The notes: generated by a model not told the origin, from the letters alone. A DNA stretch of 39,051 nucleotides from Cyanobacteria bacterium P01_D01_bin.156 (GCA_039024555.1 JBCCQQ010000060.1:1-39051); one strand, 5' to 3'. Positions 1 through 39,051 are shown, counted from the first letter of the stretch. Numbers and translations: made by a program.

Positions 1-141
1 CTTGCTGAATGCCTCGGTGTTTCGGTCTATTACTATCAATCTACTCAGAATCAATGGTTTCGATTCACTTAAATCGGCCCTACGAGAACTCGCTAACCAG
101 ATTCCTCAGATTTTTAAGCTCCTACAATGAATCAGCCCTGG

Positions 142-158
142 GGTGGGCACTGCCCACC
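142..158 (+). repeat. REP palindrome, left flank of RAYT
   Basis: GGTGGGCA-C-TGCCCACC is a perfect 8-bp inverted repeat 65 bp upstream of the RAYT ORF; an identical copy in inverted orientation lies at 824-840. Confidence 0.88.
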
Positions 159-223
159 AACACTTTTGCTCCTTATGTTTGCATTGGGCATCCTAAACAT
201 GCAACACCGTCCTCACTACCCGT

Positions 224-799
224 ATGCCCAACTATCGTCGTGCCTACATTCCTGGTAGCACTATCTTTCTTACTTGGGTTACCCATCGACGTGCTCCACT
301 GTTCAAGGACTCTGACAATGTGACTCGTTTCCGCCAAGCGGTCAGGCAAACCAAAGCGGAAGCTCCTTTTGAAATTGTTGCTGCGGCCATATTGCCTGAC
401 CATATCCATTTCATCTGGACATTACCTGATGACGATAGCAATTACTCTAAACGAGTTGGACGGATCAAGGTTTTATTTACTCGGGCATTACGTGGGAAGG
501 GCGCTCAGTCCTTTGAGATTAGTGAATCTCGCTGGAAGCATCGCGAAAGTGATGTCTGGCAACGACGCTTTTGGGAACATACTATTCGTGCAGAGGAAGA
601 GCTGGCTCATTATCTTGATTATGTGCATTACAATCCGGTGAAGCATGGATGGGTGAGTTGTCCTCATCAGTGGCCGCATTCGAGCTTTCAAAAGTGGATA
701 AATGAGGGCCATTATCAACGGGATTGGGGTTGTCAGTGTAGCGAGAAAAAGATTGAAATAGGAGAGTTTTTGGAGGCGGAGAGATATTCTGGGGAATAG
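224..799 (+). mobile_element. REP-associated tyrosine transposase (RAYT / TnpA-REP, HUH Y1 family), apparently intact
   Basis: N-terminal MPNYRR..PG.TIF.T, HUH motif PDHIH, VWQRRFWEH.IR and catalytic Tyr motif YVHYNPVKHG; flanked by inverted REP palindromes. Confidence 0.93.
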
Positions 800-823
800 A
801 TGTTGTTGGTTGGCGTGAGTTTT

Positions 824-844
824 GGTGGGCAGTGCCCACCTTAC
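824..844 (-). repeat. REP palindrome, right flank of RAYT
   Basis: Minus strand reads GTAA-GGTGGGCACTGCCCACC: a GTAG-like tetranucleotide followed by the same palindrome as 142-158. Confidence 0.88.
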
Positions 845-1024
845 AGTTGAGATGCACCGCTAGAAAAAATTACAAACCGTAGCGGAGAAATTTGTTGTTG
901 CCAATGCTTACAATCCAGGAATTGCGCGGTGCCAGGTATCGAATTGACGAAATAACGGAAACACGTATGTAGAGACTGCTGTCAGAAAACTTTAACTGGA
1001 GCTGTATCGCCTATCTGTTACAGT

Positions 1025-2353
1025 TCACAAGCCTGGATGCGAGAGAAGCGATTTGTCGCCACCAATCCGCTGTATCAACAACAACCATCGCCGAAACAGG
1101 GAGCCATACCTAACCACCCTAGGGAGGTGCCCCTTAGGTCCATCTCCATCAAATTTTAAGTCTGAGTAGTCTAGCAAAGAGCTATTCATTCGCCACTCAA
1201 CCGTATCTCCAAATTTTATCCAAGCTTTTTCATGGAACTTCCCATCGGCCACACCACCACACTGGAGATAAATTTCTTTTTGTACGCTGAAACCATACTT
1301 GCCGTTGCTGTATTTTACCCACAGTCGATCGATGGTGAGCAAATCCTTATAGGGAAAATTCATCAGTGACTCGTTAGACCAATCCTGATTCAGGGCTTTA
1401 TTCATAACCGTATAGGTTTCTTGATCAGCCTCTTTCCACCTTTGATCCCTGAGCAAGTCCCGCAGTTTGCTGTAATCAATCCCTTTCTCTGAATCAAGGT
1501 CATCCATCGTAGCTAGCACTCGCTCGGCATCTGGATGGCCCAGTTGCTTCGTTTGGGTCAAATCGTCACTGGCCTGACGATAGTTACCTTGTTGCTGATG
1601 GTAGAGGCCACCTTGGTAAAACTCCTCAGCTTTTCTACGACGTTCTTCTGCTTCGCGCTGGCGTCGAGCTTCCTCCTCTCGTTGCTGGCGCTCTGCTTCC
1701 GCTGCTGCTTGCTCTTGTAGTTGTTGCTGATACTTCGCTTCAGCTGGTTTACGAATAGGCTTTTCAAGCTGCTGAATATCATCATCTTCCAGCTCTAGCT
1801 CTTGCTGCAGCGCCTTGAGCCGACTTGTTGACTGCTGACTTAACGGATAACCTGACTTAACTTCTGTAGTAAACGCCTTTGTATACTGCAGCTGCTTAAT
1901 TCTGTTATAAATCCCCTCAACGACACTGGTAAAAGCGTTATCAGCATCCGTCCATAGGCTAATAGGCTTGGCATCTTTCGGTAATGCCTGCAGCTGACCT
2001 AAACGCACACCATCGATCCGTGCGAGCTTCCACAGGCAACTGCCTAAAATCACGGGAATCACACAGGCATTCCCTAATTTATGGCGCTTAATCGCTTTAG
2101 GCGCTTCCACATCACAGCAATAATCAGAAGCAATAAAGTTTTTGCTAATGAGCAATAGGACAATTTCGCACTGTTCTAAATTCGCTTCAATCTGAGGCTC
2201 CCATTCCTGACCCGGATTAATGCAACCATCATGCCAGGTGCTCACCAAGCCACTGCGCTTTAGCGGCATCAAATGAGCCTCCAATTCCCGCCTATCGGCT
2301 TCATCTGCCCTGGCATAGGCCAAAAATATAGAAACCGGAGCACCCGTCATCAA
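1025..2353 (-). CDS. TIR domain + coiled coil/TPR + GUN4-like domain protein
   Basis: N-terminal TIR motifs (IFLAYARAD, WHDGCINPGQEW, SKNFIASDYCCDVE, VIPVIL, LQALPKD); charged coiled coil; one TPR-like unit; C-terminal GUN4 motifs (SEKGIDYSKLRDLL, WKEADQET, TIDRLWVKYSNGKYGFSVQKEIY, PKGHLP). Confidence 0.88.
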   Translation of the reverse strand: MMTGAPVSIFLAYARADEADRRELEAHLMPLKRSGLVSTWHDGCINPGQEWEPQIEANLEQCEIVLLLISKNFIASDYCCDVEAPKAIKRHKLGNACVIPVILGSCLWKLARIDGVRLGQLQALPKDAKPISLWTDADNAFTSVVEGIYNRIKQLQYTKAFTTEVKSGYPLSQQSTSRLKALQQELELEDDDIQQLEKPIRKPAEAKYQQQLQEQAAAEAERQQREEEARRQREAEERRRKAEEFYQGGLYHQQQGNYRQASDDLTQTKQLGHPDAERVLATMDDLDSEKGIDYSKLRDLLRDQRWKEADQETYTVMNKALNQDWSNESLMNFPYKDLLTIDRLWVKYSNGKYGFSVQKEIYLQCGGVADGKFHEKAWIKFGDTVEWRMNSSLLDYSDLKFDGDGPKGHLPRVVRYGSLFRRWLLLIQRIGGDKSLLSHPGL

Positions 2354-2471
2354 TCTAAGGCCCTAATGCTACTAACTTTGCCTTCAAGCATTATAAAGAC
2401 CCTTCCGGTAAAACCCCATCAGGCTTGATAGTGATTACGGTTTTGGTCAGTATTTTCTAAATCGTCCCTAA

Positions 2472-2870
2472 TCACTTGGGCTTGGTAACCAGAAAATCTC
2501 TTTTATCCTCTGAGGCCAAAAACCAGCTAACGGTATCTTCTGTTGTTTCCCTAGCAATGTAGAGATCAAACGGGCCAGATTGTTTTTTTTCTCGGCTAGT
2601 GAGTTGAATAATGGCCTGATAAGTGCCCTGAACATGGTAAACATCATTCTCTTCAGCTTCGCGCAGGGTCACCTCCACCTGACGCAGCTTGAAGTTGGGT
2701 AGCTGGGGTACTTTAGGCGCTAAGTGCGTCATCAACTCCTGCTGTGTCTGAGCTATTTTGAGCGCTAGCCCACGCTCTACGATTGCCTGAGGTGGAACCG
2801 GCCCAAACTGACTGCAGGCTTGCAGTAGGAACACTAGACTCAGCAAAAATAGCCAACGCAAACGACCCAT
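2472..2870 (-). CDS. Cyanobacterial hypothetical lipoprotein
   Basis: Signal peptide with lipobox LQAC; 132-aa ORF co-oriented directly downstream of the PCP-red gene. Confidence 0.7.
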   Translation of the reverse strand: MGRLRWLFLLSLVFLLQACSQFGPVPPQAIVERGLALKIAQTQQELMTHLAPKVPQLPNFKLRQVEVTLREAEENDVYHVQGTYQAIIQLTSREKKQSGPFDLYIARETTEDTVSWFLASEDKRDFLVTKPK

Positions 2871-2901
2871 CGTTATCCATCAAATGTGAACTACTGCCCA
2901 A

Positions 2902-3069
2902 TTATCCAAACTTTTTCTTCGCTTGTTCGTAAACTTCAACAGTAATTTCGGTTACCCCCGCTTCCTGGGCAAATTTTTCAATTTTCTTACGGGCAGCCGG
3001 ACGCACAAAAAATGGAATTTCCTTCAAACGGGTTTTGGCTTCAGCAGTCCATTCGATAGCATTGCTCAT
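2902..3069 (-). CDS. Small PCP_red-family (protochlorophyllide reductase ChlB C-terminal-like) protein
   Basis: WTAEAKTRLKEIPFFVRPAARKKIEKFA...ITVE.YEQAK matches the family pattern; start placed at ATG 3069 (MSNAIEW) rather than 3126. Confidence 0.85.
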   Translation of the reverse strand: MSNAIEWTAEAKTRLKEIPFFVRPAARKKIEKFAQEAGVTEITVEVYEQAKKKFG

Positions 3070-3179
3070 GGAGGCTCTATATCTGTACGGCTCTTTTACT
3101 TTACAGCCAAAAAAATGCCGCTGCACGCACCTTTTTAGCTGAGTTTCGTCCCTTTCGATAGTATCGCTGCTTATTCTCT

Positions 3180-4862
3180 ATGACTGATTACCACACGCTT
3201 ATCCAAGGTGACCTGTTTGACATTATGGAGAGTGAGGTTGGCAGTCCGTTTTATGAAACGATGCAGATACTGCACGATGAGGAGCATGAAACCAATAGCC
3301 CTGATCGGTTACCCTTTTTCCAAGACCTATTAAAAAATGAAGCTCGCACGGCTGAGCTGGATCGTAGCGTCCTGGCTCCGTGGCTGCTGGTCTACATTTG
3401 GCAAAAGACTGAACTGCCCAACTACACCCGCGAGGCATGGCGAACACTAATACGGCTAGATAATGAAGATGAGCTAATCATTGAGGCGGCCATCGACATT
3501 TTGCAACATCATCCCCACGGTGCGCTGCGGGCAGAGGTACTGCAGTGGGACGATAGCTGGCGACCCCACTGGGAAGATGAAGTCGTTATTGCTCTATCCA
3601 GCCAATTAGCGTTTGAAGATCCCCATCCTGAAGTGCGCATCAATGCGATTCAACATTATCGAATAGATGGCACCAGCAGGGATGATGACCGTTGGGGACA
3701 GCGTATGTTGGATGCAATGCAGAATGATCTTGCACCCGAGGTTAGAGCAGCTATTGTTCGAGAGCTTTCTTTTACGAGTCGTGATGTGGTTGGGGGGCAG
3801 TTGCTTCTTGAAACAGTAAAAGATGCGCTCATCCATGAACAGGATGGATTCGTTGCATGTAAACTGTTGTCGCTGTTAGTTAGCAAAGGAAGGTTTAAGT
3901 TTCAGCTGGAGACGGCAGTAACTGTTATGAATTACCTGAAGTCTGCTCAGGAGAAACGGTTTCCCCGGCAACGGCAGTCTATTCTAAATCGGTTGCGTAA
4001 CTATCATGCTAACTGGCTAGAAATCGCTCCCTTTGAAAACATTAACGAGTTTCAGGATTATCTGATCGCTCACTTCAAACCAGGCACAACCTCGCTAGAG
4101 GAGCGGGTGGTTAATTATCGCACTCTGATGCAAACGCTTCGACCGCCTGTGCCCACTTTAGAAGATTTAGTGGATTTGTTTTTTGATCCACACCATACAA
4201 CAGACACCATTGGTCTCTTGGTTGACGATCTGGGGGATGTTGGGTTTAAGGCATTATTTGCAAGCTCAACTAGTCTCGTCCCCTTAGCCCAAACCCGAGT
4301 AGAGCTGATGGGCAGAATGATATCCCATCTAAAGACAACAGATGCCGATGGCAATTTGTTAGCTGGTGTGGAACCCATGAAAAACCTGCTGAGCTATGGC
4401 ATTAAGGTTGCCATGAAAGGTTCACCGGACGCCGATGCGCTGTGGTCGTTGATTTATACAACAATTGCAGAAGGACCGGAAGATTGGACCTGGGCATTGA
4501 GCGAACTTAAGTGGCGTGCAGGACAGTTTGAGTTAGCACCATTGGTAGCATTAGTAGGCACAGCTAGCAATGCATCTGCGGCACGGGGAGCAACAGAATT
4601 GTTGATGGCGCTATTTGGACGAGAGCCCGGCGGAGAAAGAGCTGCAGCCGTTGCACAGGCATGGACCTTATTTGCAGAACGAACAGACCTCTGGGACCAC
4701 CTTGTTTACGATGTGGCCTATCGCATGCCCGAGCGAGCGGCCTTTGCGAATTATCCTCAAGCCCTAGGGCAAATCGAGCAAGCGATGAGGGTAGCCCAAA
4801 CAAAGTTTGGCCCTAATGACTCTTCCTACTCGACGATTGATGCTTGGTTAGCCACACAGTAG
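3180..4862 (+). CDS. Hypothetical alpha-helical HEAT-like repeat protein (560 aa)
   Basis: Long ORF with HEAT-like units (HHPHGALRAEVL, EDPHPEVRINAI, NDLAPEVRAAIV, HEQDGFVACKLL); no catalytic motif recognised. Confidence 0.65.
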   Translation: MTDYHTLIQGDLFDIMESEVGSPFYETMQILHDEEHETNSPDRLPFFQDLLKNEARTAELDRSVLAPWLLVYIWQKTELPNYTREAWRTLIRLDNEDELIIEAAIDILQHHPHGALRAEVLQWDDSWRPHWEDEVVIALSSQLAFEDPHPEVRINAIQHYRIDGTSRDDDRWGQRMLDAMQNDLAPEVRAAIVRELSFTSRDVVGGQLLLETVKDALIHEQDGFVACKLLSLLVSKGRFKFQLETAVTVMNYLKSAQEKRFPRQRQSILNRLRNYHANWLEIAPFENINEFQDYLIAHFKPGTTSLEERVVNYRTLMQTLRPPVPTLEDLVDLFFDPHHTTDTIGLLVDDLGDVGFKALFASSTSLVPLAQTRVELMGRMISHLKTTDADGNLLAGVEPMKNLLSYGIKVAMKGSPDADALWSLIYTTIAEGPEDWTWALSELKWRAGQFELAPLVALVGTASNASAARGATELLMALFGREPGGERAAAVAQAWTLFAERTDLWDHLVYDVAYRMPERAAFANYPQALGQIEQAMRVAQTKFGPNDSSYSTIDAWLATQ

Positions 4863-5238
4863 CTTGTGAACGAATGGCAAGGAAGCTCCAAAGGACTTGT
4901 ATGGTATTTCTACGTAGAAGTGTGATGTACCGAACTGACTCAGCAAATGCTTCCCAACTCATATGAGAAAGCACCCTAATCATTCCGTGAGATTACCCTT
5001 TTCATCTCAATAATAAGCAAAAGAAAAATAGAACGCTAACAACCGCAGGAGTTATTAAAGATATCTTTTTATCAAATCGCCAACATAAATACTTATCACC
5101 GAAAACTCTTCACACTTAATTCTTACAAGGTTAGGTATTAAAACGGAGAGCCCATTTGGGTATTCTTATCTAGAATAAGAACAGAAGTCAATCGCATCTT
5201 TTGACTTATATAAATTGTTCTTGTGCTGTGCATCAATT

Positions 5239-5643
5239 ATGAATACTCAATCGTCTGGAACTAAAGTAGCCGTCAGGGAACAGACATCGGTTTCTTCTAC
5301 TAACTCGATGCATATTGACGGTTACTTACAACGTGCTCAAAAATTTGCAGATATGCAAAAGTATGCACGAGCAATTTTTGAATTACGACAGGCTATTAAG
5401 GAATATCCTAATAATCCCGTTTGCCACAGCACGATATCTGTTCTTTATTGGCAAACAAACCAAAAGACAATGGCAGGAGTTCATGCAAAACGAACGCTGG
5501 CACTGGACCCTAGTAATCAGCTGGCAACAAAAATACAACAGAAATTGACCAAGCAGAAGGCAAAACCTGCCAAAGGTCGATCCACTCAGACTTCTCCCCA
5601 AAAGAATGGTATTTTTGGATTGCTTTCAACAAAAATGTTTTAA
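5239..5643 (+). CDS. Small TPR protein
   Basis: Two TPR-like units (YARAIFELRQAIKEYPNNPVCH, MAGVHAKRTLALDPSN) and a basic tail ending GIFGLL; resembles the C-terminus of cyanobacterial DnaJ-TPR proteins. Start placed at ATG 5239. Confidence 0.75.
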   Translation: MNTQSSGTKVAVREQTSVSSTNSMHIDGYLQRAQKFADMQKYARAIFELRQAIKEYPNNPVCHSTISVLYWQTNQKTMAGVHAKRTLALDPSNQLATKIQQKLTKQKAKPAKGRSTQTSPQKNGIFGLLSTKMF

Positions 5644-5663
5644 TTAACAACCAACCAATAGTA

Positions 5664-8171
5664 TCAATCAGTCTCACTAAAACGAATATCAGATATGCTC
5701 AAGGAAAATGAACCTTCAGTTCGCAATCCTAGGGCCGTCAGACTGGACATATTGGCACCAGCATCAACTAAGCTGCTTAGACCAATTTCTGTCTGAGTCC
5801 ACTCGCCTAAGGGGGCTTCTGTAAATATCTGGGTCATATCTAACTCCGCTTGGCAATTATCTCCGCACTGAACAAACAGTGTGACAGGATTTTTAGGGGT
5901 AGAGTCTACTCGATATTGAATTGCTAAAGTTCCATAGTGCGCTGCTGCAGTATAGTCCGTAGCGGGTCCTGTAAGTACGATAGATGCCACACCCTTCCCA
6001 CTCCACACAAATTGTTGGGCATCTTCTTGGGCTGCTCGATCGATCGACCGAATCGCTAGTGCTTGACCCAGTTGCGATCGCGCATCTACTACTGTACTGG
6101 TAGTGTCTCCTGCAGTAGCCTGGAGATTCCAAGGGGCAATCGGTTTACCATAGGCAAAAAATGCATTATTCGTGATAGTTTCATTACCGTCTAACCCAGA
6201 TATCTCAGAGAGTTCAGCAACATTGCCGCTATCTGCATAGGTGAGACCATAGCCATAGGGAAACAATGGATCGTAGTTGTTGTCACCCCGATTAATTTTG
6301 GCTTGGATAGCTGTTCGAGGCCAGGAAAAGGAGAGTTTTCCTCGAAAATCAAAGTTAATTTCTCCGTTGGGTTTGCGAAGCAGTACATCTGCTATTCCCT
6401 CCCCAGCACTGCCGGGTAGCCAGGCTGCCACAAATGCATCTGCCGCATTAAGCTCTGGGTTAACCCACAGGGGGCGACCGGACAGAAATACGGCTACGGT
6501 GGGAATACTTTTTGCCTGAAATGATTGAAGTAATTGCAACTCTTGGTCTGATGGGTAATCAAGATGTTCAGTATCTCCTCTGAACTCGGCGTAGGGATTT
6601 TCGCCAAATACCACAATGGCCACATCGGGTGTTTGGGTATAGCTACCATCTTCACTTAAGACTGCTGTGCCGCCACCTGCTTCAATAGCCTCGCTTAAAC
6701 CCTGCCAAATAGAGCTGCCGTTGGGAAAATGTTCATTCGTGTTACCAGTGCCCTGCCAAGAAAGGGTCCAGCCGCCACTTTGTTTGCCAATATCGTTGGC
6801 CCCATCGCCAGTGACTAAGATCGTTTGGTCTGTAGCCAGTGGTAAAAGAGTTTTCTGGTTTTTTAGAAGTACTAACGATTCGCGAACGGCCTGACGAGCT
6901 ACCGCCTGATGATTGGGATGACCGAGTAGCGCATAATTTCCTGCTAGGGGACGTTCAGAAGGTTTTGGCTTTTCAAACAATCCTAACCGTTGCTTGACGC
7001 GCAAGATGCGACGAACTGCGTCTTCTAACCGGCTGCGAGAAATTTCACCTGTTCTGACCTGATCTAACGTATTTTTGTACAATTCACGCCAGCTATCAGG
7101 GGCCATAAACATATCAATTCCTGCATTAAACGCGGTTGGACAGCTCTTTGTAGTACAACCTGGGACTTGACCATGGCCGTTCCAGTCTCCTACAACAAAC
7201 CCATTGAAGCCCATGCGTTGTTTTAGCACATCGGTGAGGAGTTCTTTATGGCCATGCATTCTAGTGCCGTGCCAGGACGAGAATGAAGCCATGACGGTTT
7301 GCACGCCGGCTTCTATCGCTGGGGGATAGCCTGCCCCGTGATAGTCCCGCAGGTCAGCTTCGCTATCGATATTGTCTCCTTGGTCTTTACCTCGCTGGGT
7401 CCCACCATCACCTAAAAAATGCTTAGCGGTAGCAATCACATGTGGATTACTCAAAAAATCGTTGGTCCCGAGTTCTCCCTGCAGGCCGTTAACAATGGCG
7501 GTCGCATACTCTTTAACAATATCTGGATCTTCCGAATAGCTCTCGTAGGTGCGACCCCAGCGATTATCTCGTACCACTGCCAGGGTGGGGGCGAAGGTCC
7601 AATCCATACCGGTAACAGTGACTTCTCGGGCGGTGATTTCACCAATTTGGTGTATCAACTCAGGATTTCGGGTGGCTCCTAGGCCAATATTGTGGGGAAA
7701 TATGGTTGCGCCTACGATATTGCTATGGCCGTGGACTGCATCGGTCCCCCACAGAATAGGAATGGCTGTGTGGCCTTGGGTGGTATCTATGGAGGCTAGG
7801 TAAAACTCGTCCGCCAGGGCCAACCACTTATCCGCTGATGCCCGGACATCATTGTCAGGAGCAGAGTTGCCACCATTGAGAATAGAGCCTAGACGATAGC
7901 GACGAACCTCTTCAGGGGTGGCGTTGCTAATGTCTGCTTGGATGGTCTGGCCCACCATTTCTTCGAGGGTCATGGTGGCCATGAGTTCATCAATGTGAGC
8001 TTCCATCTCAGCATCTACGGTGGCTCCCCCCGTGGTTGTGGGCCAGTTAGCCGGATCAATCTTGGGGATGTTGCTCTGGCCCCTAACTTGGGTGGCTGTG
8101 TAGCCTGCATAGGCGGCTAAACCACCCAGGATCAGTAGGATAAGTAAATTACTAAGCATGTTGATTTTCAT
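5664..8171 (-). CDS. Exported/anchored glycoside hydrolase family 3 exo-beta-glucosidase with C-terminal accessory beta-sandwich domain
   Basis: GH3 motifs GTDAVHGH, FPHNIGLGA, RWGRTYESYSEDP, AKHFLGDGGT, VVGDWNGH (nucleophile Asp), GIDMFM, GENPYAE, AAWLPGS, PLFPYGYGL; hydrophobic N-terminus (start may be 8159). Confidence 0.93.
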   Translation of the reverse strand: MKINMLSNLLILLILGGLAAYAGYTATQVRGQSNIPKIDPANWPTTTGGATVDAEMEAHIDELMATMTLEEMVGQTIQADISNATPEEVRRYRLGSILNGGNSAPDNDVRASADKWLALADEFYLASIDTTQGHTAIPILWGTDAVHGHSNIVGATIFPHNIGLGATRNPELIHQIGEITAREVTVTGMDWTFAPTLAVVRDNRWGRTYESYSEDPDIVKEYATAIVNGLQGELGTNDFLSNPHVIATAKHFLGDGGTQRGKDQGDNIDSEADLRDYHGAGYPPAIEAGVQTVMASFSSWHGTRMHGHKELLTDVLKQRMGFNGFVVGDWNGHGQVPGCTTKSCPTAFNAGIDMFMAPDSWRELYKNTLDQVRTGEISRSRLEDAVRRILRVKQRLGLFEKPKPSERPLAGNYALLGHPNHQAVARQAVRESLVLLKNQKTLLPLATDQTILVTGDGANDIGKQSGGWTLSWQGTGNTNEHFPNGSSIWQGLSEAIEAGGGTAVLSEDGSYTQTPDVAIVVFGENPYAEFRGDTEHLDYPSDQELQLLQSFQAKSIPTVAVFLSGRPLWVNPELNAADAFVAAWLPGSAGEGIADVLLRKPNGEINFDFRGKLSFSWPRTAIQAKINRGDNNYDPLFPYGYGLTYADSGNVAELSEISGLDGNETITNNAFFAYGKPIAPWNLQATAGDTTSTVVDARSQLGQALAIRSIDRAAQEDAQQFVWSGKGVASIVLTGPATDYTAAAHYGTLAIQYRVDSTPKNPVTLFVQCGDNCQAELDMTQIFTEAPLGEWTQTEIGLSSLVDAGANMSSLTALGLRTEGSFSLSISDIRFSETD

Positions 8172-8243
8172 ACTTTTCAGGGGCTTCTCAGGATGGGCTC
8201 AGGTGGGATGTTTAGGCTACATCAGGTCCTTACGCCCCGAACG

Positions 8244-8768
8244 ATGTCTCTATTATCCCGTGCTGTACCATTTGCGATCGCTGGTCTGCTCACGATTTCT
8301 ATCCCGGCGGTCACAACTCAGACCCAGGCTCAGACACGCCTGCAGCCGATGAATTTAAATCGCCTGGATCAAATTCTACGGACAGAAGTTAGGGATGTGG
8401 AGGGGGAAAATGGTCAGTGGCAGTTCAGGATTGGTGAGCGCTCCGTAGTGGTATTGGCCGATGCCCGTAGCGATCGCATGCGGGTTTTTAGTCCAGTTGT
8501 GTCCGTAGAAGACCTTACTGCCCAGCAGGTGCAGGCCATGCTCGCCGCAAACTTTCATACCGCCCTAGATGCTCGCTATGCTGTTACCGAAGGTACCGTC
8601 GTTGCTGTCTATGTGCATCCCCTCAGTACGCTACAGGGTAACAACTTTCGCTCGGCTCTTCGACAGGTGGTGAGTTTAGCAGAAACCTTTGGATCTTCCT
8701 ACACTAGCAGTGAGCTCAATTTTGGTGTGCCACAGCGCCGACGTCCTGGCAGCATCGAAGAGATTTAA
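8244..8768 (+). CDS. Secreted hypothetical protein, YbjN/type III chaperone-like fold (tentative)
   Basis: Signal peptide, then GQWQF...RMRVFSPV...MLAANFHTALDARYAV; converges on rtcB with a 3-bp gap. Start placed at ATG 8244. Confidence 0.6.
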   Translation: MSLLSRAVPFAIAGLLTISIPAVTTQTQAQTRLQPMNLNRLDQILRTEVRDVEGENGQWQFRIGERSVVVLADARSDRMRVFSPVVSVEDLTAQQVQAMLAANFHTALDARYAVTEGTVVAVYVHPLSTLQGNNFRSALRQVVSLAETFGSSYTSSELNFGVPQRRRPGSIEEI

Positions 8769-8771
8769 ACC

Positions 8772-9953
8772 TTATCCCTTCACACAGATTACCTGCTTCA
8801 GTGTGGCCACAACTTCTACCAAATCTTGCTGGTTGTCCATGACCTGATCAATGGGCTTATAGGCAGCTGGAATTTCGTCGATAATGCCCCTGTCCTTACG
8901 ACATTCCACCCCCTCGGTTTGAGCAATTAAATCATCCAGGGTGTAGGTATCCTTTGCTTTACTACGGGACATCACTCGACCGGCACCGTGGCTACAGGAA
9001 CAGAAGCTGTCATGGTTGCCCTTACCCTTGACGATGTAAGACTTTGTTCCCATGGACCCTGGAATAATCCCATAGTCAGAGGTGCGGGCTCTTACGGCAC
9101 CCTTGCGGGTAACATACACATCGCGGCCAAAATGTTCTTCCCTTTCGGCATAGTTGTGGTGGCAGTTGACTGCCAATATAGGCTTAAAGGGTTTGCCACC
9201 ACCAAGATACTTTTCGATAATGTGCTTAAACCTGGCCATCATTTCTTCTCGGTTTTGCAAAGCGTATCTCTGAGCCCATTGCAGATCGTTCCAATAGCTG
9301 CGGAATTCATCGGTTCCTGAGACAAAGTAGGAGAGATCGGGATCCGGTAGCTTTTCATTAGCCAGCTTACGCAGATTTTTAGCGGTGCTAATGTGATTTT
9401 TGGCTAACATATTGCCAATATTCCGAGAGCCGGAATGGAGCATTAGCCACACGTTATCCTCGGTATCGATACAGACTTCGATAAAGTGATTGCCACCGCC
9501 AAGGGAACCCATTTGGCTTAAGGCTTTCTTTTCTAAGTGTTGAACGCCTTTATGGAGGTCCTTAAAGCTGCGCCAGCCTTGCCAGTTGTAAACGGATTTG
9601 TTGATCTTTTTATTGCTGTCAAAACCAGTGGGAATAGTGGCTTCGATTTCTTTACGGATCTTTTTGAGTTTACCGTCGAGCTTTTTACTTTTATAGGGTG
9701 TTTGTAGGGCGCACATGCCACAGCCGATATCGACACCCACCGCTGCTGGCACTAGGGCATCTTCGGTGGCAACAACGGAGCCAACTAGGGCACCTTTGCC
9801 TAGGTGTACGTCGGGCATGAGGGCGACATGTTTGTAGACAAAGGGTAAGGAGGCGACATTTTTTGCCATTTGGATCTCTTTGGAGCCGAGATTGTGGTTA
9901 GCCCAGGAGAGAACGGGTTTGTTGGTTTTGAAGGAGACGAATTGGTATGGCAT
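8772..9953 (-). CDS. rtcB: RtcB RNA 3'-phosphate/5'-OH ligase
   Basis: Motifs MPDVHLGKG, AAVGVDIGCG, SLGGGNHFIE, LHSGSR, CHHNY, TRKGA, IPGSMG, SCSHGAGR, DEIPAAYK. The track start at 9983 lies inside a REP, so ATG 9953 is preferred. Confidence 0.96.
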   Translation of the reverse strand: MPYQFVSFKTNKPVLSWANHNLGSKEIQMAKNVASLPFVYKHVALMPDVHLGKGALVGSVVATEDALVPAAVGVDIGCGMCALQTPYKSKKLDGKLKKIRKEIEATIPTGFDSNKKINKSVYNWQGWRSFKDLHKGVQHLEKKALSQMGSLGGGNHFIEVCIDTEDNVWLMLHSGSRNIGNMLAKNHISTAKNLRKLANEKLPDPDLSYFVSGTDEFRSYWNDLQWAQRYALQNREEMMARFKHIIEKYLGGGKPFKPILAVNCHHNYAEREEHFGRDVYVTRKGAVRARTSDYGIIPGSMGTKSYIVKGKGNHDSFCSCSHGAGRVMSRSKAKDTYTLDDLIAQTEGVECRKDRGIIDEIPAAYKPIDQVMDNQQDLVEVVATLKQVICVKG

Positions 9954-9973
9954 GTGGCTGATGGGTTTTAGTA

Positions 9974-10000
9974 GTAGGGGCATCCCCTTGTGGGTGCCCT
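9974..10000 (+). repeat. REP-like palindrome (family 2)
   Basis: GTAGGGGCATCCCCTTGTGGGTGCCCT: GTAG plus a GGGCA...TGCCC stem; related copies at 14083, 15402, 16176, 27962 and 28039. Confidence 0.8.
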
Positions 10001-10323
10001 GGGATAGGCTATGGGGATTTGGTGATTTCAGAGTAATGGCGAGATGGGCTGCTCAGGACTTTCCCTCCTGAATCCTCCCTGAACTGGGGAACTCAACTTC
10101 CCCAGTCCCCTTGCATAAGAGATTTATTGGAGGATGGCTGACTGAAGTGGTCAAACTGTTAGTCGATATGGTTATGGTATTACGCTGCTCCGCATCCGCT
10201 GCGCACCGTAAAAGGTAGGTTATTGAAATCTCATGTGAATCTCTCGTTGAAAATAGAGACTTACAGACATGTATAACCTTATGCTCGCCAGACAGTATTG
10301 ATGGTTGTTATGGAAAACCATGT

Positions 10324-10821
10324 TCAATTCTCATCAGACCAATTAATAATCTCATTGAGGGTCATGGGGGCTAATGGTTGAAATTGGGTATTGGGATATT
10401 TTCGTTGGAGACGTCGTAGGGCTTTGGCTTGTTGGGCTGCGAAGGTTTCTTGTTGCTGAAAACGATAACGGATGGAACCACTGACAATATCGTCTAAACT
10501 ATCTTGAAAAGCTTGAATTTCGTCATGCCAGTGTTCAGTCGCTTGGTCGTTAGGAAATGCCTGTAGTTTAAGGATATGGATAATAATCTGACGAACTAGG
10601 GAAGCGGTTTTGTTAAATTGTTCGCGCCCCATGTCGCTGATTTCCTCAATTAAGTTGGCTAAATCCAGATTATTAAAATCTTTTGCTCGCAATGCTTCAG
10701 CTTGATACTCACACCAGGCCATAAAATCTTTGTCATACAAAAGTTCTGGTGGATGTGAAGTGATATCCACTGCGGTAGAGGAAGATTCCGTTACAGGTTT
10801 TGGATTCGTTGAACTTGTCAT
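10324..10821 (-). CDS. DUF29 family protein
   Basis: Family motifs LYDKDFMAW and LDLANLIEEISDMG, then II.HILKL..F and HW..EI..F. Confidence 0.88.
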   Translation of the reverse strand: MTSSTNPKPVTESSSTAVDITSHPPELLYDKDFMAWCEYQAEALRAKDFNNLDLANLIEEISDMGREQFNKTASLVRQIIIHILKLQAFPNDQATEHWHDEIQAFQDSLDDIVSGSIRYRFQQQETFAAQQAKALRRLQRKYPNTQFQPLAPMTLNEIINWSDEN

Positions 10822-10846
10822 GCTTACCTCAGATAGCCCGTCCCCA

Positions 10847-12973
10847 CTACTTGTATACCTCGTTCATCCAGGTTTGGACAAAATCGCGGCGTTCTACATC
10901 GGTCCAGGTAAGCCAGGTGTCCTGGGTTATTTGGCTGGTAACAGCATCGATCAGGGGCCAGAAGGCTTCGTCGAGTTCTTTTTTTAATCGTTCGGGTTTG
11001 GCATACATCAGCTTGGCCTTTTTGGGTGTCATTCGGGCTAAGAATTTGGTGCGCAGATAGTAGGGGCTTTTGAGTTTAAGGGCAAAAGTACCGTCGGTGG
11101 CGAGGCGAATCATAAAGCCTTCGTGCTCGATGTAGTGGGATTTGCTAATGGCATCAGCAAAGGTGCAGGTAAACCATTGGGGTCTGGGCGTTCGGAGATT
11201 GGATGCGATCGCATCCAATTCTTCTTCACCTTTAAACCCATTGCCCAGTACTCCAGCTCCAATCAAATGCAGCCCGTAGTCTTCGGGGCCGTATTGGATA
11301 ATGTGAGGGTCCTCTGGGTGAATTGCTTCCCACAGGAGTGTGGTATCCGGATTATCTTTTAACCAAGCCAAGACTCCACCGTAGAGGCCATTTTTGTACA
11401 GTAGTGATTTGCCATAGTCCACATAGTCTCCATGGAATGATCCAGAACAGGTGACGACTACCTGAGTAGAGTCGTAAGGGTGCAAAAACGTGCTCACCAA
11501 AAAGCCGTTGAGTTTTTCCACGGCGATTACATCTGTTTCAGGCGGCAGTGTGGTATCTCGTTCGAGATAGTTAAAGGTGCGAGGGAAGGGCTGATTTACC
11601 GGATTGCCATGTAAGCCAACTACTACACCACGAGCCAGTTTTAGTTCAGGGTATTCATCCCAAGCAGAGGGGGTAAAGAATGCTTTAGAGGTGTACTTAA
11701 ACAGGGTTAGTTGTCCTTCGGTTGTCTGTTTAACTAACTTCTGTGAGACCAAAGGCTCCATTTGCTTAACAAAGCTAGGTAACTTCTGGCTGTAGTCAAA
11801 GGCGCAGGGAATCTGCAGTTGCTCCTGCTCAGGCAGACGCATGGCGGTGAGGGGGCCGCCAAATCCAGCCCCGGTTTCTAACGAGTAGGTGCGATCTCCC
11901 TCAGAGGTGAGGGGAATATGTCCCCGCACTACGGTTAACTCACTGGTCTGCCGAAAGACACCGTCGGTGTCATAGTCTTCGTGCCTGCGGGTGCGACCAT
12001 ACATGTGGTCTTGGGATGGCTGCAACAGCGGATCAAACCAGTCGATATCGCTATGGCACAACACATAGTTACGATAGCGATAGAACGATGGCAAGGACTG
12101 AATAAAATTCAGCGCGTTAGTCTGATACTCAGAATCCCGCTGGAAGGCTTTGTGTAACGTTGCCCGCGTGGATCGACTTTTAATGTTATCCCCACGTAGC
12201 CCCCGCGCCAGGTTGTTATCATGGTTGCCTCGCACGCAGTAATGGCCTTTGGCAACGGCCTTCATCACCAAGTCCAACACTTCTAGTGAGTGAGGACCGC
12301 GATCCACCAGATCACCCAGAAAACAAAGTTGGCGTCCGTCAGGATGATTTAATGCTTCGTCGTAGCCTAGCTTTTGTAACATACTCTGGAGAGCATCGAT
12401 CAATCCATGGACATCGCCAATCACGTCTAATTTGGTGGTATCTGGAATGGTGGGAATATCCACAGTCAGAGTAACGTTGCTATGGTCCACCAGAGTGAAG
12501 GCCCATTGGGAATCGAGCTGAAGGCGATCGCAAAATTTGGCTACCACGGCTTCTGGCACTACACAGCGACGCTGCTTGTTTTGTTTTTGCACCTGCTCAA
12601 GCGGTGGGTTAAAAATGACCACCTGCACAGGCACTCCCAGTTCGTCTGCAATGGTCGCAAGCGGTTTACGTTCTTTATCGCTAATTAACGTAGCATCCAC
12701 AACAGTTGTTAGTCCAGACTTGAGACGCGCCCGAACTACGGATTCTAGGGTGCTAAAAATTAATCGATCATCAGTGGCCAAGGGCCGATCCGCGAGTTGC
12801 CCATCAACGACCGTTTTCCCCGTGCCAAAAAATGTTTGCCGCAAGACATCGCTAGACAACACCAATTCTGATGGCAGATGCTGACATGCGGTAGACTTTC
12901 CTGCTCCCGGCGCACCCGACAGCAGCACAAGGCTACCGATTTGAATTGAAATTTTGGTTGTGGGGTTACTCAT
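10847..12973 (-). CDS. Polynucleotide kinase - metallophosphoesterase - Rnl1-type RNA ligase fusion (Pnkp-like, 708 aa)
   Basis: Kinase: GAPGAGKST, SSDVLR, VVDAT. Calcineurin-like phosphatase: GDVHG, GDLVDRGP, RGNHD, GH. Ligase: LFKY, ARG, PFPRTFNY, motif I EKLNG, III WEAI, IV EGFMI, V KLKSPYY. Confidence 0.88.
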   Translation of the reverse strand: MSNPTTKISIQIGSLVLLSGAPGAGKSTACQHLPSELVLSSDVLRQTFFGTGKTVVDGQLADRPLATDDRLIFSTLESVVRARLKSGLTTVVDATLISDKERKPLATIADELGVPVQVVIFNPPLEQVQKQNKQRRCVVPEAVVAKFCDRLQLDSQWAFTLVDHSNVTLTVDIPTIPDTTKLDVIGDVHGLIDALQSMLQKLGYDEALNHPDGRQLCFLGDLVDRGPHSLEVLDLVMKAVAKGHYCVRGNHDNNLARGLRGDNIKSRSTRATLHKAFQRDSEYQTNALNFIQSLPSFYRYRNYVLCHSDIDWFDPLLQPSQDHMYGRTRRHEDYDTDGVFRQTSELTVVRGHIPLTSEGDRTYSLETGAGFGGPLTAMRLPEQEQLQIPCAFDYSQKLPSFVKQMEPLVSQKLVKQTTEGQLTLFKYTSKAFFTPSAWDEYPELKLARGVVVGLHGNPVNQPFPRTFNYLERDTTLPPETDVIAVEKLNGFLVSTFLHPYDSTQVVVTCSGSFHGDYVDYGKSLLYKNGLYGGVLAWLKDNPDTTLLWEAIHPEDPHIIQYGPEDYGLHLIGAGVLGNGFKGEEELDAIASNLRTPRPQWFTCTFADAISKSHYIEHEGFMIRLATDGTFALKLKSPYYLRTKFLARMTPKKAKLMYAKPERLKKELDEAFWPLIDAVTSQITQDTWLTWTDVERRDFVQTWMNEVYK

Positions 12974-13074
12974 AGTGAGTTATTCAAGCGACTGCAGCTG
13001 TATTTCGGGTATGTCTGGAGAAAAATATCAAATGAATAAGTTCAGTTCAAACTGTATGTTTCCCAGGATAAAGC

Positions 13075-13093
13075 TGACAAAGTCGTTTTGTCA
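13075..13093. promoter_or_regulatory. Putative operator palindrome upstream of the Pnkp-like gene
   Basis: TGACAAA-gtcgt-TTTGTCA is a perfect 7-bp inverted repeat; on the minus strand a -10-like TATCCT (13070-13065) follows 4 nt later. Confidence 0.45.
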
Positions 13094-13119
13094 CAAATGC
13101 AGCCACTTATCTCGACTAC

Positions 13120-13151
13120 AAAAAAGCCCAGAGGTATTACGCCTCTGGGCT
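13120..13151 (-). terminator. Rho-independent terminator of the Spy-like gene
   Basis: AGCCCAGAGG-7 nt-CCTCTGGGCT 10-bp stem followed by a T run on the minus strand, 25 bp after the stop. Confidence 0.85.
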
Positions 13152-13176
13152 AAGTGTATTCCTGAGTAATTAAGGA

Positions 13177-13893
13177 TTAACGACGACGGTTGCCCCGCTG
13201 CTGGCGCATTTCTTGTAGTTGAGCCTGTTGTTCATCGGTCAATACCTCATCGGCGGCAGCCCGAGAGTTTTCTCGAATCTCTTGAAGCTCAGTGCGCTGT
13301 TCTTCGCTGAGATCTAGACCCCGCACCGCCTGCATCCATTCACGACCCGTTTTACCTGCTACAGCCGCTTGCTGCTCATCAGTTAATACGGATTCCGCCT
13401 GACTGCGGGCATTCTCTTTGATGGCATCCAGCTCAGACTGCTGTGCAGGAGTGAGATCTAGCTTTTCAGCAAAGTCTTCCCGACGATTTTTGCGTCGTGC
13501 TTGACGCTGCTCTTTGAATTCCTGTAGTTGAGCCTGCTGTTCATCGGTGAGTACTTCATTCATGGCAGTACGAGAGTCTTCACGAACCGTCTGTAGCTGG
13601 GTACGCTGCTCTTCATTTAGGTCTAATTGACGCATGGCCCGTTTGCGATCGCGTCCAGTTGCATCTTCTAGGGAAGCCAACTGTTCTTCAGTCAGAATGG
13701 CATCAATCTGGGTGCGGGCATTTTCCTTAATTGCATCCAATTCAGACTGCTGTTCGGGGGTGATATTTAGCTCCTCAGCGACCTCGGCGGGGAATGCGTG
13801 GGCACCACTTACCTTGAGGATTGCAGTCGTCCCTACGAGGGCAGATAGCATAAGGATACCGCTGAGGCACTGTTTCATCGTTGGAAAGTTCAT
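13177..13893 (-). CDS. Periplasmic Spy/CpxP-like (LTXXQ) protein with internal duplication
   Basis: Signal peptide (AHA cleavage); repeated LTEEQ/LTDEQ/LTPAQ motifs; two ~103-aa halves. Confidence 0.85.
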   Translation of the reverse strand: MNFPTMKQCLSGILMLSALVGTTAILKVSGAHAFPAEVAEELNITPEQQSELDAIKENARTQIDAILTEEQLASLEDATGRDRKRAMRQLDLNEEQRTQLQTVREDSRTAMNEVLTDEQQAQLQEFKEQRQARRKNRREDFAEKLDLTPAQQSELDAIKENARSQAESVLTDEQQAAVAGKTGREWMQAVRGLDLSEEQRTELQEIRENSRAAADEVLTDEQQAQLQEMRQQRGNRRR

Positions 13894-13978
13894 AGGACGT
13901 GTGTGTTTAACAATGGCCTCATCCTAGCCATAGAAATTTACGGTGACTGCTAGCAGGAGTCATTTCCCCTCAGTGCCG

Positions 13979-14002
13979 AAGTCATGGATCAAGGCATGAC
14001 TT
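13979..14002. promoter_or_regulatory. Putative response-regulator binding palindrome
   Basis: AAGTCATG-8 nt-CATGACTT perfect inverted repeat in the divergent gap between the Spy-like and kinase genes; more TGAC/GTCA half-sites near 13944-13962. Confidence 0.5.
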
Positions 14003-14082
14003 TAGTTACTGGTCATTTATTAGATAAGGAACTATCTTCCAACCTAAAGTTCGGTTAGGTTAAAGGCAGTAGACCCCCCCTG

Positions 14083-14108
14083 GTAAGAGTATTCCCCTGT
14101 GGGTGCCC
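14083..14108 (+). repeat. Degenerate REP-like copy (family 2)
   Basis: GTAAGAGTATTCCCCTGTGGGTGCCC; its 3' half matches 9974-10000. Confidence 0.6.
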
Positions 14109-14163
14109 AGGCCGCCTACCCTGAGAAACTGTTTCCTTATCTGTCATTAAAGGGCTCAATCAT

Positions 14164-15405
14164 ATGACCCGTGCCATTCAGTTCCAAAATCATCCGTTTC
14201 GTTTTTTGCTCTATCTAGAGTGGGGACTGTTGGCAGTGACCATTACAGGTATTTTGACCACACCCCCCCTGCGAGAACTTGGACGACGTGGGCTGCCCAA
14301 TACCCCTACGTTTACCCAATGGCCTTTGTTGACCGTTGGCTGTTTGCTGCTATTTGGTCTTCTGGGCCTATACTTGCCCACTAAAGGATTTTGGTTGCGA
14401 TTGGGTCATATTGTGGCGCAGGTGGCTTTGATTTTAGTGTCATCCGGTCTAATGCTGTGGGGGACACGGATGTTTCCCTTTGTTTATCTGGTACTGGTGA
14501 TCCGCAGCTGTCTCATGCTAGGGCTTGTGGGACAGGTTACTGTAACAGGTCTAGCCTTTTTGTTGTTTATGACTAGCCTGAGCTTAAAATTCCGTCGTGG
14601 TTTAGGAGGCTTCTTGCCGCGGCCGCTAAAACATTTAATTGGCAGCCTACAAATGAACTTAGTGGTTTTCTTTGGCTTGTCGCTAATATTTACCCTTTTG
14701 CTAGTGAATGCTCTACTAAATGAGAGAACTATTCAAACGCGTTTAAAGCAGACCAATGCAGAACTTAAGCGCTCCGCTGCCCAAGTAAAACAGCTGGCCA
14801 CTGCTGAAGAACGCAGCCGTATTGCCCGTGAAATTCATGATTCCTTGGGGCATTCTCTAACCGCATTAAACATTCAGCTTGAGGGCGCTATCAAACTCTC
14901 CCAGCGAGATCCCAAAAAATCTCAGAAACTCCTGTCAGAAGCTAAACGATTAGGGTCAGTTGCCCTGCAGGATGTACGACAATCTGTCGCAACCCTGCGA
15001 GATACATCTTCCGCCCAGGACTCTTTTCAGAGTCGGTTAAACACTCTAATTGATACCTTAAAGAGCAGTACAGGTATTATGCCGAATATTAATCTACAAA
15101 TACTAAAACCTTTGCCTGAAGCCATGGGTCTAGCCCTCTATCGTCTTGTACAGGAAGGCATCACCAATATCGTCAAACATGCCAATGCAACAGCCGTAGA
15201 GCTAAGTTTAATAGTGGATGACGAGGGTACAAGATTGTTACTGCGAGACAACGGTGATGGCTTTGATATCAGTAAAACGTCCACAGGATTTGGCCTACAG
15301 GGTATGCGAGAACGCGCCCAAGCCATTGGTGGCCAGCTAACTGTAAACAGTCGCCCAGGAGAAGGATGTGAAATCCGTCTAGTTGTACCCTCCACAGATT
15401 CGTAG
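14164..15405 (+). CDS. Membrane sensor histidine kinase (HisKA_3, NarX/DesK type)
   Basis: Several TM helices; H-box EERSRIAREIHDSLGH; N-box QEGITNIVKHA; DNGDGF; GFGLQGMRER. Confidence 0.95.
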   Translation: MTRAIQFQNHPFRFLLYLEWGLLAVTITGILTTPPLRELGRRGLPNTPTFTQWPLLTVGCLLLFGLLGLYLPTKGFWLRLGHIVAQVALILVSSGLMLWGTRMFPFVYLVLVIRSCLMLGLVGQVTVTGLAFLLFMTSLSLKFRRGLGGFLPRPLKHLIGSLQMNLVVFFGLSLIFTLLLVNALLNERTIQTRLKQTNAELKRSAAQVKQLATAEERSRIAREIHDSLGHSLTALNIQLEGAIKLSQRDPKKSQKLLSEAKRLGSVALQDVRQSVATLRDTSSAQDSFQSRLNTLIDTLKSSTGIMPNINLQILKPLPEAMGLALYRLVQEGITNIVKHANATAVELSLIVDDEGTRLLLRDNGDGFDISKTSTGFGLQGMRERAQAIGGQLTVNSRPGEGCEIRLVVPSTDS

Positions 15406-15417
15406 GGGCACTCCCTT
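15402..15417 (+). repeat. Truncated REP-like copy overlapping the kinase stop codon
   Basis: GTAGGGGCACTCCCTT is identical to the first 16 nt of the inverted copy at 16176-16202; its TAG is the kinase stop. Confidence 0.7.
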
Positions 15418-15449
15418 CCCCAAACCACCAGAATTATGCAACAGAAAAA

Positions 15450-16142
15450 ATGACACAGCAAAACAACCTGGCAACTATTCCCATAATGCTGGTAGACGAT
15501 CAGCAAATTATTCGCCAGGGTCTTAAAACCCTGTTGGATCTAGAAGACGACATTACCATCGTCGGTGATGCAGATAATGGCGAAACCTCTCTTACTTTGC
15601 TAAGACAGCTGGAGATACAAAAACAGCTACCACAAGTAATCCTTATGGATATGCGTATGCCCGTAATGGACGGCATCGCGGCCACAAAAGAAATCGCCAC
15701 CCGCTATCCCACTATCCAGGTTTTGGTTCTCACCACCTTTGATGACGATGAACTGATCGCCCAAGCCATGGCCGTTGGCGCCAAAGGCTATCTCCTTAAA
15801 GACACTCCATCAGAAGAACTCGCCCAGGCTATTCGCACCGTTGCCAAGGGCTATAGCCAGTTTGGCCCTGGCATTTTAGAAAAAATACTCTCCAGTAAAC
15901 AGGAACCGGATGTGGACATCCCCGAAGGCTTTAACGAACTTACCCCCCGAGAAAAAGACGTTCTACGACTAATCGGTACTGGCGCTAATAACCGAGAGAT
16001 TGCCGACACCCTGTTTTTATCAGAAGGCACTGTCAAAAACCACGTAACCCGACTTTTAGGACGCCTGGGACTACGCGATCGCACCCAAGCCGCTCTCCTC
16101 GCCGTCAAACTCTCTTCATATCTCACCCCAACCGACCAGTAA
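15450..16142 (+). CDS. NarL/LuxR-family response regulator
   Basis: Receiver (LVDDQ, LMDMRMP, LTTFDD, GYLLKD) plus LuxR HTH (LTPREKDVL...GANNREIA..LFLSEGTVKNHV). Confidence 0.96.
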   Translation: MTQQNNLATIPIMLVDDQQIIRQGLKTLLDLEDDITIVGDADNGETSLTLLRQLEIQKQLPQVILMDMRMPVMDGIAATKEIATRYPTIQVLVLTTFDDDELIAQAMAVGAKGYLLKDTPSEELAQAIRTVAKGYSQFGPGILEKILSSKQEPDVDIPEGFNELTPREKDVLRLIGTGANNREIADTLFLSEGTVKNHVTRLLGRLGLRDRTQAALLAVKLSSYLTPTDQ

Positions 16143-16175
16143 GACGCAACCGGGTTACCTGCATCCGATAACATC

Positions 16176-16202
16176 AGGGCATCTACAAGGGAGTGCCCCT
16201 AC
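16176..16202 (-). repeat. REP-like palindrome (family 2)
   Basis: Minus strand reads GTAGGGGCACTCCCTTGTAGATGCCCT. Confidence 0.8.
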
Positions 16203-16212
16203 AGCACCACCT

Positions 16213-16920
16213 CTACAACATCCACTCCAACCCAATCCCTAACCGACTATCCGTCGCCCCCGGTGCAAACTGCCATTCCACATCCGTCGCCAGCCGTAAC
16301 CTCTCCGTCAACCCATATCCAAATTCCAACTGAGTAATCATCACCGCATCCTCCTCTGTCGGACTGACCCACGTTTGCGTATAAGCAAAATCCGCCCCAC
16401 CACCCCGTGATGGAATCACCTTCACCTGAACCCCCACCTGCATACCGCTTTCTTCATAGTCCACCGCTTCCACATGGCGATAACCCACGATGGGAGCCAC
16501 ATTCACATAGCCTCCCACAGGCAGCAGGTAGTATCGCAGATGGGCTCCGTAGGCTTCTCGGTCCTGGTCATTGCCATCAAAGTTCGCCACATAATCCGCA
16601 TTGACCGTCATCGGTAAATCGCCGACAAAAACGTCCTCTAGGCCAATGGCCAGACCCCGTTCATCCTGACTGGACGGAAACAATGCATAGCCCACCTGCA
16701 ACCGTGCAGGAAAACTTGGCCTGTGGCGAATCTCCTGCAATACATCCGGTGTTTGCTGAAGCCATTCTTGCAATACAGGGCTGTTTTCCACGGTGCCTGG
16801 CGGCAGTTCCAGTTCGGTTTCTGGGGCTGCGATCGCACCTTCCCCAAACACCCATACACTGGCAACAGTGACAAACCCAATAAAGTTTTTGCTTAAAAAT
16901 ATTCTCAAGGCCCTAGTCAT
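16213..16920 (-). CDS. Hypothetical exported protein, probable small outer-membrane beta-barrel
   Basis: Signal peptide (AIA), alternating amphipathic beta-strands, C-terminal RLGIGLEWML strand. Confidence 0.6.
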   Translation of the reverse strand: MTRALRIFLSKNFIGFVTVASVWVFGEGAIAAPETELELPPGTVENSPVLQEWLQQTPDVLQEIRHRPSFPARLQVGYALFPSSQDERGLAIGLEDVFVGDLPMTVNADYVANFDGNDQDREAYGAHLRYYLLPVGGYVNVAPIVGYRHVEAVDYEESGMQVGVQVKVIPSRGGGADFAYTQTWVSPTEEDAVMITQLEFGYGLTERLRLATDVEWQFAPGATDSRLGIGLEWML

Positions 16921-16980
16921 GGTTGGTCCAGCTCATCATTTCTTACTTCCATCTACTGCGCTTAGCCATGTAATCACCAC

Positions 16981-18135
16981 TTATAAAAAGCCCATAGGAT
17001 CTACCGGATTTCCATTACGCCGCACCTCAAAATGTAGGTGTGGCCCAGTGGATAATCCAGTGGAACCAACCGCTGCAATAGATTGTCCCTTAGTAACCCC
17101 TTGGCCTTCTCGTACATTGAGGCGACTAGCATGGGCATAGAGGGTTGTTAACCCGCCACCGTGGTCAATAATCACCGAATTACCATAGCCACCGTACCAA
17201 CCCGCAAAAATCACCTTGCCAGAATCTGCTGCACTAATGCGAGTGCCATAGGCCGCTCCAAAATCCACACCAGCATGAAACCGGCGATATCCCAGCACTG
17301 GATGGACCCGTGAGCCAAAGCGGCTCGTAATCCGTCCTGCCGTAGGAAAGCTCATCTGCCCCGTTCCTAAGATGATGCCACTGGCCGCGGCCAGCCGTTG
17401 ACGAATTAAATTAGCCAAACTCTCAGAGTCCCGTACCAACTGAGCCTGAGCCGCTTCCAACGCACCACGATTATCCTTGAGGCGCGCAATCAGCTGGGTC
17501 TGTTGCCCCGCCTGAGCCTCATACTGATCGCGACGAGCCAACAGCTGCTGACGTAGTAACGCAATAGAATTTTTTTGAGCCTCTACACCCTGCTGCTGTT
17601 TTACGATCAGGTCCGCTTGATCCTGCAGCTCCACCAAAAACTGACGATCCGCCTGGTAAACCTTGCCCAGCAGATAGCGTCGCTCCAAAAACTCATTCAA
17701 ATTTTCACTTTTAAGCAATACAGCCCAACCTTCTGCATCCTTCTGCCGCTGCATAAACTGCAATCGCCGTACCGCTGCAATGCGGACCACTTCATACTCT
17801 TCTTGTGCCTGGAGTAATCTATTCTCCAAACGTTTTAGACGCTTCTGCGCCTCAGCAATTTGAAACTCAGTATCCTCAATTTTAAGATTGGTAACCGTAA
17901 TACTGTCCTGCAAGCCATCTAGCTGTTGGGCCGCCTCACGCTCCAGCCCCCTCAGCCGATTTTGCTCTGCTTCCAAATCTTGCTGCTGCTGCTCTATCTT
18001 CTCTTGTTGCTGTTGTAGCTGCTCCAAAGGCACATTGTTCTGGGATTGCCCCAGAGCCAGTGGCACCAGACACAAAACACACAGCACCACGCTGACAAAG
18101 AGAGATAAAAATTGCCTGATTTGCTTTGCCGTCAT
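16981..18135 (-). CDS. M23 family peptidase with long coiled coil (EnvC/NlpD-like)
   Basis: Signal peptide, coiled coil and intact Zn motifs FHAGVDF, TTLYAH, STGPHLHFEVR. Confidence 0.93.
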   Translation of the reverse strand: MTAKQIRQFLSLFVSVVLCVLCLVPLALGQSQNNVPLEQLQQQQEKIEQQQQDLEAEQNRLRGLEREAAQQLDGLQDSITVTNLKIEDTEFQIAEAQKRLKRLENRLLQAQEEYEVVRIAAVRRLQFMQRQKDAEGWAVLLKSENLNEFLERRYLLGKVYQADRQFLVELQDQADLIVKQQQGVEAQKNSIALLRQQLLARRDQYEAQAGQQTQLIARLKDNRGALEAAQAQLVRDSESLANLIRQRLAAASGIILGTGQMSFPTAGRITSRFGSRVHPVLGYRRFHAGVDFGAAYGTRISAADSGKVIFAGWYGGYGNSVIIDHGGGLTTLYAHASRLNVREGQGVTKGQSIAAVGSTGLSTGPHLHFEVRRNGNPVDPMGFL

Positions 18136-18322
18136 TGAGTCAGCACGAACTTTCTACAATCACCGATAAAACACACGAAGCACATCATAGTCTGACTTTG
18201 CAGCTTTAAAGCAGAGCGTTGCAGGGTTCGAACATAAACCCACCTGTTAAATTCAAGCTATTCGAGAATTCCAGCGGATCGGTTTATTTTCTAAAATCCT
18301 TTGCCCTGCAGTTTCACCCCAC

Positions 18323-18979
18323 TCAATTCTCAAGGGGTTTAATGCAGTCTGCTACCTCATTCTGCGGGCTATTGACCAAGGTACTCACCGAGTAGGCTTC
18401 CATTTCATTGGCATCATAGGGTTGCATAATCCTCTGGGCTTGGCCAGGTGATGCTGTTAACCAATGCTCATAATCATCCTTGCTAACGATCACCGGCATC
18501 CGATTATGAATCGGATGTATTACTTCATTGGGTTCTGTTGTCAGAATTGTGCAGGTTTCCAAATAGCTACCATCGGCACCTTCCCACTGCTCCCATAGCC
18601 CGGCAAAAGCAAATAATGAATGATTTTTCAGATGAATGTAAAAAGGCTGTTTCTTTTTATTGCTAGCAGTCCGCTGCCATTCATAAAAACCATCGGTAGG
18701 AATTAGACAGCGTCGTCGTTTGAATGCAGCTCGAAATGAGGGTTTTTCTGCCACTGTTTCTGAACGCGCGTTAATAAGCTTGTACCCAATCTTGTAATCC
18801 TTAGCCCAGGAGGGCACCAGGCCCCATTGAAAAATGCGGTACTCGCGACCGGCAATGACAGCAGAGACCGGCTGGGATGGGGCAATGTTGTAACGCGGCG
18901 GCGGTTCTGGCTCGGTAGTGAGTTGAAAAGTTTCGGCTAGGTCCTGGCCAGAATGAGTTTGAGTATAGCGACCGCACAT
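18323..18979 (-). CDS. SRAP family (YedK/HMCES-like) abasic-site protecting protein
   Basis: Diagnostic N-terminal MCGRY (start 18979), RYNIAPSQ, WGLVP.W, INARSET, GFYEW, HNRMPVI. Confidence 0.95.
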   Translation of the reverse strand: MCGRYTQTHSGQDLAETFQLTTEPEPPPRYNIAPSQPVSAVIAGREYRIFQWGLVPSWAKDYKIGYKLINARSETVAEKPSFRAAFKRRRCLIPTDGFYEWQRTASNKKKQPFYIHLKNHSLFAFAGLWEQWEGADGSYLETCTILTTEPNEVIHPIHNRMPVIVSKDDYEHWLTASPGQAQRIMQPYDANEMEAYSVSTLVNSPQNEVADCIKPLEN

Positions 18980-19034
18980 GAAGAGTCCTTTGAACTGCGA
19001 CAATTGTACTGATTTTTCATGGGAGGTTCACCTG

Positions 19035-19379
19035 ATGGAATTGCTATATCGAATTGCTCCAGCCGCAGATGTTCACACAGCAGAAGCTCAGGGATATTTT
19101 GAGTCAGCAGATTTGGCAGCAGAAGGGTTTATCCACTGTTCGTTTTTGCATCAGGTGCTGGGGGTCAGTCAACGGCATTATGCAGGGCAGCAAGGATTGG
19201 TGTTGTTTAGCATTGATCCGACATTGGTGGATTGTGAGATTCGGGTGGAAAATACGTCGGGTGGTACGGAGCTGTATCCCCACATTTATGGACAGGTGCC
19301 TTGGGCTGCGGTAGAGCAGATTTACACAGACACCTATGATGCTGCCGGGATTTTTGCGCTGCCAGCAGAGTTGCGGTGA
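19035..19379 (+). CDS. DUF952 family protein
   Basis: LYRI, EGFIHCS, LYPHIYG motifs; GGAGG RBS before ATG 19035. Confidence 0.88.
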   Translation: MELLYRIAPAADVHTAEAQGYFESADLAAEGFIHCSFLHQVLGVSQRHYAGQQGLVLFSIDPTLVDCEIRVENTSGGTELYPHIYGQVPWAAVEQIYTDTYDAAGIFALPAELR

Positions 19380-19519
19380 ACACTATTTTTCTGAGCGGGC
19401 TTTGAGAACTTAGCCTATGGTTGATGTGAACAGGTTTCTGATTTTGGGAAAGTTCACTTATGTATCCAAGATATTCAATTACTAAGGCCAAGGAAGACTT
19501 TCCTAGGTGTTAGATAACT

Positions 19520-20197
19520 ATGCTGAGCATTGAGCCAATGCGGAGAGTCAATCTATGGCCTCGATTGAGCATGGGATATTTTGGATGCTCCATGACACTT
19601 TCAGGAACCACTAAAACCGTGATAGCTTTGCTGACTCAACGTTTAGTATCGTCAAAAAAACTCTCTTTTCTATGTTTGGGAAGCCTGTTCGCTGGGGTTG
19701 TGTTGAACACTGTTCCTCAGATGGCACAGGCAGTTTCCATATCAGATAATCTCTCCTCTGGTGAGGAGGTTGCTCCTTTTGAGGGAACAGAATTAGCTCA
19801 AGCTTTTGTTCCTGAGACGTCAGCCTATGGCAAGTATCGCAATTTGTTACAGGTATTGAACTGTCCGGCAGATGGGGTGACTTACGGTTATTTCCATGAT
19901 TATGGGTATTGGGATGGGGGTGCTTGGTGTGGTCAGCAGGGGATGCCTGGATACTGGGTATGGACTGCGCCGAATTGGTATGTTTGGCAGGATGAGGTAC
20001 CGGGAAACGCCAATGCTGGTAAGTATTCAAGCTTAGTGCAGGTGCTTTTCTGTCCTGAAGATGAGGCTACCTATGGTAGCTTTGACGACTATGGGTACTG
20101 GGGTGGTGGTCCTTGGTGTGGTGATGATGGTGGTGAGGCGGGCTTCTGGGTATATGTTGCGCCGAATTGGTATGTGTGGGAGGTTGATAGCGAGTAA
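19520..20197 (+). CDS. Secreted protein with two tandem ~63-aa Trp/Tyr/Gly-rich domains
   Basis: Signal-like segment ending AQA; duplicated GKY..L.QVL.CP.D..TYG.F.DYGYW.GG.WCG...G.WV..APNWYVW. The true start is probably downstream (e.g. 19592). Confidence 0.75.
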   Translation: MLSIEPMRRVNLWPRLSMGYFGCSMTLSGTTKTVIALLTQRLVSSKKLSFLCLGSLFAGVVLNTVPQMAQAVSISDNLSSGEEVAPFEGTELAQAFVPETSAYGKYRNLLQVLNCPADGVTYGYFHDYGYWDGGAWCGQQGMPGYWVWTAPNWYVWQDEVPGNANAGKYSSLVQVLFCPEDEATYGSFDDYGYWGGGPWCGDDGGEAGFWVYVAPNWYVWEVDSE

Positions 20198-20284
20198 GGT
20201 TTAGCGATCGCTAAATTCTGCCAGTGACTATCTGAGGTAAATGAAAAGAGTCGTATGTTTATGGATTAAGTACATATTGCTCTT

Positions 20285-20728
20285 TTATAGTGTGGATAAT
20301 GTTTGTACGATTGAGGCAATATCGCTACCTAAGCGTACAAAGTCTTTTGGGTTAGCAGTCAATAGAGTCTTGACCTCCGCTTTTAGTGCAGCTTGGGCAA
20401 TGAGTGCATCGTAGATACCACCGCCTATAATATTTTGCTGCACCAGACGTTGCATTACCTGGCTGTAGTCATCTGCATTCAAAATCACCTTTTGAAAATG
20501 CTCGAAGTTGCTCAAAAGTGTTTGAACTTCCTTGGGTTGTAGCTTTGGCTGACGTGGCAAGCGCGTCAGTACTGCGTAGAGTTCTGCCAGTGTATGGGTT
20601 GAAATGTAGCCTATTATTTCTTGGTTCAGGGCTTGTTCAAGCCAAGGAAGGTAAGCTTTGTGAAATGGATGATCCTTTAGTAATGCGGCGACTAACGCTG
20701 AAGTATCAAATAGGACCTTATCTACCAT
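20285..20728 (-). CDS. PIN-domain (VapC-like) toxin
   Basis: VLFDTSALV, HTLAELYAVLTR, IYDALI, LLTANPKDF acidic PIN motifs. Confidence 0.92.
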   Translation of the reverse strand: MVDKVLFDTSALVAALLKDHPFHKAYLPWLEQALNQEIIGYISTHTLAELYAVLTRLPRQPKLQPKEVQTLLSNFEHFQKVILNADDYSQVMQRLVQQNIIGGGIYDALIAQAALKAEVKTLLTANPKDFVRLGSDIASIVQTLSTL

Positions 20729-20994
20729 TGTGTTAGATTATCTATGCGCTCTTCACGGACTTGAAAGAGTACTGAGTTGTAGTTTGATATTGGCTGCTTA
20801 GTTGCTTTGATTAACCAAATACCCCCATGGTTTTCTAGGTTAGACATATCGTCAGGGGAAGAGTAACTGCTAGGTGCATCCTGGGTATTTTGTAGCGAAC
20901 TCAACAGGCCATCCACGAGAGCTAGGACCTGACGCAGGGCTGAATCTGGTAGAAGGTCTAGACGTTGAATGATTTGTTGAACTAGTGGACTCAT
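20722..20994 (-). CDS. Putative cognate antitoxin (DUF2281-like N-terminus)
   Basis: Small ORF upstream of and overlapping the PIN gene; IIQRLDLLPDSALRQVLALVDGL helix pair; start ATG 20994 or 21009. Confidence 0.7.
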   Translation of the reverse strand: MSPLVQQIIQRLDLLPDSALRQVLALVDGLLSSLQNTQDAPSSYSSPDDMSNLENHGGIWLIKATKQPISNYNSVLFQVREERIDNLTQW

Positions 20995-21066
20995 GGGTGA
21001 CCATGCCATTACAGCGAATAAAATTACTTACATGGTATCTCAACTATCTTAAAGTCTTATATGGCA

Positions 21067-21282
21067 TTATTGTTGGTGGTTTGGACGTGCTGGGAAATGG
21101 TAATGGTTGGGCATCAGGCAGTAGGCGTTGATGTCCAGGGTGCTGTTGACAAGGTAGTAGCGAAAACGACGTAGGAAGAAGAGATAGTTTTCGCGTTCGA
21201 AGAAGATTTTTTGGTGATTGTTGCCTCGGTTGTAGAGGTGGTAATACTGGCCTGGTAGAAAGGCTGTTTTGCGCCGTGGCAT
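21067..21282 (-). pseudogene. Truncated RAYT/IS200-like HUH transposase
   Basis: MPRRK..FLPGQYYHLYNRGNN..KIF..RENY..FL...AYCLMPNHYHF, then an unrelated 8-aa tail and stop; the half with the catalytic Tyr is missing. Confidence 0.88.
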
Positions 21283-21389
21283 CGTCGAACCTGATGATTT
21301 GCTTGGTCTAGGATTCCCTTGATGGGGGTGGCGGTTGCGATGCAAAGGTTTCTGCCTTGGCTCCCGGTTTCCTGCAATAGCTTCTGCCT

Positions 21390-21454
21390 AGATCCCCGGT
21401 TTCTGGTCAAGTTCAGGATCTTGGCAATAGTTCAGCTTTAGAAACCAGGGATCT
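21390..21454. repeat. Inverted repeat pair (REP-like) upstream of truncated RAYT
   Basis: AGATCCCCGGTTTCT (21390-21404) pairs with AGAAACCAGGGATCT (21440-21454), 1 mismatch; a third partial copy GGCTCCCGGTTTC lies at about 21359. Confidence 0.75.
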
Positions 21455-21731
21455 CAAAACTGGCGTAAGTAAATCATCCTGTAGATAGATACGATGTCAG
21501 CAGATAAATGCTGTGTAGTATTTAATGCAGACTCATAAAATCAACAGAATTTATAAACAAGAAAACCTGATGAAGTTTTCGACCATCGTATACCTTAATA
21601 GCCGAAGCTTTAGGGCATACTGAACCAACAAGACAAATCTACAATTCTTTCATATTTCGCCTAAGTAATTTTGCTTGGTGTTCTAAGCCTTAATATGGAA
21701 TATTTACCGAGATTCAAGAGGGTTTTCTGAT

Positions 21732-22403
21732 ATGTCGAAGACAAAAATTACTCCTTTATATGCAGAAACCCGTATTCTTTTAAGCTTGTTTGCTATTGGA
21801 GAGGATCGGATTTCTCCGTCTGACTTTGTACCTAAGGGAGATAAGTATCAACAGGCACTAGTTGACCTGGTTGAAGATAATTGCCTCTCTGAAACGTTGA
21901 AGGGGAAGCGATACAAAAAATATTCATTGCTTTCAGAGGGAAAGGAGAAGCTAATCCAGAATCTAGCCAATGAAGAACTTTCTTTTTTCTCTTCCCTCGG
22001 ACCTAAAACTACTAATGGATTGCTAAAAGTCTTTCGTGAGTTAGTGAGTGACGAAACAATATCAAACGGCGGATCGAAGGACATAACTCAAAATGGAACT
22101 CATCACAATGGGAACGAGCACTCTATTACTTCCTACGAAGCTTTCACTAGTGTTGCGTTAGATGTGTACGAACAATTGAATGCTGATTTTCAGTGTGAGG
22201 ATCTAGTACCGATTTATCGTATTCGCCGCACTATTGGAGGGCAGGTTTCACGAACAAAGTTCAATGAATGGTTGCTGAAAATGCAAGCTAATGACAAGCT
22301 ACAGCTAATTGGTGGTGAGATGCCTGAACTGACCCCTGAGAAAGCAGAAGACTCTGTTAAAACATCCCTTGGTGGTATTCGTTACTATGCCAAACGTTTG
22401 TAA
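21732..22403 (+). CDS. Hypothetical protein, probable tandem winged-helix domains (gene 1 of candidate defence operon)
   Basis: N-terminal helix-turn-helix/wing ending KKYSLLSEGKEKL; low-complexity linker; C-terminal DLVPIYRIRR...SRTKFNEWLLKMQ...GGIRYY domain. Confidence 0.75.
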   Translation: MSKTKITPLYAETRILLSLFAIGEDRISPSDFVPKGDKYQQALVDLVEDNCLSETLKGKRYKKYSLLSEGKEKLIQNLANEELSFFSSLGPKTTNGLLKVFRELVSDETISNGGSKDITQNGTHHNGNEHSITSYEAFTSVALDVYEQLNADFQCEDLVPIYRIRRTIGGQVSRTKFNEWLLKMQANDKLQLIGGEMPELTPEKAEDSVKTSLGGIRYYAKRL

Positions 22404-22460
22404 CATCCGCTTGTGTTCATACCTCATCTGAAACTTTCTAATAACTATAAATTAGCAACG

Positions 22461-24485
22461 ATGGTCGCCACTGTAGATTCGAAAGTAGAAATCGTTAATC
22501 TTGCTATTCGAGAACAAAACCCTTTCTCTCAACCTCCTTATGTAAAGGCAAAACATATTTGGGACAAAGGCTTTCCAGATGTTGAATCTCTTAATGCTCA
22601 TGCGTCTGATGCAGTATTTAAGGCCCTAGACGAAATTCGAGCAAAGCATTATTCAAGTACTTCTTTGCTGATTACGGCCCAAGATGGGACGGGTAAAAGT
22701 CATATTATCAGCCGTATTAGATATCATCTTCGGCAGAATGGAAAGGCACTGTTCATTTTTGCTAATCAGTTTAATGACCTTAACGAAGTCAAACAAGGTT
22801 TCCAAAATTTACTAGCTGTTAGTTTAGGAAAAGAAGGTTCTCAGGAAATTACCCAATGGCAGAAAGTAGCAGCTAATATAGCTAATATAGCCTTGTCAAT
22901 TTCAAAGCCTGGGGGCGCTGAAATTGAAGCCAATGTACTTATTAAGAAGTTTACAAATAATAGTGTAGAAAAAGTAGGGAAGTGGGTTCAAAAGTTATGT
23001 GATCTCTTCTGTGAAAATAGAGATATCCAAGATCGTGAAATTATTAAGGCTATTTTATGGTGTTTATCTGATAGCCAAAAAACTTTTGCAGTTAATTGGC
23101 TAGCTGGTGAAGAACTTGCTCAATATAAGGCAAATGAACTTCGATTACCTTCTCAAAGAGAAGGATTTAATATCGTCTTACAAATTCTAGATATTATCAG
23201 TCAATTTTATGAATTAGTTATCTGTTTTGATGAGCTTGATATCGATGAGTTTGATGAGCGAGGACTACATAAATCTCAGGTCGTTGCAGGTTTAGTCAAA
23301 GATTTATTCGAAAACCTGAATAGAGGTTTGATTCTGAGCACGATGATGCCAGGAACGTGGAACAATCGAGTAAAACAACTACCTGGTGGTGTATGGAATA
23401 AAATGATAGCTCAAGGACGACCTTACGAGCTGAAATATATGGATGAAAAATCCATTGTTAAGTTAGTTGAGTTCTCTCTTGAAAACTATTATAAGGAAAG
23501 AGATATAACTCCTCCCTATGCACTGTACCCATTTGATGAAAATGAATTAAAAGACATAGGTAAGGAAAAACCTACAGTTCGTGAAGTATTAAGATGGTGC
23601 CGAGAGAATTGTTTGTCTAAGCTAAAGACAGCTGATACATCAGAAGAAATTAGTTTAGTAGAGCAGGAAAAGGAAGTTTTACAGTCCGACGTTGGCGATG
23701 CTTTTCGCTCAGAAATTGAATCTATAGATTCATCGTATTGGGAGCAAAATAAGATAATTGGCAATGCCTTGTTCTTCAGTTTTCGTCTGCTTATTTCATG
23801 TTCCCTGAATAATATAGAAGTCTTTGATGTGACTGATGGTGTAAAGAGTAGAGGTGGTAGAGACCCTTACTTGAATTTCAAAATTATCGGTAAAGAGAGT
23901 GGCGCTGACTTCTGTATTGGTGTTGCAGTACTTCAAAATAATGGTGGAAGAAGCTTGGGCGCAGGATTTAAGAGGCTCTTAGATAAGAAAGGAGAATTTA
24001 ATATCACTCGTGGATGTTTAGTCCGTTCTCAAGACAAACCACTGAATCGATACTTTAGAGATACCTATCTTGAACCCTTAATTCATGATCAAGGTGGTGA
24101 GTGGGTTGATCTTTTAGCGGAAGAAATTCAACCGTTGATTGCAATTCATAATGTGTATCGAAAACGGGAGGAATATGATTTGACAGAAGAACAGATCTTT
24201 GAATTTATTGAAAATGCTGATCCAAAACTTCTGTTAGATATACATAGTCCCATACTGCAAGAAATTCTTAGCTCTCCTACCCATCAAGTCCCTGAAACTA
24301 TTGATGAGCCAGAGTTAGAGAATGTTGATCCTGAGGAACTCCTAGAACAACCAGTAGAGTCGAACACCATAGCAGTAGCAGTATCCGCAAGTGATTCTCA
24401 TCCTGAACTAGATCTCTTGGATAAAGTTGATGAAGAAGATTTATCTGAAGAGGATGATTTAGCAGATCTGGCTAAGGATGATTAA
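22461..24485 (+). CDS. P-loop ATPase (AAA+-like) with C-terminal alpha/beta domain and acidic tail (gene 2)
   Basis: N-terminal NPF, Walker A AQDGTGKSH, Walker B LVICFDELD, PLYPF-like ALYPF and PTVREVL sensor-like helix; start ATG 22461 (the track uses GTG 22413). Confidence 0.85.
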   Translation: MVATVDSKVEIVNLAIREQNPFSQPPYVKAKHIWDKGFPDVESLNAHASDAVFKALDEIRAKHYSSTSLLITAQDGTGKSHIISRIRYHLRQNGKALFIFANQFNDLNEVKQGFQNLLAVSLGKEGSQEITQWQKVAANIANIALSISKPGGAEIEANVLIKKFTNNSVEKVGKWVQKLCDLFCENRDIQDREIIKAILWCLSDSQKTFAVNWLAGEELAQYKANELRLPSQREGFNIVLQILDIISQFYELVICFDELDIDEFDERGLHKSQVVAGLVKDLFENLNRGLILSTMMPGTWNNRVKQLPGGVWNKMIAQGRPYELKYMDEKSIVKLVEFSLENYYKERDITPPYALYPFDENELKDIGKEKPTVREVLRWCRENCLSKLKTADTSEEISLVEQEKEVLQSDVGDAFRSEIESIDSSYWEQNKIIGNALFFSFRLLISCSLNNIEVFDVTDGVKSRGGRDPYLNFKIIGKESGADFCIGVAVLQNNGGRSLGAGFKRLLDKKGEFNITRGCLVRSQDKPLNRYFRDTYLEPLIHDQGGEWVDLLAEEIQPLIAIHNVYRKREEYDLTEEQIFEFIENADPKLLLDIHSPILQEILSSPTHQVPETIDEPELENVDPEELLEQPVESNTIAVAVSASDSHPELDLLDKVDEEDLSEEDDLADLAKDD

Positions 24486-25944
24486 GGTGCTTACTTTAGA
24501 CACAGCTTTATGCTTGCCAGCTCCTGAAATACGAGCAGTAACAGACGGGCGATTAGTTGCCGTTCTATCTGGCGTCTCTATGACTAAAGGTCTTAAGTTC
24601 GTGCTGTGCCCCAGTTCTGCTAGATTTTTCGACAAGCCGATAGATCAATATTATCAGACTGATTTCCTCTCAACAGCGCATACGGTACTAGAACAGTTAA
24701 AAATAGCTGGCCCAACATTAGAGTATTGGGCCGAATGTCAGGGGTGTAGCATTATTGACACTCCTGAAGAACTTAATGCAATTGCTGCCCTTGGGATCTG
24801 GCATCTAGACGTCCTTAAAACTTGGCTAGCAGAGCGTCAGTTTCTGATTATCGCCTTTCTTAGAACTTATCAATTACCGACGCCAGTTACCGAAACAGCC
24901 ATTCCCAAAGTCGGCAAATTTATTGGTTTATCAAACCCTATACAAGTTCACCAAAAACGCCCTATCCTTGAGGATCTTCTTTTCCGTCATCGCTTGGAAC
25001 AAGCCCAAGCTTTTCAGCTCCCAAAACATTCTGAATTAGAAGCTTTAAATACTGCTTTAGAGCAATCCACTTTAGTTGCTAATCCTGCCGCTCAAGCCTT
25101 TCAAAGTAATCTCAGGCACGTACTTGACTGGAAGCCAGTGCCTGTTCCTAAAGCTGACTCTCAAAACACAGATTGGATAAATCAAATAGCTGCGCTTGGT
25201 GAAAGAAGTAAAGAATTAGACGCAGGTAAAAGTAATTATCGGGCAGGTACTGAATTCGAAGATATTGTTCGCAAGAGTTTAGAATTTCTTGGTTTCACAA
25301 TTAATTACTATCATCAAGGCAAAGCAGGTGGTCTGGATCTCGTCTGTTCAGAGCCTTATTTGTTGATTGGAGAATGTAAAGCAGGTAAGTCGATACCTAA
25401 TACCACTGCCGTACAGCTCCTTAATCTCGGTACTTTACGCCTTAAAACTAAAGAGGCATTCAATCGCTCTAAGAAGATTATTATCGGTCCCGGTATACCC
25501 ACTACTCAACTTGCAGATGCAGCTAAGGTTCATGGTATGGCTATTATCAACCCACATACTTTAGAAAAACTCGTCAAGCTACAGCATCAACATCCTGGTT
25601 CTATTGATTTGATCGAACTTAAAAAGTACTTGATCGATGGGCGTGCTGATGATGAAGTAACACTGTATATTGAGCAGATTAAATCAAAGCTGCATTTGCG
25701 CTCATTTATCGTAAAACAAGTACGAGAATATCTGTTAAATGCTAAAGCCCAAAGTGCAAATGTAGATTCGCTTCATGCAGTCTATACTGTCTCCAATCCA
25801 CCTAAACGCCTTAGTCGAAAAGAGTTTTACGATATTTTAGTTGAATTGGCATCTCCATTCTCAGGCTATTTAGGAAGACAACAAACTCCCAATGGTGATG
25901 ATTCCTTTTACTTTTTACGCTATTTCATTGTTGGAGAGTCTTAA
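24478..25944 (+). CDS. DUF1802-like N-terminal domain fused to Mrr-like PD-(D/E)XK endonuclease and C-terminal helical/winged domain (gene 3)
   Basis: Nuclease motifs GTEFEDIVRKSLEFLGF, GGLDL, IGECKAG, AVQL. The N-terminus (TALCLPAPEIRAVTDGRLVAVL...YWAEC...FLRTYQLP.P) resembles DUF1802. 8-bp overlap (ATGATTAA) with the ATPase. Confidence 0.78.
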   Translation: MIKVLTLDTALCLPAPEIRAVTDGRLVAVLSGVSMTKGLKFVLCPSSARFFDKPIDQYYQTDFLSTAHTVLEQLKIAGPTLEYWAECQGCSIIDTPEELNAIAALGIWHLDVLKTWLAERQFLIIAFLRTYQLPTPVTETAIPKVGKFIGLSNPIQVHQKRPILEDLLFRHRLEQAQAFQLPKHSELEALNTALEQSTLVANPAAQAFQSNLRHVLDWKPVPVPKADSQNTDWINQIAALGERSKELDAGKSNYRAGTEFEDIVRKSLEFLGFTINYYHQGKAGGLDLVCSEPYLLIGECKAGKSIPNTTAVQLLNLGTLRLKTKEAFNRSKKIIIGPGIPTTQLADAAKVHGMAIINPHTLEKLVKLQHQHPGSIDLIELKKYLIDGRADDEVTLYIEQIKSKLHLRSFIVKQVREYLLNAKAQSANVDSLHAVYTVSNPPKRLSRKEFYDILVELASPFSGYLGRQQTPNGDDSFYFLRYFIVGES

Positions 25945-25964
25945 GTTACTCATTCTTCGCTTCC

Positions 25965-26636
25965 CTATAGCGATTCTGGATTTACGCCTAATTCTTTGAG
26001 TTTTTTCTCCAATGCCTGAATCCGCTGCTGGTCCGCCTGTCTCAGTTCTCGTTCCGTCGCTAATTGTTCACCCAACTCCACATAAGTCAAAAACCGCTCC
26101 CCATCAGGCCGATAAATCTCTAACGTATCTTCCGTTAGCTCAAACCGAATAGTTAACCTAGGACTGATCCAGCCGTGCATCTCACCAATCAACTGCAGAG
26201 CCGTTGCCGAACGCTCAAATCCTATCAGTTCATTATCATCCGGGTCATAAATGTAATACTCCTCGACGCCATATTTCTGATAGAAATTTAGTTTCCGCAG
26301 CATCTCCCCATGCCGATTACCTGGTGACAGAATCTCAAACACCACCTGGGGGGCAATACCATCTTCTACCCACTGACGATAAGAGCCTCGATCTCCTTTC
26401 GGACGACTAATGACCACCATGACATCCGGAGCCTGCCGTCGTTTTGGTTCACCTTCTACTGGATACCAAAGTAAATCCCCAGCGACAAAAACATCGGCAT
26501 CATTCGCAAATAGCCGTTCCAAATTTTCCTTGATCACCACGATCCAACGGAACTGCTTCGTATGGTTCGCTATTAGTTGCCCATCGCTATCAGGGTACTG
26601 TTCGGGTTGGCTATCGGAGATTAGCTGCTGAATCAT
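25965..26636 (-). CDS. Uma2 (DUF820) family putative endonuclease
   Basis: YPDSDG, FVAGDLLWYP, APDVMVV, PQVVFEILSPGN, YGVEEYYIYDP. Confidence 0.93.
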   Translation of the reverse strand: MIQQLISDSQPEQYPDSDGQLIANHTKQFRWIVVIKENLERLFANDADVFVAGDLLWYPVEGEPKRRQAPDVMVVISRPKGDRGSYRQWVEDGIAPQVVFEILSPGNRHGEMLRKLNFYQKYGVEEYYIYDPDDNELIGFERSATALQLIGEMHGWISPRLTIRFELTEDTLEIYRPDGERFLTYVELGEQLATERELRQADQQRIQALEKKLKELGVNPESL

Positions 26637-26708
26637 TGATTGGCCTCAAAATTAGCCATTGCCTGCATGATAGCTAAAATAGTTCCATCGGAAGTGGTCT
26701 AAATCCCT

Positions 26709-27338
26709 GTGGCCTACAGTCAGTTCAAAACTATCAGCAGCGTTAAGACCGCCTTTGACCTGACCGTGGTTGAAGGAAAACGATTTTTGCCGGAACTGGC
26801 AGGGATTTCCCCATCGCCTATGCTGTCAGGCTACCTCCAAGAAAGCTTGCCGATTGTCGCGATATCGGGTAGCGAAAAGGCTCGTTCTGAAGGCATCATT
26901 TACCCAGTTTTACTGGAAGTACGTCGTTATCTGGATCGTTACATCAGTTTGTTCTCTGGTGAAGAGTTTAACGTTGATGAAAGCCTTGGTCTCAATGGTC
27001 AGTGCGATTTTCTGATTACGCGCTCTACCCAAGTATTAGAGATCGAAGCACCAGCCATTATCGTAGTAGAGGCCAAGAAGACCGATCTTAAAACGGGTTT
27101 AGGACAGTGTATTGCTGAAATGGTGGCAGCCCAGCGATTTAATCAGGCTGCTGGTAAGCCTGTCTCAACGATTTACGGTAGTGTTAGCAATGGTATTCAA
27201 TGGCAGTTTTTGGCCTTGACACAATCTACCGTTACTATCGATCTGACCGTTTATGCTCTGCCGCCTATTGAGCAAATTCTTGCCTTTTTGGTTTGGATGG
27301 CCACTCAGGATAGCGAAACTAGAATTCCGTTAATTTAG
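26709..27338 (+). CDS. Cyanobacterial restriction-endonuclease-fold protein
   Basis: SEKARSE.II.PVL, GQCDFL, VVEAKK, GLGQCIAEMVAA, YGSVSNG..WQF (PD-(D/E)XK-like, HsdR-N-like pattern). Confidence 0.8.
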   Translation: MAYSQFKTISSVKTAFDLTVVEGKRFLPELAGISPSPMLSGYLQESLPIVAISGSEKARSEGIIYPVLLEVRRYLDRYISLFSGEEFNVDESLGLNGQCDFLITRSTQVLEIEAPAIIVVEAKKTDLKTGLGQCIAEMVAAQRFNQAAGKPVSTIYGSVSNGIQWQFLALTQSTVTIDLTVYALPPIEQILAFLVWMATQDSETRIPLI

Positions 27339-27940
27339 CTACGCCAGCTCAGAGCAGCGATGCCAAACCCCGTAATCAAGACTCCAAAAACTCGATTCAC
27401 CCAACTTAATCGCTCAGGCGTTAACCAGTGGCGCAGTTTTGATACCCCGCTACTCAGCATCAGCCACCACAGCGCTGACCCTAAAAACACACCACCCACC
27501 ATCACCACCGCCTGGGTATAGCCAAGGTTAGATGGAGCAAAACCGGCAAACAGCAAAATAAAGGAGAGAATCGTCGCTGGATTGGTAAGCGTTAAGCCAA
27601 ACGTAGATAAATAGGCTCCCACCAAACCAGTTTTGCTAATTTCAGCGGGTTTATCCGCAGGTTTACTCAGAAACGTTGTGATACCTAGGTAGCAAAGAAA
27701 TAGACCGCCGATGATGCCCAGCCATTTGGCCTGATCGGTCAGAAAATTAGAGACGATGGCCAGACCAAAGGCGGCCACTGCACCATACACTCCATCCGCT
27801 GTCGCGGCCCCTAGACCTGACAGTAAGCCTGCCATAGTCCCATAGGACAAACTCCGCCGAATACATAACAACCCAATGGGACCGACCGGTGCAGCAATGG
27901 CAAACCCCAATATCAACCCCCGAAAAAATAAGAAAAACAT
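27335..27940 (-). CDS. LysE family amino-acid exporter
   Basis: GFAIAAPVGPIG, GLGAATAD, LTLTNPATIL, GVFLGSALWW. Confidence 0.93.
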   Translation of the reverse strand: MFFLFFRGLILGFAIAAPVGPIGLLCIRRSLSYGTMAGLLSGLGAATADGVYGAVAAFGLAIVSNFLTDQAKWLGIIGGLFLCYLGITTFLSKPADKPAEISKTGLVGAYLSTFGLTLTNPATILSFILLFAGFAPSNLGYTQAVVMVGGVFLGSALWWLMLSSGVSKLRHWLTPERLSWVNRVFGVLITGFGIAALSWRS

Positions 27941-27961
27941 GGTGATACACCTAGAATGTTT

Positions 27962-28065
27962 GTAGGGGCAGTGCCTAGTGCCTGCCCTGATCGATTGCGC
28001 CCAATATCGATCGATGATTAATTACCAACAAATCTTGAAGGGCATCCATGAGGGAGTGCCCCTGC
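27962..28065. repeat. Inverted REP doublet (REPIN-like)
   Basis: GTAGGGGCAGTGCCTAGTGCCTGCCCT (27962-27988, +) and GCAGGGGCACTCCCTCATGGATGCCCT (28065-28039, -), separated by 50 bp. Confidence 0.78.
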
Positions 28066-28074
28066 TCGCTGTCG

Positions 28075-28521
28075 TTAAACTGCCAATGCTGTAGTTTCCT
28101 TTACCGTCGATAACGCTATCGACGTTTTGGTCTGCAAAATTCCTGGCAAACCCTTAATCTCTTCACTCAAAACCCTTTCCAGGTCAGCGATCCTGGGGCA
28201 ACGCACCTTTAGCAAATAGTCCCCATCCCCGGCTACGTGGTGACATTCCTGAATCGCAGCGGTGGCCTGCACATAGTCCAAAAAGCCCTGTCGATATTGG
28301 GGATGTTCCAGCACGACTGACACAAATGCCGTCACGTCGTAGCCTAGCTCCACCGGGTCTGCTACCACTCGATACCCCTGGATAATGCCGCGCTTTTCTA
28401 AGCGGCGGATGCGATCGCTAATGGCTGGGGAAGATACCCCAAATCGGCTAGCCAAATCAGACCAGGTGACCCGACCATCCCCCATCAACGCACTTAAAAT
28501 ACGGCTATCCAGCTCGTCCAT
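28075..28521 (-). CDS. Lrp/AsnC family transcriptional regulator
   Basis: MDELDSRILSAL..DGR...LA....S......RIRRLEKRGII.GY and ECHHVAGDGDYLLKV. Confidence 0.95.
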   Translation of the reverse strand: MDELDSRILSALMGDGRVTWSDLASRFGVSSPAISDRIRRLEKRGIIQGYRVVADPVELGYDVTAFVSVVLEHPQYRQGFLDYVQATAAIQECHHVAGDGDYLLKVRCPRIADLERVLSEEIKGLPGILQTKTSIALSTVKETTALAV

Positions 28522-28826
28522 GAATTTATTTTTTAAGACTTAAGTTAATCTTATCTTTAAAAAATAAATTTTTTAGCCTTAACTTTATTCAAATTAAAAA
28601 TTTTGGCCGCAGTAGCTTAAATATATAAACTTAACTTTTTCTTGTGGAGGGTCTTGCCCCCCGATCGTCCGTTTGATCGGTCAGAATGACTACTATTAAG
28701 CAGCGTTCGCGTTGTACAACCCTGCACTACCAAATCCATATCATTGCTGCTGCAAAGAAGAATTTGCGCCATTATGCTTAGCTAACCGGTGAAGCATAAT
28801 GGCAATCTTCTGAGGATTGGCAATGT

Positions 28827-30278
28827 TTGTTCCCTTTTATGCATAAATTTCTCTCTGACGTAGTGGCGGCGGCCACGATATCTGCCGACTGGATCGGTAT
28901 TCGAGCGATTAAAGACATCACTAAATCCTCTGCCATGCGCGATGCCCACCCAGAGCGCAATAGCCAACAGTTTGGCCATGGGGCCATGGTGGAGGTGCTA
29001 GCCCAGGGCCAGTTTGGCTACAGCGCCACCAATAATCTCAGCCTAGAGGCCTTATCGGCAGCAATTGAATCGGCTTATAGCCAAGCTATTGCCGCCAGTG
29101 CCTGGTCGGTTCATCGGTTTACAACAGCTGCTAGACCGAAGGCAACCGGCACCTATGTCTCTCCACAACGAAAAGGGCTAGATGCACTCTCTCCTGGAGA
29201 ACTCAATGAGATTTTAGTGCAGGTGTGTGAACGGCTGAAGGTATCTGACAAAATTGCCCAAACCACGGCCTCTGCTAGGAGCCACGACATTGAAACCTGG
29301 TTTGTTAGCAGCAATGGGTCGAACATTTACCAGCGAGACTATCTGATCGAAACTCACTTTGGCACCATTGCTCAGGATGGTCCCACAACCCAGCTACGCA
29401 CCGACCATGGTTACCTAGCCCATAGCTACCAGGGGGGATGGGAGCTTTTCCCAGGATTGGATCTGTGGCAACGGGTGCAGCAGGTGGGGGAACAGGTGCT
29501 GGAGTTACTCCACGCGGATAATTGCCCAGACGTCGCGACCACATTGGTATTGGCTCCCGATCAGATGATGTTGCAAATCCATGAGAGCATTGGCCACCCT
29601 CTGGAGTTGGATCGCATTTTAGGGGATGAGCGTAACTATGCTGGGGGCAGTTTTATTAAGCTTGAGGACTTTGGCTCCCTAGAATACGGCTCTAAACTCA
29701 TGAACGTTACCTTCGACCCCACGGTGACTGGCGAGTTGGCTAGCTATGGGTTTGATGATGTGGGTACCCCGGCCACCCGTGAATATTTAATTCGGGCAGG
29801 CAAACTGGAGCGCGGATTAGGGGGACTGGAGAGCCAGCAACGTTCCCAGGTGCTCGGGGTGGCTAACTCCCGTGCGTCTTCCTGGAACCGTCCTGCCATT
29901 GATCGCATGGCGAATATTAATTTGGAGCCGGGGGAGCGCTCTTTTGAGGAGATTATTGCCAACATCGAACACGGCATTTTTATGGAGACCAATCGCTCCT
30001 GGTCTATCGATGACCAACGGCACAAATTTCAGTTTGGCTGCGAGTACGGCAAGCTGATTGAAAATGGAAAACTCACCCGCACCCTGAAAAATCCTAACTA
30101 TCGGTCGGTGACGCCTCAGTTTTGGCACAGTTTGTCCCAAGTGGGCGACCGCAGTACCTGGGAGATTTACGGGACTCCCTTCTGTGGTAAGGGAGAACCC
30201 AATCAGCTGATTCGAGTGGGGCACGGTGCCCCTGTCTGCGCGTTTGACAATATTGAAGTGTTTGGGGGAGCGGTATGA
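28827..30278 (+). CDS. tldD: TldD/PmbA family metalloprotease, catalytic subunit
   Basis: HESIGH zinc motif, PAIDRMANINL, SWSIDDQR.KFQFG, CGKGEP.Q; start TTG 28827 or ATG 28839. Confidence 0.9.
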   Translation: MFPFMHKFLSDVVAAATISADWIGIRAIKDITKSSAMRDAHPERNSQQFGHGAMVEVLAQGQFGYSATNNLSLEALSAAIESAYSQAIAASAWSVHRFTTAARPKATGTYVSPQRKGLDALSPGELNEILVQVCERLKVSDKIAQTTASARSHDIETWFVSSNGSNIYQRDYLIETHFGTIAQDGPTTQLRTDHGYLAHSYQGGWELFPGLDLWQRVQQVGEQVLELLHADNCPDVATTLVLAPDQMMLQIHESIGHPLELDRILGDERNYAGGSFIKLEDFGSLEYGSKLMNVTFDPTVTGELASYGFDDVGTPATREYLIRAGKLERGLGGLESQQRSQVLGVANSRASSWNRPAIDRMANINLEPGERSFEEIIANIEHGIFMETNRSWSIDDQRHKFQFGCEYGKLIENGKLTRTLKNPNYRSVTPQFWHSLSQVGDRSTWEIYGTPFCGKGEPNQLIRVGHGAPVCAFDNIEVFGGAV

Positions 30279-31621
30279 CGACAACAGCGGCGTCGACAAA
30301 AGAACAGATTTTTAGGCAGCTGTCTGAGCGGCTAGCGACTAGCTTTTCCACGGGAATTTATTTCACATTGACCTTAGCGGGTGAAGAGAGTCAATTTACA
30401 CGCTTTAATCGAGCCCGAGTCAGGCAAACGGGGCAAGTGAGCGATGGCAATTTAACGCTGACGGTGATGCAAGAGGAGAGAACAGCCTCGGCAACAGTTC
30501 CCTTTTTGGGAGAGTTTGAAGCGGATTGGTTGTTACTTAGTACGGCTCTGTCCGAGCTTCAAGCAATGGTCCCCCACCTACCCGTAGACCCGTTTGTGGT
30601 CTTACCCACAGGCTCAGCCGCCAGCCGAACGCTACACCATGGACAGATATTGGCTGCGGATGAGATCGCACCCACGTTACTCTCTCCTGTCTCCGATCTG
30701 GACTTTACAGGCATCTATGCTGGAGGTCTCATCTTTCGCGGCTATGCTGATTCGGCTGGCCAACACCACTGGTTTGAAGGCACCAGCTACAGCCTGGATT
30801 TTTCGCTTTTTGATGCTCAAGACCGAGCAGTCAAGGGGACTGTAGCCGGTAGTCAGTGGCAGCAGGAACACTTTCTCGACAAAATAAACCAAGCTAAACA
30901 ACAGCTGAACTTGTTAGGTCGCCCAGTCAAAACGATTCAACGGGGAGAGTATCGTACCTACCTAGCCCCGACAGCGGTGGCCGAACTACTCCACATGTTT
31001 TCCTGGGGCGGCGTAGGTGAAGCTGATTTGCAACAGGGTAACAGTGCGTTGTGTCTGCTACGCCAGGGCAAACGTCAGCTGTCGCCTAAGTTCACTTTGC
31101 AAGAAAATTTTCATCAGGCTAACATGCCTCGATTTAATGGCTATGGTGAAATCGCACCTATGCAGTTACCCATCATTCAGCAAGGCAAGCTGGTCAATAG
31201 TTTGGTCAGTTCCCGCAGTGCTAAGGAATATGGCATTCCATCCAATTACGCTAGCCGAGGAGAATATTTGCGGGCTCCTGAGATTTTGTCAGGTGCACTG
31301 CAAACACAGCAGATTCTAGCCACTTTGGATACGGGACTGTATCTGTCCAATTTGCACTATCTAAATTGGAGTGACCATCCCAATGGTCGAGTCACGGGCA
31401 TGACTCGTTACGCGTGTTTTTGGGTGGAGCATGGAGAAATTGTTGCCCCCATTGAAAACCTCCGATTTGATGAAAGTCTATACCATTGCTTTGGTGAAGG
31501 CTTGGTGGAGCTGACAGAGTTTCAGGAGACTATTCCTAATATTGATACTTACGATCAGCGCAGTTTGGGAGACAGCCGTGTCCCAGGGATGGTGGTCGAT
31601 GGTTTTACCTATACGCTCTAG
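30275..31621 (+). CDS. TldE/PmbA-like partner subunit
   Basis: ATGA overlap with tldD; TRFN.ARVRQ, LSNLHYLN, TGMTR, PIENLRFDES; lacks HExxH. Confidence 0.88.
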   Translation: MTTTAASTKEQIFRQLSERLATSFSTGIYFTLTLAGEESQFTRFNRARVRQTGQVSDGNLTLTVMQEERTASATVPFLGEFEADWLLLSTALSELQAMVPHLPVDPFVVLPTGSAASRTLHHGQILAADEIAPTLLSPVSDLDFTGIYAGGLIFRGYADSAGQHHWFEGTSYSLDFSLFDAQDRAVKGTVAGSQWQQEHFLDKINQAKQQLNLLGRPVKTIQRGEYRTYLAPTAVAELLHMFSWGGVGEADLQQGNSALCLLRQGKRQLSPKFTLQENFHQANMPRFNGYGEIAPMQLPIIQQGKLVNSLVSSRSAKEYGIPSNYASRGEYLRAPEILSGALQTQQILATLDTGLYLSNLHYLNWSDHPNGRVTGMTRYACFWVEHGEIVAPIENLRFDESLYHCFGEGLVELTEFQETIPNIDTYDQRSLGDSRVPGMVVDGFTYTL

Positions 31622-31823
31622 AGAATAGGTGAGTGGCAAATTGTGATGATGTTAGTGGGCAGGCTGCTCTGTAGGAAAGTATTTCTCTAGCGTCATACTC
31701 TACGCACTAGCAAGCTATGGGGGCGAATTTACTAGGGCAGCGAATTTTCTATTCCCTTCAACCAAAGTTGGCCCCTGACGAGAAAGGCCATTAGACTAAG
31801 TATGCAATATTTATGGCTCTGTC

Positions 31824-32978
31824 ATGGCAGCACAACCCTGGGGGCAATCCCAGACTGAGAATGCATCACAGCGACTAACAATTTCCTTGAGCAGTGTGGT
31901 TTTGCTGATTGCGGCCATCCCTTTATTGGTGCTGCTATGGCAGCTCAAGAGCTTACTGCTTTTGGTGATGATTTCAGTGGTGTTGGCCTGTTCCATTGCT
32001 CCCGTTGTTGATTGGGCTGAGGACTATCGGGTACCCCGTTGGCTCAGTGTCATTTTGGTATACCTGGCTTTGATCGGTGGGGTGGTCCTGTTAGGGTTGC
32101 TGATCGGTCCCACAGTATTTGAGCAAATCGAACGGATTATTCGTCGGGTGCCCCTAGCGCTGCGGGGGCTGCTCAATGAAGCGGATGCTTGGGTGACGGC
32201 GCTGACGGACACTAGCTCGTTTACCACCAATGAATTATTTACCCAGCTGATCGATGTGCAGAGTTTGGTTAGCTGGACTATCAAATCTAGTCAGCAGTTA
32301 CTGGTACGGTCCTATGGTGTTACAGCGGGTATTTTGGGCGGGGTGCTGAGTCTGGTGCTGTCGCTGTTTGTGTCGGGGTATATGGTGGCCGATAGCAAAA
32401 CCCTGACTAAGAACCTGACCCGATTATTACCCAGTCCCTGGGATGAGAGATTACTAGCCCAAATGCCGCCTATGGGGCAGCGCATCGGGGGATATTTACG
32501 GGGGCGATTTGTGGTGTCGGCCCTACTATCGGTGGCTACTAGTGTGGGGCTAAGTTTATTGGGTTTAAGGGATCTGGCCGTGGGGCTAGGTGCGATCGCA
32601 GGTGTTACAAATTTGATTCCTTTTTTAGGCCCAATTTTAGGGGCTATTCCCGCCTTATTAGTAGCCATTCCCCAGGGCGGATGGACCTTTTTATGGGTGC
32701 TGTTGCTGTATGTAGTTGCCCAAAATTTAGAAACATATATCCTTGATCCCCTATTAGTGGGGTCCTCTGTGGGAGTCCATCCCCTTTATCAGCTCTTGGC
32801 AGTTTTAGGTGGAGCCCAGGTGCTTGGGATTATTGGCGCCTTGATTGTTCCTCCATGGATCGCTGGTGGTGCGGTGTTATTGGAAAATTTATATCTGCGA
32901 CCGAAGCTAGCAACTGAGCGCCAGCAGCGACGGACTCGCTTACTCCCAGAATTAGCAGCTTTGCAAACGGATAGTTGA
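31824..32978 (+). CDS. AI-2E (PerM) family transporter
   Basis: Multi-TM; GGYLRG, NLIPFLGPILG, QNLETYILDP..VG.SVGVHP. Confidence 0.92.
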   Translation: MAAQPWGQSQTENASQRLTISLSSVVLLIAAIPLLVLLWQLKSLLLLVMISVVLACSIAPVVDWAEDYRVPRWLSVILVYLALIGGVVLLGLLIGPTVFEQIERIIRRVPLALRGLLNEADAWVTALTDTSSFTTNELFTQLIDVQSLVSWTIKSSQQLLVRSYGVTAGILGGVLSLVLSLFVSGYMVADSKTLTKNLTRLLPSPWDERLLAQMPPMGQRIGGYLRGRFVVSALLSVATSVGLSLLGLRDLAVGLGAIAGVTNLIPFLGPILGAIPALLVAIPQGGWTFLWVLLLYVVAQNLETYILDPLLVGSSVGVHPLYQLLAVLGGAQVLGIIGALIVPPWIAGGAVLLENLYLRPKLATERQQRRTRLLPELAALQTDS

Positions 32979-33620
32979 CGATTGTCCCAGTGTTTACTGA
33001 AGTAACGGGAGCCGTTGCTGATTTAGAGGATAAAACGTCCGTACCCCCGTCCCGAGTTCGGATGGGGCAGATAAAATCATCCCGAGGATTAGCAATGCCA
33101 AATAACGGGATTAGGTGAATGTCAGCATTGACCATGTATAAACTGATGAAGGCATTTATTCAGTGTGTGCCGCCGCTGTTGCTGTCTAAATCCTTTAAAG
33201 CTTCCCCATGGATTGAACGATGTACGTCTTGCTGTATATAAGGTTTCTATGAAGTGCTGATCGTCAACTATCGGAGCTGAACATTAATCAACTGATCTAT
33301 TGGCCAAATCTACGGCCTGGGAGATTTAAGTTGGGTGTCGTGGTCCTTCTTGCCCTAGGTCGGACTCAGCCTTTACCCTTAATCAGGGCGCAGTTGTGCA
33401 TTTACTAGTGGGACATCATTGTCTAGGAGAGATAAATTTTTATCTGCCTCGGTGCCAAGATGACAGTAGATCTGTCCTAATGCACTGAGCGCTCATATAT
33501 CTAATGCTCCTATAGTTAAATCCTCTATCGTTATCGTTAACTTCCTCAAAGCTGCTCCACAGGAGTATCTATGCTCATCTCGTCTTTGAGTACTCTCAAA
33601 GATGGATTTAAAAGGGAGTA

Positions 33621-35456
33621 GTGCTTTGGTCTGCCACTAGTCTGGCGAAATACTGTATGACTACTAATATTGAAATTATTATGACCCTTGGGGTGACAGC
33701 AGTTGCCCTAGTTATGTTTGTTGTGGAATGGGTGCCTGCCGATGTAACCGCATTTGGGGTAATGGTGGCCCTGATGGTTTTGGGATTGGTGACGCCCCAG
33801 GAAGGGATAGCCGGTTTTAGCAATTCTGCCACCATCACAGTGATGGCTATGTTTATTTTGAGCGGCGGTATTGCCCGCACTGGCGCCCTTCAGAAAGCCA
33901 GCACTTGGCTCATTAAGTGGGGGGGGAAAACCTGCCGTCGTCAAATCTTTGCGCTGGGGCTGATCGTGGGGCCAGTATCCGGCTTGATCAATAACACAGC
34001 GGTAGTCTCAGTATTTTTACCGATTATTGAAGACTTTTGCCAACAGCATCGAATTTCCCCATCTAAGCTGCTGATGCCCCTCTCCTTTGCGACGATTCTA
34101 GGGGGGATGCTCACTGTGGTGGGTACCTCTACCAGCGTGTTGGCCAGTGGGCTATCAGACCAATTGGGTTACGGTGATTTCTCTTTATTCCAGTTTGTAG
34201 AACTGGGGGGAGCGGTCTTTATCATAGGCCTTCTATACCTCACACTGGTTGCTCCGTTGCTGCTCCCGAATCGGGATACCTCTGGCAAAAGTTTGAGTCG
34301 AGAATATGGCCTTAAGGAATATGTTAGTGAAGTTGTAATTACCCCTCGCTCTAGTCTGGTCGGGCAAACCTTACAAACTAGTCAACTGCAGCGTCGTTTC
34401 GACCTTGATGTACTAGAAATTATTCGCAATGGTAATCACTTTCCTCAGCCGTTGGGAGATAAGTCACTCTGTGCTGGCGATATTTTGCTAGTGCGGGGAG
34501 GCCGCCACGATTTGCTAAAAGTTCGCGAAGGCGAAGGGATTGAAATTTTGCCTGATGTGCAATTTGGTCAGAAGTCATGGCAGGCGGATCTCAGTTCTGG
34601 GCAAGAAGGCGTGGCTGAGGTGCTGATAATTGCTAACTCTAATTTAGTCGGTTCCACGCTGAAGGATTTGCGATTTCGGCAGCGCTACAACGTAACTGTG
34701 CTGGCTATTCGTCGTGGTCAGGATCTGGTTCGCGATCGCATGGGTAAAGTAACCCTTAAATTCGGGGATTTACTCCTCGTGCAGGGGCCTAAGCAAAGTT
34801 TGTTGGGTTTACAAACCAGCCGCGATTTACTGGTACTGGAACAGCGCGATTTAGAAACCTTACGGTCCGATAAGGCTAACCTGGCGATGCTAATTGGCGT
34901 TGCCGTAGTAGGCGTAGCGGCATTCACCCCCATTAACATTTTGGTGACCTCCTTAGCTGGCGTCATGCTGATGATTATGACGGGCTGCTTAAAACCTGGA
35001 GAACTTTACCAGGCTGTCCGCTGGGATGTCATTTTTTTGCTGGCTTGCCTGATTCCCTTAGGGACTGCCATGGAGCGTTCTGGGGCAACTGCATGGCTAG
35101 CTCAGCAACTTATTGCCATTGGTGGGAGTCTATCAGGCTATGCCTTGCTAAGTGCGCTGTACATCCTGACTACAGTGCTATCTAGCATTTTGTCCAACAG
35201 TGCCGCTGTCATCTTGCTGTTACCTGTAGGGTTAAAAGTGGCTACAGAATTGGGTATCAATGCGTTTACCGTCATGTTTATCATCACCTTTGCCGCGTCT
35301 AACAGCTTTATGACTCCCATCGGTTACCAAACCAATACCATGGTCTATACCGCTGGGGGCTATCGATTTTTGGACTTTGTTAGGGTTGGTGGGCCTTTGA
35401 GTTTGCTTTTAGCTATGGTCACTCCACCCCTGGCCATACTGTTTTATGGCCTGTAG
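33621..35456 (+). CDS. SLC13/DASS family permease with two TrkA-C domains (probable sulfate/anion transporter)
   Basis: NNTAVV, PSKLLMPLS, GTSTS, two TrkA-C repeats, SNSAA, FMTPIGYQTNTMVY; directly upstream of cysC. Start GTG 33621 or ATG 33657. Confidence 0.92.
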   Translation: MLWSATSLAKYCMTTNIEIIMTLGVTAVALVMFVVEWVPADVTAFGVMVALMVLGLVTPQEGIAGFSNSATITVMAMFILSGGIARTGALQKASTWLIKWGGKTCRRQIFALGLIVGPVSGLINNTAVVSVFLPIIEDFCQQHRISPSKLLMPLSFATILGGMLTVVGTSTSVLASGLSDQLGYGDFSLFQFVELGGAVFIIGLLYLTLVAPLLLPNRDTSGKSLSREYGLKEYVSEVVITPRSSLVGQTLQTSQLQRRFDLDVLEIIRNGNHFPQPLGDKSLCAGDILLVRGGRHDLLKVREGEGIEILPDVQFGQKSWQADLSSGQEGVAEVLIIANSNLVGSTLKDLRFRQRYNVTVLAIRRGQDLVRDRMGKVTLKFGDLLLVQGPKQSLLGLQTSRDLLVLEQRDLETLRSDKANLAMLIGVAVVGVAAFTPINILVTSLAGVMLMIMTGCLKPGELYQAVRWDVIFLLACLIPLGTAMERSGATAWLAQQLIAIGGSLSGYALLSALYILTTVLSSILSNSAAVILLLPVGLKVATELGINAFTVMFIITFAASNSFMTPIGYQTNTMVYTAGGYRFLDFVRVGGPLSLLLAMVTPPLAILFYGL

Positions 35457-35557
35457 ACCATGCTTTCTGCTACTCTGATGTGAAGATTAGTAACGTGTAT
35501 TGCTAGTCAAATACCTATGGTTAATGACCAAATATTGAATTTTTAGGAGTATTTTTT

Positions 35558-36100
35558 ATGGAACATCGTGGCGTAACAGTTTGGTTTACTGGTCTAAGCG
35601 GTTCTGGTAAAACCACCATTAGTCAGGAAATCCAGAAAAAGTTACGAGCTGCTGGTGCCAAGCTTGAAGTACTAGACGGTGATATTGTTCGCACTAATCT
35701 CACTAAAGGGTTGGGATTTAGCAAGGAAGATCGGGATGAAAACGTTCGTCGTATCGGTTTTGTCTCTCACCTATTGACTCGTAATGGTGTGATTGTGTTG
35801 GTATCGGCAATTTCTCCCTACCGGGCTGTACGCGACCAAGTGCGTCAGCGCATTGGTGATTTTGTTGAAGTCTTTGCAGATGCACCTGTTGAAATATGTG
35901 AGGAGCGTGATGTTAAAGGTCTCTACAAGAAAGCGCGCTCTGGTGAGATCAAGAATTTCACCGGCATTAGCGATCCCTATGAAGCACCTTTAAATGCCGA
36001 GGTTGTTTGTGAGACTCACAATGAAACGCTTGAAGAATCGGTGAACAAGGTGATGGCTAAGCTAGAAGAGCTTGGTTATTTGTCTCCTGTAGCGGCGTAA
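35558..36100 (+). CDS. cysC: Adenylyl-sulfate kinase
   Basis: WFTGLSGSGKTT, LDGD.VR, LGFSKEDRDENVRR, AISPY, RDVKGLYKKAR, FTGISDPYE; AGGAG RBS. Confidence 0.97.
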   Translation: MEHRGVTVWFTGLSGSGKTTISQEIQKKLRAAGAKLEVLDGDIVRTNLTKGLGFSKEDRDENVRRIGFVSHLLTRNGVIVLVSAISPYRAVRDQVRQRIGDFVEVFADAPVEICEERDVKGLYKKARSGEIKNFTGISDPYEAPLNAEVVCETHNETLEESVNKVMAKLEELGYLSPVAA

Positions 36101-36120
36101 GTTACACAAACAAGCCAATC

Positions 36121-36162
36121 AAAAGATGGAGATGCCAACTCAGTTGGCATCTCCATCTCTTT
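36121..36162. terminator. Bidirectional terminator between cysC and cpcF
   Basis: Perfect 17-bp inverted repeat AGATGGAGATGCCAACT-C-AGTTGGCATCTCCATCT (36124-36158) with A and T runs on its flanks, between convergent genes. Confidence 0.85.
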
Positions 36163-36192
36163 AAACGGCATCTTGTTGCTGGTTGTCGCAGG

Positions 36193-36825
36193 CTATCTAT
36201 TTTTCAGCTTGCTAAGAGCCCATTGAGCTCTAGCTTTTATCGCTAAGGTATTGTCCTGTTCACATAATCTTTCTAGACAGTGAACAATCGCGTTTATCTC
36301 CGTCAGCACTAGTCCGAGAGCTTCCAATCCTACTACGGCAGCGTAGCGCACCACCCACTCGTCATCTTGCGTAACTTTTAGAAGGCTATCTTGAGCACTT
36401 TGTTGTGCTTCAGAACGTGTTTGTGTTGCAATATCATTCCAGCGAATAGTTCCCAGACCTCGAGCTGCAGCTCGCCGTACACTCAAAGAAAAATCGTTAA
36501 CTGCCGCATCTAGCAACAGCGGTAGTCCTCTAGGATCGCCTATTCCTGCCAGAGCACGAATAGCCCAAGCCCGGGCGCCATAATTGTAACCATCTAGTTT
36601 CTCTAACAAAGTAGATACAGCAGGCACACCAATGTGAATCAATCCTTCGACAGCAGCCACTGCAGCCCCCGGATTGTTAAACCCCAATACCTGAATCAAT
36701 GTAGGAATTGCTCGCTCATCCTTGAGGTTTGCTAGGTCTTCTACTGCATCAAGTAAGCCTTGGGCTGAGTCTGCTTCATTGACTGCCTGCAAACAGGTCT
36801 CAAATGTTTTGACAGGAAGAACCAT
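36193..36825 (-). CDS. cpcF: Phycocyanin alpha-84 lyase subunit F
   Basis: HEAT repeats; LGFNNPGAAVAAV, DGYNYGARAWAIRALAGIGDPR, DFSLSVRRAAA; coupled to cpcE by TAATG. Confidence 0.95.
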   Translation of the reverse strand: MVLPVKTFETCLQAVNEADSAQGLLDAVEDLANLKDERAIPTLIQVLGFNNPGAAVAAVEGLIHIGVPAVSTLLEKLDGYNYGARAWAIRALAGIGDPRGLPLLLDAAVNDFSLSVRRAAARGLGTIRWNDIATQTRSEAQQSAQDSLLKVTQDDEWVVRYAAVVGLEALGLVLTEINAIVHCLERLCEQDNTLAIKARAQWALSKLKNR

Positions 36826-37670
36826 TACAGTAAACCATCCATCAACGCCATTACCCGACAGCTCTCATCTGATAAAGCGCCCATTGAGCTATTTAATTCA
36901 CGTTCTAGTACACCTTTTAGGGCAATTAATTTCATGCTGTTTTCTGCCAGGGTGTTGGCGATCGCATCCGCCCCGGCCAAATACCCCACAGCGCCTAAAT
37001 CCATCAAGGCCGCCCGCCGCAGCTGTAGCTGATCATCTTTGAGTACGGAAACTAGTCGCTCAGCATACTGAACATCTCCAGTTATTTGATACATTGCCCG
37101 GGCCGCTGCATTGCGAACTTGGGGGACATTGTGGTCTAGAAAAGGAGCAATCAGGTTACCTAACTCTTGAAGGTTGTTGTGACTATCATCCTTGCCTGCC
37201 AAGGTTCCCAAGGCTTCCAAGATTGCATTGTAGGGTTGCACTAGGTGAGGTTTACCCGGTACTGGGACAGCAGCTTCTACACCTCCATCCAGTAGTAAAA
37301 CTAAGGCGGGCACTGCTGCAAAATTGTCTAAACTCTCTAGGGCTTGGGCAGCTGTTTCTCTCACATAATAATCATCACAGCTGAGGCAATCGATTAAAGC
37401 CGTCACTACCCCATCAGAGCCTTGACCCACTTTGCCCAAAGCTCGGGCTGCATTTCTACGTAAAGGGTAGCCGCCATCTGGAGAGCGATCGCCCTCATCT
37501 TTCAACGCTATTAAAAGAGCCTCAATAGCATCAGGCTGGCGAACCCGCATCTTACCCAACCACCAGGCCGCATAGTATCGCAGTCCTGGGTCGGTGGTTT
37601 GATTGATATTAACTAATGCTTGGTCCACCGTTAGTGGTTGACCATCTGGATTATGGGGAATTCCACTCAC
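36825..37670 (-). CDS. cpcE: Phycocyanin alpha-84 lyase subunit E
   Basis: RYYAAWWLG, GGYPLRRNAARALG, DYYVRE.AAQ, LQLRR.ALMDLGA.GY, AENS.KLIALKG. Confidence 0.95.
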   Translation of the reverse strand: MSGIPHNPDGQPLTVDQALVNINQTTDPGLRYYAAWWLGKMRVRQPDAIEALLIALKDEGDRSPDGGYPLRRNAARALGKVGQGSDGVVTALIDCLSCDDYYVRETAAQALESLDNFAAVPALVLLLDGGVEAAVPVPGKPHLVQPYNAILEALGTLAGKDDSHNNLQELGNLIAPFLDHNVPQVRNAAARAMYQITGDVQYAERLVSVLKDDQLQLRRAALMDLGAVGYLAGADAIANTLAENSMKLIALKGVLERELNSSMGALSDESCRVMALMDGLL

Positions 37671-37726
37671 TGTTGGCGTTGGACAGATTGCCTATCTTCT
37701 ATTTAAAGAAAGTATAGATACAAAAA

Positions 37727-37781
37727 TCCCAGAGGAGAATAGAAACACCAGCTAACCTGGCGCTTGCAAACACCTCTGGGA
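37727..37781 (-). terminator. Stem-loop between cpcA and cpcE (partial terminator / mRNA stabiliser)
   Basis: TCCCAGAGG (37727-37735) pairs with CCTCTGGGA (37773-37781); inner CCAG/CTGG stem; T run follows on the minus strand. Confidence 0.6.
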
Positions 37782-37831
37782 AAACATTGAAACTTAACGG
37801 CAACAGATATGTCTGTAGGGCTAAGATTCAA

Positions 37832-38320
37832 CTAGCTAAGAGCGTTGATAGCATAGTCGATGTAAGCATTTGCTTCAGTAGCAGGCTGACCACTTAGACC
37901 ATGGCTAGCCTTGATGTACTTCAGCGCTTCGATGTACCAGCTGGGAGACAACTCGTAGGAACGGTTGATTTCATCTAGACCAGCTACCAAGTACTCATCC
38001 ATGGGACCAGTACCACCAGTGATTAGGCAGTAAGTAACCATGCGTAGGTAGTAGCCGATGTCACGTACACACTTGTCTTTACCACGCTGATCAGCCGCAA
38101 AGCTAGGGCCAGGAGTAGTCGTGGTGTAGGGGAACTTGGTGTAAACTGCCTGAGCAGCACCAGTGCATAGGCTGTCAGCCTTAGCAGTAAGGGACTTAGC
38201 CGCTTCCAAGCAAGCAGAAGCACGTTGGAAACGACCAAATGCAGACTGGATTTCAGTAGAACTTAGGAAACGACCTTGCGAATCAGCAGCAGATACTGCT
38301 TCGGTCAGAGGGGTTTTCAT
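37832..38320 (-). CDS. cpcA: Phycocyanin alpha subunit
   Basis: [18 protein letters not shown], chromophore Cys84 in [14 protein letters not shown], 162 aa. Confidence 0.98.
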
Positions 38321-38465
38321 TGCTTGAGATATCTCCCAATGTTTCTAAACAGGTGAACAGAAAAAGGAAGTCATTGATTAGAGAACTCTCTTCATCTGTC
38401 AATTACCAAACTCGCTAGTGACTTCCGAGTTATTAAAACTCGCAAAAACAACTTAGAGAGTTAGC

Positions 38466-38984
38466 TTAGGCAACAGCTGCTGCTGCACGATCAAAGTAGC
38501 CAGCAACTTCAGCCATCAGACTGGAACAGTCGCCAGGAGTAATGCCATTGGAATCGCCAGCGATCGCAATAGCAGCTTCCTTCATCTTCTGAACGCCAAC
38601 GGCAACGGAAGCACCGGGGGTACCTAGAGCTAGGTAAGTCTCGCGCAGACCGTTCAAGCAACGATCATCGAGAACGCTAGCATCGCCAGTGAAAATAGCG
38701 TAAGTCACATAGCGAAGAATGATTTCCATATCGCGCAAGCAAGCAGCGTTACGGCGGCTAGTGTAAGCATTGCCACCGGGCGCGATCAGGGAAGGCTGCT
38801 CGGCAAACAAAGAACGAGCGGCATTAGTTACGATAGCGGACGCATTACCAGTAATACGGTTAACGGTATCCATACGCTTGTTGCTATCAGCAACCATGGC
38901 AGATAGCGCGTCCAATTGAGCACTGCTGAGATATTCGCCTCTTGCATCAGCCTGGGAGACGACCTTAGCAAACGCATCAAACAT
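38466..38984 (-). CDS. cpcB: Phycocyanin beta subunit
   Basis: [36 protein letters not shown] (Cys82), GDCSSL (Cys153), 172 aa; AGGAG RBS. Confidence 0.98.
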
Positions 38985-39051
38985 AGATTGACTCTCCTAA
39001 ATTTGATTCGTCGAAGTAAGTTTCCAAAAAAAGTGGGGACGAGAACCCGTC

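Follow-up and report, generated by a model that had tools for sequence, protein, structure and literature searches.

Swapping of nuclease and DNA-binding domains between relatives points to a putative anti-virus restriction machine with an Orc1/Cdc6-clade ATPase in cyanobacteria

The closest described relative of the locus reported here is an unnamed operon type, 'Orc/Cdc6 + ASCH-fused REase + DndG-like triple wHTH', which Rakesh, Aravind and Krishnan predict in one sentence and without experiment (NAR 2024; PMC10853773, section 22). The same paper notes that related operons carry 2–4 wHTH, and it describes Orc/Cdc6-coupled HerA/FtsK 'capture' systems, an arrangement that it assigns to counter-invader defence. 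Section 22 holds nothing on cassette exchange, loss of DUF1802 motifs or ASCH-less fusions, and the main text mentions neither cyanobacteria nor in-place replacement by a retron-type RT. In our literature search, the architecture was described in this paper only and no test of the operon turned up; the accessible part of 10.1101/2025.10.09.681413 describes other architectures, and a search on DUF1802 returned nothing related by title. The initial annotation of our locus had held that it matches no described system, a claim overtaken by the published prediction. No PADLOC system model fits the trio of genes.

The trio lies in a window of 39,051 nucleotides, the whole stretch of DNA analysed, from Cyanobacteria bacterium P01_D01_bin.156. 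The ORF of gene 1 (21732–22403, 223 aa), gene 2 (22461–24485, 674 aa counted from the ATG) and gene 3 (24478–25944, 488 aa) all run on the plus strand, with a 57-bp gap after the first and an 8-bp ATGATTAA overlap after the second, exactly as annotated. An in-frame GTG at 22413 would extend gene 2 by 16 aa; we prefer the ATG at 22461 because gene 2 homologues begin near it. Earlier hand counts of GC content (16/60, 20/60 and 35/60) proved exact, and the block as a whole has 39.1% GC against 47.1% for the genome, a value as low being found in 0.8% of 1491 genome tiles of equal size. The HIP1 octamer is indeed absent from the block, and this absence is weak evidence because only 1.6 copies are expected and 16.5% of genome tiles have none. 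Promoter and terminator scans and a repeat search within the block gave nothing above chance. In the genome, the palindromes GGGCCC and GCCGGC occur at 0.14 and 0.24 of expectation, a depletion that cannot be tied to the gene 3 nuclease.

The genes reported to flank the trio were recovered: a PIN gene (Pfam E 1e-15), a broken RAYT, seen as a truncated RAYT-like ORF (Y1_Tnp E 0.02), Uma2 (E 8e-19) and a second REase-fold gene that is PD-(D/E)XK-like (PADLOC PD_DExK, E 6e-51). The inference of a defence island drawn from them fails, because Uma2 has 50 copies over the cut-off in the source genome and the neighbours at other loci (114 ORFs flanking 28 loci, Pfam only) are mostly housekeeping genes. 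No DNA methyltransferase family occurs among these 114 ORFs, and no conserved fourth gene accompanies the trio.

Comparison of 301 sampled cyanobacterial genomes shows the trio to be a fixed unit. They are adjacent and in the same order in 47 of the 51 genomes that hold the ATPase (a hand tally), supporting the proposed co-occurrence, and adjacent in 75 of 78 loci, the remaining three stopping at contig edges; solitary ATPases occur in G014 and G092 and as a second copy in G008. The operon, found in about one in six genomes (47/301), is present in most genomes of two filamentous families and in 10/10 genomes of one genus. It holds a fixed chromosomal slot in Microcoleus and in the genus of the source organism, where 4 of 22 genomes, several of them incomplete, carry full-length gene 3. 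Eight pattern matches to gene 2 in viral contigs yielded no confirmed case, and searches of plasmids (genes 2 and 3) and phages (gene 3) returned no match. An operon almost fixed in occurrence and place in some genera, with housekeeping neighbours and no mobile-element copies, would suit a lineage-specific module for DNA repair, recombination or addiction; absence from 18 of those 22 genomes speaks against such a role outside defence, which we consider very unlikely.

Cdc6/Orc1, TnsC and BrxC oligomerise on duplex DNA with ATP, and it is with these proteins that the gene 2 ATPase folds. In the AF2 model of gene 2 (pLDDT 86.6, pTM 0.80), an AAA+ core with lid (aa 13–392; 22497–23636, plus strand) matches Cdc6/Orc1 best (2qby_B, Z 14.6, rmsd 4.0, 240 aligned); the five top structural matches are all Cdc6/Orc (Z 13.6–14.6), and TnsC (7mbw, Z 13.6) and BrxC (9zdx, Z 11.3) match as well. 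The McrBC-like character first proposed is not upheld, since McrB is not among the best 50 matches, and neither McrB nor McrC gave a match at E 0.1 in Pfam, PADLOC or NCBIfam. Walker A and B, described earlier as intact, are conserved as such, with G76, G78, K79 and D257 invariant in 73/73 aligned ATPases and E258 of Walker B kept in 70 of them; R374 is invariant. Distant homologues of gene 2 give weak Pfam matches to BrxC_BrxD. PDB sequence matches to a YTH domain (E 0.004, profile 197–268) were taken as chance because the region falls inside the AAA+ fold. Residues 410–610 (23688–24290, plus strand) are predicted with moderate confidence to form an inactive REase fold, judging from the AF2 strand and helix order (helix-strand-strand-strand-helix-strand) and from Atlas neighbours, the region having been searched within the whole-protein model. 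Beyond the family itself, the Atlas models that come closest are AAA-HerA fusions (TM 0.64); Mrr_cat/PDDEXK proteins of the Atlas match at TM 0.43–0.51, and N472 and I-G-V-A-V-L-Q would occupy the sites expected for the acidic PD and E-x-K. The model ends in an acidic tail of low confidence.

Gene 1 appears from its sequence to encode a tandem winged-helix-type protein with two winged helices. It has no Pfam, PADLOC or NCBIfam match of weight, and the DndG and SspB models of PADLOC give none. A profile of 45 homologues gives a weak match (E 0.04) to the N-terminus of RIO2 kinases, a winged-helix region, and gene 1 aligns (hhalign 97.5%) with the last two of three apparent repeats in the 277-aa first protein of a sister FtsK operon. 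Comparison of its own halves for an internal repeat gave no significant match, and its Atlas model has a pTM of 0.42. The sister operon, of the HerA/FtsK type, occurs at four loci (L079, L081, L082 and L088), where the first two genes are homologous to those of the trio, the ATPase at E 1e-21 to 1e-26 in 3/4 loci. The C-terminal tail of gene 1 (aa 192–220; 22305–22391, plus strand) is a variable segment inherited with the ATPase: across 70 loci, its identity tracks AAA+ identity (Spearman 0.86) more closely than the remainder of gene 1 (0.37). Gene 1 is a probable DNA-binding loader of the ATPase, and mere physical adjacency may explain the covariation of tail and ATPase.

Gene 3 (AF2 pLDDT 87.8, pTM 0.60), for which a PDB sequence search returned nothing at E 1, joins a DUF1802/ASCH domain, a helical linker, a PD-(D/E)XK nuclease and a winged helix. 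The DUF1802 domain (aa 5–165; 24490–24972, plus strand; Pfam E 1.4e-15) gains here a predicted ASCH/PUA fold, with structural matches to CXorf40A (6kir, Z 9.4, rmsd 3.6, 138 aligned) and ZmASCH (5guq, Z 8.2). An ASCH fold fused to a predicted active nuclease, with no methyltransferase, is what a type IV enzyme would show, a reading implied in PMC10853773: the ASCH domain would flip out and read a modified base (6mA or N4-acyl/methyl cytosine) and direct the fused nuclease, while the ATPase and gene 1 merely boost it. None of the 72 full-length gene 3 proteins aligned lacks the domain, W84, W108 and F148 are kept, and some ATPases (P0136, P0138, P0162, P0189 and L090) have a domain similar to the SeqA C-terminus, which may read methyl-GATC and whose matches (E 3e-5 to 1.5e-3) all lie below the Pfam cut-off. 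We nevertheless judge base reading by ASCH unlikely. The family motif residues (K, E and W of KEW; R and GG of RKGG; Y, H and Q of YEHQ) are found in 0/72 fused copies and in 4/4 stand-alone DUF1802 copies, a comparison set from one genus, and the accessible part of PMC11037411 presents 6mA reading by ASCH as a prediction rather than a demonstration. In six natural fusion proteins, which fall into three clusters at 90%, the ATPase continues into gene 3 at profile position 232–233, with ASCH and linker missing, and at least two of them bear different nuclease alleles; among proteins of 917–2615 aa related to gene 3, no full ATPase-ASCH-nuclease fusion scored, which is weak evidence. Because the motifs are lost and the domain is missing from the natural fusions, DUF1802 may not be the reader; it looks like a degenerate scaffold. 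A role of ASCH as an ATPase-docking module, hinted at by the fusions, lacks the backing of covariation, because ASCH distances track gene 1 (0.81) above the ATPase (0.57).

The nuclease cassette (aa 230–400; 25165–25677, plus strand) structurally matches Nt.BspD6I (2ewf, Z 14.4, rmsd 3.1, 175 aligned), FokI (2fok, Z 14.2) and HindIII (Z 11.8), and the catalytic residues of its core, rightly called intact, are invariant in 72/72 aligned copies (E261, D287, E299 and K301). The C-terminal winged helix (aa 403–488; 25684–25941, plus strand) is Orc1/Cdc6-like (Cdc6 7jgr_G, Z 10.4, rmsd 2.2, 83 aligned); DpnI is absent among the matches listed for it, though the two may be related. The FokI cleavage domain is non-specific, and its place among the top matches would suit an abortive defence, in which a phage protein or replication intermediate activates the ATPase, a non-specific nuclease kills the cell and allele swaps evade phage inhibitors. 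Such a system would need no methyltransferase, death of single cells would benefit filamentous hosts, and gene 2 has weak STAND/Avs2-like P-loop matches (for Avs2, 70 aa of the P-loop only, PADLOC E 2e-4). However, the trio contains no sensor repeats (TPR, WD40), all of its accessory domains are of kinds that bind DNA, the nuclease also matches the site-specific enzyme HindIII, and nuclease variation is located in the helix after E-x-K; we regard abortive killing as distinctly unlikely.

We compared 33 pairs of loci whose AAA+ domains are at least 90% identical, with 60% identity as the threshold for the other segments. The nuclease falls below this threshold in 20 pairs and the winged helix does so in 24; in 10 pairs just one of these domains has changed. 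Gene 1, the dead REase, the ASCH domain and the linker stay at or above it in all 33 pairs. The comparison shows that, between close relatives, the nuclease and the C-terminal winged helix are swapped as cassettes. At the DNA level, L068 and L069 are 85–100% identical along the operon, 37–63% over ~800 bp spanning nuclease and winged helix, and at least 87% thereafter. The two commonest nuclease types are each found in 12 of 24 ATPase groups, and the window nuclease is 74% identical to the G315 allele, though the ATPases are only 35% identical. The constancy of ASCH beside a varying nuclease and winged helix argues further against ASCH as base reader. Old nuclease alleles common to several genera and exchanged in place likewise argue against repair, recombination or addiction, as do frameshifted and truncated copies and a remnant trio interrupted by a retron-type RT together with a Schlafen-TPR gene, at the position where G041 and G144 have an intact trio. 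Cassette exchange would also fit escape from phage inhibitors with the DNA target unchanged. Exchange, broken copies and in-place RT replacement are signs of an arms race.

On balance, we think it somewhat probable that the trio is a DNA restriction machine that is gated by ATP, does without a methylase, acts against phages or other incoming DNA and has interchangeable parts that set its specificity. Adjacency, folds, invariant catalytic residues, fusions, cassette exchange, patchiness within a genus and the sister operon argue for it; housekeeping neighbours, fixed slots, presence in all ten genomes of one genus, the lack of plasmid and phage matches and some solitary ATPases argue against. 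From the initial annotation, the conserved methylase-free ATPase-nuclease module stands, and its portrayal as undescribed, McrBC-like and set in a defence island falls. In the restriction machine, gene 1 would bind DNA and load gene 2 through its C-terminal tail, and gene 2 would oligomerise on duplex DNA with ATP and then license cutting by gene 3. The nuclease and winged-helix alleles, not the DUF1802/ASCH domain, would set the cut target. Self would most likely be spared by methylation state, the target being either a mark specific to invaders or a site shielded by unlinked host methyltransferases. A combinatorial variant of the restriction machine is conceivable, if rather unlikely: ATPase block, nuclease and winged-helix cassettes would be reassorted across genera, with the gene 1 core and the dead ASCH domain as recombination anchors, each combination would cut a different target, and unlinked solitary host methyltransferases would protect. 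In that case the nuclease of an ORC-type system would have become the seat of specificity shuffling like that of type I hsdS, and solitary cyanobacterial methylases would gain a restriction partner. Should the trio restrict DNA, it would matter for cyanophage resistance and for the poor transformability of filamentous cyanobacteria. The operon is widespread in sampled cyanobacteria yet unmodelled by PADLOC, and the natural allele series (one ATPase with differing nuclease and winged helix), together with the single-chain fusions, makes specificity directly testable.

Like McrBC, the trio combines an NTPase with a PD-(D/E)XK nuclease and no methylase; it differs in a FokI/BspD6I-like nuclease unmatched by McrC models and in a third gene required by conservation. 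With MspJI, TagI, VcaM4I and DpnI (a wH fusion) it shares a PUA-like domain or winged helix fused to a nuclease without methyltransferase, but PUA type IV enzymes and DpnI work without an ATPase, whereas the trio has one, and a degenerate and dispensable PUA-like domain. An Orc/Cdc6-clade ATPase with a multi-wHTH partner recalls BREX (BrxC/D) and SspABCDE (SspB triple wHTH, SspC); unlike them, the trio has no PglX, PglZ or BrxL and no phosphorothioation genes nearby, and no PADLOC match to Brx or Ssp. An obligatory link to phosphorothioation was rejected: with dndD (TIGR03185) as the marker used, 86/301 genomes score over the cut-off, and four trio-bearing genomes at least 99% complete (G000, G047, G080 and G089) lack it. 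In contrast to Avs/STAND proteins, the C-terminal region of gene 2 is predicted to be a REase fold, not a repeat sensor. The sister HerA/FtsK operon has as its third gene a 3'-5' exonuclease-PDDEXK-FtsK alpha-FtsK protein, where the trio has ASCH-REase-winged helix. Compared with the operon predicted in PMC10853773, gene 1 has apparently two winged helices instead of three and the Orc-type winged helix sits at the end of gene 3, whereas the models suggest the same Orc/Cdc6-clade ATPase followed by an inactive REase and the same fusion of ASCH to an active REase.

The window corresponds to contig C60 in a 6.6 Mb, 99% complete genome, and from its sequence we reproduced all three open reading frames of the initial annotation together with their spacing, motifs and GC counts: gene 1 (21732–22403, 223 aa), gene 2 (22461–24485, 674 aa) and gene 3 (24478–25944, 488 aa), all on the plus strand. 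Each gene is present once in this genome, the sole paralogue being a stand-alone DUF1802 gene on contig C19. The block has a GC content of 39.1% versus 47.1% genome-wide, and only 0.8% of 1491 equal tiles are as poor in GC as the block. HIP1 is indeed missing from it, but this is weak evidence, since 16.5% of equal tiles also lack HIP1. The genome strongly avoids the 6-bp palindromes GGGCCC (0.14 of expected), GCCGGC (0.24), CGGCCG (0.29) and GGCGCC (0.30), and holds CGATCG in excess (1.41). The flanking Uma2 gene is no mark of a defence island because 50 Uma2 copies exceed the cut-off in this genome. Upstream, a truncated RAYT/IS200-like frame (21067–21403, minus strand; Y1_Tnp E 0.02) stops just past its HxH motif; the 32-bp tandem repeat before it (21341–21403, 77% identity) may represent a REP-like element. 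At 18323–19379, 2.3 kb ahead of the trio, lie what we take, from their motifs, to be an SRAP/HMCES-like gene (minus) and a DUF952-like gene (plus).

In a sample of 301 genomes drawn from the cyanobacterial phylum, the ATPase was found in 51 (E-value of at most 1e-15). Tallying coordinates by hand, we find genes 1, 2 and 3 adjoining in the same order in 47 of these; two others (G218, G244) are interrupted by contig ends and two (G014, G092) carry a solitary ATPase only. Three genomes (G008, G092, G014; loci L083–L085) have such a solitary homologue, flanked by a vWA gene and a gene for a putative membrane protein. All three genes are present in 75 of 78 loci examined, a set including two pairs of duplicates, and the other three reach a contig edge before gene 3. 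One genus has the trio in 10/10 genomes and family f7 is positive in 27–28 of 35, eight families (165 genomes) gave no match, and full-length gene 3 occurs in 4/22 genomes of the window's own genus, where the trio always adjoins the same Uma2-LysE-AsnC block. Named ATPase relatives are cyanobacterial nearly throughout, and the plasmids, phages and viral contigs searched gave no match. Across genera, conservation does not extend to any fourth gene. Among 114 flanking ORFs (28 of 48 wide loci), Pfam identified no DNA methyltransferase and mostly housekeeping genes, with 11 Uma2 and two PIN. Several f7 genomes hold a two-gene unit (105 aa plus a 120-aa aspartyl-protease-like protein; L093:3424–5236, L091, L096) beside the trio slot, in as many as three copies arranged in tandem.

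Pfam matches gene 3 to DUF1802 (E 1.4e-15) and leaves the AAA matches of gene 2 under threshold. In the gene 2 model (pLDDT 86.6), residues 13–392 match Cdc6/Orc1 best (Z 14.6, rmsd 4.0, 240 aligned), followed by TnsC (Z 13.6) and BrxC (Z 11.3), and the Walker motifs are intact. Residues 410–610 adopt a REase topology, the nearest outside models being AAA-HerA fusions (TM 0.64) and Mrr_cat/PDDEXK proteins (TM 0.43–0.51); this nuclease fold is read as dead, because its presumed catalytic positions hold N and V-A-V-L-Q. Some ATPase homologues carry an extra SeqA C-like domain (under the Pfam cut-off). An 825-aa fusion of a DEDDh exonuclease-like domain to a distant Orc-type ATPase lies directly after clpB in two loci (L086:4885–7362, L087:5447–7924), in the latter followed by a type I restriction locus.

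The gene 3 model (pLDDT 87.8) comprises an ASCH/PUA-like domain (residues 5–160; CXorf40A Z 9.4, ZmASCH Z 8.2), a nuclease (206–403; Nt.BspD6I Z 14.4, FokI 14.2, HindIII 11.8) and a Cdc6-type winged helix (403–488; Z 10.4). Nuclease residues E261, D287, E299 and K301 are unchanged in 72/72 copies. The three-motif DUF1802 residues (K, E, W, R, G, G, Y, H, Q) are kept in 4/4 stand-alone copies, all from the own genus, versus 0/72 fused copies; judged by these residues, the DUF1802 domain of gene 3 is degenerate, and by homology to it the DUF1802 family would have the ASCH/PUA fold. The stand-alone copy on C19 (L099:1495–2064), motifs intact, has a glutamate synthase gene on one side and a GAPDH gene on the other. 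In six natural proteins, which fall into three clusters, ASCH and linker are missing and the ATPase runs straight into nuclease and winged helix. Gene 1 is read as two putative winged helices because its profile weakly matches RIO2 N-terminal regions (E 0.04) and it aligns (hhalign 97.5%) with a sister-operon protein over the second and third of that protein's three apparent repeats. Its last 30 residues co-travel with the ATPase (0.86), which would fit either contact or plain linkage.

The nuclease and winged helix are swapped between relatives as cassettes. We compared 70 loci, having set aside duplicates as well as any locus whose genes are split or short. In 33 close pairs (AAA+ identity at least 90%; pairs not independent), gene 1, dead REase, ASCH and linker all stay at least 60% identical, while identity drops under 60% for the nuclease in 20 pairs (lowest value 35%) and for the winged helix in 24, some winged helices being shortened by locus ends; the nuclease alone changes in three pairs and the winged helix alone in seven. 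DNA of loci L068 and L069 is 85–100% identical save for ~800 bp over nuclease and winged helix (37–63%). Distances of these two parts do not correlate with those of the others (Spearman 0.00–0.21), compared with 0.87 for AAA+ and dead REase and 0.81 for gene 1 and ASCH, and of the supported splits, 24/28 for the nuclease disagree with the ATPase tree versus 12/24 for ASCH. The window's nuclease type recurs in G315 (nuclease 74% identical, ATPase 35%, ASCH 23%) and in Microcoleus copies (72%).

ATPases of the Cdc6/Orc1, TnsC and BrxC type assemble on duplex DNA with ATP. What we observe, namely three genes in a fixed unit, ATPase and nuclease with intact sites, their natural fusion and the exchange of cassettes, forms the basis of a proposal that we favour somewhat over its negation: gene 1 would load the ATPase onto DNA, the ATPase would license the nuclease, and the target would be set by the alleles of nuclease and winged helix. 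Housekeeping-like contexts and near-fixed presence in some genera count against it, and we consider a non-defence role improbable; abortive defence seems slightly less so. Type IV restriction with ASCH reading a base, a reader function for 6mA being called unproven in PMC11037411, is the least unlikely of these alternatives and is put in doubt by cassette shuffling. Under the licensing proposal, the lack of a linked methylase implies that either methylation state or gating spares self; protection by solitary host methylases is possible, since m5C, Dam-like and N6/N4 methyltransferase genes occur in the genome, unlinked to the trio. A requirement for phosphorothioation is ruled out by four trio-bearing genomes, this one included, in which dndD was not found. 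Cassette shuffling and the doubt on ASCH reading make the trio a good, directly testable target.

Trio genes are split or truncated in several genomes. G020 (L091:5226–8380, contig C1) retains the N-terminal half of gene 1 and the C-terminal end of gene 3, while a Schlafen AlbA_2-TPR gene and one for a retron-type reverse transcriptase (PADLOC E 5e-136) stand in place of the middle and may be an unlisted retron-effector pairing; the slot adjoins the same 528-aa gene beside which G041 and G144 hold the trio. In G212 (L089:5657–9876, contig C1), a gene 1 homologue is immediately followed by a 1097-aa PLD-SNF2 helicase in place of ATPase and nuclease.

PADLOC and NCBIfam gave no real match for the trio, and PADLOC none for two other trios. 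The claim that it fits no described system does not hold, as the same architecture was predicted as an operon type by Rakesh, Aravind and Krishnan (2024, NAR; PMC10853773). The other form in that paper is the sister operon of L079, L081, L082 and L088: a longer winged-helix gene 1-like gene, an Orc-type gene 2-like gene and an exonuclease-PDDEXK-FtsK alpha-FtsK gene; its occurrence in cyanobacteria strengthens the tie. A ParA-like gene follows it, a second ATPase lies upstream in L081, and L080 has lost the third gene. The literature within reach of our search, which left out most subscription papers, held no experimental test of the operon type, and the accessible parts of 10.1101/2025.10.09.681413, PMC12191111, PMC12707154, PMC11037411 and PMC6972931 do not describe it. 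The trio is thus real and typical of a predicted cyanobacterial system, and is not categorically new; to the earlier prediction we add cassette exchange, the degenerate DUF1802 domain, ASCH-less fusions and in-place replacement.
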